Source: Saccostrea echinata (taxonomy: Eukaryota). From it: a stretch of 64,000 nt of DNA. The position numbers and the translations under genes are program-made. The DNA is taken from positions 2,170,001 through 2,234,000 of the forward strand of contig NW_026889821.1 in the NCBI RefSeq assembly GCF_033153115.1, in the 5' to 3' direction. Below, piece after piece: positions 1 through 64,000 of this stretch. Every line of letters begins with the position of its first letter. The stretch's first letter is position 1. Under the pieces are notes generated by a model. The model ran no database searches, had not been told where the DNA came from, and worked only from the letters and a program-made list of their open reading frames with translations.

Positions 1-259
1 TAAATCACTTAACTAACTCTACAAATCAAAAATATATGTCTCCTAACGAAAGAAGAATATTTTTACGTCTCCCTCTCTAGATTTGGTCGAAACATATGAT
101 GTACTGAGTGACATACCATTCAGTCTTATATTAATCAGACTTATTGGCACAACAAATAGACAGAAAAATCAGAAGTCAGTCACTGATATTCAAACTTTGG
201 TTGCTTTTCAATGAAATATTTGACAAAGTCAAGGAACACAACAACTCTAGCTTTCCGGA

Positions 260-525
260 AATCTTTCAATGTCATCTCTTTTGTTTCATTATTGAAAAGA
301 ATATTCAATGGAAAATATTTTTTCAGCATATTTTACTTTTTGCTTTTCAATAAGGGTTTGGGGGTCTTTTGAGTGCATGTAATTAGTTAGTACTTACATG
401 TAGTTGTCATGCCTGATAGTGGCTACATGTATATAAATCTTTAAATGTCATCTCTTTGGTTTCAATATTGAACAGAATATTGAATAGAATTTTTTTCAGC
501 TTATTTTACTTTTTGCATTTCAGTA

Positions 526-561
<36 letters not shown>

Positions 562-646
562 GATTTTTTGTTTTAGATTTTTTGAGTGCATGTAACCAGC
601 CAGTACCTGGTTGTTCTGCCAGATGGTGGCTACATATATATAAACC
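260..646. repeat. Diverged tandem duplication, two ~180-200 bp units
   Basis: AATGTCATCTCTTT..TTTCAGC.TATTTTACTTTTTGC..TTGAGTGCATGTAA..GTGGCTACAT.TATATAAA occurs at ~260-437 and ~438-646. The second unit has a poly-T expansion. Confidence 0.8.
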
Positions 647-859
647 CATGAGTTCCTTTTGTTATTTTAAGAGCTGCATACTCTGACAGTCGCCGAGATC
701 TTATAAAACACAAACATGTCTCTCAGTGGTCGTACAAAACCTTTTTGTTAAATTTAATCTTTAAAACGTACTTGGCTATTGAGCCTTTTCCACTTCAAGC
801 CTTTTAACAATACACTTTTTTGCATCAAACAATTCATGTACACACTACTAGAAAAAAAA

Positions 860-1096
860 GTCGCCCGCTTGATGCAATGGATAGAGCGTTTGCTCTATAG
901 TCGCGGAGTAAGTAGTAGATCGTTAGGTCGGGTTCGAATCCCACTGCGAGACTAGAAGAAGGAAAAAAGATCCGTCACCGCTTAATGGCTCTTAGTGCCG
1001 AGTATACATCTTATATTTGCAGTCAACCATCGGCAAGAGGTGTCGTCTCAATATGAGTGAAAATTTCTAGAAAGGAACGTAACTAAAACAAACAAA
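860..1096 (+). mobile_element. tRNA-derived SINE (bivalve Meta/Deu-type, internally deleted)
   Basis: A-box-like TGATGCAATGG and B-box GGGTTCGAATCCC. The 3' part GTCTCAATATGAGTGAAAATTTCT..ACGTAACTAAAACAAACAAA is shared with the copies at 44710 and 47533. Confidence 0.75.
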
Positions 1097-1834
1097 TTAC
1101 CACCTCATCCTCCCCCCCCCCCCCCCAAAAAAAAAAAAAAACTAAATAAGATATGCATATTCAAAGTCAAACAATGAATTTCCAAAATTAATAATAAAAT
1201 TTAAAAATACTCTAAAATGAAATCAGGTGTTTAAAATTACCTGTTTAAGAAGTTCAAGTCTACCAAAATAGAATTTCTTAATGAGTCATATCCCGAGATA
1301 TGAGTTAGATCGCCTTTTCTTTGCTTAAGATAAAATCAAAATGATATCTTGAATTTTAAGCCTTTCTTGCCAAATTGGTAACTAAGGTTTAAATATGCAA
1401 TTACAGAAACAACAAAAAAAGAAAACAATAAATATCTCAGATAATATTTTATTTTATTTGTTGTTTTTGCTTTGATTGACATATACATAATTGATTTCTT
1501 TTACTGCAACATTTTCAATTTTCATTCCTTTACTGGAGGACAGAAACGATGTAACTTTTTTTCCTTATGAAAGCATGCATAAACAAAATATTACTCTAAA
1601 TATATTCCTTTGCAATGTAAGGAAGGTTTTTTCAGTAGTTGGAAAGTTGCTGGAATGCCATTTAATAAATGCAAAAATGCATTTTTGATGGTGAATTTTC
1701 TTTCTCCTGTGCTAGACAACTTTCTTATGTGTGGAAATGCCCCTCAATTTTTCGCATCGCAGATGGTCAGTCTGAAACTTTCCCTCGATGTTGAGAGACC
1801 ATCGCTTTATTTTATTAATTGCTATCGGGATCCG

Positions 1835-3325
1835 TCATGTTTCAAAGATGTGGCGAATCATCAGGCCTATAGTGAGCGACAGTAATATTATTTCTTTAAT
1901 GTTAGACCTCAATCCAGTTGCTGAGGAGGAGCACCTGCATTAGAGACAACAAAGTTGTTATTTTAAAGAGGATAATGAAATATTACGCATAGAAATAACA
2001 TGTTTATAAAATGAAATTGTCTTTGCCTGGCCTTTTAAACATATGTTTAGTTTTATGTCATTGATCTTAATGTAGAAAAGCTCACTTTATCCCACAACCG
2101 TGTGTTGTTTCCCTTTCATTTGGTGGTACCTGGGTTGTGCGACTGTTACTCTCTAGTTTGTAACACGATTGATCTGCAGAGAATAGTTTTTCCTTAAAAA
2201 TTTTTCTTCTAGATTTCATATATTTTAAATTTCGATGCAACAAAGTATGCTTAAAGTTTAGAAATGTATCAATCCAAAGGACATGATAAATTGAGAAGTT
2301 TTAAATTTAGATTCATTAAAACCTTCATATAACCGTACATTTGTAAGATTCGTCTGAAGAATAATGAACTGGACAAGAGATATCACCATCTAAACACGAG
2401 TGCTCGAAGTTGGTTTGAATTCTGGTGCCCTCTTCATTATATTCTGCACATTTATCTGCATGAAAAAAAAAACACATTTACGACTCTTTTAGAATCAATA
2501 TGGTAAAGCAAAAAAGTGTCAGGATGCAGGAAGCATCAATTGGTATATGTTGAAGCAATGATTTTTTTATCATTAACCAAAAGAAAAGCAAAAGTAGAAA
2601 AGCAATTCAAAAGATGAAACAGGTTTAACGGTGAATCTGAGGAACGATAAATAATCTGTCAAAAGATTCTTAATATATTTAAAATTAAAAATCATTTCAA
2701 AGATGAAGATTGCTTTCATAAGGTTTGAGTTCTTACGCAGAAGAATCTGTTTTTTAGGTGCACAGACTTCTATGGTCTTGTTCCAAAATGAATTTGGTAG
2801 GCAATGATAAGCGAAACGTTCCGGTCTGGTACAAGATTGAACAACAGAGCCACAACGCATGAGTTTTGCTCTCTTTTTCCATTCATCGGGTGTTGTTGGA
2901 CAGTGTGAGACTTCACGAGCAGTCTCTCGAGATTTTAAGCAGATTCCATAAATATTCTTCATCTGAAAAAAATATACCAAAAAATAAAAAAAATATTCGA
3001 GTTAATAAAGGAATGAGCTTAAGATGAAATCAATTAAATGTCTATATGATATGTGACATTGTGCATCCAGTATCAGAGGGGAAACTCAAGATATTTGTAT
3101 TTTTTCTCTTACTATCCTTTGTTTGTTTGTTTGTTTGTTTTTTGGGGTTTTTTTTATTTGTTTGTTTGTTTGTTTTTTGAAAATCCTGTTTTTCACATAA
3201 AGGTCTGTAATATTAATGATTTATTAATGGCCTACATTTCCCTGCCTCCTGCCTGAAGCATCTTCAACAACAATTATGTTTATAATAGCAGCAACAACAA
3301 AGACTCCCTCTGAGTTTATAAACAT
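1835..3325 (-). CDS. Gene A: uncharacterised secreted 10-Cys domain protein with GPI-signal-like C-terminus (~206 aa)
   Basis: Exons 3325-3236 (MFINSEGVFVVAAIINIIVVEDASG.., least certain), 2962-2737, 2455-2339, 2173-2086, 1934-1835. All GT-AG, phases 0/1/1/2, open frame: ..ICLKSRETAREVSHCPTTPDEW..FAYHCLPNSFWNKTIEVCAP..KCAEYNEEG..CPVHYSSDESYKYQSCYK..CSSSATGLRSNIKEIILLSLTIGLMIRHIFET*. Same exon architecture as gene B. Confidence 0.85.
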
Positions 3326-4726
3326 ATCCTTTTCTTTCTTTCTTTCTTTTCCTTTAGGAAACCTGTAAAAAATATATAAACTGATTTTAAAATTCACTAT
3401 TTGAATATTTAAATACTTTGTTAAGCATTTTGATTGATAATGAGTGCAGAAACATATTTAAAACAGCAAAGAGCAATAATTCTTAATAGAACTGTTAGCT
3501 TTAAAATCTCATTTCAAAAATCTACGTTTGTTGAAATAGATTTCTTACTACCTCACAGTAAAGTAGAAGTGTCAAGATGCAAATGAAGGTACTGAAGAAA
3601 ATAATAGTTTTGAAGCAATATTTATGAAAAATTTTCTCGGAAAATTAAATTTTCAGTCAAAAAAAAGAGTCCTAGGGACTTTTTCTTGCATGATTAGATA
3701 CGCCCTTTAAATTGCTTTAATACATATTGATATCCTTATACACATGTAGTGTATCTATAAATACACAATGGGATTTTCATTCATTCCTTACTTATATAGC
3801 AATGTCCGTAAAGTTTATTTAATTTTGATATACACATGTATAAAATTTAAACTTATCAGCACCATAAACAACAGTTGAAGTTTTCTTTCTTTTCAAATTT
3901 CTCTAGTGATACATACTTTATAAAGTGCTTGTGCAATTTCAAATTCAAACTGAAAGTAGCCTTGAATAAACGGAATTTTTTGTCAATGTGCATTTTTTTC
4001 CCTTGAATGTCATTTTTACACAAGTTTTATAAACATTATAGTAAACATGCAGGTATACATGTATGCATAAATGCTTCTCTGAAAGTAAGATTTGGTTCAA
4101 CCTATACCGATTTTGAAAACGTGTATATATATTCTCTAATCCGCTCAAGTATTCTATATATAGAATACGTTTTAGGTATAAACAGCTGCATGATTTCCGT
4201 TTCTTTGTTTTCCACAATCTACATCACTATTTCGTTGCCAATGTTAATTTTCCCAACTCAATTATTTCCTGGCAGTTCTTACTAAATGCACAAAAAATCG
4301 CGTTTAAAATATGAAGCTAAAATTTTGTCTATGTTCTTACTAAGGTGGTGTCAAAACTGGAACAACCGTAATGTATTTTAGATAATGATCAATCAGACCC
4401 TTTTTTATTATAATGCATTACCTATAGATATAAATAGTTTTATTTTAATTCGAAATACTTATTCAAGCAATATACCTGACTTTGTGTATCAAATACTGAT
4501 TTATCGTAATGAAAGTCATCAAAGAGGTAAAAAGATTTTAATATCCCACGAATATAAAAAGGCATTTAATTTGAAGCATTCTTTAAATTCATTTTAAAGG
4601 TCGCTGTATAAGTAAGGCACAAAGACCCTGCTAATTTGGTTTCCAAATTACTTTTTTGAATAAAAGTAATAGCGACTTCGGTTAAGGTACTATGGAAACA
4701 CTAACTATCTTAACGTATATATCCAT

Positions 4727-5099
4727 ATATTTACATTTCCAATAAATTTCCCCTATAATTCTTTACAAATAAGAATGCAGTTCATTTTCTCATGAACTAC
4801 CATGCATGGGCATGGATATCTCCATTGTTACGTCATAATACCTTACTTGACGTCAAAACTATAGTGCAAACTGTTTTGCTTTAAAAATGACAGTTGAGTG
4901 GCGTTATTTGTGGCAAATCATCAGAAAAATAATGTAAATATAAGAAATGAATTTAATTTTTGAAGATTCATGAGGTACATGAACTACAACGTTTCACGCC
5001 GGCATATTTCATGAAGCAGTAACGCGTTTCATGAAATATGCCGGCGGGAAGCGTTGTAGTTCATGTCCTCATGAATCTTCAAAAATTAAATTCATTTCT
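4727..5099. mobile_element. Dispersed non-autonomous repeat ending in a ~155-bp palindrome (Crypton-like architecture, inferred)
   Basis: Closely similar second copy at 12630-12980. 4943-5099 is a near-perfect hairpin (AGAAATGAATTTAATTTTTGAAGATTCATGAGG..CCTCATGAATCTTCAAAAATTAAATTCATTTCT). Confidence 0.75.
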
Positions 5100-7329
5100 A
5101 AATCATTTGTTTTCACATTAATATAACGGATTATTATTCTTTATTCTGATGACGTTATTGATTCAGAATTCTTACTGTTTCAAATGGTGCATTTAATTGC
5201 AAGTAATTTCAAATTCAACTCTCTTTAACCGATTCTTAAGCCTTTTTCTGGTTGATTTTATTTCAGGCATATGAAATCAAAGATTTTTGTGTTTTAGATT
5301 TTGACTTCTTATCCTTATTAAAACATTTGACACTCCCCATGTCAAGTCAAAGACAAAATATTAAATCAATTTTCTTTCAGGAATATTTCCCTTGGTATCA
5401 ATGTATTTGGATACAGAATTAACTTTTAATCATATTTATTGTATTAAGCTTAAAGCATGGGTACTATACAAAGATATGTTCTCTGATGTAAAAACGTATA
5501 ACATAATAATAACATGATAATAAAAATTAATTTTGGTTTTCAAAATATCTCAAAATATATTGTTCCATGTCACTTGTGTAAATCCTTTATTAACGTCAAT
5601 ATTCCCCATATTTTTTCCTTGTTCAGATTTTTATTTTTATATCCATAAATCAAAAAAAAAGTACCTTAATATATCGTATTCAACTCATGTAAAAATGAGT
5701 AGGAAGGACACAAAGTCACAATAATTATTTTTGTTAAGATTATGCACGAAAATGAATGTTTATATCTGTATTTTAAATATAAAAATAAACTTGTCTTTAT
5801 CTTTCACATGGGACAGTGAAATTCAGAAAGAAAATCAGAAAAAAAGTTCATTTCTAGCATACTGTTGGATGTTCCATGCTTTTCTTTATTTTTATTCTTT
5901 TTTGTTCAGATCAAACTTTTGTCCGACAAGATATGTATTCTTAAAATATTTTAGGTTGTCTTATCAGCAGAAAAGAAAGCAAAATAAAACAATAAATATA
6001 TAAGTAATCATCTTTTTCATATTTATATTTTTAAGCGATTGTATGTATGTAATTTTAGATTTATAATTTTAATGTTATGATTTCTAGCATATATATGTCA
6101 AATTAATTTACTAATAGTTCTTAAATTGTGTTTATTAGCATTTTATTGTTCAGCGCTTAAGAATATTTTTTTTAAATTATATTTAGCGCTTTATAAATTT
6201 ATGCATTATAATTATTATTATTATTATAATTATGTGTCTATGATAAGCGATTAAGATATACAATTTTATTCCAAAAGAAATTAGTTTACCTACACTAAAG
6301 CTGATTTCTGCAACTTTTTATACCTTTCTAAAATTTGGTAATTTTCAGCAACAATAACAAAATCAACTAAAAGAAATTTTAGAGTTTAAAATTTAGCATT
6401 AAGGTAGTCATAGTCTGTTCCAGGCTATCAACGTCATTTTATATATATTTTGAAATATCAAAAGGTTGTCCTGCAAAAAAAAGGTTTGATCATCGAGATC
6501 ATTTACATGTAGATCATTCTTTCTCAAAACTGACTGCTTTGTAGTAACCATCAAGTTCAAACTGTGTATTCAATCATTTGCAAAGTCTTCAGAGATTTAA
6601 CAAAGCAAAAACGGCCGCCACATCGGAAAGGAATGTAAAATTATTTGTGATTTGCAGTTGCTGGCCACCAGTATCATAATGATGTACATTTTCTAAATCA
6701 TATGAATTTTTTGGTCAATGAAAACGCGGATAATAACCAACTCCCTCATGTACTTTAGAGCGTGACCGAAATTTTTATATCAAATTTCTTCAGACTTTAG
6801 AATATCATGCCATACTGGTTTTTGATACAGACTAGACTAGTTGTATTTTATGTATAAACAGTAATATTAGGTGTATTTTCAAAACAACTCTCATGATTCC
6901 TTTGACAGTTTATAAATTCATTCACTCATGAACCACCAGTGATGAATGATATTGTAACGTTCCCCTTGCATCACTAAGATGATGTCACATTCACCCAAAG
7001 AATCCTTCCTCTATGCAGGCTTACATTATGGATGCTCCATGTACAGTATGGAGTGGCTACTTTGAAAACCCATATCCTTACAGGCTAATTTTACAGAAAA
7101 AAATAATTCTTTTCAATTGATATGTTTTCTAAATATGAGGTAATTTACATATAAAAATAAAAGAAATGTGGATATAAGTAATATCATTTTTTTTCCTTGA
7201 AAAATCATGAAGGATATGAATCAAGATCTAACGCAGGCACTTTTAAGCAGAGCTAATTTTTGTTAAAAGACATACATTCAAAACATAAAAGACATTTCTT
7301 CAGTATCCATTATGTAGTAGTCTTATTTT

Positions 7330-8135
7330 TTTTTCTTTCTTTTTGAAGTTCTACTTCCCAAAGAAGAGCTCAAAGTTCTTGAATAAATAATTTCTGTGAT
7401 TTTTATGTGTTGACAATTCCTGACGTCAGAGGGTCAATTTACAAAATCAGCTCGAGTTCTATACTTTGCGGTATCTTAAAAAATTCACACCGATAAAACC
7501 GCTTACATGTATTCTAATATTATACTGGAATTTACACACTCGACACATTAAATTACATCTTAACATAAATCTAGGTTAGTGTGCACCCTCATTCATAATT
7601 TTGATGAGCCGGTATTAAAAAGGACATTTAAAGGATCGTGTCTGGGGCAGAAATTTTTCAGTAGTAAATAGGATTAAATCAGCGTGATCGGCTAACACGA
7701 TGGATATCTATATACATTTATCATCTTTTTTTTTAATAAAAGTAAATATTTTTTAGCAGCGTTAATGTGTATCATATATTTCTTTGTATTGTTTACACAC
7801 AAACCTTCATGAAAATTTCTTCATTATTGTAATAGTCTTTTTTTTTATTTTTCTTCTTCCTGAATTTCTATTTCATCCCAAGAACTAAAATTTATTGAAT
7901 AAATAATGTTGTTATTGTTTTTGTACGTATTTACTGTTCCTGATGTCCGTAGAGCTCGGGTGCTTTACGGTGCTATATTTTAATGTAAATTACACAGGTA
8001 AAACAGCTAACACGTAATCTATTATTACGAAATCGACATATTTAGGTCTGTACCTTCATTCATAATTCTGATGTGTCACTATTTTAATAACAGATTTAAA
8101 AGTCCGTTTCTCGAACAGAAAATTTTCAGTAACGT
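7330..8135. repeat. Old diverged tandem duplication (~500-bp offset)
   Basis: Collinear blocks TTGAATAAATAAT..TTCCTGA.GTC..AGCTCG..TCATTCATAATT.TGATG..CAGAAA.TTTTCAGTA at ~7340-7665 and ~7855-8133. Confidence 0.6.
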
Positions 8136-8722
8136 ATAATTGTTTGGGAAGGAGTAAGTCAGAGTAAAGGTAATCAATATAAAAATAAAACATGAATTCT
8201 ATAGATATACTTTATATATTGATGAACTTTTACCTCAACAGATAGCTATTTTTGGGTTCCATTTATCTTCTTTGATAAATTTAAAGTGTTTTATTCTTGC
8301 ATAATTCATTATTTTTGTGAACCTTTCCGAATCATATAAGAAGATTTGATGTATCAAAAATCATTTATTTCATGTTTTGTTTCATCACCAATACTGAGTT
8401 TTATTTCTTAAGATCTGCATATTCATCAAAAATAAGTACGAAAAAATCAAGATTTTCAAATATTTATTATTTACATTCCGGTAAATTAAAGTGTGCATTT
8501 TCTTTTAAATTGAGATAAAATCAAAGTCATTCATATTTATATATTTTCATACGTTGTTACAAACTGATATTAAAACAGTAATTTAACATATAGAAAGTTA
8601 GTAATCTGTAGCATCAAGAGTTAATTGTAAGTATAATTAAATAATGTTAACTTGATGTGATTACATGTGGTAAGCACATAGGGAATATACAAATTAATGC
8701 ATATTTACATCAAAACTATGGT

Positions 8723-8725
<3 letters not shown>

Positions 8726-8793
<68 letters not shown>
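8726..8793. repeat. (TA)n microsatellite
   Basis: Perfect TA run. Confidence 0.97.
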
Positions 8794-8796
<3 letters not shown>

Positions 8797-9203
8797 CATT
8801 ATAATAAACCAAAAAATGAATAAATACAGTGCTAGCATCATAAGATGCATAGCTAATTAACATCGATACATGGACTATATATGTGTTCATAAGATCTCTG
8901 ATTTGAAGGTGGGAATTTTGTTAATAATGTTCCCTAGCAATGGCAGAGACTGATTTAATAATTAACGTCTGCATTTTCATGCACAGATTTAGATTGACCT
9001 CTCACGGGAAGAACTATAGTCCCAGATATTGTACATGCTGTATTTACATAATACCTGACGTCTTTCCAGATATACAATACAAAAAAAGTTTAGAAATGAA
9101 ATAACAAAATCAAACTGAGCGAACACAAAGTTTCACACTGAATGCACAGCTTTTCCTAGAATTTGTTGGCAATCCTAATTTAATTAGTATTTCTTCAAAG
9201 ATT

Positions 9204-10370
9204 CTATTGAAAAAGAAACAGAAAGAGTCTGCCAATGACAAGAATAGCTATTGAGTCTTCAAAAATACTGTTATCGGACTTTTGGATTCTTCGATTGGAC
9301 GACATTCTAAAAAAAATCAAACCTGTGTCATATGAACATTTAAAACCGGATCTTTCATTAGATATTTTATACATAAAATTTTTCTCAATATACTGAATTA
9401 CCCATTTATGACGGGAGGGGTATCAGTAGAATGTTTTCTTTTGACGATTTTGTAACATTCCTGATCTAGAAAGGGAAATAACTAATGTAAGTGAAAGTAA
9501 TTCATGTATAGGAAAACATTTAAACCGAGGACATTTTAAACACAGTAGAATAATTGCAAAACTTTCTCTGAGGCAACGATAACCTTTTTATTTTATTTCA
9601 ATTGATTTCAGAGTGATTTTGTAAGTCAAACCAAAGGCAAACAAATGAAAAAGTACCAAACAAATATTTATATTCTATGGTCAAACATATGTGTATGGAA
9701 ACTTACACAAATAAGCTGTATCAGAGAGATAAACGTCTGGACATGGATTGTCAAAATTTTTGCAGTCAGCATTCATGTGTTCCTGAACAACAGCCCCCTC
9801 AAAATTGTATTCTGCACACTTACCTGCAAATAATAAAGTAGTGTAATGGAAAATTTCATTTTTATTTTTCTTTTGCCGTGAGATAAAGCAATTTATCTAT
9901 AAAAAGAAAAATAATTTCGAATACCTATTATATTGACTCTTCTCGCACAAACTTCTAATGTCGCATTTTCCCAAGAATTGATGAGACAATGGTAGAGGAA
10001 CTCGTCATTACTTGAACAATTTTGGGAGATCTTTGAGCAGTTTTTCCTCAACGCAGCATTTAGCCATTCAAATTCGTCCAGTGGGCATTTCTCAACGTAC
10101 CTAACGGTGCCTCTGGAAGCTGGACACGTCATCAAAGGCTGATTGCATATTGAAGAAAAAGGTCAGGGTTTATATGTTCAAATGTAATAAACATGAAAAA
10201 TGTTATCAAATTAATTTATTAATCTTTTGTTATCATGTATGTTTTATTTAATAAATTATGATTATATAGTATTTTGTCGATATTTTGCATACCTGATTGG
10301 CAGAGCCAGTACAGAAAAGTTGCAGTAACAGCAACAGGGAAAAAACAGGGTGACGGTGTGTGAACAGCAT
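9204..10370 (-). CDS. Gene B: paralog of gene A, secreted 10-Cys domain protein with hydrophobic/GPI-like tail (191 aa)
   Basis: Exons 10370-10293 (signal peptide MLFTHRHPVFSLLLLLQLFCTGSANQ), 10138-9925, 9823-9707 (117 nt, as in A), 9465-9402, 9306-9204. GT-AG, phases 0/1/1/2, 576 nt open. Ends ..DSIAILVIGRLFLFLFQ*. Confidence 0.9.
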
Positions 10371-10749
10371 TATCTTAGGATATATCTTTCAGAAAAGGAT
10401 AGGTGTAATTTTCTGTCTTTCTTCATCCAATTTAGTTTTTTAAAGTGGTTTAATGCACGAAGAAGAGATGTTGAAATGACGATCTGTGATGATATTAACA
10501 ATTATTGTATTCTGCTTTCATTTTTGGCTTAACACGTACAGGAGCTAATTGTTAAAGAATTAGGTATTTCTACCTTTGAAAATTTTCTTTACACGTTGAT
10601 CAGGCAGATTCTTTCCAAGATAATATTAAGCAGTAATTTCTCTCCGTAAACTTTATATAAATACTGCTTGGGTTTAGAGTTCATACTAGCATGTGGCCAA
10701 CTAAGATATATTTACGAGTATTTATAACTTTGCAAGTTTTCCAAATTGC

Positions 10750-10793
<44 letters not shown>

Positions 10794-12510
10794 CAGATAA
10801 CAGGTTCTCCTTTAGTCTAACAAAGAGCAAAAGCACTCTACAATATTAGTGAATATTACGTTCCTTTTTTTCATATATATCAAGGATGGGTTTAATATTC
10901 TTAATGATATCATCATTTTTAAGTATTTATAGAAATATTCTTCTTTGCTCATAGTTCTTCAGCAGGCAAGGCCCCTTGCATGAAAGTAATGAACATAAAA
11001 AATCAGATACTCCTAGTTCTATGTTTCAGAGCGGGGTTAGGTCTGTCAGACATGCATTTTGAACGTTAATTACGTTGACATTTTTCTCAAACTATTGAAA
11101 TCAAGCAAGCAGATTTTTATGATATTCATAAACTTTGAGGTCAGTGGCCCCTTGGTGCAGCATTCGGGCCCCTTAGCTGGGCAAAAGGTAGGCATCAATT
11201 TTTTTAAAAAAATCATTTACCCTTTGAAATCGTTTTTCTTCTTTATAAGGGAAATCCGATAGAGTAGCTGTTTGTACATGTATCATTTTTGACCATTTTC
11301 CTTCTTATTTTATCAAATGGTTGCCCTTTGGATTCAGACCCAGAAGTGATGTGTTTCAATTATTTTGTGCCTTGAAAGTATTAATTTTTTGGAAATTTAA
11401 CTGCAAAAGAGCTGCCTGGGTTTTTTTTCAGACATCTATAAGAACATTAAATTTCTGCATAATGAAACGAAATAGTGAATAGCATATCTTTTTCATTTTC
11501 GAACATTAAATTTTAGAGATAATAAAATTCTGAAAACTGTTGATTTTCAGCATTTACATGTATATACAAAACCTATTAAGGCAATAACAAATCTCATGTA
11601 TATAATCTAAAATCAAGTCAATAAATAGACTGGTCAGATAAATTCATACTTGCCCATTTTTCATACAAAACCAACCTCAATGTAATACTTGTTGGTTTAT
11701 TACGTTAAGTAGATTGTACGAAAATTTTCATGATGCAATTGAAAATTTCTGAATTACGTAAACTGAAGCTGAGTGAGAATGTCTATCTAATAAGTTTTTT
11801 TCCACTATTTCAACTACTTTTTTTTTAATTGAGTAATAATACTTATCAATAAGTAGTCTATATGTACTTCACTTATGATTATATTTGCAAGGACATCCTC
11901 CAATTCGTCCGAGTTATTTTTATTGTTAGCTGTTCTAAAAGTATTTATATGTGTGCCTCAGTGTATTGTATTCATTCACTCGTGTGTCGATATTCATCAT
12001 TACCTATGAAAATAATTTGTTATATAGTTTTTAAGTTTCACAATTTAAAGTGTCCAACTTTTATTTTTGAACGCGGAAGTTAAACAGTTGGAAAACCTTT
12101 ACCTGTGCGGTGGTGACGAATGTCAAACACATTGTTCAAAATTTGAGTCCGTTTACATGTTTATGAGTAAAAATATTTATCAATAAGTATCTAAAACTTT
12201 GAGAACGTGTAAAATACACTTTGCAGTACAGTTATCTGTCGTGATGACATACAGACAGACAGAAAATGTTTTGTAAAATTCTGTAAAATATAAATAGGAG
12301 GCATTTCATTTTAACACACTTAAGTAACATTGATTGCTTAGTATCCATGTGAAAGTTTTATGATATTTAATGTGTACGTTTGTGATAGTTTTTTGATACA
12401 TAATGTACAATTTTATATACTGGTTTTGTTTTAAAAAAATACTGATACAAAATTAAAAAAAAAAAGAGAAACAAATATCGAAAATCCACAAATAACATAC
12501 ATGTATATTG

Positions 12511-12556
<46 letters not shown>

Positions 12557-12629
12557 ATGAAACTAATTATTCTGTTATTAAGTCAAAATAAAGCAGACTT
12601 ATGTAATCATATTTAAGAAATATTTTACA

Positions 12630-12980
12630 ATATTTACATTTCCAATAAATTTCCCCACTGATTCTTTACAAAATAGAATAGCCTACAGTTCATTATCTCA
12701 TGAACTACCATGAATGGGGATGAATGTCTCCATTGTTACGTCATAATACCTTACTTGACGTCAAAACTATAGTGCAAACTGTTTTGCTTTAAAAATGACA
12801 GTTGAATGGCGTTATTAGTGGCAAATCATCAGAAAAATAATGTAAATATAAGAAATGAATTAACTTTTGAAAATTTATGAGGTGCATGAACTACAACGCT
12901 TCATGCCGGCATATTTATCATAAGCGCTAAGGCGTAGTTCATGTTCTCATGAATCTTCAAAAGTTAAATTTATTATTTCT
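12630..12980. mobile_element. Second copy of the 4727-5099 palindrome-ended repeat (part of one hairpin arm deleted)
   Basis: Direct similarity over ~350 bp, e.g. CTCCATTGTTACGTCATAATACCTTACTTGACGTCAAAACTATAGTGCAAACTGTTTTGCTTTAAAAATGACAGTTGA is identical. Confidence 0.8.
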
Positions 12981-13066
12981 TAATTAAACAGTAAATTATA
13001 TAACAGAATATTTAGTAACAATCAAAGTTTTTAAAATGAGTATTTGATAGAACTTCACAAAGAGCC

Positions 13067-13234
13067 NNNNNNNNNNNNNNNNNNNNNNNNNNNNNNNNNN
13101 NNNNNNNNNNNNNNNNNNNNNNNNNNNNNNNNNNNNNNNNNNNNNNNNNNNNNNNNNNNNNNNNNNNNNNNNNNNNNNNNNNNNNNNNNNNNNNNNNNNN
13201 NNNNNNNNNNNNNNNNNNNNNNNNNNNNNNNNNN
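13067..13234. other. Assembly gap (N)
   Basis: Run of N. Confidence 1.
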
Positions 13235-13432
13235 TTTTAAGAGTTCTTAAGGACTTTAAAGGTGTTTTTGCGAAGTGCCCCAATGTTTTATATATCATAA
13301 AATTTTCAAAACACATGCAGTAATGAACTACTTTTTCAGAGGTCCCTGATGGCTCTGCTAATATTTTGTATTGTTTCAATTGACCTTTGATCTCTATTCT
13401 TTATCTTCACATTACATATTTTCATACTTAAA

Positions 13433-13574
13433 TGTAACAGGGTAGGAGAAAATTTATGGCTGGGCATGGAATCGAACCTCAGACCCTGCAGTACTTGTCA
13501 GTTATCTGGAACCCTTGCCAATGAGCTACCCAGGCCGATATTCACGGTCCCAATCCCATAAAATTATTATTACA
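13433..13574 (-). mobile_element. Degenerate tRNA-containing solo LTR (Ajax-like)
   Basis: Minus strand TGTAA..GGCCTGGGTAGCTCATTGG..GGTTCGATTCC..TTTTCTCCTACCCTGTTACA. The end resembles the 40395 LTR (TTTTTCTCCTCTCCCATTACA). On + it is followed by the same PPT, AAGGAGGGAGGAA|TGT (13585-13600). Confidence 0.6.
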
Positions 13575-14549
13575 CTGCAAAGATAAGGAGGGAGGAATGT
13601 AGCGGTTCAGGCTTTCAGATCCCTGGATATTGACATGGTTAGCTCAGGGGTTACTATGAATATGATGCATTAAATACTTTCAATAAGTTTCTCGTGATAT
13701 TTTAACTCAGTAATTTAAGGAATATGTGTTCTCTGTCTCTCTGTTGACCACATGGCTTGAACGCTAACGGTTAAAAAAGCAACACATTTGTCGATCGGCC
13801 TAACATATGTACAAATATATAAAATTTTAGAATGAGGAAGTTTTAACTTGGTATATTCATTACAGGAAAATATCATTTAAAGTTAAGCGTTTCGAACAAT
13901 CATGCGTTGTCTAATTAGGAAATTTAAGTATCAAAAATAATAAAGGAAATAACATATTTCAAATAAGTTATTTCCTGGAGGAAACAATTTTTCCAACAAA
14001 TAATAACGACCTTTATATTCGGCGCATATGCCAAAAACTCTGTCAAATACAATCACTGATTGTAATAACACTATATGTACTTTTTGATCACATATATTTA
14101 TATTTTTATTTATTGATGAATTTCATTGTTCAACACGCTGAGCTGTTCATGTTAAATGTGATAATCTTTAAGTTCTGAAAAATATAAAGTGATCAAGTTT
14201 CATCCTTCCTCGTGCATGTATTAGCTACATAGTTTTCCTTCATCTTCCCCTATCATGATTTTAACCAAACAGCTTCATCTTACATCTGTAGCATGACTTA
14301 CACCCAACACCTTCATCTTATATCTAGCATGACTTACACCCATGTTATTTAAAAAGATTATTTGTTTAATTAATGATTATTTTATTTCTTATCCCTGAAT
14401 GCATTGACTTTGGAGAAAAAAAAATGAGAAACTGAAATTCAACAAAAACAGAACACATGCATTCAATTATTAAAAATTCAGTAATTAATTTAAATGATTT
14501 TTAGACATTATTTTCAAATATATAATAAAAACAACAATACAAGACGAAC

Positions 14550-14644
14550 TCTGCATCACACCCCATATTGACCCTCAACCAATATCAGCCTTCTAGCCTT
14601 CGGCTTATATTGGAGTTTCGGGTTGATATGGGGTGTGATACAGA
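14550..14644. repeat. ~95-bp palindrome/hairpin element end
   Basis: TCACACCCCATATTGACCC..CCAATATCAGCC pairs with GGCTTATATTGG..GGGTTGATATGGGGTGTGA. Confidence 0.7.
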
Positions 14645-14899
14645 TTTTGCCACGTAATATTATTCTCTATGTATCGCTAACAATTTATTCCATGTCGATT
14701 GTTACAGCTATCTCTCGTGATACTATAAAAATCGCTAAAATTACTTCGCGCTAAAAATATTTACCAATATTTTTGGATAAATCGCTACATTTGCGTCTCG
14801 CTAAAATTTCTTCTCATACGGTAAACCAATTTTTCCTATCCGTAGACCTTTTACGGCTTGGAAAGAATATATTGCCCATATTAACTAAATTAATATAAA

Positions 14900-15430
14900 C
14901 TGAACCAAACTTCTAAGTGTTCACCTAACATTTTTTAAGTTTTAAAAAAACAAATGCATCCAATAAATAATTTCTTTAATTCATGGTTAATGATGCATAT
15001 TTCAGTTCGATGTTGCGTAAATTTCGTGTAAGTATCTCGTCAGAATTTTAAGCAAAGTGTCAAGGACATGATGTACCCTCAAAATGAAAATTCACATAAA
15101 ATAATCTCTAAGGAATAAGACCCCTACTCGCTTAAATTACTGCAAGGCATATTCTTTTCTCATGGATACCATGTACCCCTGAATAGGATATTTGACCCAT
15201 CTGCTGCCGCACCTACTGCAAGGATCTTTCTAAACCGTTGAAATTGTGTGGAGGGGGGGGGGTTGCTTTGACATTCCTTACAAAATCCCAAATGTATTCA
15301 ATAGGATTCAGATCCGGGAATTTGACAGTACATCATCACAGATACCTTTTGGTCAATATTCTTCGGCGTTTCGCACGTAAGTGTACCTCTTTAAGGATGA
15401 TTCAGACTGTTTGAGATGATATTAGACTGC
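14900..15430 (-). mobile_element. Decayed Tc1/mariner transposase remnant
   Basis: 15320-15285 on the minus strand reads FPDLNPIEYIWD, the SPDLNPIE.W motif carrying the E of the Tc1 DD34E triad. The surrounding frame is broken and the boundaries are approximate. Confidence 0.65.
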
Positions 15431-16137
15431 CACCAGCACCAATTTTTTTATCATTTTCTTACCATTTAAGTCGTTTGTTTTAATGTTTCTAAAATTGTTT
15501 CAGGACAATGTAACAAACTTTTAACCTAGCTGTGATGCGAAACGTTGGCCTCAGACGAAGATCCAGATCACTTCCGGTTTGATGAAATTTTGTCCAAAAC
15601 TTTCAAATTGTGACAAGTTGGCGATGAAAATGACGCAGAACCTATAGAAAAATGTGTTTAAATGGGTTTTTATACTTGTTGTTAATTTTTAAAAGTAATA
15701 TCAAGGACAAATAAACACTAAAATAAAAGTGAGTAAAACATGGTGCAAGGATGATCCGGATAACAACATTCCAACGGCTCTCCCTCCTTTCTCAATGGTC
15801 ATTTTGCCAATGTTTTGTGTTTTTTAGCTGAACCAGCTTTCAAAAATTGAAAATGGTCACAAAAAGATGCTGATCACACAGAACACTTGTCGCAAAGTAC
15901 AGATTCATTGTTTTTACGCTTCGTCACGGTACATTGGTTTTCATCGGTGATAATTGATTTTCTTTCAACAATTGTTGAGAAGACTCGTTGGTTATAATAA
16001 TTTGAAAATATCATACCATTCTATCTTGTAGTTTTTAAATAAATACTTTTATTAGAGTGAACACTTAGAAGTTTTATTAAGTGTATATAAAATGCATTAT
16101 AACTCTTAAAAAATATCAATTTTATTATCCTAAATCT

Positions 16138-17091
16138 TTACTTTAAAAATGTCTTTGTTTCAGTTTCACCCTCAAATGTTAATGTGTCTGTCGTCATATA
16201 AACATTTTCATCAACAGATTGGCAAGGTCGCCTCACAAACTGCAGAAGTCCATTACGTTCTAGGTCTTTATTTTCAGAAAGAGTCACTGACGTCATTTCC
16301 GTACACATGGACTTAGGATCTGTATATTCCGCATTTTCTGAAGGATCTTTACACAAACTTTTATCATTTACACCCAGCCTTATGACGGTGTTTGAAATGT
16401 TTGTCGTGTACTGAGGTTGAATTAAGCAATCTATATTCGTTTCCCTTTGATTTTCGTCCTGCTTTTGAGTAAATTCCATTTTCATACTTTCAATTTCCCC
16501 TTTAGAGATTTGCAGGAAATCTGTTCTGCAGTATAATTTTCTAAACACAAGCGTGAGAAGGATCACAATAATGATTATAAATACTATATTGAATGAGAAA
16601 AGCGATAGTACTATTGGATGTAGAAATATGTCATAGGTTCTATTCTCCTTCGCTGATGATTTCATCGAAGTACCAAGGACCACAATAGAATTCTTTTTTC
16701 TTGATGAAGAGTTATGAGATACATCCAAATTTGTTGTTTCAAGGAGGGGAAATAGGGATGAAGTTGTAGATATCAAAAATGTAGTAATATTACCTAGAAA
16801 TTCATAGTCAAAATTAAGTAATTAAAACATGGTTATGAAACAATTTTGAAATGCAGAAAATGAATTATTAAGGCGTTCATTAGTCTCTTACTTTTACAGC
16901 CTGTGGAGAAATCACACAAGGATTGATTACATTCGCAGACTTGTTGACAAATTTCACCATAGGTTGGATAGGGACATTTTTCTTCACAATGTCGCCCGGT
17001 GTATCCTATATCGCATTCTGGATATATCATAATAATAAATCCTCAAAAATCCTGATTCTATTTTCTTTAATTTATTTCTTTTGTGTGCGTG

Positions 17092-17126
<35 letters not shown>

Positions 17127-17572
17127 AAAAGATTCATAAGCATATCAAAAGTATATTTAAAAAAGCATTAAGATATATTCTTTTTAAAATCAAAACCGGG
17201 TAATCTACATACTCGTGCAGTTTCCTATTTGTTCGTCCCATTTAAATCCCACACAACATTTCTCAGGTCTGTAGTAAATTAAAGTACGTGATTAAAACAT
17301 AATGTGCTCCGAAACTGATTGTCCAGAATGAAAAAGTATCTTTTTTTTGTTATCAAAATACAAAATGTACGTGTTGCATGTCGTTATGTCATTTTTTTTT
17401 ATCAATTCTGTAGCCAAAAAATACTTGGAAAAAAAAATGAAATTAAACAACAAACATTAACTCACCCATCACAGCTAGCCTCTGAATATTGTAGACAGTA
17501 GATCATCATAAAACAGCATTTTAAAGAAAAGGAATGTTTCAGCATATCAGTCTTTCCAGAAAAAGTCGTCAT
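16138..17572 (-). CDS. Gene C: MEGF/SCARF (CED-1)-like single-EGF type I membrane protein (~314 aa)
   Basis: Exons 17572-17466 (signal peptide; alternative ATG at 17545), 17268-17213 (PEKCCVGFKWDEQIGNCT), 17017-16892 (CDIGYTGRHCEEKCPYPTYGEICQQVCECNQSLCDFSTGC), 16793-16138 (S/T stalk, TM IVLSLFSFNIVFIIIIVILLTLVF, Tyr-containing tail). GT-AG, phases 2/1/1. Confidence 0.88.
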
Positions 17573-20500
17573 AAAACTTCCGTGTTTATAATTTGAAATG
17601 GGAAGGAAACTATCATCTCAGTACAAAACATTGGTATTGTAATAATGTTGGTGATATGGCTTAAGAATTTCGGTGTACTACCATCTACTGGTACTTCTAT
17701 AAACAAAATCAGTCAAATTGTGTCTAATGATGTCTTAGATTTCTTTTAAGAGATCTCTTCCTAGAATTTTACATTACTCATCTTAAATGATCAATAAATT
17801 GTCATTTTGGAAAAAAAGGGAGAATAGCTCAGGTCTTTAAATTTATACCTTTAAATAATATTCTTCTTTTTTTGCGAAATATTACATAAAAGTGTGATGT
17901 TACGCTTTAACAGCTATATTTATGGTCCGAAGTCTAATAGGTTTCCTTGAAAATCAAAAATGATTATTCATTTATATCTGTTCTCCACCGACAAAATTTA
18001 TATAGGATCCATAACCGTGTCCAAATGAGTTTTCCCGAACTCGAATCCCTTAAAATATAGATTGGCTAGAGTCAAGGATTTCCAAGTGTTTTAGACAATT
18101 TAAAGTTATTTAATTTTCAATTTCAAGTAAGAGGGAAAAAACCTAAATTAGAGAGTATATCTATGTATCGTATAGCAATTTCCTCCCTCAACAAAGCGGA
18201 ATTACTTTGAAGTTCGTGAATGATCTTTACCTTAGTGATTTCGGCATCCAATGAAATGCTGCAAGGATCGTGACAACCAATCAATCAGTCGGTGTTGTTT
18301 TTTTTTCTCTAAAAGTTAGAGAAATAATAATGATAATTAATGCGTAGGGGTAATGAAACATAAAGCGGCTATGAGAAAAACTTCCTTGTATAGCTTTAAC
18401 GCTTGTTTATTTGATATAAAATCCTGCCTTTAAATTCTGAACAATTTGAATTTCATTTATACCTTTATTCTATCATGATGTACATGCTTTATTTTAAAAG
18501 CTTTATATTTAGTTATTATGAAGATACGAATGTTTAAGGTATAAGCTATCTAACATCTATTAAATTTGGCCTATGAGAATTGTGAATGTGAATTACATTG
18601 TAAAAGTTCGAAAAAGTTATAAGACGGAATCCTTAAAAGCTTCATTCCATATCTTAACTTTTACTTGACTTATACATCACCTGTTTAAGTCTTTAACAAA
18701 AGTACCACAGGTAACGTATAATATCGCCTTATATATTATTATTTTTGGAATGCAAAGGTTTGGCAAATAGGGATACAAAAACCACCCACATATATGAAAC
18801 TTCTTTTAATACACCTTTTCGATGTTTAACTCTTTTTTCCGTTGAAAACCACATTTGATCTTTCCTTGAATCTCATGGTAAACATTATTCATAGCTTTAT
18901 GACATATTTTTTGGTAGATAAATTTAACACCTATTCTCTTTAAATAAGAAATCTTGTGAATAGATTTAGATACATTTTAAAACAACAGTGCTTTCAAAGG
19001 CTTCTGTCATGCAAAAAAAATAAAAAAAAACACAAAATAATAAACAGTTTATTGAGTTATAAAAGGAATTATTGAATACTTCTAAAATTAGATAAGGGGC
19101 AATTTAATGCACTTGAGAAGAATGAACAAGAAATCTGAGCTAATTCAGATAGGTTTATCCCCACGTTGGTCTGTCCAAATGCCGTGATTTGATCCTTTGT
19201 GGTTTTGAAGCAGTAAAGATATCATTAGAATAAGGATGGGTAGCTAGTATTGTAGCATTCAATTAGCAAACAAAAGGTTGAATTAAAATACCACATCAAT
19301 TTCTCCACTTCCTTACCCACGTTTTTAAAATATTTCAAAAGAACATGTACCTGAAGAATGTCAACAGACCAAAGACACGTGACAGTAACTTTTTAATAAT
19401 TACTCTTACGAAAAGCAAACCTCAACTTACATGTATTAACTCACTACTAATATTCTTACCAAACATCTGCAAAAACGTTTGTAGACAAGTTATGGTTGAA
19501 TCAAGAACAACATGTCGTCCCGAATTCCTTTTGGGGTTAAATATTTATGAAATATTTTTGGGGAAAATTTAAGCTTAGTAATTATAAATTGAAAATCTTT
19601 GAATTTAAAATAACCTCCGATTTCTAACGTACATTGTAGCTTTTAAATGGCATAATTGTCACGACACAAGTATCGATATCATCAAGTATGTTATCTGTGA
19701 AAACAGCGTTTTACAATAAAATCATATACCTTCCAAATATGGATAAGTAATTTCAATTCTTGAATTGATTAAACACATTATAATCTTACTCAAACCTCTC
19801 ATTTTTTCCTGGCTTTCATAAAAGACTCATATTTATTCTACAAAGGTACATCACCCAATTGGTTAAGTCGATTATAAAATTATATAAATTTATTTCATAT
19901 CAAACGGAAATTATTAAGTTATGATAAACACATTGTGTGGAACTTCTATTTGCACCATAAAGCTTATCAAAATGTAAAATACAACCATTTCAAGTCGACC
20001 CCTAACATCTGAATAACGTAGACAAGCCTAAAACAATAAACATCAATCAAAACTATCTGTGATTGATTGCTGTAATACACCAGCTTTTTAATTGAATAAA
20101 TATTTTAAAATATTCAAAAAATAAAATAATCAAAATGACAAATATATCCGCATCATTTGATGGAATATGAATTACAAAAACAACCATAAAACATGTATGC
20201 ATCAACACATGTTTGGAAGTCTTCATGCTTATTGATCACAACCTGCCGAAATATCTGCAACTCTTGGATTATTATAGTAATTATTCTTGAAATTAGGATA
20301 AATATCCCTAGGTCTCTCCGTTCTGGGACAGTCTACAACGAACTATCTTGTTACTATTAATCAATCTGTACACACTTGTTTGTGGAGATAAAATTGACGA
20401 GCATGCAACATCCGAAATTCTCATATGCTAGGACCCACCATTCTGAGAATTCTTCGGCAGACATATAGGGGAAGGCCTCCCTGACGACCTATCTAAATTA

Positions 20501-20825
20501 TAATGCAGGCATTTTTCTGTTTGCCCAGATTGATGACCAGTTTTACAAGATTAAAGAAACTTTTTCAATTGCATGCTTGGGCTTCTCATTAGGGGTGCTA
20601 AAATATTCGACTTTTTAAAATCGTAGGTTGTTTCAATTATGGGTCAATGTGATTTTTTAGTTTCACTGTATTAGAATTTACTGGATATCAAAATAAAGCA
20701 TTTTTTTTGTTTGAGTTATACATGACACATTTGAAAATTGTCTTTTTTTTACTCAAAGGACTTTCAGCAAAAATCTCTATCATGACTATCAGATCTTTAC
20801 AGGAATTGAAAATCCATCACCGTCA

Positions 20826-21230
20826 GGTCCCTGGGTACCGATAAGTAGGTCATATGTTGAAGAATACATTACAAATTGAAGGTTTAATACCAGTTAAAAT
20901 GGTTTCATGCTTTTACATACCCTTAACCAAAATTATAGAATTGATGTCCTCTTTTTCCGGTGATTAAACCTAAAGGATTGGGCCAAGTTCGTCATTTGTT
21001 CAAAATATCTTCAATCTTCATAGTTCAGGTACCAGAAATAAGACAAATATGATCAATATTGAAAAAAATCTTTTTTTTTCACTAATCAAGGTCATGTAGT
21101 ATATAGGTAAATTGTATGTGTGATTACAAAGACCGCAAAGTCCTGTACAGTTATTTTAAAATCAATGTCCATCGGGAACTGGGATCGGAATGGGGAGCTA
21201 CGTTTGTCATGTATTGAAATTTAATATAAA

Positions 21231-21317
<87 letters not shown>

Positions 21318-22077
21318 GCTTAAACTTTTGATATAAAAGGGTCAGAGATTATATGATAATGATTAAAGTGTCCTTCAAAATTATACAATTTGTGCCAGAC
21401 CAACTCCATGCTGTCGTTGCCTGAATAAACTCGTGATAATCATGTGCCTGGTCCCTGGATACCGATAAGTAGGTCATATGTTGAAGAATACATTACAAAT
21501 TGAAGGTTTAATACCAGTTAAAATGGTTTCATGCTTTTACATACCCTTAACCAAAATTATAGAATTGATGTCCTCTTTTTCCGGTGATTAAAATTAAAGG
21601 ATTGGGCCAAGTTCGTCATTTGTTCAAAATATCTTCAATCTTCATAGTTCAGGTACCAGAAATAAGACAAATATGATCAATATTGAAAAAAATCTTTTTT
21701 TTCACTAATCAAGGTCATGTAGTATATAGGTAAATTGTATGTGTGATTACAAAGACCGCAAAGTCCTGTACAGTTATTTTAAAATCAATGTCCATCGGGA
21801 ACTGGGATCGGAATGGGGAGCTACGTTTGTCATNNNNNNNNNNNNNNNNNNNNNNNNNNNNNNNNNNNNNNNNNNNNNNNNNNNNNNNNNNNNNNNNNNN
21901 NNNNNNNNNNNNNNNNNNNNNNNNNNNNNNNNNNNNNNNNNNNNNNNNNNNNNNNNNNNNNNNNNNNAAGGGTCAGAGATTATATGATAATGATTAAAGT
22001 GTCCTTCAAAATTATACAATTTGTGCCAGACCAGCTCCATGCTGTCGTTGCCTGAATAAACTCGTGATAATCATGTG
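20826..22077. repeat. Near-identical ~625-bp tandem duplication (20826-21446, 21450-22077) within a HINE-like 3' region; copy 1 has (TA)n, copy 2 spans a gap
   Basis: The copies differ at only a few positions. The HINE-type 3' end GGTCCATGGGGCCTTTGTTT follows at ~22085-22105. Confidence 0.85.
21834..21967. other. Assembly gap (N)
   Basis: Run of N located where copy 1 has its (TA)n tract. Confidence 1.
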
Positions 22078-22264
22078 GTGATCAGGGTCCATGGGGCCTT
22101 TGTTTAATACATGTATATCCCTATTGCCCCTTAACCTTAGCCTCGACTAAGTGGAAAACAAAGCTTGTTTTATTTTTAGACAATCTTCATTGACAAATGT
22201 TGATTATAAAGAAAATGATTTATAGTTAATCAATTTAAGCTAAATTCAGCTGTGTAAGTAATGT

Positions 22265-22400
22265 TTACAGTACTCATGAGAGGATGCTTACTCCTCCTAA
22301 GCACCTGATCCCACCTTTGATGTGTCCAGAGGTCTGCGTTTTTGCCCTTCTCAGGATTCGTGTTGTTTACTTTTTAAATAGATTGATCACTGTTCGTTAT
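22265..22400 (+). mobile_element. 3' tail of Penelope-like retroelement
   Basis: GGATGCTTACTCCTCCTAAGCACCTGATCCCACCT..GATTGATCACTGTTCGTTAT matches the reverse complement of the tail attached to the RT fragment at 62608-63211. Confidence 0.7.
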
Positions 22401-22401
22401 A

Positions 22402-23241
22402 TACTGAAACGCAAAAGAAACGCAACATCCTATTTTAGGGGGAAATATTATAAACAGGATATAATTTTGTATATAAAAGTAAGGATATCTTCAACTTTGT
22501 AAATATCGGAAATTTGACGCTTGAATGATTTTCATACCATTACCAGAAGTTAAGTCTGAGTCTGCTTAACAGAAATCAAAAATTGTATTTTTAACAAAAC
22601 ATTTGGCAATAATATGGTGCTTTAAGGGTTTGTATCTGTTCAGCATAAGTAATGCAGCAATATTCCGAAAAATAATTTTCTTCTTTCTTTTCCGTAAGCG
22701 ATGCCAAGGCTTCCTGAAAATGACTAAAGTACGTATTTCCATTGCTCTAGCTGGAAAATCTCAAAATAAAGGTGATGGAGAGTAGCAGATGCAAATATGA
22801 CCCACATCACGCTTCAAGAGGCTCTTCCGTATCATTAGCATGAATGAAAGTCCTTGGACCGGAAGTCCAAGTGTTACTTTACTGCGCTAGGCTAGAGAAA
22901 ATTCGAACTCATCATCTGAAAAACAGGCATTTAAAAATGGCAAAGAATGTTTCTTTCGCTCAGATCTCGAGATTGATGAACCTATTACATCGTAGAAATC
23001 AAGTTGCAATTGCTGTGCATGACAGTCTTGCACGCTGTAATTAAATGGCCGGGGGGGGGGGGGTGTTTTAACAGTCATTTGTTACTTTCTAAAGTTAAAA
23101 GACAATCATTTAACATTTTATCAAATCTTTGATGCTTTTAAATCGAGTTTTACCTTACTGTATTCATTTTTAAAAATCATTAGATAAAACATTCAAATAT
23201 TTGTAGATTATTGCTTGTTGCGTTTCTTTTGCGTTTCAGTA
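22402..23241 (+). mobile_element. Non-autonomous Tc1/mariner deletion derivative
   Basis: Perfect ~26-bp TIR TACTGAAACGCAAAAGAAACGCAACA / TGTTGCGTTTCTTTTGCGTTTCAGTA with TA on both sides. Internal decayed Tc1 N-terminal-like peptides (TGSPSVT, IRTHHLKNRHL). Confidence 0.85.
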
Positions 23242-24844
23242 TATTTAACCATTACATCGATCACTGTTTGTTATCTTCCCCTTTTAACTTATATGCTCTT
23301 CTATTTCAATAAATACATCCTATGTGAACATTAAACTATATGACCCTGAATATACAGTCATAGATTAAATATATTTTCACAGAATTTACACCTACTTCAT
23401 GAATTGAATAGTTTCCATTTTTTTTTCTTTTCAGGACAGAGGTCATCTGCACTAGCACCCACTCAATGTGCAGATTTTTAGATAAAAGGCCGAACTGCAT
23501 TTAAGCTTCCTTGTGTATTTTCCCCCAAATCGTTATTTCTACTTTTGATCATGACTTTTCATTGGCTAAAAAAAGTTGTAGGGCGGTTCTTTTCAAAATT
23601 AGGATTTCATCAGAACAAAATGTAAGAACAATTTCAACATTTAAAGAGCCATTGACATGTTTGCTAGAATAGATTCAGGCTTGATTATATTACATGTATC
23701 ACTTTTACTATATAAATCAACTTAGAAACACTTGGATGATGATGAAAGAATCATAATAAGTCATATTATTTTCAAAATCAGTTAAAAAATAGCCATCCTA
23801 TTTATGATAACCTTTTGATACTGTACATGGTACAAATAACAATGCAATTATTGAGTCTATTTCTTGTATTCCAAGAATTTATTTTTTTTTTTTTTTTAGT
23901 TTTGGATATATTAGTTTACATAACAAAATAAGAAATCTATTTCAGAAATTCCGTCTATGCTTTTATCTACGATAATTTAAAAATGTTCATTAATTAGACT
24001 GGCAAGGAACTATTCTAAATTAAACAGTAATTTGACCTTTGATATGAGATACACATTTTACACCTGTAAGTGATCGAGTATTACCTCATTTTTTTTTTTA
24101 TCATCGGCGTGTTAGGACAAATCTTTCATGCAAGGTAGTTACAGAATACTTATTCTGTATTCTGATAATTTGCTAAAGTACTAAGGATGTATTGTTAATA
24201 ATCTATGTAGGGCAAAGCAATCTCGGAAAACTTCTCCCTCCATTTTCTTCAATTTGAGCTAAAAATCTGATTATGATCGTAAAGCAGCTTAGAGTGTACA
24301 ATTACAAAAAGAAATTCTTTTTATAAAGCATCATAGAACATATTTCACTTATCGTTATTTGAGGTAAAAGATATATCTGAAGTGGAGATATGAAAGTAGG
24401 GGAAAATGTACATCCGACACTGAAACAAGAAACTCATACACAAGAAATGGATTTTCCAGGAAAGCATGTTCCGATCGCTTACATTTTTCTTGTAATCGCG
24501 ATGACTGGCAGAATTAAACATTCAGAACAAAAACAGTTATGAGAGACCTTGACAATATCCGTGTATACAGAATGTGACAATTTGAATAAGCAGTTATCGA
24601 CATTTTTATTTTATATTATAGGTATGGTAGGACATTTAAATTGTTCATCCCACTTTATTCTGTAGCAAAAGTAAACATATAGGAAGTATGTTTCTATTTT
24701 CGGACGCATAGCACATGTTTAGACTTAAAAGCATTAGCAGTTTATTTAGAGGTTAGATATGTCAAAAGACTACACAAGAGGTAAATGATTACTTGTTCAA
24801 GATTTTATGTTATAATTAATATATTCTACAAGAAAACTTGATTC

Positions 24845-25160
24845 ATGAGTTTTTAAATTTTAACTTTGGTCATAACTTTTGATTGGTTGGAGCTATGGCT
24901 TTCATATTTCACATGTGACAAGATCTTCCATTGCGTTAAAATATTTTTACCTCTTGCCTTGACCTTGGAGTTTAACCCACTTTACATAAACTTTAACCTT
25001 TGTCCATAACTTTTGAACGGTTGGTACCAGGGCTTTCATACAGTATTTTATATGTGCAAGACTTTTCCTTGGGTACCAACAATTTTGACCCTTTGTCCTT
25101 GTCCTAGGAGTTTTGCCTACTTTTGAAAAAACTTTAACCTTGGTCATAACTTTTGAAGAC
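24845..25160. repeat. Tandem ~115-125-bp units of Helitron-N/satellite type
   Basis: AACTTTAACCTT.GTC(C)ATAACTTTTGA recurs three times, with TGACCTTGGAGTTT-like spacers. Confidence 0.6.
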
Positions 25161-25977
25161 TTGGTGCTCAAATTATGTGAAATTGTCATTTATTAAAACT
25201 CCAATTATGTGAAATTGTCATCAATATTGAAAGTAACATTTAACCAGAAATTAACTTTGAAAATTACTTGAATTTATATCATTAATAGTCTGGGATTTTA
25301 TCGAAAAATAGACTAATAAGTATAAATTGACTAGTCAAACTGTAAAAACCACACTATCAAAACATACTGATTAGCCTAGAAGGACAGATCCCAGTGAATT
25401 TTATAAATTTTGAAAACACCCAGGATATATAGCAAAAGGGTGGTTACGAGACGTCCAATCAGACAATAAAGCAAGGTTAGATGCCATCTAATTTTGCGAG
25501 TTTCTGCTTGATATTTCTCTTTACTCCGAGAATTTCATTTTTTCCCCTATAAGATCTCTGTTATAGAATTTATACCATCTGTGTCTTTGTATCTGTTCAG
25601 GTTTATGTATTATGCACGATTTTTACATGTTCAATTGATCAGGTAGCTTGCATACACCTGAACAATAATGGCAGTTATCATTGATATATGTATCCGATAA
25701 TTTACATATTAACAATGTCAAACTGCCGATAATTATTAAGTTTGCTTCTTTTCGGGGGCTTTCTGAAAACCCTGGAACATGTGTGGTATCCACTTTAAAA
25801 ATGGACAGAGTCCTTACCTTTCCTACAACAGAGATGTATTGGGTTGAAAGTAAAAGAATGAAGGACTGTCAAGAAGTTAGACTGCCTAAACTGCAATTTA
25901 AGTGCTGAAAGATTCTGTTATCGCTGTGTTATCCATGAGTGGCGAAATTCGACAATAGATTTGTGTGCACCGCTCAG

Positions 25978-26073
25978 ACTGGAAGTTAATGTAAATATTG
26001 AGTATGTGCATGTATAAAAAAGGACCTTTTTATACATGCACAAACTCAATATACATTTACATTAACTTCCAGT
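25978..26073. repeat. ~96-bp palindrome
   Basis: ACTGGAAGTTAATGTAAAT..TTGAGT.TGTGCATGTATAAAAAAGG pairs with CCTTTTTATACATGCACA.ACTCAA..ATTTACATTAACTTCCAGT. Confidence 0.85.
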
Positions 26074-27179
26074 GCCCGTGGTTTTTGGTTGGTATTTTAT
26101 TCATTATATTAAATGCCACAAGATTATTTATACTTCGATAAAATTTAGGGTGTTGGTTAGGGGGTTCAAACAAGCAATCGTTATAAAATACCACAATAAA
26201 TTATCATTTAAGGACAGATCAATTTTTATCCATTTTTATTTTTTGTATCATCTGTCCTTAAGGATATATAACACATTTTTTTTCATAATCAGCAATGTTT
26301 CTCATAGATTTATATTGAAATAGGTAACCTGAATAATGTTTGCCAGGTAAGGTGGGAGAATTTTGTAAGATTTTCATAATGTTAAAAATATAAGTGTTTT
26401 GTATAGAATTATAAAGAAACGACACTAAGTGGCATATTTAAGCACCAAAGAAAACTTACGATTTCTTCAGATCTTAGGGATTTATTATTTATGTAACTTC
26501 TATCCAAAATCATTCAAAAATATATATCAATCCATGCATCAATTATTTGTTTTGTGTTATTATCCTTAAATCAGAATTGTTCTATAAAATTTTTCCGAAT
26601 CCAAATCCCAATGCAATCAACACCAGAAAAAATGTATTTATTTTCAAAACGTTTTGACGTTTATCTTTCCAAAATTAAAGCTGTCGACATCAAGATACCG
26701 GGGGTATTCGATAACTCCTTTCTGCATGTATTTGTGTGGAATTCAACACGATGGCAAATTCAATAAAATCGTCTGAATTATTAAAATTTCTCAAGCCCTT
26801 TCCCAGATTTAATTAAATCAAATGAGGTGTAGGAAATGAAAAGTTCCAATATTTTAATTAGCAATTTACAATTTGTTTGATATCATCATGTATGTTGCAT
26901 TAAAAACGACTTCATATCTTTTGATCTGAACTTTATTGTATGATTTGATATTGATGACTCATTAATCAATTTTGAGTTTAGTAGAGTGTGGGACCAAAGA
27001 TAAGAGAAATACAGGTGGACAGACAAATTGACATGACAATTCCTATATAACCCCCAAAACTTAGCCATGCTTTAGGATATCAAGTAGACATCGTCAATAT
27101 TGCGGTATCTCAACCTGCTAGCATCACTCACATACTTTACAACACAATTTTATGAATATGGCACTCTTATTACATGTTT

Positions 27180-27790
27180 CCTGTTAACATCATTGGTAAC
27201 TCTTTGATAGACGACATCATGTCAACCTTGAACTAGCTGTTTCATCTCATCTAGATAGTTCACTTTAGCAACATCACAATGTTTGTCAGCATCGAGTTGA
27301 CATTGTGTCAACTTTGAAGTGTCTTATTCTGTTTACACCTTTCACATCATCTACATCACAATGTTGGACTGCATCAAGTTGACATCATGTCAGCAGTAAA
27401 TCTTATCATGTTAACATTATTTACGTTATCGGCATCACAATGTTCGACGAAAATGAGTTTACACTTTTAAATTATCAACATTGCATTGTCCTCTTTGTTG
27501 GTTTGGTTACCAACGTTCAAAATATTTTGACACAGAAATACATATGCTTTGAACTTGATATTGTATCAACTTTGTCAACATTGTAATGTTGACAATTTAG
27601 ACATGATAATGATAAACACGATATCCTGTATTTTTGCCATGACAAAGAAATATACATATATATTGTATCAACATTGTTGACATTGCGATGTCGAAGATGT
27701 ATACACAGAAATGAAAAAGATGCAGACAATGTTCATAAGATATTGTATCAATTAACATTCCGATATCAATGATATCAAATTGATAAAGTG
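27180..27790. repeat. Decayed inverted-repeat element with reiterated ACATCACAATGTT..AGTTGACAT motifs
   Basis: The motif is repeated on + at ~27270, 27353 and 27432, and in reverse orientation at ~27560-27790. Ends not resolved. Confidence 0.45.
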
Positions 27791-28158
27791 AACTGGATAT
27801 GAATGAATCAAAATTCAAAACATTTTTGATTTAAATCCAGTTTCATGATTCTGTGACACTGCATGTTTTCCCCCCATTAATATCAAGCATTTTTCTGATT
27901 TTATAGATAAAAAGATGTTATATCTGCATTTAGCATTGCTGTGATTCTCAACCTTAATTCATATCAGGAATATTATAACACAAATATAACTGAAAAACAT
28001 ATTTTAATTTCAATTTTTCTTAAATTAAAAAAAAAAACTTACATAGGAAGAACCAGTACTTAATATGCCATAGGAGTAAACATCAACTTGTACTCAACAT
28101 ATACAGTTCACTCAAATTAAAATTAGGACCTGTCAAGGCATAACTTGTTTGCCTCAAT

Positions 28159-31100
28159 TCATTGTATCTTCTCATAACCACACTGCATCTTCTTTATAAG
28201 CATGAGTGCTTTGAATATAATCTTTCTATCTTCTCTACTCAGATAATTGTAGGGTTCACTGTAGAAAAATAAGGGACGTTCATCTTCCTCTACCTTCAGA
28301 GAGCCAGGTCTATTTGCAGGTGTTTCTTTAATTTTCTTCATGGTTGTTTTTGGAACCTCAAGGTATGTAAATCTTACCTGAAAACACATAATATACATTA
28401 AAGTACAGTTACATGAAGCCCATTGGACACATCTGCTCACCTGAGCAACAATGTCCAAGTATGACCCTAACATTATTTAAGAGTAGTTTTAATACAAAAT
28501 CATATACTGTAGACCAAGTAATACAACAAATATGTTGATATCACAAACATTAAATTGATGCATCCTCTATAATAAAAAAAAAATGAAAAATTCAATCCTA
28601 GTTCAATGTTATTGACAATTTTCTAATTTTTAGATTAATTTTCTTCAGTGATATTTCTTAAGATTAGCAAAATATATACGTATGAAACTCAATGACATGG
28701 TAGGTCATTACATGTAGATGTGCAGTCATAACCTTTTATTGTGTAGTTACTACTTTCAGTCCTCAAAGGAGGTGAATTTTAAAAGTTGAAATTTTCAACT
28801 TCTTTTTTTCTTAAATTTGATATTAGTAGTGTAAATAAAGACTCTTATTAGAATTCTAATTATACATATATCTTTTTTCAAAATTGATTAATCCAATTGC
28901 AAACTCTAGATCTAGATATTTGTCATTTTTTTAATTTGAAGTGATGGTTCTGCTAGCATACTGGTGAGCATGTTGGATTTTAAAGTGGGAAAACCTGGTT
29001 ATATCCCTAGAATGTCATTACAACAAGGTTTCTTGTCCTATGTATAACTTTGATCCCCTGTTGTGACCCACAGTACCTCTGCGGATCATGATTTGAACAA
29101 AGTGGAATCTAAACTATTTGGGGATGCTCCTCTATTAGTATGACTGATCATGGCTTTTCTCTTTTTAAGAGGAAAAATTTTAAAGACATTTTCTATAGAT
29201 GTCTATGTATAACTTTGACCCCCTGTTGTAACCCCATCCTACAACTGGGAGTCATGATTTGAACAAATTTGAATCTACACTATGTAATGATGCTTTAACA
29301 TATTAGTTTCATCTTTTCTGGCCCAGTGGTTCTTGAGAAGAAGATTTTAAAAGATGCCATTAAATTTTTAACTTATTCTTAATAATCTCTCCTTGAAAGA
29401 GGATGTGGCTCTTCTTGTGAACAAACTTATTACCCCCATCACCCAAGGATGCTTTTTTTCAAGTTTGGCTGAAATTAGCCCCATGATTCTGGAGAAGTCT
29501 AAAACTAGAAAGGTTAGAGACCATACGACAGACAACACATGGCAGACAGACAACAGAAACTTTTTGATCAGAAAATCTCACATGAGTCTTCAGCTGAAGT
29601 GAGCTAAAATCAAAGGAAAACTGAACTGGACTATTTAATGATATCAAATTTCTAATCTCTTTCTCCATTATATAATGACTGTCACAACGATATCACACGG
29701 CTCTCAATTCTCTATAATTAGGGCCAATGAACGACCCCATTTCCAATGCAAAAAAGGTACCTCTTTTCCCAAAAGCAAAGTGTAAATTTCCCAAATATTT
29801 TTTTAAAAAATCTTAATCGAAATTACTTATTAATCACCAACAAGTGAAACATACTAGTTCTGTGATAATGGACTGTATAAATTATTGCATGCCACCTATA
29901 TTCATAAAATGGTTCGACTTTGGTAAGGAACCAGGACCAAGGATCATGAAACAGTCTTAGATTTAAGTCAAATTTTCAATCGGTTGTAAAATGTTTATTT
30001 ATTATTGAATTAATATCTAAATTTGCAGAAAACAACACTTTTGGGAAGCAATATTAGCAACTATTTTAATTTTGGTCTGCTTGACTTCTACAACATTTTA
30101 GTATAAAATAAAGATTTTGACTTATGCTTAAGGTGTTTCATGATCCTGGGGCCAGGTTTTCCCAATTTTCCCCAAAATGACAAAAAATTTCCCAATTTGA
30201 ACGGCCCCAGCCCCAGTCCCAAAAAGTGTTGTGAGAGCCGTGATATTATCTGACAATCAATGGTATAAAATCTTTTACATACCCATGTTTTATCAATGGT
30301 AATGCCAAGTACTCCATCATATCTAAATGACTTATCCAGATACACCAAAAGATCTCCTATGTGTTGTGCCCATAAGTTATGATCACCAATGTTAGATCTT
30401 GAAGATGCTGTACCTTGTGATGAGGCAGTGTCACTTTCCCTTGACTACCAAATTTAAAAAATTTATTATTATATAAATATTGCATGCAGTTGAGTGTAAC
30501 ATTGAAAATTTTCACCCCAGGAAAACCATTTTCAACCTAGGCCCAGCTGAGGTTGACAATGGTTCGAGGGGTGAAAATTTTCAATGTTACACTCAACTAC
30601 ATGCAATATTCATTATATACTGAATGTTTAATACAAATACATATAACAGTGAACCTTGCGCGTATAAATTCTTCGCAGTCACTTTTTTTTGGAATATCAC
30701 TCGTCGTCAAGCAATGTTGACTGTTGCTATGCTGGAGGGTGTGGCTTCGTCATTCAGCGGGTAATAGTGTTTTTTAACAAATGTTTCTCGACGCATCAGA
30801 CTCAACTAATTTACTTGAAAGTATAATATCAATAAATCTTTCATTTTCCCTTTCTTTCAGTGATAAGGGGAAGAGGGAGGGTACAATTCCCTGTTGCTCT
30901 ACACATGTCACAAAATCAATATGTCTCCTCCAATATCTTCCACCAAAGAAATTGTGCACTAATATCAAAGTTTTAACATCAAATGATGCACTGTGTAATT
31001 ATTCATAGCTTGACAATGTATATCTTTAGACACTTTTAACTGTCAGAGGTACATATACATCTTACTTTTACTTTCAAACCAGCACAGTTACTGTAATAAA

Positions 31101-34100
31101 AAAAACGGGTGCATAATTATGTCGTTTCTTTAAAGTTAATGAAAATAAAGGGGACAACACATTTTATATGGAAATACATGTACCTAAATCCTGGCTGTAG
31201 TTTTACCTCAATTTTACAAATAACTCAACATTGTTGAAAAAATTAAATTATTTATAAAATTAATATATATCTATTTTTGTTGGGTTTTTTTCCCCTTTAA
31301 TTTCATCTTTCACTGTAATTGACATGGATGGAAATGCATTTAATAATTTTGTTTTGATGTATGTCAAAACATCCAAAAGTGAAAATGTAGCAATAATTTT
31401 AACCAAGAATGAAATGAGAGATATGAAATGCATTAATTTTCCAGACAAAGCTTACAGCTAGACAGACAGACGGAGAGCCATTTAGAGTGTACCACAAGGC
31501 AGATTTTTACAAGAGAATAGAAAATCTAAAATCTTTATTAGAAATAGGTTATTAACTGAATATTAGAAAATAGCCCCAGGTCTTTATGTAATAAAATGGT
31601 AAAAGGAATAGTCAAATCCACACTCTGCAAAAGTTGTGTCCCTTTGCAGGGTCAACCAAAAGTTTAATTGCAAAAGAAACTATGTTTCCCTTTTTTATGC
31701 TACCAATCTTTTGAGCATGCTCTAATAAATCCACTGTAACTTTATTTTTTTTATCTTTTAATATATGGGTAGTCCCATCCTGGTGCAATCATATTACAAG
31801 ATACAAAGAATTTTACCAGTCAAATGGCAAAGTTAAATCCCCAAAACCACAAATGCTAATGTGAGGATAATATGGGTTTTCCCCCATAGATGGCAACAAA
31901 GGGGCATAACTTTTCAAAAATGGGGATCCAACTATTTTACTTGATATTGTCAGTATCTTTGTTTAATAAATATTCTGAAGTACCAAACTTTTCTTTTTAA
32001 TTTTATACACATAATTGGAATCTCTCTGAATTTTGGGTCATGAACTTACAAGTAATTGCAACATTATAGTAAATTCTGAGGCATGTTTAACAATGCAAGC
32101 TCATGAGTGTGTGGGTTTTATGTACAGTGAGGGCTGATACGGCTTTGTAAGAGTCCCCATTTTTTTTTTCTTTACAATTAAGAAATGAATAAAAATATAC
32201 ACCCATGCACACATTAATAATGATGCCCTTCAACAAAAATGTTAATTATTCTGAAGACAGACATACACGTACCATTGCTGTAACTGCTACATCAGGTTTC
32301 ATCTTTTTCTTTGGCGGACACGAAGCATTGTCTTTCTCTGACATGGTCTGCGAATGAATAAAGCACAAAATGATTCTGCGATTCTGCAGAACTATTACCT
32401 GTAGGGGAATAAAGACATTAACAGTGTGTTCTTGTTTTAATTTATAAGACGTATACTGTCTTGTTATTTTAGGATAATGTAGTCTGGTGGTTAAATGTAA
32501 TTGTGACACAAAATTGTCACCCTTGATCAGTCCAGTCCATTTTGAAAAACTGTAATATTACAGTTTTCTGTAATAAAAAAATGTTACATTACAATTTTTT
32601 TCATAATTCATGTATAACTGTATAATGGAAAATGTCTATATTATGGAAACTGTAATATACATGATACAGATAATGCTTGACAAAAATTAAATTCAATCTT
32701 ATAATGCTTTATTACATGGTACATGTATGAATTGTTTTGGTTCCAAATTTCTCTTTTATTTGACTTCAAGGTGCAGGGTCTGAAATTATCCCACAGTATG
32801 ACTTACTTTTTCACTTGCATTGACACAATGCATATTATGAATGTCTATATATATCTCCCACAGAGAAATTTTTGTGGGATTGGCAGTACTTTTCCTGTAT
32901 ATTTTGAAGATTACATACATTGTACCTATTGACTTGATACTGTTCATACATCTCTGGCATCCCTAATTTTGCTTTTTTGTTTGCTCCATGCAACCATCAT
33001 GATTCTTTCATAATGTAACTTCTGCCCTGTCTAATGATTATCCAGCTGATAGTCTTGCATAGTGCTACATTTATAGGTTTAACTTAAGACACATGATACT
33101 CCTTAGGTATCAACTCTACTTCTTCATATACAGTGTAGTAAGAATTAGTACTGGCCCTGCTGTGAGCTAGATTCAAATTTGATCAAGCAACCTGTCTATT
33201 TTTTACAATATGAGGGAGATAACTCTTATTTACACTATATCATGTATATAATGGAAAATTGTAATATTACATTTTTTCATAATGGATTGGACTGTTGATG
33301 AGCATTTTTTTTTCTGCATTGAAAAGTCTCTGACAATACCACTTAACCTATAAAAATACAAATTCAGAAACCTAAATACCATATGGTGGGATTTTTAAAG
33401 CGGTGATGATTTTGAGTAATTGGTAGTGACATGTTTAAATTTTAATCAGTTTAGCACAAAATATAACTTTGATTAGTCTTTTGTTATCAGGCTCTTGACC
33501 ATAAAACTTACGAGAACTTATTTTTTGATCTTGGTCTCACTTTTACAATAGGAATGTATTGTGAGACTGAGATCAAAAATGAGCGCATGTAAGTTTTATG
33601 ACCTTGGCCCTAGATCAAATATCCTCACTCTAAAAAACAAGAGGCCAAAGGGCCTTAACGGTCACCTGAGTATAATACAACAATTTAGAGGATCCATAGA
33701 GTATAAAATGAAATGAAAGGTGAAGCTTTGTTGCCCAAAAGCAAGAAAAATAGGGTGATCGGGATTAACAAAATAATTAGTCTAGTATTCATTAACAGTT
33801 CATAAATTAGGTTCTAATCTGTTCCCCATTTATCACTCTCACCAGACAGTATATTAAGAAACTATCAGTGCTTCTGTATTCTTTTAATTCCTTGTGGAAA
33901 TCTCTTACATTGGCCTGAGTAAGACTCTTGGTCTTTGATGAACATTTAATGTACTGGTATTCCATCCCTAATAGCCTCAGATTCAATGAATTTGAATACA
34001 TAAAAGATGTGTACAGGTGGAATACTCAGTATATTTAGACATAATCTACATTTATTACTATTAGCATGTAAGAATGGAAGTGTCCTAATTTATGACTTGA

Positions 34101-37100
34101 TCTTTGTTGAAGAGTTATCTCCCTCTTTTTTTAAGTAATAAAAATCAATTTTAAAAAAATATACGGTAAAAAAATTGTTTTCAATTGTCATTCTATTTCT
34201 AATGATTTAGACATAGTGGATCTTTCCACCACAGTAGTTATTGATATTCTTATTATCTGAATTTTTATTTTAAAAAAATCGCTTGTCTCCATAGACTTCA
34301 ATGCAATTTCTATTAATTAAATACTGCTTAGTTAATTACGTTTTTGAAACTTTCACTTGGTAAATCCTTTTCTACTGTAAAGTTCTTTGAATTAATATCA
34401 GAGTATTATATACGTGATTGATATTTAAGGATAGAGAATTAGTTCCTATTAGGGATGGAAAACCTTAATAAGACAAGTCTACCTGATCATTAAAACTATG
34501 AAAGTACTTTTTGTATTATACAATAAAAATTCTTACATAATTCTCTTATTCTATTAACCTTTCAAGTACATTATTTACAGTGATTAATTATCACAAGTAA
34601 ATGGCAAAGGGGAATAACTCCTCTCAGTAGAATACAAATTAATAGAGCCCTGACCTGGACTAGAACACTTGACCAAATGGTCTTGATGTTCAAAAATCTG
34701 GTAAAAATACCCTTCCTTATTAAAACTTTTACCCTTTTTGCCTCTGATATGCCCAGGTGCAGAGAAGATTTTTAAAGCATTAATGCATTTTCACTATATA
34801 ATAAATAGAGTCCCGCCCTAACATCAGAACCTCTGATCCAGGGGTCATGAAATTCACAAATTTGGAAAAGGCATCCTTGCTTATCATAACCATGTATTTG
34901 TTTAAATAATACCCAGGAGAAGAGAAGAAGCTTTTCAAAGAAATAATGCACTTTCACTACAGTACCGACCAGACACAACCTAACAGAAAGCGAACCCAGA
35001 GCGCACCCCGGGTTCGCTTTCTGGGTTCGCTTTGGGTTCGCTTGGGGTTCGCTATAGCGAACCCGGAGCGAACCCGCAGCGGACCCCGAGCGAACCCGCA
35101 GCGGACCCAGAGCGAACGCCGAAAGCGAACCCCAAATTCAGTAGCGAACCCAGAGAGCGAACGCGCGTTCGGTGTTGCGTAACAGAGCTGTCAATCAGGA
35201 TTAGCGATAAAACGTGTTAACCAATCAGCGGGTCGACCAATCAGCATGCCAGTTTATCATTCGATGTAAATAAAACATTGTACAAGCAAAGCGTGTTAAT
35301 GTACAGTGTGAAACTATTTTAACATTATCAAAAAAAATAAATTAATATATTTTAATTATCCAGGTAGCATATTATATTTACACATTTATTTATTTATTTT
35401 TTATTTTCAAAATCCATTAATATATATTGCGTAAATTTATCAGACAAAACATACTCTAATGTATAAAAGAAATAAAAAAGAAAGCAATGGTTATTACAAT
35501 TGTTACATAAATAAAAAAAATGGTTTCTGATAAATTATAGCATTTCATCATCTCAAGATACTGTACAAGATTATGTATATGTACGTGCTTTTATTCAATT
35601 ATTTTATGTTTATAATTCTAATATACATTATCGTTTAAATCCAGATCAACATCAAAATAATTGATCTTCTTAACTGAAAATAAAAATAAAAAAAATGAAT
35701 GTACAGAATAAATGTACATGTACTAATATGTCCAATCGCAAACTACTACATTAAGGTACTAATTTGATTAATCTTTTACAAAAAATAATGTATAGCTTGA
35801 TTTAGCTTTTTTTTTTTTAACTGAAATAAAAAGAAAAATGAAGCGCGATTTACATAATTGAACGAACTAATTATCGGAGTAACTAAGCAAAATGGTAAGT
35901 TGTACAATATTGTATTCTCTTAAAATATCGTAACTTTTACTGATAAAGCGTATTTAAGATGTTTAACGATTTTTCTCTGATGTTAATCATGTTAACTGCT
36001 GATTGTAGTCATGGTATTTTTATATCAATACATCAAAAATGTATATTAAAAAAAAAAAAGAAAGAAAGAAAAAAAAACAAATCCCGATACTTACATATAT
36101 TTAGTCGGCAAATGTATACGACATAATTGTCGGGGTTACTTTTCATCCCTGATACTTGTTATTATTTTTTTTATATATATCATTTCTGCAAATGAATGAT
36201 TTTTTAAAACAGATTGCTGATTTTTGAAATTCATAAATGGAAAGATGATTATAGTATAATTCATTTTTAGGCCATTTTTAAAAATCTACCCCCTTACTGC
36301 ATATCATAAAATCCAATTGAATCAAACTTCACGACCAACCTACATGTACATGTATATCATGTGATAGAAAATGCAGCATTCGATCATAAATGACATGTTT
36401 TGCATGTCAAAAACATAAAAAAAAACAATTTTTCCTAAGTCTGATATTTACATAAATAATCATTTGTAATCTAAAATGACTATTAAGTCTTATTTACATG
36501 TAGTTTCAAAAATATTCATTTCTAAATATTTTATTTTTCTTTTAGTTTTATAAGTCGATGAATTTCACCAGTAAATATTTCTAATCTAAAATATCTATTA
36601 AATAAATTAAGCTTTATTTCGTCTAAAAAATATCCACTCCTAAATATTTTGAACTATTTTGCGTACAAAAATTGTGCGTTTGCAGTAACAGTTGTGAATG
36701 ATCGTGTAACATGAAGAATCGTGTGATTGAAGGATTAATCTTGCGAAATCGTTCGTGTAACGTGATCGTTCCTATATGTTGTCAACAATAACGTTGCAGC
36801 CATTGTACATGCACATGTATCGATCGCCTCAGAAATAACAATGATCAATTTCACTACTGTATTTGGAATATACAAGGGGCGGGGCTTACTGGTGGCAAGA
36901 TTAAAGCGGTGTCCGCTTCACGCATGAGTGCATAAAGCGAACGCAGGAAGCGAACGCCGGGTTCGCTCTAGCGGACCCAGAGCTGATCCCGAGCGAACCC
37001 GAAGCGCACCCAAGGCGAACCCAGAGCGAACCCAAAATTTCCGAAAACGGACCCGCAGCGGACCCCGAGCGAACCCAGAAAGTGAACCCGGGGTCCGCTT

Positions 37101-37770
37101 TGGGTTCGCTCTGGTGTTAGGTTGTGTCTGGTCAGTACTGTATATGATCTATATAGCCCCACCCTAGCACCAGAACCCCTGACCCAGGGGCCATGAATTT
37201 CAAAATTATGGTAGAGTCACTCCTGCTCATTATAACTATGTATTCGACTTGTTTCAATAATACCCAGGAGTAGAGAAGAAGATTTTCAAAGAATTAATGC
37301 ATTTTCATTATATAATCAAAAGAGCCCCGCCCTAGCACCAGAACCCCTGACCCAGGGGCCATGAATTTCACAATTTTGGTAGAGTCACTCTTGCTTATCA
37401 TAACTATGTATTCAATTTGTTTCAATAATACCCAGGAGTAGAGAAGATGATTTTCAAATAATTAATGCATTTTCATTATATAATCAAAAGAGCCCCGCCC
37501 TAGCACCAGAACCCCTGACCCAGGGGCCATGAATTTCACAATTTTGGTAGAGTCACTCTTGCTTATCATAACTATGTATTCAATTTGTTTCAATAATACC
37601 CAGGGGTAGAGAAGATGATTTTCAAAGAAATAATGCACTTTCACTATATGATCTATATAGCCCCACCCTAACACCAGAACCCCTGACCCTGGGGCCATGA
37701 ATTTCACAATTTTGGTAGAGTCACCCTTGCTCATCATAACTATGTATTCAATTTGTTTCAATAATACCCA

Positions 37771-37805
<35 letters not shown>

Positions 37806-38167
37806 CTTTCACTATATGATCTATATAGCCCCGCCCTAGCACCAAAACCCCTGACCCAGGGGCCATGAATTTCACAATTTTGGTAGACGGCTCAATGCTT
37901 ATTACAATCATGCCAACAGTTTGACTGCTTGATGTCCAGGAGTAAAGAAGAAGATTTTTAAAGATTGCATTAATTTTGATGGTTTTGGCCCCACCCCTCA
38001 GGCCCCAGGGGGGCAGGGGCCACGAATTTCGAAATTTTTGTTCCCCTTCACCCATAGATGCTATATGCCAAAATTGGTTGAAATTGGTTCACTGGTTCCA
38101 GAGAAGAAGCTGAAAATGTTCAAAAGTTTACGACCGACGCACGACACACGACGACGGACGAAAAGAG

Positions 38168-38207
<40 letters not shown>

Positions 38208-41200
38208 AGGAACATACCTCACAGACACAGATAATAGGACTATCAGATCTAGTGTCTAATCGAGAACAGATAATGTCAGCTTTGGATGAAATGGTGTGAC
38301 CCATTATTAATGCCTTCTTTGTCCCAATAAATGGTTGGCTTCTAGAAAAAACAATTATATGATTCAACAGTTTTATTGATGAAATCAGTCCTTAAAAGGA
38401 ACTTTTTCTCATCATTGTGAAACTTCCATGGGCATTGTTGAGCACATCAGTAAGAAAGCTAAGTTCATAAGAATGTCAATATTGAAGAAAAATAAGATAT
38501 ATATACAGTCCTAAAATAAAATTTCTCGGAGTGAAAGATTGGATGCACGGTCTCAGCCAAAGATCACATTTCTGAGTAAGGGTTAGATATCTGGTGAATT
38601 TCGAAATATTTGTTAATGACCTGAAAATTGGGGAAAATTCATCAGTTAATTGGTAATTGTATAACTCTTGTGCTTAATAAATGCATTGGTTTATGGTTGT
38701 AGCATTTAAAAGTTCTAGTACAATTAGAGATCATACTCAATTCCATCAAAAACAAGTTCTAAATTTATTGAGTTCCCTTACAATAATTGAAGTAAATGTA
38801 CTTACAAAGTATCAAAGCAAAAAAGTTGAAGCAACTTTTCAAATAAGACCTGGTATTTCCATTCTGACACTGCTTTCTGAGGCCTTTCTGTGATAATACT
38901 GTGTAGATAAAAGCTGATTTCATGCAGTTTAACAGACAACCTGCAAAAATAATTAGTATGTTTTTCATTCTAATATTTGCTAGTAAAAGGTCAGCCTTCC
39001 AGTGGTTTCAAGCTGATATGCATCCTAAAAGTCTGTATGATCAGTGCCTGACTCTGAGATTTGTTACATGTTTTACAGTGCACTAGCTGTTTTGGGTCAG
39101 CCCCCCCCCCCCCCCCCCCCTTTTCATTTCAGATGGTTACATGTATTGTATTTCTTGGTGAACCTTTTAATTTTATTGCTTGTCACAAGTTTTATGTACA
39201 CAGTCAGCAAAACAGTGGCTACATATAAAAAAAAAGGGCTTAAAGGCTTATGCTCCTTCTGGCACAAACAGAGTAAGATTAAGTATTATAGGGATTTCAT
39301 CCTTGCCTATAATAAGCGAAAAAAGTGTATGGTATTGACTTACTAAATCATGTAAAACAGCCTCATGAATCCTCCAGGGCATGGAGAGGATATATGTAAT
39401 AAGTAAGTAAAACATGTAATGAACAAATAAACTTTACTCTATTGGAAAGAGCATACTTCTCTTTTGGAATTTAATGAAATTCTTGTGCATATAAGAAAAA
39501 CTTCAAAAGTTTATGCAGCTGTCTAAATGTATGTTTCTCAAAATAAGTGCATTTAAAACTGCTTTATTAAAAATACTTAACCAAGTTAACATTTCCCCAC
39601 ATAAACATTTTTTTAAAAAATCTTCAAAAATGAGGAGAGTCAAACTTTTTAATATTAAAAAAAAAATCTACTCCCCAGACTATATGATATACATATCTAC
39701 ATGTATAGTACCAATCTAATTAAAATTTATTTAGATGTTCCGAATCTGCTACCGCTTCTCAGACATCTAACAATATCCCATTCGGGGTCACGTCAGAGGG
39801 ACCTTTCGATTACCCAATGAAATCGCCGTCTCCAAAATCTTGGCTTATAGTTTGTATGCATTTCTTTTTTTACTGCCGAACCTAAATGCCCGAGGGGTTT
39901 TGTAGTAAACAAAATATGCATGGTAAAGACCGAGCTATACATAAATGTGATGTGCGGGATATTCTGACGTATAGTTTGTGCATTTTTGTTTGCATTATTC
40001 AGGTAAGAATGACAGATTGGTGGACAATACCGCAATGTTCTATTTATACCAAAATTACTTTAATTCAACATGTTCAATGTAACACAGTCTACTGAGCATC
40101 AGTATGTTAAGATGTAGCAGTGGAACTAATTTTAGAATCATATACAGAAGCTTGAATCTGATTGGCCAAAATTTTTATGTTTATTCATAATTGAAAGGTC
40201 TCTCTGACATGACCCAGAAAGGGGTGTTGTTAGATGTTTCAGAAGCGGTACCGGATTCGGAACATCTAATTTTAATTAGATGGCTATAGTACATGTAGCT
40301 TTTCCAATTAATTAATTAACATGCTTAGGTGGAAACTTTTAGTACTCCAGTGTATGCATAACCTGTTCTCTGGGAGGAAAAACAAGCTACATTGTGTGGC
40401 GGTCAGACGGATTCGATCGCCGGTGGCCAGATAGCTCAGTTGGTAGAGCACCTGACTGGAGATTCAGGGGGCCCGGGTTCGAATCCCGATCTGGTCTGCT
40501 GCATTTTTCTCCTCTCCCATTACATTTGGTGCCGTGCCATGCCCTGGAAGTGACAGGTGAAAGACCTACCAGGGAAGAGCCTGGGTTGGTGTCTTCGGGG
40601 GCCGAATTCCTTTAAGGAGGGAGGAATGTGGCGGTCAGACGGGTTCGATCGCCGGTGGCCAGATAGCTCAGTTGTTAGAGCACCTGACTGGAGATTCAGG
40701 GGGCCCGGGTTCGAATCCCAGTCTGGTCCGCTGCATTTTTCTCCTCTCCCATTACAATTGCACTATTACTAATGGGAAAGGTTACAACAACAGAGAATCA
40801 CAGTGGTATGAAATATTGGCAATCTGTCTTACCAAAGAAAGATAACTCTGACTTGTAAGTGAGAATAGAACTTTCGAGACATGCTTACCAATGCAGATTC
40901 ACCATTCTTTCGTTTTCTTTTAAACTCAACATCATCATCTGATTTTCATCTGGACTCCATTTTTTCCTCAGTTTCTCATATGTGCCCTTTCTCTCGGGAA
41001 ATTCTTCTATCGACTCGTAATCAAATTCAAAATCACAGGCACTTACTAGAGTATCTACTTTTGTAATAGAATCGCTTGAGAGACGAAGTAAGCACCACCT
41101 ATTTAATATAATTTTCAATACGTCCTCTTTGAAAAAGCGAACGCCAAGTTTGTCAACGAAATGAGGGGTCCATTCACAACTACTTGAATTTTTTGTCCAA

Positions 41201-41241
41201 GAGTCACATGAACAGTCCGATTTTGGCAAAGTTGTTGCCAT
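28159..41241 (-). CDS. Gene D: uncharacterised PD-(D/E)XK restriction-endonuclease-like fold protein (~355-372 aa)
   Basis: Exons 41241-40889, 38940-38806, 38341-38218, 32347 (or 32398)-32273, 30444-30283, 28377-28159. All GT-AG, phases 2/2/0/0/0, continuous frame: ..VSEWKYQVLFEKLL..ISSKADIICS..PIICVCE..CPPKKKMK..LWAQHIGDLL..VLGITIDKTWVRFTYL..FYSEPYNYLSREDRKIIFKAL. Probable 5'UTR exon ends at 42015 (CAG|GTAAGT) with acceptor at 41300. The fold call is an inference. Confidence 0.8.
28412..29609 (-). mobile_element. HINE / non-autonomous Helitron (Helentron-type) with internal tandem units
   Basis: Ends GCTCACCTGAGCA (28435-28447) and CAGACAGACAAC..TGATCAGAAAA..TGAAGTGAGCTAAAA. ~170-bp units at 29030-29340. 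Confidence 0.75.
29696..30242. mobile_element. MITE with TIR CACGGCTCTCA, containing a nested inverted-repeat element (~29929-30155)
   Basis: CACGGCTCTCA..TGAGAGCCGTG with flanks ATATCA/ATATTA. Inner IR AGGATCATGAAACA..AAGTCAAA / TTTGACTT..TGTTTCATGATCCT. Confidence 0.65.
30476..30610. repeat. ~135-bp palindrome next to the gene D exon-5 acceptor
   Basis: AATATTGCATG.AGTTGAGTGTAACATTGAAAATTTTCACCCC pairs with GGGGTGAAAATTTTCAATGTTACACTCAACT.CATGCAATATT. Confidence 0.85.
32528..33294. mobile_element. Non-autonomous DNA transposon, ~40-bp TIR, 5-bp TSD TTGAT
   Basis: TTGAT|CAGTCCAGTCCATTTTGAAAAACTGTAATATTACA .. TGTAATATTACATTTTTTCATAATGGATTGGACTG|TTGAT. Confidence 0.8.
33490..33612. repeat. 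Short hairpin MITE
   Basis: CATAAAACTTAC..TTTTGATCTTGGTCTCAC pairs with GTGAGACTGAGATCAAAA..GTAAGTTTTATG. Confidence 0.65.
33636..38208 (-). mobile_element. HINE / Helitron-N with ~166-bp Cg170-like tandem array, interrupted by a nested DNA transposon
   Basis: Terminal AACAAGAGGCC..GGTCACCTGAG and GACGACGGACG..AGGTCACCTGAGTGACTCAGGTGACCTAAAA. ~166-bp units CCCCGCCCTAGCACCAGAACCCCTGACCCAGGGGCCATGAATTTCAC at 34770-34957 and 37143-37980. Confidence 0.85.
34960..37140. mobile_element. Non-autonomous TIR DNA transposon E1 (CAGTAC ends, TA TSD, GCGAACCC subterminal arrays)
   Basis: TIR CAGTACCGACCAGACACAACCTAACA. The TA duplication is shown by the uninterrupted satellite unit GCACTTTCAC-TA-TATGATCTATATAG at ~37635 and ~37803. 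Confidence 0.92.
39709..40286. mobile_element. MITE with ~110-bp imperfect TIRs (possibly Academ-like)
   Basis: ATCTAATTAAAAT..TAGATGTTCCGAATC.G.TACCGCTTCT..GTCAGAG.GACCTTTC is mirrored at 40190-40286. Possible TAG TSD. Family uncertain. Confidence 0.7.
40395..40756 (+). mobile_element. Complete miniature LTR retrotransposon with tRNA-derived LTRs (Ajax-type TRIM)
   Basis: LTRs 40395-40524 and 40627-40756 (130 bp, TG..CA, about 5 mismatches). PBS TGGTGCCGTG at 40527 (complementary to the tRNA-His 3' end), PPT AAGGAGGGAGGAA at 40614-40626, 4-bp TSD ATTG. Each LTR holds a cloverleaf with A/B boxes (40425-40497, 40657-40729). Confidence 0.92.
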
Positions 41242-43257
41242 TATCTGATTATAATCGTTTCACTGACTTTTCCTTGTGTGGCCTTTTTTTCATTTTTTCC
41301 TGAAAAAAAAAAAAAACAAAAGTAGAGAAATATTTTACGTCATCTCGATCCCGATTTAATTTCTAAAGCGTAAAAATATTTTTCTCTTTATAAATTTTAT
41401 TTCTTTAAAGTTGTATACTACATGAACATGTACATGTATTTTCACTTCTATTTCTAAAGCTGGAACAGTATGGAAATAATATGTTTACAATTAGGGGGTT
41501 ATCATCTTTTTTTATGATACTGATGAATAATACTTGATTGTGAATCTTTATTTTCTATTATTAGCAAGTTTATTACCTTGTTCAAGTATTATTATTCAAT
41601 GTCTATGTCTTTACCTATTATAATACAAGGAGAGGGTGTGCATAGGCTTTGCCTGTTGCCCAATCCTTATTGAATTACTCAATAAAATACGTTTAAATCA
41701 CATGTATTCCTAATGTTTTTTTTTTTAACCTGAGGATTTTTTCAAAGATTTTTCTGTATCTTTTCTAATTTATTGTCCTGAGAAATGTTAATTGCGACTC
41801 TTCCTTGAGACATTATAGCATTTTTCAAGACTGGGGCACCGTTTTTAAACAGACTTAAATCTAAAATAAATGCCCTGTAATTATAATATAAGTGGTCAAA
41901 ACTTAAAGACGTTGGTGGAAAGAGATTTTTTTAATCCAACTTTGACTTTGCGCCGCGAGGTATATATACATTTAAAGAGCGTAGGAACGTTAATTAATCA
42001 AGACACCCACTTACCTGTGGCCCGTGTGGGAATATTAAAAAAAAAAAGATAAACTTTATTTAAATAAAATGATAGCGACTGAATTAAAAAAAAAACACCT
42101 CGAAATTCATAAAGGTCAACTCCACTTTTTTAAGAAGCAATTGCGACTATCAAAATGAGAAAAGAGACTTGGTACAGGAAGTATAATTATCCTGAACAAA
42201 CCTTATGCATGTTATGCCCTCTCAATACTTTACTAATTCATTTTCATACAAATCCTTGGCACCGTTTGAAACTTTATTCTAAGTCTTATTCTAAGTCTGT
42301 ACCTCATGAATTCTCAAAAATTAAGTTCATATCTTATATTTTCATTATATTTCTTATGACTTGCCACATATTTTTGTCATTCATTAACTATAATTTAAAA
42401 AAAAAAAAAGCGAGTTGAATTTCCACTATTTTTTGACGTCAATTATGTCACTATGGAAATATTCTTACTCATCTGCAGTTCACGAGAACGTGACTCAACT
42501 TTTTTTCAAATTTGCAAAGAGTCTTAAGGAAAATTTTTGGAAATGTAATTAAGATATCAGAGTGCACTTTGAATTTTGCACGAATACAGGTCAGGTACAT
42601 TGCATGTAATTTGAAAAAAAAAGTTTACGTTACCTATTCAAAATATAGAATAGATTTTTACACACATTTTTTGTAATGAATTAAGCTTTAATTTACATAA
42701 AAGACAGTGCAATTTTTCTACATTATTTGCATGGAAGATTTGATCCCATGTGGATTACAGCTGCTGTGAAAATGGTATTAAGATGGAGGGAATATGTAAT
42801 GGAGCTTTATGAAATCACCACACCTTTGACTATTACTTACATCCATATATCAAAAAGTGACATACATTCATTTCAATATTTAAATTATTTGCTCGATTTT
42901 CTTTATTGTTTGTTTCCAAGAAATTCCATAACCCAGTTGATCAAAGCATTGCATCAAAGACTAGGGAAATATCACTGTATGTCCTGCTTATTACCATTCA
43001 AAAGGTTTTATTGTCTAATTGCTATCATCGATTAGCGTAAGTGTCATTCATTCCAGAACCAACTGGAAGGGATCTCTGTACAAAAAGGTCATCCAGGGAC
43101 CAAATGTGCATACAGTGGGTGGTGGCTGAGAAGAGTTTAATTTGTCGGTAACTCTTCTGTATTATACATGCATCACATGTTATGATAAAATCACAATCGT
43201 TATACATTCCCACTATTTTTTATGTTTTCTATTCATGGAATTCCATATACGACAGTC

Positions 43258-43327
43258 AACTGCTTACTGCCAACTGCTCACTGTTTACTGCCAACTGCTC
43301 AATGCTTACTGCCAACTGCCACTGCTC
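43258..43327. repeat. 21-bp minisatellite (ACTGCTTACTGCCAACTGCTC-like) x~3.5
   Basis: TTACTGCCAACTGC is repeated at 21-bp spacing. Confidence 0.85.
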
Positions 43328-44709
43328 ATAGATGATATTGCCTGTTTTATTATCTTTAATATCTTTAATACGCATGCTTAATTGAATAAACCCTATGATA
43401 GATTACAATAATAAAAAAAATAATTGGCGGATTCAGGAATTTTTAAACTGTGAAGGCAAGGAAGGAATAAATACATCTAATTCCCACATTTCCTTGCAGG
43501 CAAATAATTCAAAAGATTTCTTGATAGGGAAGGGGGTATTAATTAAAGGCTTATATACGTCAGAAAAAAATGGGAGGGGGGACTTTCAGTAGGATCTTGG
43601 GTTACATTTGTTGGTATATGTATTTATATCAGAAATACTTATTAAAAAATCATGAAGACCTTTTACTCTATGTAAAAATAGTTGATCTCAGGCAAGGAAA
43701 ATCAAATTCAGTGCTTGGGGGGGGGGGGGGCACAACCCAACATAGTTCCCTTGAGAAGGAATTTAAATTTATAAAGGAATTTATATTTATAAACTGATTA
43801 TTTTTGAAAAATTGCAGATGTGTAGTTATTTCTGGAATTCCGAAAAAATACGCGTTTCCCGTTTCCTTGTTGTACCAGTATTTGCTAGGATCCATTTTAT
43901 AAAATATTACAGCAATTGCATTAATGATCTAAAAAGAACAACAACAACAAAAATATTTATTGTGCGCATCAATTCAGAAAAAAAAATTGATGAAATAAAA
44001 TTCAGTGAATTCGTGCAATAATTCAAATCTCAATTGCCTTGTTGCGCAAATCAAATGAGCTGAAGATAATAATCAAATATTTAAATAATTATATTTTTAA
44101 GTATTTGAGCGTATGTTCATTTAGCTCGCTATAGTACAGTATTTGATATTCAAGTTATTGTTATTCAGCTTTTAAATCAAACTTTTTTTTTTTACCCGGA
44201 TGTTTTTTTTACAAGCTTATTCTTCAGTTAATGTTATGGAATGGGTATTAGAACTTTTAAGGAAATAGTTTCCCATGGGGAAAAGCATAGATATATGTAT
44301 ATATCTGCCGAAACCCCATTCCATAGCTGTTTAATTATACGGAAACAATTCAGACATTTTTATGTAAACTACCTATTACCTTTTAAAATTTACGAAAAAA
44401 ATATTTATTGCAATTTTTATAATCATAATTTTGCCATCATATCAGCTGATTTTGTCTTCAAAAATTATTTTCTACATGTAGAGGAAAGGAAATTGTTGAA
44501 AATTTGCAATAAATTCTATCACCTAGTCTAAAACTTTTAAAAGGTCCCGGCAAAAATATATAAACAACTGCTGTTTGTAGAAATATGAAGGAGAAAAAAA
44601 AGATGGACTTGAAGTCTTGTCATAAAAAACAAATCAAACTTGAAGGGTGAGATAAGGTGTTTCAAATGCTTCCTAAGTCGAACCGCTTTCCGTTTCAAAC
44701 AGATTAATA

Positions 44710-45031
44710 TCGCATTGTGCCTTTTTCTAATATTCAGGCATTTTTTATCGGAAGGCCGTGGGTTCAAACCCTGGCTGCAATTGACCTAAGTCAATAAAAA
44801 AAGGTTGCAAATGTTCCTTCTCCAAGGGCTCAGCGTTTGAAGTGAAAGTTGCGGTCTTTCGGATAAGACCTTAAAAACCAAGGTCCTGTGTCACGGTAGG
44901 CGTTGGCACGAAAAAAGATCCCTCACTGCTCAAAGGCACTGAGTGTCGAGTAAAGGTCTACATTTTAAGACCGGTATATGGTGACGTCTCTGTGTGAGTA
45001 AAAAAAATTCTCAAATGTGACGTAAAACAAT
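44710..45031 (+). mobile_element. tRNA-derived SINE with Meta and Deu/Nin domains (BivaMD-SINE-like)
   Basis: B-box GGGTTCAAACCC, GACCTAAGTC.., Deu-like GTCTTTCGGATAAGACCTTAAAAACCAAGGTCC..AAAGATCCCTCACTGCTC, tail GACGTAAAACAA. Confidence 0.75.
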
Positions 45032-45485
45032 ACATGTATAATCTATAGTCTACTAAGCCTAAAAGGTCGTTGGAAACTGATTAAGGTTTAAATAGTCTGA
45101 AATCACAAAGTTTTGGTGGGGGTTTATATATCATTGTTTTTGTGGCACATGTATCAAAGACCCATAAAATCTTGTCCTCTATGAAAATATTAAAATTTCA
45201 AACCACAGTAACATGTGTTTAACCATTAAATCAAACACCACAAACCATTTTTTTTTTTCATCAAATGAATCCAAGAAAATCTAAAACCCACGACGAATAC
45301 AAGTGATTTTACATGAATTACTACATTTTATTGACACAAAAAAATGAAGTACATATAGATATACATATCTATACTCTTGAAATAATAATAAAAAAATACA
45401 CTGCATTAAATTGGTAGTTTATTAGAGGAATTGCAAACTTTAAAGGGCGTTTCACTGTCATGAACTTCAATTACTGCACTACCTA

Positions 45486-47511
45486 CAGTACCAACCAGAC
45501 CCAACCTGACAGATAGCAGTCCCAGAGCAGTCCCGGAGACTGCTTTCTGGGACTGTTGTGGGACTGCTAAAGCAGTCCCAGAGCAGTCCCACAGCGGTCC
45601 CAGCAGTCCCAGCGGTCCCAGAAAGCAGTCACAGCGGTCCCAAAAAGCAGTCCCAGCAGTCCCAGTAGGCGGGGTTAATAATTTAATGGGCGGAGCTTAG
45701 TCATTACACAGTATGTCAACAAACAATGTCAGTAATATAAAGGCAGTTGAAATTTAATGATGCACTTCATTTTTTAGGAGAAAAAAGTGTTAGACATGTT
45801 ACATGTACAGCATATTTACAATTCTTATGTGACAATTATTTCTGAATAAATAACAAAACTGCAGTATATAAAAAATAATTATATTAAAAAAAGAGACTTT
45901 CACACTCAAACTGTAATTACAACCGTAGTTTATTAATTTGAAACTGCATATATTTTTTTTTTCTAGGAAATTAATCATGTGCTTAATAAAATGAATGGTT
46001 TATTTTAAGACTAGAATTCAATGACTTTGAAATACATGTAGATCCTACAAATATAGAGCAAGGCCGATTCCCATATTACTCCGTAAATTATGTTTTTCAT
46101 TGACGTTGAAACTTCAGAAAATATACATGTGTAACATGAATTTGACGACAGTTAATTCTTTATCAAATTTTGCTTACTAATATATTCTGGCTATCATTTT
46201 CATTGACTTGTCGATATAATTTTTGTAAGAATCTTTACGCAACGTAAAACAATTTCACTATAATATTTCCTGAGCCCCTACATCAGTGTGCATGTACATG
46301 TAATTCAGGCAAGTGACTATATCTCAGATATTTAAGAAATTAAACAATCCTGAAATACATTTATACCATGTTTATCAAAACAGGAGTTTTGCAGTTTGAG
46401 GAACGAAATAAATGTCATTGTTGACCAGTATGGTCAGTGATGTGTAACACTGATACCCAAATAACACGCGTGAACTGTCCGCTATTCATGCACAAAGGCG
46501 ATTGAAAATTAGCCAGTGTTTACACATTTTATACACCGTGTACGGCTTTTAATCGGCCAGACTATGCAGTTGTTAGGTGTATCTTGTTTTTCCTCAAACG
46601 TTCACAAAAAGAAATAAGAAATAAAACACAGATTTCGATATTTTCAACCATATTTATTTTAAAATATAATTTTATATATTTATTAAAACTTTTTTATAAG
46701 TTAAAAATAAATCCGGGATGACAGGAGATTATTTCATAGAAAGAGATTGTCCTTATTTGAATAAATTATTAGGTTCTATTTTGAAGCTGTAAAAAAAGAC
46801 AGCATTGATTTATTTTCTCTTTTTTTCCGTGATAGCTGCCTTTACATTCTAAAAATAATTATTTTCCAGTGCAGCATATATATAGCTTTGAAAATTTTCT
46901 AAAACTTTGATGGCGTGATTGTGTCCTCCTTTAAGACATAGAATAATGTAAATTTTAAGTACATAATTTAACAGCTTTTATTAATCATATAAATCATTTA
47001 GTTTCAAACACCTGCATTTACTTTAAATACACAGAATAAAAAAAAAATTATATTCTGATTTATGTTTTTTAAAGTGGCAAAACAACTTTTTATTATTACC
47101 AACATTTAATTAATTTTTCGAATGGATTTTACACTGTAATGGTGCGAAATCGGCGCTTGACGTTCATGTATACACATGTATCTTTCAGAAGCTAACAGTA
47201 TTTGTTAGTTTTTTGGAAAATTCTTGTTGATTAGTTTTCTTTTACAACTTCTCTGCTGAAAGTAAACAAAACTTCTGTACAAAATGAAACCTGCAAATTC
47301 AGAATACACGAGGGGCGGGGCTTTCTTGTCACTCAGAATCATTTTCACGCATGGGTGAACAAAGCAGTCCCAGGGACTGCTGGGACTGCTGGGTCTGCTT
47401 TCTAGAGCAGTCCGACAGCAGTCCGAGAGCAGTCCCACAGCGGTCCCAGAGCAGTCCCGGGGACTGCTTTTTGGGACTGCTTGGGTGTCAGGTTGGGTCT
47501 GGTTGGTACTG
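45486..47511. mobile_element. Non-autonomous TIR DNA transposon E2 (CAGTAC ends, TA TSD, GCAGTCCC subterminal arrays)
   Basis: TA|CAGTACCAACCAGACCCAACCTGACA .. TGTCAGGTTGGGTCTGGTTGGTACTG|TA. Confidence 0.92.
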
Positions 47512-47532
47512 TATGTACAATACATGTACAGC

Positions 47533-47807
47533 GATCGCCTGCGTGGCGAAGTGGTAAGAGTGTTTTCTCTTAAGAAGCACAGTAAGGAGTTGATCCTTAC
47601 GTCGTGGATCCCACTGGATACCGGTCCTTCGGATGAGACCGTAAAAACCCAGGTCCCGTGTCGCAGAAGGCGCTGGCACGAAAAGATCCCTCATTACTCT
47701 AACGCCGTCAGTGCCTAGTAAAGGTCAAAATTTGCAGCCCGCCACCAGTAAGTGGTGGCGTCTCAATATGAGTGAGAAATTCTCGAAGGGACGTTAAACA
47801 AAAAACA
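47533..47807 (+). mobile_element. tRNA-derived Deu/Nin-domain SINE
   Basis: A-box TGGCGAAGTGG, Deu-like CCTTCGGATGAGACCGTAAAAACCCAGGTCCCGTGTCGCAG..AAAAGATCCCTCA, tail GGGACGTTAAACAAAAAACA. Confidence 0.8.
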
Positions 47808-48573
47808 GTGCAACATTTTGATACATGCGTGAACAAAAAAAAGGTTTGATGGATGTATTTCAAATTTTTAGTTTATTGTAATAATATCCCTATATACACG
47901 ATGTATTTTTCCTGCGTCATTTCTCTTGTAATTTCTGTTTGATGTGAACAAGATATATGCGTTTCTTAAAAGTGCATCATACGTATTCAATTGGTCAATG
48001 TTCAGGAGAAAGACTTAACCAATACATACATGTATGCTTTATTCTTTGAATTTTCTTTCCAGGTTTTTGTTCAACATTGCACTCTAAGGGGTCATGCATC
48101 AACTCTGTGGGGATGGAACATACATGTACTTGTAGCATCATCACAATGTGTTAATCAAGTAAGGAAAATTTCAATAATGTGTAAATCAGTTTTGTACTCA
48201 TAATGTCTTCATGCCCAAATCATTACTAACCAACACTGAACCTGGCATTTTGAAATGTAGAAAAAATCGGTATATTCAATGTTATGCCATTGGCCTCCAT
48301 ACGTATTGTTGCGGTCACGAAAGTAAAGACAAAATCTTTGAAAAGAAGGATCGCAGGTGACGTTTTCGCCAATTTATTTCTGAATTTTGTCGCTCATTTT
48401 CCTCGATTTTTTTCGAAGCTCCGAAACGGGATACATATGCTGCAGATAAACAAGTCTTCTGCAGTGGAAAAGGGGCGCAAAATACATTTTAAACGTTGTA
48501 CTGAATTATAAACGGTATATGTATAACAAAACATTTAGTGACTGTGTTCTTGCATGTCTTTATATATATATAT

Positions 48574-49427
48574 TAGGGATGTCAACGAGTACCCGGTTAA
48601 CCGGGTACTCGATCGAACGTCCGAGTATCGAATACTAAAAATGGTACTCGGTAACTCGGATGTGTATTTTTTCTTATTTCAAAGTACATATTTTCATCAA
48701 AAACTTATCAAAAAATAACTTAAATATACATACGGTAATTTGCGTGTCGTCATCTACACCTGTAAAACACCCGTATTATCGCCTCTGGCTGTGTATATAC
48801 AGTAATTAGTGACCAATCACCCAGCTGTTCTCACCTATTGTGGTCCTTAATTTTTGAATGGCTTCAATGATTGTTTAAAGTGAACATCGATGGTCTATTA
48901 TCTTTAAATCATTTTAAAATTATTTAGTTAATATACGGCAGCAAAATCGGGCATGCATAGAAATGTCGTTACCCACTTCAAAAGTGAAGAAATATTTAGA
49001 AATAACAATTATGTTGAAAGTCAGTTTGCGTCGTAAGTTTAGTGTATACGGGGGAAACAACCAACATATGAAATAATTTTAGACTAGCGATCCAAACAAC
49101 GTCCGTTCCTTCTCTTTCGCTAGACTAAGAATCATAAACATGCGTAAGAGATTGTCCTCCTTTTGATGAAATAGATCCTAAAGAAGAACCATTTGTAATT
49201 TTTGATGTATTAATTGTGTCTTTTGTGTTGGATAAATAAATTTAGGACCAAAAACATTTCCGTTGGAATCGATGTTTATATACATTTACAAACGTGATAA
49301 AAATAGCTTTGAGGTTTAACAGAGAGCTTAACGGGGCTCAAGAAAATTTTACTTGTATTTACATTTTTTACCGAGTACCCGGGTACTCGATCGGAAAAAC
49401 GTCCGAGTAACCGATTATCAAAAATTG
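48574..49427 (+). mobile_element. hAT-like non-autonomous element (right end lost in gap)
   Basis: Starts TAGGGATG. Subterminal CGAGTACCCGG/GGGTACTCGATCG motifs at both ends (48585-48660, 49370-49420). Possible decayed BED-finger-like stretch at ~48975-49080. Confidence 0.65.
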
Positions 49428-49573
49428 NNNNNNNNNNNNNNNNNNNNNNNNNNNNNNNNNNNNNNNNNNNNNNNNNNNNNNNNNNNNNNNNNNNNNNNNN
49501 NNNNNNNNNNNNNNNNNNNNNNNNNNNNNNNNNNNNNNNNNNNNNNNNNNNNNNNNNNNNNNNNNNNNNNNNN
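49428..49573. other. Assembly gap (N)
   Basis: Run of N. Confidence 1.
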
Positions 49574-50339
49574 CAAAAAGGTAGAGCAGCATATGTATGT
49601 TTACAACCTATGCAAAGAGCTTAAAAACTATGCATTTTGAAAGTTTATAACTCACTTCTCTCAATATTTCTCATGTGTGCCATAGAACAAAGGAATTCCT
49701 TTTTAGTTTTTGTTTTTGCGTGCTGTTTTGTCTGTCAGACATGTCCTACCCTCAGCACGATTGAAGTTCTGGATTTTCCTCTTGGTGCGTTTATAAAGAT
49801 AAATACATGTAGTGTAGTGTTAAAACATCATTTTAACAAAGATGAGGATATGATTAGTTTTGGCATATATGTACATGTATAATTGTACTTGAAAATCTCT
49901 GTGACAAAATATGTACAGAAAACCTAAGTATTAATCATTGTTGTCATTGTCTTGGATTCTCTTCCTCCTGTCTTGCTTGAGTAAATTGTCATTATAAGTA
50001 ATTAATTATTTGCATCCGTACGTCAAAGCTTTTGAACAGGAGGTTTTTGTGTCGATGTGCGAAAGTCATGTCATAAATGTTTTTTTTTTTTAAATGTTTT
50101 TTATTGTATAGCAAACTAAAACCATGATTGCAATAAAGCACTGTTAATGGTACTAACTAAAGATTTTCTATTTCATAAAATTTGAAGAGGACGAGACCCT
50201 GATTTATCAATCATATATAACGCATTGTGCATATATGTAAAGACAGGGGAAAATTATTTCTCTCTGTGACATTCAACTACACTGATCACCGTTATGGTTA
50301 TAAAAAAAGTTCAGTGTGACATAATTCATTTTGAATGGG

Positions 50340-51335
50340 AAAAACAATACAAATCTGTGAACAGGACATAAAACTCGGATCTCCAGAAATTCAAGATGTG
50401 GGCTCAGGTGTCTAAGAAGAACTAAGCATCCCCTGTGGACCGGACAAACCACCCGTGTACCGTATGTATTGATCAGGTTGACGGAATGTTATAAAAAATG
50501 TCTGTGAAAATACGACCAATGGTACATGGAACAAGGTCATTATAATTTATGAAATGCTGACTTATTGAAATCCCTGTAATATTAAGCTGTCAGTACCCTG
50601 CCTCGATTTAAGATTTACTTTGATCGAACTAAGAGCATGCTCTTGAGTATCTCATAACTGTAAGTTGGGAGACATAAACACAATATGCAAGTGTTAGCAG
50701 ATTATTAACACAAGCATAAGTAAATTGGTCGATGGAATAGCTGAAAATTAAACATCTCGTTTGTCATACATGTACCATTTTGTTTTTATTTGTCCCTTAT
50801 CATCATTTGGAGGTCAAACATCCAATTAAGAAACGGATGTGAGAGACTTTCAGGTGTCCTTTTGATATATGAACGGAAGTAACTTGTTAATTGAAAAAAC
50901 GTCGTCGATATATCAGAATGTCGATTTGAAGGCTACAAAAATGTATTCTCCCTGTCATGTGAAAATATTTTAATAAATTCTGCTTCATTGGCATTTTTAG
51001 AACAAGTCGGCTTCTAAAGTAGCACAGTAAATGTCAATCGCAATTCCAACAGTTTGCTGGAAGACTTGGTCTCCAAAGACTACATAGATCTTGTCAATGA
51101 GGAACTCCAGCATCTTCTGAATATCATATTTAGAGTACTTACCTGTGTAGAATGAACGCACAATAATTTTTTACAAAGTAATTTTGTTGATGATCCATCA
51201 CAAGATACGAAAAACCCGAGTACCATTTTTATCGAAGAAACAAGTCTATGATATCAGAATTTAAGCCTAGTTTTCAATTTATCGTGGGGAATGATTGTAT
51301 GAAGTGTAGGAAAGTTATATGTTTTGATGTTGCTG
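50340..51335 (-). mobile_element. Decayed Penelope-like retroelement (RT fragment plus 3' tail)
   Basis: The minus strand near 51110-51020 reads MLEFLIDKIYVVFGDQVFQQTVGIAIDIYCA (cf. QxxGIPMGTNCAP). Collinear with the 62608-63211 copy, with many frame breaks. Confidence 0.75.
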
Positions 51336-51747
51336 ACTTTTGAAAAAAAAAAATGTTAATTTGAGTTTTTAAAACTTGTTTTAATTTGATTTGTATATCT
51401 TCTGAAATGTGCTGTAGCACAGTATGTCTAACGTTTCTCTTTTACAGCAGTTAATATTTTTAGGAGGAAATGACAACAATGGAATATATAACGTACAATA
51501 ATACCGTCTGAACGTTCTTTTGAAATAGTTTAGTAGCTTAAATGAGCTTCGTTCGTGCTTGGATAACTTTTACCAACAGTTTAATAATAAGGTAACTTTT
51601 TCTAACTTTTGTACATGTTCAAAATCTCTTTACTTTCTTCGTCCTTATTTTTGTCACAATCTCCAAAAAACAATCCCGAGCTCAGTTGCCATAGAACATA
51701 CATTAGTTTATCAAATTTAATTTAGGGAACAACAAATTAAATAAAAT

Positions 51748-54700
51748 TTATCTCAATATGCCATTGACTGTCAATCGTATATGTGCGATGATGAGAAGAA
51801 AAATAACACATCCTAGGATTATTATAAAAATTATTAAAATTTTTCTAACGATTTTGCTTTCTAATGATACCGTTTTAGTTGTTTTTACAGTTAATTCATG
51901 TGTATATGTTACTGTATTGTCTGTTAGACTCAAGGCTTGTATTAAAATACTGGGTCTAGATGACATATTGAAATTTGATTTGCTATCATTTTCATTTGCT
52001 GTTGCATTAATATTCTTGTCTGTAAGATTATCTGGAAGAGGAAAATGTAAAACAAAAATACTTCAGTTGATAGTAAAATACAATAATTTTAAAACATCCA
52101 ATTAAGATCGGTGCTTTTATAAAACTTAATTCAACAAATAGTATTGAAGAATGGTTTAAAATTACTAGTACTTGTCTATCTTTTTAAACTAAAAATATTC
52201 ATTTACCTAAGTTATGAGTAGTTGTTCTTGTACAACCATACTGAAAGTTGCAATACTTCCTCAAACACCAGCATCGATTTTGACATTCTTTTCCGTATGA
52301 TGGGTATGGACAGGAATCATTGCATTTCAAGCCATAAAACCCGATACTGCAAGCTGGGAATATAGAAAAGTTTTACACAGCTAGTTGTGCCACGTACGTG
52401 TAACATATGGTAGCACATACCATATGTTACACGTATATGAAACATAGGTAACACATACGTGTATTCCAACCGCACGTTACACGTACGTGGTACAACGTAT
52501 GGATGACATGCGTGTGACAACATACGTTTCACATAACGTACGTGAAACGTGCAGTTGGAATACACGTATGTGTTACGTACGTTTCACGTACGTGTAACAT
52601 ATGGTATGTGCTACCACACGTTACACGTACGTTTATAAACGCATGGTTTACATGTGTATTGTCAACCACAAGTTAAACGTACGTTAATGAACGTGTGGTT
52701 TACATATGTATTGTCAACCATACGTTACACATACGTTAATAAACACATGGTTTATATGTGTATTATAAAGCATACATTAAACATATTTCACACACATGGT
52801 TTACATTTATTATCAACCACACGTTACATATACGTTAATATATGCATGGTTTACATGTATTATAAACCACACATTACATGTACGTTAATGACAAGTATGA
52901 GTATTATCAGGTACCTTACATGTATGTTAATAAAAATTGTTTTACATGTGTGTGAAAAGTGTTTGAGGAGGCTGTATATTTTCTATATTAATGGTACTTT
53001 TACATACATGTACAATAAATGTAGGTCAACTATAATTAAATTCAATCCTTTTTATTTTTTTTTTTTTATTTCAATTTCGTTTAATTAATTAGTAAAACTA
53101 TTATCTAATTTTAGTCAATAAGTGAAAAAAATCCCTAAAAGTTTTATTGTAGCTGAGACTATAATATTTTTAAATTGGTGACATTTTCAAATACAGGAAC
53201 TTTTTGTACAAAAGTACTCAGACCAAATACTTTTTTTTTTACTTAAAAGTTCAAAGTGAATTTGGAGAACTAATCAAGATAATGTTTAACAATCAATAAC
53301 CTGTAAATGTGTAATTCATGAAACAGAGTATTGCGACCAACTTGGTCTAAGTATAAAATCCCTCTTAAAGACGGGACTCTAGATCATGAGTTGCATGGAT
53401 TTTAATCATTATACTGTAATATGTTTTAAAGATTCAACTATTTTTTTTTCAAAAAAATAATATCATATCATGATCAATGATTAAAACCCAATCACCTCTG
53501 AAAGCTAACAGGTGTATGCGTTGTTGACTTGTTGTGCGTGTTTTGCGTCTTTAATGTTCCAATTTATTTCACATTGTTTACCTTACGTCCACTTGCATGT
53601 CTGACATGGAGTAATCAGTTCGCATTGGTGTATAGTTTACTCTTAGAGCGGTAAAACATAGTCTACATATTCTTGACAAGCAATCAAAAACAATACCAAT
53701 CATTTAAAAAAAACACACACATTATCAAATGTTCTTTGCATATTTACAACTACAAGTACACCAATCTCGTAATGTGTATATCGGATATCGGTAGAGGAAC
53801 ATAAAATTCAACTTGATCATCGGTAAATATAATCATTCCGAATTCAGGAGCAAAAGGTGAATTTAAAAAAAGAAAAGAAAATCACGATAACTTCACTACA
53901 AAACACATATGGAATTCATCTAAATAGATATTAGATAATTATACAGTAGGTAGCGTCCGTATAACACTAAAATATGTAAAATATACGTTCCGGAATTTTC
54001 ACCTCCAATTATTATTTACGTTACGGGTGACGTCACTGGTAAGAAGTCTGACGTCTGCAAGACAGTGTCTTGAGTTAGGCTAGGATAACGGTGAGGAATA
54101 TATAACATCAACAGTTATTTAATCATGTTAATTACTTTATATTTCAGACTGTGTTGCATGTAAACTAACGGGCGTGTTTCTTTTATTTTAGTGCATAACG
54201 TAATGTAAACTAAGTAAGAAAATATTGACGCAGTCAGCTGTCTTGGTCAGCACCCCAGCCCAGGTGTGAATCAACACTGGCACATTATATCAAAATTCAG
54301 GTGAGGTTTAAAACATACTGTTATAAAAAATATTTATTGTAACTGATTTTTTTTAGCCTACCAATAAGATGCAAATAAAACCCTTAATGGAAAAAGTTCC
54401 AGCCACCCAATGTATTTCTTTCCAAAACATGTAGAGGAAATATAAATTATCTTTTAGGGCAATTAGGGTGTAACACTTATTTTTCAGATGTCTTTTTCAT
54501 ACAGTCCTTATGAATATAATTAATGTATTTTAATGAGATTGTGATTTTTTTATGTGATTTTAAATGTACACTCCAGGATGGTGGCTGAAGCTCTGACATC
54601 TCCTAGATGTAAACACCTAAATGCCAAGTCTGGACTTCAAAAACAGATTCTGAAAGTTTAACCAGAATTAAGGTAATACTCTTTAATAAGAAATCAGATT

Positions 54701-55289
54701 TTCTGATCCCATTGCTTTTAGACTTGCAATTACATATATATCATGTAATGATGTGCATTACATTTCAATCACAAGAGGAGAAAATGTTAAATGTTATCAG
54801 TAAAATAAGTAATTTTTCATTTTGTTCGTTTTGCTTTACAAGTCTGAAATGCATTTTTTTTTACCTCAAGGACAAAATGTATACTCTTCGAACAGACACA
54901 AAAACATATAGGTCCATGCCAAGCTATGAAAGATTTATGCTGAGGGTAAGTTCTATTATCTAGATCTATTATATAGAATTTAATTGTCAGACATATGGTT
55001 ATGTCTAAAATTTTACTGTTGTATTTATATTTGTGATAAGCAATATTTGCACCTGAGCTGACTTACATGTAATCACAATTTTTTTTTTAACTAATTAGGT
55101 AACCTGAGTCAGTCATGACCTATTGCTATCTGTTTTTAGCTCACCTGAGCTGAAAGTTCAGGTGAGCTTTTCTGATCACATTTTGTCTGTAGTTTGTCTG
55201 TCTAGCTGTCCGTCTGTCTGTAAACTTTTCACATTTTCGACTTCTTCTCCAGAACCACTGGCCTTATTTCAACCAAACTTGCCACAAAC

Positions 55290-55320
<31 letters not shown>

Positions 55321-58300
55321 TAAATAAGGGGCCACACCCTCATTAAAGGGGAGATAATTAAGACAGAGTGAAAATTTAGTGGGATGTTTTAAAAATCTTC
55401 TTCTCAAGAACCACTGGGCCAAAAAAAGTTGAAATTTATAGGAAACCTTGTATGTCAAAGTGTAAATTCAAATTTGTTTAAATCATGAGCACCGGGGGTA
55501 GGTTGGGGCCACGATGGGGGATCAAAATTTTACATAGGAATATATAAGAAAAAATCTTTAAAAATCTTCTTCTCAAGAACAACAAAGACTTGTTTCGTCA
55601 TATTGATAAGGAAGCAGGTAGTGTAGATTCAAGTTTGTTTAAATCATGACCCCCAGGGGTAGGGAGGGGCCACAATGGGGGATCAATATCTTACAAAGGA
55701 AAAAACTTTAAAATTCTTCTTCTCAAGAATAGCAAAGCCATGAATAGTCATTTTGAAATGGAAGCATCCTCAGGTTGTGTAGATTCAAGTTTGTTGAAAT
55801 CATGATCCCCTTGGGATCCCCTTGGGATAGGGTTGGACAATAATGGGGGATCAAAGTTTTACATAGGAATATATAGGAAAAAATCATCTTCTCAAGAACA
55901 GAAAAGCCCCGATTAGTCATGTTTATATGAAAGCATCATCAGGTAGTGAAGATTCAATTTTGTTCAAATCATGAACCCCTGGGGTAGGGAGGGGCCACAA
56001 CTGGGGATCGAGTTTTTATCGCATAAATTAATAAAGCATCTGTAGTTGAATCAAAACAAAAATAGTGAATTTTATGGTCCCTGCTCCCCCTGGGGCCTAA
56101 GGGATGGAGCTAAAACCATCAAAATTAATGCAATTTCTTTAAACCTGGACATCAAGCAAACTGTTAGCATGATTGTAATGAGCATTGAGTCTTCTATTAA
56201 AATTATGAAATTCATGGCCCCAGGGAAATTTAAGTGATTCAGGTGTTAGGGTGGGGCTTCATTGATCAAATAGTATTATTATGTATCGATTCATTGAAAA
56301 TCTATATAATGCTCCTCCTGAGTTTAAAGCAAACAAACTAAGTTCATAACTATGATGAACAAGTTTTATTTTCTGAGTTCACTCGCAATACTTCAATTTT
56401 AAATTTGTCAAGTAGAGATCGAATTATAAGGTAGATACTTGAGGATTGTGAAAAGTCTAGTTTAAATGACCAAGGTTATTAATACTAAAAAAAAAAATAG
56501 TTATTTGACTCTATATTTTAGTTCTATAGGGAATCAACCAGGAGTTATATGTGAAAAATAATATTGATCAAAAAATTGTTTTTCCTTATGAAAGTTCATT
56601 TAATATTTTCTTTTTCTTTACAGATTAAAGAGAATTGCAGAAGAATAGATTGATGTTAAAAAAATTCAACATTAAATTTGGCTTAGATTTGAATATGTCT
56701 TTTGTTGTGATTGAGTTTGAGAGCAATAAGGATCAGGAAATTAGAGGTGAAGGATATCCAGATATGTACCTTCAAAATGTGGATCATTCAACAGATGAAA
56801 AGAAAATGAGCCTTTGAAGAAAATTATGTCAAATGCATGAATTGAATCATTTTTGTTTCACCTTTGTTTACAGTACTGTGACAGAAAATGTTCAATGTAT
56901 GGTACATGCACATTTATCATATGAGCAGTTCATTTAACAAACGCGATAAAAGCATGTTTCTCAAAACATGCGTTACACACACATTGCACACATACGTTAT
57001 TCACACGTGAACCGTATGAATAACGTACGTGTGCAACGTGTGTGTAACGTATGGTAGTCAATACGTATGTTTAATGTACGTGTCACGCATGATATTCATA
57101 CGTGTGAAAACGTACGTTTAACGTACGTTTAACGTACGTTGTGCTTTTTTCATGTGATACGTACGTGAAGTCACATACGTTTAACGTACGTGATACGTAC
57201 TTGGCACATTTTGCTGTGTAGTTTATTTAAAGATTTAAGAATTCTTTTTTTTTTCATTTGAAGAATTGTAAAAGGTTTCAGTGGAACGTCATACGTAAAA
57301 CATCATTGCTCACATGCATGATCATAACATTTAAATGTAGAAATGTTTTCTGATCAAATCATTAAATGAACTCGTGCAATTTTCATGGTATGAATATAGT
57401 AATAGATATTCACTGATATTTCTCTTCGGAACCATTGATTTATTGAACTAGATGTATTGACTTTGCTGTAATATAAACTCATCTACTGGTAAATCCGCCA
57501 TGTTACTAGTAATGGTCTCACAGTGTCAGTTAATACTTAAACTGACAGGAAAAGTTTTAATGAAGGGTATGGCTATACTCCTATACTTGCATTTTGGTCA
57601 GACTTCCTGTATCTGAATACGTTTTGACTGTGAATAGTACAGTACAGCTCACGAGTATCTTCCGGAAAACACCGGCCACGGTGGACCCTTGGTCCACGCT
57701 TTTGCGTGGACTTTGAAAAATGTCGGTGTCTTTGATGTTTCGTTTTCAGCGCTGAGCTGGCACACGGTGCGACACGGTGTGTACACGGTGGGACACGGTG
57801 CGTTTCCTCCGTGGAACTCCTTGCTGGTTAATCAACGTTAAGTGGTTTGAAATTACTTTAAAATAATTCATTAAAGATTTTAGAATAAAAATCATTGAAA
57901 TGCATATCATCCGCAGCGTACATTTTTCTACTTTCGATATTGTACTGACGTGTCAATGAATTTAACAAAGACGGAATTTTACCAAGCAGTCAGCAATTTT
58001 GTGTTATTTGGAAGATATCTTCTTAAAGATTATTTTGTTTGTAAAACAAAAGCTAAATCTAAATTTAAAAAAAAATAAGAAAGGAATATTTTGCATTTGT
58101 ACTATGCTCAGGAAATCCATGTGGAATTGTCAATTGATTATCTTATCCGACGTACTTTTTTTTAATTATTAATAAAATTATTACTGTAGAAACTGGTGTA
58201 TATGTAAATAATTACTACATCAAAATACGACACAGAAAATATATTGTTTAATTTAATTTGAATCGGATGAAAAAAAATAGCTATGAAAAGATTGACTTAA

Positions 58301-59701
58301 ATTTCCGTCCCGTAATGGAACCCATATTGAGATGAGACCCGATGTAGTCTCTGTGTAATGAGTAAATCTCTGCCCAGCCCATCAGAAAATATGAAATGTT
58401 GATATTCAGGTATTGAAGATGCCCCACTTTTTCATCTGTGTCTGTTTGTAATTGTTCAGAATTATGTTTAAAATATAAACCTTAATATTTACCTTGCATT
58501 TTGTGTACAGATCGAAGCATTATGGGCACAACATTTTTCACAAAACTTGTCGCCAAGAATAATCACAATATGTAAACGATAAGATGTAAAACGTTATAAT
58601 TATGCCCAACAATATTGTCAATGACGTCGATAATGGAAAAAATTTCTAATGATACTATTCAAAAAATGATATTTCTGCAACATGTTCTATGTTAAACAAT
58701 GCTGTAAAAAGCCAAACAGTTTTCTTCCGTAACGTGTATGAAAAAAAAGTCTATAATTGTTAATAGGTTCACTGCCTAACTAGGCATATGCATAGGAGAT
58801 ATGAAAAACTAGATTGAAGATTTTATATTTTACTAGTACCTAGCGGAGATTTTTCAAACCATTAAATAAAAGCAAGCATACTGTATATGTGCTCTCCCTA
58901 CATGTAATAACAGCTCCCCTTTCCATAATGAGTTTTATGGATAATTTCTACACGGACATGTTAAAAAAAGAACAATATTTACATATGCCTATTTATTGTA
59001 TTACCTGTCCTTTTTAAGGATTTATTCTAATCCTTTTCAAAAATAGCATTTTAATGATAAATAAAATCAACGAAAGAGAGACAATTTTACGACATGGCGA
59101 GTTATGATTTCTTTTTTCTTCATTTCACCAGTAAGTTATGTTACAGTATATAACGACTTTATATAATCTAGATACAGTTGAATAATATTCGAATAATATT
59201 CGTTTGTAACTGTAACTTGTTTTTTAAAAATATGTTGCTGTACTAAAAATTCTATAAACAATAAAAATAAATACTAGTAGTTGTTTATTTTTCAAGTTCC
59301 AATTAACTTCCCGACACGTGTTAGTTTCGAAGCCAGTTGAGGTGTATAGTATACACTCGTCTAGAGTTTCAACATGTGAATAATGTCCCAAGGGCCACAG
59401 CTACTGAATGTCCCAATATATTTTTCTTCTGAACAGGTGTGAAATATATTAGCCAAGGAGCGACTCCATAAATACACGAGAAGTTTCTGCAATTCATCGA
59501 TATCCGGTATTTGATTGACAGGTAGAGCACGTGGATTCCTTGTGTGATGCGTTGAACTTGTATCTAAATTGCACCGATTCTATTTCGTTTCGATTAATAA
59601 AAACTGGAGGTGAACTATGATTTCTTAAACAAAAATAAGAGAGATACATTATATGTATATGAGAGAAAGAAAAAAAAGAACAGAAGTATGAACCTGAAAG
59701 T

Positions 59702-59750
<49 letters not shown>

Positions 59751-61032
59751 TCTTAACATTGTAAAATATGGAATTCAAAATAATTTTTAATTATTACGAA
59801 AAAAGTGAATAGTATATAATTTGTAAAAGAACTTTTAGAATGCTGCATTGGCAGTTCAAGCGATTTTTTTACTTTTCGTACTGATCGTAGAAGATTTAAG
59901 TAGTAAAAAAAAAAAATACCCAGATAGAAATACTGAAACTTTACATATTCGACAGAAATAAATGTTCAAACATTGAATTTTTTTACATTTATGTCTCTTA
60001 ATGTCAAGTTTAATCAATGGATGCATACAACTGCTTGAATTTCATGTGAATTTGCCGATTGTACGACTACCAAACTGCGTATAAGATTTTTTAGTGAATG
60101 CTACGTGTTTTGCTTTTTTTTTTTCTTGCATGTACATGTACTTTTTCTTCCTCAGATGTAGCAACTTAGTATCTTCATTGATAAGTGGTCTACACTTTTT
60201 ATTTTATTTCTGCAAAATAAGACTTTATTCATATACCATATGAATATCATAATATACTGACTCGACATTTTTTTTCACTATTATTATTTACGATGTAGTG
60301 ATCAGATGATGCTAAATTAATTATCTGATATCATAGGTATTATTTGTAAATGCCTTTACTCTCAATACCTTTAATACCATATTATTTCACAGGGAAAATA
60401 ACAACTAAAATTATCGATCCGTATCTATGTTTCACACTGAATAATTATTAAGTTCAAAGACAATGTACCTGTACTTGGATTTGTACCTGCGCACTTATAG
60501 CATACGTCAGAAATATATTAATTTGCACAATCGACATGTAGTTATTTTTGTTTTCAATTGAATATGAAATATGAATTCAACAGAAATCAAAATAAATTTA
60601 TTCAATTGATATAATTATACATGTATACCGTCAACGGTGAACCAAAGTCTACACATGTATGATAGTGAGCAGTTTGAATTAAATAATTTTTCATTTACTA
60701 TTTCTTTCTAGCAATTAAACCAACATACCTATAATTTCAATTCTAAAATTATTTTTATAAACAAACCATTTCCTTCCGTAATTTTCTTGCACGGTGGAAC
60801 ACGGAGGGTCACCCGATGAAACGGTAATGTCCACGGTGTGACACGGTGCGTCTTTGGTGTAATCGCAATATACGCACACGGTGGAACTCCGTGTACACGG
60901 TGTAACACGGGGTATTTTCCACCGTGTGTTTTCCACGGTGGGGTGGAAGAAACTCGTGAGCTGTACTGTATATGTGTACGTATCCAAAAATAAATAAATT
61001 GATAAAATGAAATAAAATAAAATAAAAATATT

Positions 61033-61085
<53 letters not shown>

Positions 61086-63908
61086 CCTAGGGTAACTATG
61101 AACATTAAGGTCGTTTAATGCAATCGCAAATTAAACGCATTTAATTGATTTCCGAAAAACGCAGGGGGTAGGTCCTTTGACACTTTCCCCCGATTGCCGC
61201 GAGTATAAAAGAGGGGCGCACGTGGCGAATTCCTCCTCTTACTCAATAGCTACTCCAGCGTTCTGCACTTGTGATAATTGTTTCCCACCTACCACTCCCA
61301 CTTAAGAGAAATAAATCTTAGTTGTTGATAGATTGTAAGTTTAACATGTTTAGAATTGGGCCTGCTGCTGTTTCTGCTGTTTATTTTATTTTTCAGGTTA
61401 CGTTTATCTATGAACCTCTTTTATGTTTATGTGCACAAGATTGTGATCTACTTGCAATGGGACTGAAGACTGAAGATATGTTGCTGTCGCGGCTTTACGG
61501 ATGTGTCAGACAAGCAGAGACATTAGTCATCATTATATTATTGTTTATGTTTTATTATCTATTTTACATGCTTGGTAGAGCATGTGGTGGCTCGCTAAGG
61601 CTACCCTAGGATCCAATAGAAGCTTGCTATGGAGTGCACTGGGAGCTTGTGTGAGGGATCTGTTTGGTATAACAGTAACCTCGTACCCCGTTCGGTATAA
61701 CGGGTGGATTTATTTTGCCCTACTCAGTATAGTGGGCTTACCTGTTCGGTATAACAGGTAGTAGCCTCGCTAAGGAATCCCCTAGGAGGCAATTACATTG
61801 ATATCCCAGCTGACTCGCTAAGGGGTACCCTAGGAGTCGATTAATACATATTGTTACGCCTTGCTATGGATTACCCTAGAAGGCGAGGTGCCATAACGCC
61901 CGTTACCAATTTAGGTGTGTGGTACCCAATGATGGTTAAATGCTTGTCTGACATTTGTCATTGAAACAATTATTAAAGCTGTAGCCTTTTATCATCCAAA
62001 AACATGTTTTGTTATTTTTTCGGAAAAATATTCTATTAATCGGATTTACCCTCGAAATTGCTTTCTAATGGCTCCATTTTGTCCGTTTTCACGGTATATA
62101 CATTTGTATATGTTATTTCATTGGCTGTGAAACGAGGAGTTTGTCTGGAAATATTGGGTAGATGTACAAATATATTGATATTTGACTTGTCATGTAATGA
62201 TCTTGTATTACTTTTCCTGTTTGTCAGATAATCTGAAAAAAGAAAATAATTAAAATAATTTTGTATCTAAGTTGAATAAAATTATCAAAGCGTCAAATTA
62301 AAATCAAATTGAGATCAGTGCATGCTTTAAAAAAAAAAAAAAATTATAAAAAAAAAAATGAAGGGTTATTCAAATTTTAACACTGAATGTCTATCCTTTA
62401 CACTTCAACGTATTTATTTACCTAAGTTATGAATAGTTGTTCCTATACAACCATACTGAAAGTTACAATACTTCCTCAAACACCAACATCGATTTTGACA
62501 CTGTTTTCCGTATGATGGGTATGGACAGGAATCATTGCATTTCAAGCCATAAAACCCGATACTGCAAACTGGGAATATAGAAAAGTTTTAGTTTACTTAA
62601 AGATTTATGTGAAATATATGGAGATAACGAACAGTATTCAACAAAAGTCCACCAAACAATTCAAAATAGGAGCAGAGCAAACATGGACCTCCAAAACATC
62701 AGAGGGATCAGGTGCCATGGAGGAGTGAGCATCCCCTGCCGACCGGTCACACCCGCGGTGTGCTCCTTGTCATGATCGGGAAACAATGGAAAAAATCCGT
62801 CGACAATCCAGTGTGTAAATAATGGCCTCACAATTAGTATGAAAAACGTCAGTCAGCATTTGACTCAATGATAAATTGTATTTGCTGACAAGGTCATTGT
62901 ATCGACCATAGAATTTACGAAATGATGACTTTAAACGAGACTGCTGATATTCTTGTTTCATCAACTTGTTTGTCAATAATTTACCTCGTTTTAGAAATTG
63001 TACATACTTAAAGCATGCTCTTGCGCATCGAATCAACTGAGAGATATAAACCCCGTATGCAGGCGACGAAGGTATATTGCTCCATAAGTAAGGGATGTTG
63101 ACGATTGAAAAGTTAAATTCATAACGTTTATCATAAAGCTTGGTTGTTAGATTACCATTACTGTCTTTTTCAAGTAAAATATCCAAATATGAAACAGATG
63201 TGTCAGACTCTGAATTCTTTTTTTCTTTTGAATAATTGTGAAAGGTTTCAGTGGAACATCATAAAACATCATTGTTCACATGCATGGTCATAAGATTTAA
63301 GTGTAGAAATGTTTTCTGATCAAATCATTAAATGTACTCGTGCAATTTTAATATAATATAATAATAGGAATCTATTGGAATTTCTCTTCGGAACCATTGA
63401 TTAATTGAACGGGATGTATTGATTTCTTGTCATGTAAACACATCTACTGTTAAATTCGCGATGTTACTAGTAATGGTCTCACAGTGTCAGTTGATACTTT
63501 AATTGGAAGGAAAAGTTTTAAGAAGGGTATTGCTATACTCCTCTACTTGCATTTCGATTAGATTTCCTGTATCTCAATACAGGACTGCCAATAGTATATG
63601 TGTACGTATATATATATATATATATATAAAATAAATAAACAAAGAAAAAAAAAGAAAGAAAATTAAGGTATTTAAAAAAAATGTAACACATCCTAGGATA
63701 ATCATGAACATTAATAGGATTTTACCTTCAAATTTGCCTATCAATGGTTCCATTTTGGTTGTTTTCACGGTAAATGCATTTGTATATGATTTTTCATTGG
63801 CTGTTAAACGATGAGTATGTCTGAAAATATTGGGTAGATGTACATTTCTGTTGACATTTGACTTGTTATGTCCTGATCTTGTATTACTTTTCCTGTCTAT
63901 CAGATAAT
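51748..63908 (-). CDS. Gene E (5'-partial): MEGF-like type I membrane protein with repeated EGF + stalk units
   Basis: Exons 63908-63726 (stalk, 183 nt), 62568-62422 (EGF, 147 nt), 62232-62050 (stalk, 183 nt), 52353-52207 (EGF, 147 nt), 52031-51748 (stalk + TM KILIIFIIILGCVIFLLIIAHI + stop). All junctions phase 1 and GT-AG. EGF exon: CSIGFYGLKCNDSCPYPSYGK.CQNRCWCLRKYCNFQYGC. Continues past the right edge. Confidence 0.75.
52376..57218. mobile_element. EnSpm/CACTA(CMC)-like non-autonomous element, 2-bp TA TSD, ACGT-rich subterminal repeats
   Basis: TA|CACAGCTAGTTGTGCCACGTACGT .. ACGTACTTGGCACATTTTGCTGTG|TA. The empty site AAAAGTTT-TA-GTTTACTTAAAGATTTA is in the paralogous intron at 62581-62607. 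Confidence 0.85.
55095..56360 (+). mobile_element. HINE/Helitron-N nested in a second HINE, inside the EnSpm-like element
   Basis: Two successive heads, TTAGGTAACCTGAGTC..GACCTATTGCTAT and TTTTAGCTCACCTGAGCTGAAAGTTCAGGTGAGC + (GTCT)n. ~170-bp units at 55440-56020, with the remainder of the outer family at 56050-56360. Confidence 0.75.
57640..60968. mobile_element. Non-autonomous TIR DNA transposon E3 (CAGTAC ends, TA TSD, CACGGTG subterminal arrays)
   Basis: TA|CAGTACAGCTCACGAGTATCTTCC .. GGAAGAAACTCGTGAGCTGTACTG|TA. Empty site AATAG-TA-TATGTGTACGTA at ~63590-63610. Confidence 0.9.
61109..62035 (+). mobile_element. ~930-bp insertion without TIRs, flanked by (A)TTAA; possibly DIRS/Ngaro-like remnant or solo LTR
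   Basis: Absent from the paralogous site GAACA-TTAA-TAGGAT (63706-63720). Contains TATAAAAGAGGGGCGCACG, CCCACCTACCACTCCCAC and internal repeats CTCGCTAAGG..CCCTAGGA (x4) and TTCGGTATAAC (x3). Confidence 0.6.
62608..63211 (-). mobile_element. 5'-truncated Penelope-like retroelement (RT C-terminal/thumb region, Naiad-like)
   Basis: ORF 62770-63186: LDILLEKDSNGNLTTKLYDKR..FNFSIVN.P..SNIPSSPAYGVYISQLIR.ARAC..LKSSFRKFYGRY. Absent from the paralogous intron (57221-57250 AAAGATTTA-AGAATTCTTT). Confidence 0.85.
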
Positions 63909-64000
63909 CTGAAAAAGGAAATTAATTCAAATAACTTTGTATCTAACTTGAATACAATTATCAAAGCGTCAAATTAAAATCAAATTAAGATCGGTGCTTT

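Follow-up and report, generated by a model that had tools for sequence, protein, structure and literature searches.

The window analysed here, a 64,000-nucleotide stretch of a Saccostrea echinata contig, holds two non-autonomous transposons, E1 and E2, which belong to two families that we call A and B (Table 1). Both had been placed by the initial annotation, and both were confirmed. Each is bounded by 26-bp terminal inverted repeats (TIRs) whose first letters are CAGTACC. E1 lies in a 168-bp satellite, and empty paralogous units of that satellite (37632 and 37800) carry a single TA, i.e., E1 is flanked by a TA target-site duplication; a reading as IS3EU/Academ elements with TAC termini is ruled out by the same empty site. 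For E2, no empty site was present among the loci retrieved.

Table 1. Parts of E1 and E2 and their flanks, in window coordinates.
Feature	Position	Strand	Remarks
TA target-site duplication left of E1	34958..34959		copy at 37141-37142; seen against empty satellite units
E1, non-autonomous family A element	34960..37140 (2181 bp)	(-)	similarity to 21.3-kb parent
E1 26-bp TIR, transposase-distal end	34960..34985	(+)	
E1 distal array	34990..35151		13 GCnnnCCC copies, both orientations, mode GCGAACCC
Two CCAATCAG boxes, inner side of E1 distal array	35221..35244	(+)	
E1 GC box	36875..36887		transposase promoter remnant; parent box 78 bp upstream of transposase ATG
E1 proximal array	36959..37109		10 GCnnnCCC copies
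E1 26-bp TIR, transposase-proximal end	37115..37140	(-)	
168-bp tandem repeat, E1 insertion target	37141..37980		continues at 34637-34959
E2, non-autonomous family B element	45486..47511 (2026 bp)	(-)	TA on either flank
E2 26-bp TIR, distal end	45486..45511	(+)	
E2 distal array	45516..45663		11 GCnnnCCC copies, mode GCAGTCCC
Two GC boxes, inner side of E2 distal array	45668..45694		
E2 GC box	47311..47323		transposase promoter remnant; B parent box 83 bp upstream of ATG
E2 proximal array	47364..47480		9 GCnnnCCC copies
E2 26-bp TIR, proximal end	47486..47511	(-)	

The pair had been described as sharing one scaffold, which is true only of the TIR plus the four outermost motif sites (about 66 bp), where E1 and E2 align; their interiors are unalignable, so the common size of about 2.1 kb is not homology. 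The TIR itself, reported as conserved, is a 26-bp repeat common to both, with differences at positions 8, 16, 23 and partly 12. The right-side GC box is indeed present in both elements and marks the transposase-promoter end, the box lying about 80 bp upstream of the ATG in both parents. The right end of E1 corresponds to the transposase-proximal end of the 21.3-kb A parent, and per BLAST E1 matches that parent at 89% over bases 1-289, 67-73% over bases 222-752 and 91% over bases 1871-2181. Bases 1812-2026 of E2 give a 75% match to the transposase-proximal end of the B parent. The CCAATCAG boxes of E1 likely derive from the promoter of the parent's second gene.

The motif swap between the two elements was borne out, with 16 exact copies of GCGAACCC in the ends of E1 and 15 of GCAGTCCC in the ends of E2, and neither motif occurs in the interiors or anywhere else in the window; when the ends were shuffled by base (n = 2000), the E1 and E2 motifs occurred on average 0.03 and 0.016 times, with maxima of 2 and 1. 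The intermediate variants were found as well, GCGGACCC five times in E1 and GCGGTCCC four times in E2. The reported spacing of about 11 bp is modal rather than fixed: among same-strand spacings it makes up 72-74% in A and 49-59% in B, and the remaining ones are 9 or 13 bp.

E1 and E2 stand for hundreds of non-autonomous, TA-duplicating copies, A including also a 3.1-kb subfamily. A genome-wide TIR search with grouping by motif, as the initial annotation had proposed, returned 588 A ends and 804 B ends and kept the families distinct, with hybrid TIR-motif ends numbering zero in either direction. TA precedes 108 of 109 ends. GCAGTCCC is found in 0 of 730 motif copies at A ends, and GCG[ACG]ACCC in 0 of 475 at B ends, while GCGGTCCC (23 copies in A, 87 in B) and GCAGACCC (7 and 14) are minor variants common to the two. 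The number of units per end varies between copies from 2 to 17, and arrays are kept at both ends in nearly all non-autonomous copies although the interiors diverge. Coding remnants in these copies were limited to the first transposase codons, in the 3.1-kb A subfamily. Viral contigs gave no TIR match.

A search for autonomous partners had been suggested, and each motif family proved to have its own parent with its own transposase and its own BEN-fold accessory gene. The A parent is 21.3 kb long with TIRs at both ends and a TA duplication, and the empty site of one parent copy also shows a TA duplication. The B parents are at least 18 kb long, and 270 bp upstream of their transposase they carry the B TIR and eight B motifs; a search of 49.5, 39.6 and approximately 69 kb for the far TIR of the long B copies gave no match. 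The B transposases are 68-83% identical to the A transposase, one being frameshifted and the other having a conserved residue changed. In both families, the second gene is convergent with the transposase gene, and the two second genes are homologous. Two other searches for parents failed: the best 30 DDE_1 loci, taken as candidate pogo parents, had no matching TIR or array, and most long TIR pairs proved to be nested insertions.

The A and B transposases are Tc1-like with a DD34E triad, and their Pfam matches are DDE_3 at 58 bits (cut-off 28.6) with HTH_32 and HTH_Tnp_Tc3_2 just under the cut-off. With TA duplications and TIRs opening with CAG in addition, A and B are Tc1-like members of the IS630-Tc1-mariner superfamily. 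Each transposase gene has two exons separated by one GT..AG intron, and the spliced joint of the A intron occurs in contigs of three of four runs (two samples of one study, the runs being presumed to be RNA). The transposase recognition helices differ between A and B (P/Q and L/E; T/A and K/R), and relatives at 77-85% retain the A residues in the RED and PAI helices.

The second gene of both families ends in a predicted BEN DNA-binding fold, modelled at 0.93 in the ESM Atlas and at a pLDDT of 93 by AF2; a single-sequence fold model reached a pLDDT of only 38. The top Foldseek rows are all BEN domains, as are five rows with Z of 7.8-9.2, the best structural matches being BANP (Z 9.2, rmsd 3.2 over 100), Bsg25A (8.5) and BEND6 (8.4), with the next unrelated row at 5.0. 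By sequence, the Pfam BEN profile (PF10523, cut-off 23.2 bits) is exceeded by families F (33.6 bits) and G (32.1), is not reached by B (16.7), matches 5 of 27 relatives and gives no match for A, D, I, E, K or L taken singly; an A-type BEN alignment searched against the PDB by sequence likewise found no BEN domain. Of the families with no Pfam match, D-L have their BEN assignment from a profile match to BEND3 with an E-value of 1e-3. The N-terminal domain of the second gene matched no named family. The gene is under purifying selection (dN 0.35), for which no dN/dS ratio is given because dS is saturated in six of seven comparisons. In the literature searched, no Tc1 element with a BEN gene was found; Repbase and Dfam lay outside that search, and their curated entries may note a second gene.

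Tc1/mariner elements are normally 1.3-2 kb long and carry one gene. A and B fall in one transposase clade that includes DD36E families of TLEWI type, and in the tree 13 oyster rows and three relatives separate from 20 ordinary Tc1 at 100/99. A BEN match was obtained at 15 of 20 further clade loci, each family having its own array. In contrast, the 20 ordinary Tc1 loci of the same genome had a BEN match at none and no end arrays (top 6-mer at most four times), and 18 of the 19 bounded ones measure 1.34-1.37 kb. Families D, I, E, K and L are DD36E with a DNDSKH/DNDRKH motif and have four (D, I, L) or three (E, K) exons, and it is on triad, motif and introns that their TLEWI label rests. Paired TIRs, TA flanks, arrays and a BEN gene are all present in D and E across 7.5-11.3 kb. 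Because the arrays, the BEN gene and the transposase have a common history, finding them together counts as a single origin and not as many independent ones.

In this one genome, about a dozen families pair different BEN recognition helices with different motifs; D/I and F/G/H are sets with the same motif, and A/B and E/K are close pairs with different motifs. Residues and motif had been expected to co-vary. Between subclades, the motif core does track the predicted base-reading residues of the BEN domain, but between A and B these residues are the same, the two canonical positions being K and W in both. The BEN domain of family F matches BEND3-BD4 with an E-value of 5e-21 and retains Glu807 and Arg810, which in BEND3-BD4 are described as the residues that read the bases of its CCCACGC site (PMC8887127). 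CCGCG is the array motif of F, G and H, at 5-8 copies per end, and Arg810 is retained in all CG-core families but L, the ends of which were not found. A and B have Trp at the Arg810 position, and the CpG is lost in the B motif. Their recognition helices differ at three neighbouring positions (NKVIW in A, DKANW in B), some relatives being intermediate (DKAIW).

As for how the motifs changed, the concerted rewriting in place that had been proposed is not what the arrays record; the inner arrays have been rebuilt from units of 9, 11 and 13 bp. The four outermost sites make up a single quasi-palindromic cassette, which has been copied from end to end in both orientations. Its spacers read 3/5 at both A ends and at the far end of B, and the flipped order, 5/3, is seen in B at 17 of 22 near ends and in a third family at 3 of 4. 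Slippage and flipping of the palindromic cassette likely explain the apparently concerted motif change. A continuum of motifs produced by slippage had been named by the initial annotation as evidence against its own reading. The third family has the intermediate GCGGACCC as its mode, which supplies a one-base-at-a-time path between the A and B motifs, and 11 of 13 metagenome matches carry GCGGACCC-type arrays.

The explanation we favour is that E1 and E2 are probably gene-less derivatives of two sister Tc1-like families encoding a transposase and a BEN-fold protein, of which the BEN protein likely binds the subterminal arrays, binding and cleavage at the 26-bp TIRs likely falling to the transposase. 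Many BEN molecules set about one helical turn apart would, by analogy with TnpA of CACTA elements, help to pair the ends of very long elements, and array-bound BEN may also regulate the adjoining inward-facing promoters. Specificity would then have two levels. Between subclades, the motif core likely changes with the BEN recognition helix, as in a true code; between A and B, the proteins likely recognise the GC...CCC frame that the two motifs have in common, and any preference among the three central bases would be graded at most. A GCGGACCC-like ancestor likely gave rise to both motifs through single-base variants, in B including the CpG loss, and the variants would have spread by slippage of 9/11/13-bp units and copying of the four-site cassette between ends. 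Families A and B stay apart because their TIRs, transposases and arrays diverge together. For all of these parts jointly (derivation from two-gene parents, predicted BEN reader, two-level specificity, slippage and cassette history), we see an even chance of being right.

The transposase is a rival reader of the arrays, since these often mirror the TIR core. Positions 9-19 of the TIR are the stretch normally held by the transposase in Tc1/mariner elements, and the array motif mirrors these positions of its own family or subclade, as top or tied match, in 7 of 12 families, the clear cases being D, K, F, G and C; in E2 the match ranks second. Arrays of the third family hold exact copies of the TIR core. 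Family B has the base A at both TIR position 12 and motif position 3, and the third family has G at both. Together with the A/B differences in the RED and PAI helices and the DR/half-DR precedent of Sleeping Beauty (PMC8151067), this could mean that the arrays are extra RED or PAI sites multiplied from the TIR core, with BEN acting otherwise, e.g., in expression or chromatin. We consider this rather unlikely, as the mirroring is absent in I, E and N and ambiguous in A, ordinary Tc1 of the same genome lack both arrays and BEN, TIR changes alone can account for the helix changes, and the F-type BEN domain and CCGCG independently fit the known preferences of BEND3 and BANP.

Less probable still is a strict lock-and-key between A and B, in which each BEN protein would bind no 8-mer but its own and the swap would have been driven by selection against cross-mobilisation. 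The coevolving partner of the initial annotation survives insofar as each family has a separate transposase and accessory gene and never mixes TIR and motif, and the mutual exclusion of the modal motifs and the stepwise helix differences suit the strict version. Nevertheless, the canonical base-reading positions are invariant, common minor variants persist at fixed sites, separate descent alone predicts the absence of hybrids, and the intermediate DKAIW protein could not be tied to an intermediate motif. Strict lock-and-key is unproven, and the two-gene Tc1-BEN architecture is the real finding. Arrays with no protein reader, i.e., slippage-born, hairpin-forming GC-rich repeats kept by end-to-end homogenisation, would suit the variable unit number and quasi-palindromic layout but are very improbable given their retention at both ends of nearly all copies with diverging interiors, their modal 11-bp phasing and their confinement to the BEN-bearing clade.

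Returning to the predicted BEN reader, a bolder extension, which we hold only tentatively and think doubtful as a whole, is that these elements form an unrecognised giant (7-21 kb) two-gene Tc1/mariner lineage comprising TLEWI, in which the element BEN is the array's address reader, reader-motif pairs are orthogonal even between A and B, and the families make up a natural library of BEN specificities and a possible source of host BEN factors such as BEND3. With about a dozen helix-motif pairings, same-motif controls and close pairs with different motifs, changes in BEN specificity become directly testable, as does, with short recombinant domains, selection versus drift in the co-evolution of transposon ends and binders. 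A clade with elements of up to 21 kb that combine a second, BEN-fold gene with CACTA-like arrays would mean that another superfamily has taken up the accessory-binder design.

Among known bivalve elements, L31 elements have a second ORF and are DD37E. TLEWI are intron-bearing Tc1-like elements of pteriomorph bivalves with 3-6 exons and a DD36E triad, described from 3-kb flanks as having no TIRs or target-site duplications, immobile and possibly domesticated (bioRxiv 10.1101/656579). The intron-split Tc1-like transposase of oysters and mussels is common ground, and the tree places A and B with TLEWI-type families in one well-supported clade, with a shared intron position before VHVW; being DD34E with one intron, A and B are sisters of TLEWI and not members by the published definition. 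In contrast to that description, D and E have TIRs, TA flanks, arrays and a BEN gene, and TLEWI would be recast as parts of large mobile elements. The mammalian BEND3-BD4 and BANP share the fold and, with family F, CG-core motifs, but they are host transcription factors and not transposon genes, and the A and B domains differ from BEND3-BD4 in an N-terminal extension and in Lys and Trp at the Glu807 and Arg810 positions (PMC8887127, PMC11514455). BEND3-BD1 is described as a BEN domain that does not bind DNA (PMC8887127).

Sleeping Beauty is similar in its Tc1 transposase, TA duplication and extra subterminal sites, but it is a 1.6-kb, one-gene element whose transposase itself reads the two DRs at each end (PMC8151067), whereas A and B have a second gene and about 10-13 short sites at either end. 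The ciliate TBE/Tec elements are likewise DD34E Tc1/mariner with additional ORFs, which encode a zinc-finger protein or recombinase and not a BEN protein (PMC7325037). A parallel in layout is offered by the CACTA (En/Spm) elements known from plants, long two-function elements with conserved TIRs and reiterated direct and inverted subterminal motifs, which differ between subfamilies of one genome (Tgm1 versus Tgmt) and for which a coevolving binder has been proposed (PMC2613891). In contrast to CACTA, the elements described here have a Tc1-like and not a Tnp2-type transposase, CAG and not CAC termini, a TA duplication, and as accessory a BEN-domain protein encoded by a separate gene, convergent or in the host; arrays and accessory gene are both present, and a TnpA-like role in binding the arrays is predicted by analogy.

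The initial annotation described two elements in the window, E1 and E2, as sister transposons of one scaffold, each with its own subterminal motif. Exact GCGAACCC occurs 16 times in the E1 ends and exact GCAGTCCC 15 times in the E2 ends, and neither is found in any other part of the window; 2000 shuffles gave at most 2 and 1, respectively. Empty units of the tandem repeat surrounding E1 show that TA was duplicated at its insertion. Both are real elements with terminal inverted repeats (TIRs) and their own arrays. The shared scaffold holds for the outer 66-84 bp, which align at 72-77% identity, but not for the interiors of E1 and E2, between which no alignment was obtained. The window also contains a reverse-transcriptase-like ORF fragment (62770-63258), by its appearance presumably of a Penelope-type retroelement.

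Features of the E1 and E2 families and of related families
Feature	Location	Size	Content	BEN positions 806-811
E1	window 34960-37140		26-bp TIRs, subterminal arrays	
E2	window 45486-47511		26-bp TIRs, subterminal arrays	
168-bp tandem repeat	window 34637-37980		E1 target	
A parent	G000:C16:20362707-20384025	21.3 kb	two-exon Tc1-like transposase, convergent second gene	NKVIWK
B transposase	C42 and C6		270 bp inside B TIR with B motifs; homologous convergent gene after	DKANWK
D		11.3 kb	complete, TA-flanked; shares motif with I	NSGIRS
I			shares motif with D	NNGIRS
E		7.5 kb	complete, TA-flanked; shares core with K	NTGLRR
K			shares core with E	NTGLRN
F		7.2 kb	complete, TA-flanked	NESLRR
G		6.6 kb	complete, TA-flanked	NESLRR
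H				NECLRR

Searching the genome with the shared TIR and sorting the ends by motif, as had been suggested, gave two separate families, A (with E1) and B (with E2). Exact matches number 1300 for a degenerate TIR pattern and 1626 for a looser one, with 0 for reversed controls. Genome-wide there are 315 + 273 A-type ends and 804 ends with B TIR and B motif; a search for hybrid TIR/motif ends returned 0 for both combinations. We also took a motif census of 109 distinct ends, a non-random sample of first-listed and long copies, in which TA precedes 108 ends. The 65 A ends hold 730 GCnnnCCC copies (410 GCGAACCC, 127 GCGGACCC, 92 GCGCACCC) with no GCAGTCCC among them, and the 44 B ends hold 475 (358 GCAGTCCC, 87 GCGGTCCC) with no A-type motif among them. 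Common to both in this census are GCGGTCCC, counted 23 times in A and 87 times in B, and GCAGACCC, with 7 copies in A and 14 in B.

The autonomous partners that the initial annotation had called for were found: A and B are sister families with separate parents, each with its own transposase and BEN-fold gene. Candidates came from pairing the listed A ends, and most long pairs turned out to be nested insertions. E1 matches both ends of the A parent, whose transposase starts 334 bp inside the end corresponding to the E1 right end and whose second gene has a last exon of 930 residues. A second copy (99.7% identity) shows a clean TA duplication within satellite, and a third, which has a different flank, breaks off at 5.9 kb. 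The 3.1-kb A subfamily arose from the 21.3-kb parent by internal deletion. A protein search returned a second transposase (66-69%), that of the B copies at C42 and C6. Both A and B transposases are DD34E; of the two B transposases, one is frameshifted and one has an altered conserved residue. Long B copies reach at least 18.4 kb, and a search for their far end did not find it. Among contigs presumed to be RNA, from four public runs of one study, the A exons are joined at GT..AG in three runs, the last exon of the A second gene is covered in all four, and the B exon joint appears in one, with a short side of 24 letters.

Several copies depart from these layouts. At G000:C42:5190384-5215453, an E2-type copy, itself containing a second nested copy, interrupts a long B copy at 18.4 kb. 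The full 25 kb has a transposase-proximal end on either side and lies in one satellite, which suggests an adjacent deletion or a composite move. The long B copy at C42 is flanked by a satellite related to the 168-bp repeat of E1. A B copy at G000:C15:12367147-12441389 lacks the transposase and keeps the BEN gene, and a family D copy at C54:596102-599828 has the transposase without the BEN gene. A third lineage of the second gene, now decayed, lies at G000:C22:5564343-5576642 and has a B-like last exon and a truncated A-like TIR without an array.

The second gene, annotated by NCBI in A as mucin-2-like, has three conserved parts: an N-terminal exon (55 residues, 75% A/B identity) that matched no named family, a coiled segment and, behind a long low-complexity linker, a C-terminal domain (53% A/B identity). 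Pfam support for BEN in A and B taken alone is weak. The C-terminal domain scores 0.93 against BEN clusters (ESM Atlas), and a model built from 27 relatives (pLDDT 93) has BEN domains throughout its top structural matches; on this modeling, the gene encodes a BEN fold in both families. Between A and B, dN is 0.35 and dS is saturated. Mytilus proteins include relatives of both the transposase and the C-terminal domain. One Mytilus host protein, P0025, fuses BTB to an A/B-type BEN domain in a NACC-like architecture.

The combination of Tc1 transposase, BEN gene and array runs through the whole clade. We took 20 loci, each with 20 kb of context, whose transposases share 48-56% identity with A over the catalytic exon; 15 have a BEN domain match, one the N-terminal exon alone, and four nothing. 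In contrast, 20 ordinary Tc1 loci of the same genome gave 19 bounded elements, 18 of them 1.34-1.37 kb, with no BEN and no arrays. In a midpoint-rooted tree of 36 rows (one copy per family, rows under 120 columns left out), a 100/99 branch sets apart the 13 oyster rows of the clade together with 3 relatives, and BEN was found in 11 of the 13; because the clade has one origin, the co-occurrence of array and BEN counts as a single data point. Each of these families has its array, with ATCGT as the core for D and I, ACCGT for E, K, N and a sister of E, and CCGCG for F, G and H. The two genes are convergent in A, B, D and E, but in F, G and H (L180, L204-L205, L206-L207) the transposase lies inside a BEN gene intron on the opposite strand. 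Transposases of D, I, E, K and L are DD36E with 3-4 exons, the signature of TLEWI, the intron-bearing Tc1-like elements of bivalves; their BEN-domain profile matches BEND3 at E 1e-3. At L218:4165 and L218:4597, sister ends 430 bp apart have near-identical TIRs with GCACGAAACGC-type versus ACCGTACCGT-type arrays and, with family K, form a second instance of one TIR scaffold with a swapped motif.

The motif path between families is stepwise. Eleven of 13 metagenome matches to the TIR pattern form a third family whose most frequent motif is GCGGACCC, a single base away from the A motif and two from B via GCGGTCCC; the other two (L232, L237) have a similar TIR start and no array, and are an unrelated family or chance. 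B carries G-to-A changes at position 3 of the motif and position 12 of the TIR, each a CpG loss. At the ends, the four outermost sites make up a quasi-palindromic cassette, with 3/5 spacers in 22/35 A far, 22/30 A near and 10/22 B far ends, and flipped 5/3 spacers in 17/22 B near and 3/4 third-family near ends; the leftover ends mostly lie outside the spacer pattern. Inner arrays consist of 9, 11 and 13-bp units in variable number, and those of A and B gave no alignment with each other. A single cassette may have been copied between ends in either orientation, with slippage adding to array change; together the two could explain why the motif changed in concert, with no need for numerous point mutations in parallel.

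Which protein reads the arrays? BEND3-BD4 recognizes CCCACGC via Glu807, Arg810 and Lys815 (PMC8887127), and BANP recognizes CGCG (PMC11514455). F, G and H, whose arrays are all of the CCGCG type, keep Glu807 and Arg810, and the F domain (L180:3433-3840) matches BEND3-BD4 at E 5e-21, so that this transposon-borne domain is unusually near to a vertebrate one, which raises a possible domestication or capture link. Across families, positions 806-811, in a register backed by a further check, follow the motif cores between subclades. We consider it fairly likely that the BEN protein binds the arrays, counting together this general reading and the stricter one in which BEN proteins tell A from B. 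The transposase may be the reader instead: for 7 of 12 families the array words trace best, alone or in a tie, to a 5-mer from positions 9-19 of the family's TIR, the exact TIR core occurs within third-family arrays, and the presumed recognition helices, which we placed by Tc1 HTH patterns, are unlike between A and B. Strict A/B discrimination by BEN proteins is improbable, as positions 807 and 810 are identical in the two families. The intermediate helix DKAIW exists in unnamed proteins, and an attempt to tie these to the intermediate-motif family found no link. The initial observation is confirmed and its lock-and-key interpretation supported in part: motif and BEN residues change together between subclades, but positions 807 and 810 do not differ between A and B.

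The concept of a family-specific motif with its binder is already known from CACTA elements, for which subfamily-particular subterminal motifs and a co-evolving binder were proposed (PMC2613891). Ciliate Tc1/mariner elements with several ORFs are also known (PMC7325037). The literature searched, with subscription papers, later L31 papers, two BEN surveys and Repbase outside its scope, yielded no case of a Tc1 element carrying a BEN gene; a bivalve survey (PMC10294476) puts the average TcMar length at 1935 bp and, in its accessible part, has no mention of BEN. The accessible text of the TLEWI preprint (10.1101/656579), which took 3-kb flanks, nowhere names BEN, reports TIRs absent in nearly all elements, and proposes domestication. 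Families D and E are likewise DD36E and intron-bearing, yet are complete TA-flanked elements of 11.3 and 7.5 kb.

Follow-up and report, generated by a model that had tools for sequence, protein, structure and literature searches.

The window analysed here is a 64,000-nt stretch of Saccostrea echinata DNA (contig NW_026889821.1, hereafter C72, positions 2170001-2234000; 32% GC, in a genome of 923 Mb). Coordinates above 64000 continue the window numbering, and the contig position equals 2170000 plus the coordinate. The end of the window holds a receptor gene on the minus strand that is built of three head-to-tail units, each consisting of an EGF exon and a stalk/transmembrane (TM) exon (Table 1). 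We refer to the first-transcribed unit as unit 3, to the middle one as unit 2, and to the last, terminal one as unit 1. The first three exons (signal, EMI-like, and the EGF exon of unit 3) lie just beyond the window edge. A preliminary description of this stretch had recognized three tandem stalk copies and two EGF exons inside the window and had placed a third EGF exon past its edge, where we located it. It had also stated that no signal exon lies between the copies; our searches agree, as neither a signal nor an EMI-like exon was found between units and the lone exon of each kind lies upstream of all of them. A profile scan covering 52.4-88.2 kb detected only one EMI-like exon. Between the units there are six weaker phase-2 signal-like frames, without the family ending and without an EMI-like exon to join, and a signal-exon candidate with a GTG start at 74129 was discarded as lying inside a dispersed repeat with 54 matches.

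Table 1. Predicted exons, relics, and insertions of the receptor gene in order of transcription, followed by its sister genes
Feature	Coordinates	Strand	Remarks
Signal exon (predicted)	66380-66286	-	Single-copy ATG exon; 3' end resembles signal exons of paralogues
EMI-like exon (predicted)	64684-64626	-	Profile scan score 42.7, next best 22.3
EGF exon, unit 3 (predicted)	64237-64091	-	Outside the window; weak donor, score 4.5
3' part of intron ahead of unit-3 stalk	63909-64000	-	Gene continues past the window edge
Stalk exon, unit 3, to internal phase-1 donor	63726-63908	-	183 nt; donor 7.6, best GT in exon
Relic TM, tail, and old 3' UTR, unit 3	63215-63725	-	T-rich and TA expansion, frameshift near TM end
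Piece of high-copy dispersed repeat, 597 nt	62616-63212		Between units 3 and 2
EGF exon, unit 2	62422-62568	-	5' part shares states with unit 1, rest of unit with unit 3 (P = 0.0006)
Stalk exon, unit 2, to internal phase-1 donor	62050-62232	-	183 nt; donor 6.9, best GT in exon
931-nt insertion	61104-62034		TTAAT direct repeat; splits unit-2 relic TM 15 nt past the donor
Relic TM, unit 2	60971-61103	-	GT microsatellite, T-rich expansion
3.3-kb element (3331 nt)	57638-60970		26-nt terminal inverted repeats, TA target duplication
Relic tail and old 3' UTR, unit 2	57245-57639	-	85% identical to unit 3
4.85-kb element (4848 nt)	52374-57221		Inverted ends, TA target duplication; about 20 nt upstream of unit-1 acceptor
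EGF exon, unit 1	52207-52353	-	Eight cysteines kept
Terminal exon (stalk, intact TM, 11-residue tail, stop)	51748-52031	-	Stop at 51750-51748
Sister gene	C117:277129-263820		Signal exon, EMI-like exon, three EGF-plus-stalk units; intact-looking
Sister gene	C72:1695564-1680600		Signal exon, EMI-like exon, three EGF-plus-stalk units; intact-looking
Third sister, dead	C72:1815.8-1813.7 kb		Stops, lost cysteines, frameshifts, broken acceptor

With splicing predicted at 63726 and 62050, the eight exons join into an open frame for a type I protein of 414 aa, with 29 Cys, 9 NxS/T sites, and a single TM at residues 385-403. All eight exons are intact and have GT-AG ends. Each of the three EGF exons preserves its 8 cysteines, and stalks of 61 residues separate them in the model. 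The terminal TM is intact (KD19 3.65), and the tail that follows it contains no tyrosine.

The gene belongs to a clustered group of short receptors. Its neighbours (109.8-105, 90.8-88.2, and 17.5-16.1 kb) follow a plan of a signal exon, an EMI-like exon, one or two EGF exons, and a terminal stalk/TM/tail exon. The database models P0010 and P0011, which represent a close relative of the 17-kb gene, match this plan, and single-unit paralogues give the likely ancestral one. The nearest named short proteins are from oyster. The short oyster EGF receptors P0005, P0006, P0008, P0010, and P0011, labelled MEGF10/MEGF11/ced-1-like or uncharacterized, occur in tandem clusters, and our gene shares their features: a phase-2 signal exon ending near a Cys, a following 56-59-nt CCxG(F/Y)xW exon, 8-Cys EGF-type phase-1 exons (alignment A3), and a single exon with stalk, TM, and tail. 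MEGF10/Draper/CED-1 proper have about 15 or more tandem EGF repeats together with cytoplasmic NPxY and ITAM-like tyrosine motifs; the present gene, with three EGF exons and a tyrosine-free tail, departs from them on both counts. The EGF profile matches EGF stretches of 6u11_A (5.5e-9) and Tie2 (0.002), no Pfam family was reached at cut-off, and the stalk protein searches, one restricted to 164-2000 aa and another returning 0 hits, gave no database protein with these stalks. Among the papers listed by our literature search, none was specific to this oyster receptor family.

In units 3 and 2, a donor-like site lies just in front of the membrane anchor. The putative donors AAG/GTAAAA (63726) and AGG/GTAAAT (62050) are both in phase 1, and their GT dinucleotides (63725 and 62049) fall opposite coding sequence in the terminal copy, which reads A/GAAAAA without a GT at this place and continues into its TM, just as the preliminary description had it. 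Their scores (Table 1) come from a donor matrix built from 45 predicted paralogue donors, the median of which is 7.8. At the site is a juxtamembrane Gly-Lys codon pair (G/GT AAA), and the Gly-Lys donor may be older than the duplication. Upstream of the donor both inner stalks are open and indel-free, which bears out the clean frames noted earlier; downstream of it the old TM, tail, and 3' UTR have decayed. The microsatellites, the frameshift in copy 2, and the insertions of about 930 nt and 3.3 kb that had been listed as signs of this decay are all present. Unit 3 had been credited with an open hydrophobic tail, and its read-through is indeed open and hydrophobic to a stop ending at 63574 (KD19 2.47). 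Unit 2 carries a 1-nt deletion past the donor, and its read-through ends ..EGKSD before the stop. Both relics comprise a basic tail and then about 345 nt of old 3' UTR. Because units 3 and 2 have in common both the T-rich expansion and a changed frame at the end of the TM, the TM was likely released before these two units split, with the EGF exons still constrained. From unit 1, in turn, the old tail and 3' UTR still visible as relics in units 2 and 3 have been lost: similarity stops at its stop codon, and the old 3' UTR was found neither downstream of unit 1 nor elsewhere in the genome.

A genome search returned these three copies only. An assembly artefact can be eliminated as their source because the copies differ by 5-28% and have private insertions. 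With the insertions removed, the ancestral unit is about 1.07 kb, and the orientation was head to tail, since the ends of the relic tails match the sequence before the first (unit-3) EGF acceptor. The 22 nt ahead of the three EGF acceptors are near identical, and the EGF exons are 93-95% identical between units compared with 73-87% for the introns. Exchange between copies inflates this EGF identity. Unit 2 has a mixed affinity: the states of its acceptor and EGF exon run 8 vs 3 in favour of unit 1, and those of its intron and stalk 19 vs 79 in favour of unit 3, a pattern that unequal crossing-over or conversion within the EGF exon would produce. Copies 2 and 3 stem from one event, and the two donors therefore have one origin. 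The 597-nt repeat piece and the 4848-nt element with terminal inverted repeats now separate the units, and all four insertions (597, 931, 3331, and 4848 nt) came after unit duplication.

We then consider whether the duplicated units are maintained. The dN/dS of the EGF exons is 0.16, 0.10, and 0.28 in the three unit pairs (range 0.10-0.28), and the 5-6 synonymous vs 5 replacement events depart from neutrality (P = 0.008-0.024), so that, judged by substitution patterns, the EGF exons of all units are under purifying selection. The stalk residues are without visible constraint (dN/dS 0.8-1.0). A comparison of dN/dS before and after the donor, which the preliminary description had proposed as a check, does not discriminate for this reason; the contrast lies instead in indels and stops. 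Units 2 and 3 differ by 0 indels across the 183 nt before the donor and by 10 across 564 non-coding nt (P = 0.04). The reading frame is also preserved in the unit-1 stalk, whose protein alignment shows one gap of two residues and another of a single residue.

The same description had named as its refuting case that transcripts end in unit 3 and that units 2 and 1 are dead partial duplicates. Unit 3 alone would indeed encode, in an open frame, a 211-aa protein that ends in a hydrophobic stretch, and large insertions precede units 2 and 1. However, these two units show no stop, frameshift, or cysteine loss across 761 coding nt, and the simulated chance of remaining undamaged if dead is 0.013 for unit 2 and 0.0002 for unit 1 (0.014 for unit 3), as calculated with the gene's own non-coding rates in a simulation that ignores exchange between EGF copies, which did occur. 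Unit 1 also keeps an intact TM, which is covered by a contig of a probable RNA run, and what real decay looks like is visible in the dead sister. We consider this case very unlikely indeed. A related account is that the gene lengthened in the proposed way but that exon skipping is now removing units from it, or that it has recently died in this haplotype. It draws on the weak donor of the unit-3 EGF exon, the tail gone from unit 1, the large recent insertions, and the dead and weakened sisters nearby, but it has to be set against eight exons that are all intact with GT-AG ends, and we judge it improbable.

Two sister genes are informative here. A search with P0008 led to C117:274.8-276.3 kb, and the spliced models of the sisters on C117 and C72 both keep an open frame from the first EGF exon through to the stop; C117 could represent another haplotype of C72. 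In each sister, the inner stalks show homology to the terminal exon of that gene (shuffle P of at most 0.004). At the juxtamembrane position of the second stalk is a phase-1 donor with a TM relic behind it, and the first stalk has a phase-1 donor about 60 nt earlier than in the second, followed by a more decayed relic. Both inner donors are preserved in both sisters, with no indels before them and indels after. We note that one sister's inner donor scores just 3.7 on the matrix, that within the TM of the sisters' terminal exon there is a donor-like site scoring 6.9, and that in their first EGF exon pN is close to pS, so that constraint is not visible, with one EGF donor being GC.

The sisters also bear on an alternative in which a single 5' end splices to one of three EGF-plus-terminal modules and the inner donors are look-alikes that go unused. 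Units 3 and 1 would then each give a short membrane form, and unit 2 a secreted form (..EGKSD). The phase of the EMI-like donor fits each of the three EGF acceptors, the open, hydrophobic read-through of unit 3 is accompanied by ATTAAA hexamers at 63503 and 63352, and constrained EGF exons with open stalks would be expected from such an arrangement as well; unused donor-like sites do occur in terminal exons. Yet inner copies, here and in the sisters, have phase-1 donors far oftener than true terminal exons: a donor of at least 6.6 in at least one copy is found in 3/3 inner-stalk lineages compared with 2/20 terminal exons that have such a site in the stalk (P = 0.006), a cut-off that was set after the scores were seen, and lowering it to 6.2 gives 3/20 terminal exons (P = 0.011). 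The 20 terminal exons were called automatically, two of them doubtfully; one further row of the 21, for unit 3 of this gene, was omitted. Moreover, read-through in the sisters stops 9-22 codons past the donor, the context of their first-stalk donor is identical in both with indels behind it, and use of unit 1 alone requires the skipping of four intact exons. The choice among modules is thus unlikely in our view. The reading that we think likely, from the sequence comparisons above, is that this is one gene in which the last two exons are present three times and splicing before the anchor in the first two units would yield a single 414-residue receptor with the last anchor only. Lengthening of the ectodomain, as the preliminary description had proposed, is supported by the single 5' end, the open spliced model, purifying selection on the EGF exons, and the conserved inner donors of the sisters, with splicing at the inner donors predicted.

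The exons of this gene and those of the sisters cluster by gene (EGF exons 99/97, stalks 100/100), and the stalks of the two groups show no alignment beyond the TM. Because the sisters' EGF exons and stalks cluster apart from ours, the event probably occurred at least three times; on the simplest reading, the origins are probably independent, with a single donor gained in this gene and two gained in the sisters. Alternatively, the genes may share one origin and have since undergone conversion of whole units.

Four shallow contig sets that we guessed to be RNA, containing 5-23% of words, were compared with 50500-64000. None of the 15 joints listed of 579 is an exon junction; exon cover is thin in these sets, and repeats fill the tables. 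A 247-nt contig of run X1, also RNA by guess, covers 51706-51947 and ends about 10 nt past an ATTAAA, a weak hint of a used 3' end. Contigs over 57.6-62.0 kb were set aside as a sign of intron retention, being mostly in the inserted elements and different from this copy. Splicing at 63726 and 62050 is predicted from sequence, as are the short and soluble isoforms. Short forms of the receptor are possible by read-through, which in unit 3 would give the 211-aa protein and in unit 2 a 275-aa protein without a TM. Immunoglobulin mu has a composite last exon with an internal donor that separates a secreted from a membrane end. Like it, the oyster exon could end by read-through at a stop or be spliced to the next exon, but in immunoglobulin mu it is read-through that makes the secreted form and splicing that brings in the TM, whereas in the oyster gene the former TM follows the donor and splicing would add ectodomain.

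How other family members lengthen was surveyed in 732 kb around them, which contained 78 EGF exons and 34 consecutive EGF pairs without an intervening EMI-like exon. Five of the 34 pairs share downstream DNA. Two belong to this gene, two share an EGF exon, an intron, and the start of a short linker exon, and one is a 6.6-kb segment with two EGF exons in which no TM was found. A repeated stalk/TM exon was detected by DNA similarity in 0/32 other pairs, a lower bound in that 150/737 candidates were scored for regions and the sisters' stalks are too diverged for the test. Multi-EGF members elsewhere in the family lengthen by EGF exons alone, by EMI-plus-EGF pairs, or by an EGF exon with a short self-contained linker exon. 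The P0005-like genes repeat the last of these, the linker having its own donor, which is ordinary symmetric duplication; the inner linker of P0008 copies the start of its own terminal stalk, and P0001 has a weakly similar linker (P = 0.02). Unlike these members, the present gene and its sisters recycle the TM-bearing last exon.

Several known routes of intron gain can be compared with this one. The classical AGGT (Rogers) route takes both splice sites from a duplicated exonic AGGT and does not describe the oyster gene because the oyster acceptor is an inherited intron end. A closer parallel is the potato RdRp gene, in which an intron was gained by tandem duplication across an intron-exon boundary, as reported by Ma, Lan, and Niu (2016, PMC4974935). 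In potato, the duplicated segment ran from the 3' part of an intron into the exon after it. The acceptor of the new intron came from the parent, and its donor was a cryptic site in what had been exon in the upstream copy; coding sequence was added, and 10 nt of an internal exon became intron, as confirmed by 106 RNA-seq reads (PMC4974935). The oyster duplicate likewise spans an intron 3' end and the downstream exon, its acceptor is inherited from the parental intron, and at the sequence level its donor comes from formerly exonic sequence. It differs from the potato case in that the part predicted to be intronised is the TM, stop, and 3' UTR of a last exon, and in that the unit has two exons, was propagated to a third copy, and recurs in sisters. 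It also resembles the "imprecise" intron gain of PMC3443670, where latent splice sites of the duplicated region are used and coding sequence is changed; the relevant passages of that paper do not treat last exons or membrane anchors, and those of PMC3140891 do not bear on the oyster case. The mechanism class, tandem duplication across an intron-exon boundary, is known. Its use on a TM-bearing last exon, or repeatedly in one receptor subfamily, was not found in our literature search, which covered subscription papers thinly.

These comparisons suggest the following history. First, a segment of about 1.07 kb would have been duplicated in tandem; it comprised the EGF exon and the terminal stalk/TM exon together with about 345 nt of 3' UTR. 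The Gly-Lys pair of the upstream copy would then have acted as a phase-1 donor and been spliced to the acceptor that the following EGF exon had inherited, so that the old TM, stop, and UTR became intronic, and the intronised TM would have decayed. The middle unit may have been born next, by unequal crossing-over or conversion inside the EGF exon. Transposons would have filled the new introns, and the old tail would finally have been lost from the last copy. The likely outcome is a longer ectodomain with more glycosylation, in which three near-identical EGF modules are carried by an anchor with almost no tail; the three modules likely give more reach and avidity.

Domain gain in receptors is usually ascribed to the duplication of symmetric internal exons. 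A last exon that carries a TM, a stop, and a poly(A) site should block reading on into a duplicate, and our analysis indicates that one donor can remove the block; the sisters suggest that this removal occurred more than once. Such loci may be annotated as several partial genes. Since the copies are young and can be aligned base by base, they offer a test of how fast a last exon becomes internal and of whether splicing and read-through can coexist. More tentatively, and with the odds somewhat against it, duplication of the TM exon plus a new donor may be a repeated route to ectodomain length in this oyster subfamily, with at least three donor gains, in which young units still switch between splicing and read-through and so produce long and short membrane receptors and a soluble decoy. 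If this switching occurs, the fossil anchors, at graded stages of decay, would record the whole process.

The two sister genes share the three-unit plan of the main gene, an EGF receptor whose signal, EMI-like and first EGF exons lie past the edge of the window (see the table). The inner stalks of both sisters contain phase-1 donors at two differing positions, with TM relics after them. The dead sister copy has an EMI-like exon with a stop, lost cysteines, frameshifts and a broken acceptor, and a third unit was not found in this copy. The single-EGF paralogue shows close similarity to the database protein models P0010 and P0011, and the terminal exon of the 109.9-105 kb paralogue has an apparent frameshift here relative to its C117 relatives.

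Positions of genes, exons and repeats (coordinates above 64,000 continue the window numbering; G000, same assembly; L-numbers, DNA stretches taken from it)
Feature	Position	Strand
Signal exon, main gene, beyond window edge	66380-66286 (L001 4380-4286)	minus
EMI-like exon, main gene, beyond window edge	64684-64626 (L001 2684-2626)	minus
First EGF exon, main gene, beyond window edge	64237-64091 (L001 2237-2091)	minus
Element with terminal inverted repeats, TA-flanked	57638-60970	
Element with terminal inverted repeats, TA-flanked	52374-57221	
Tandem array, ~5 units of 168 nt	37141-37980	
Single-EGF paralogue, looks intact, long tail	17520-16140	minus
Paralogue with two EGF exons	90.8-88.2 kb (L003 8844-6212)	minus
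Paralogue with two EGF exons	109.9-105 kb (L005 7876-3000)	minus
Sister gene 1, three-unit plan	G000:C117:277129-263820 (L072, L076)	
Sister gene 2, three-unit plan	G000:C72:1695564-1680600 (L081, L082)	
Dead sister copy	G000:C72:1815800-1813700 (L086)	

The element at 52374-57221 has long, palindromic, ACGT-rich ends and a high-copy repeat nested at 55.1-56.4 kb; copies related to the 168-nt array occur at 34.6-35.0 and 56.0-56.4 kb.

Genes with the exon order EMI-EGF-EMI-EGF, in three such motif runs (G000:C3:12384001-12444000, L058-L063), belong to the same family as the main gene but represent another kind of internal duplication. In two genes on G000:C52 (9.495 and 9.521 Mb; L016, L065), the duplicate takes in an EGF exon with its intron and reaches into the beginning of the linker exon that follows. 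The copied linker-exon start remains without a donor, and in one of the two genes both acceptor and donor are gone from the second EGF exon.

The Crassostrea virginica model P0008 contains two nearly identical EGF modules, and residues 1-19 of its terminal stalk are copied in the inner linker. This may be the mechanism proposed for the main gene, at work in another oyster.
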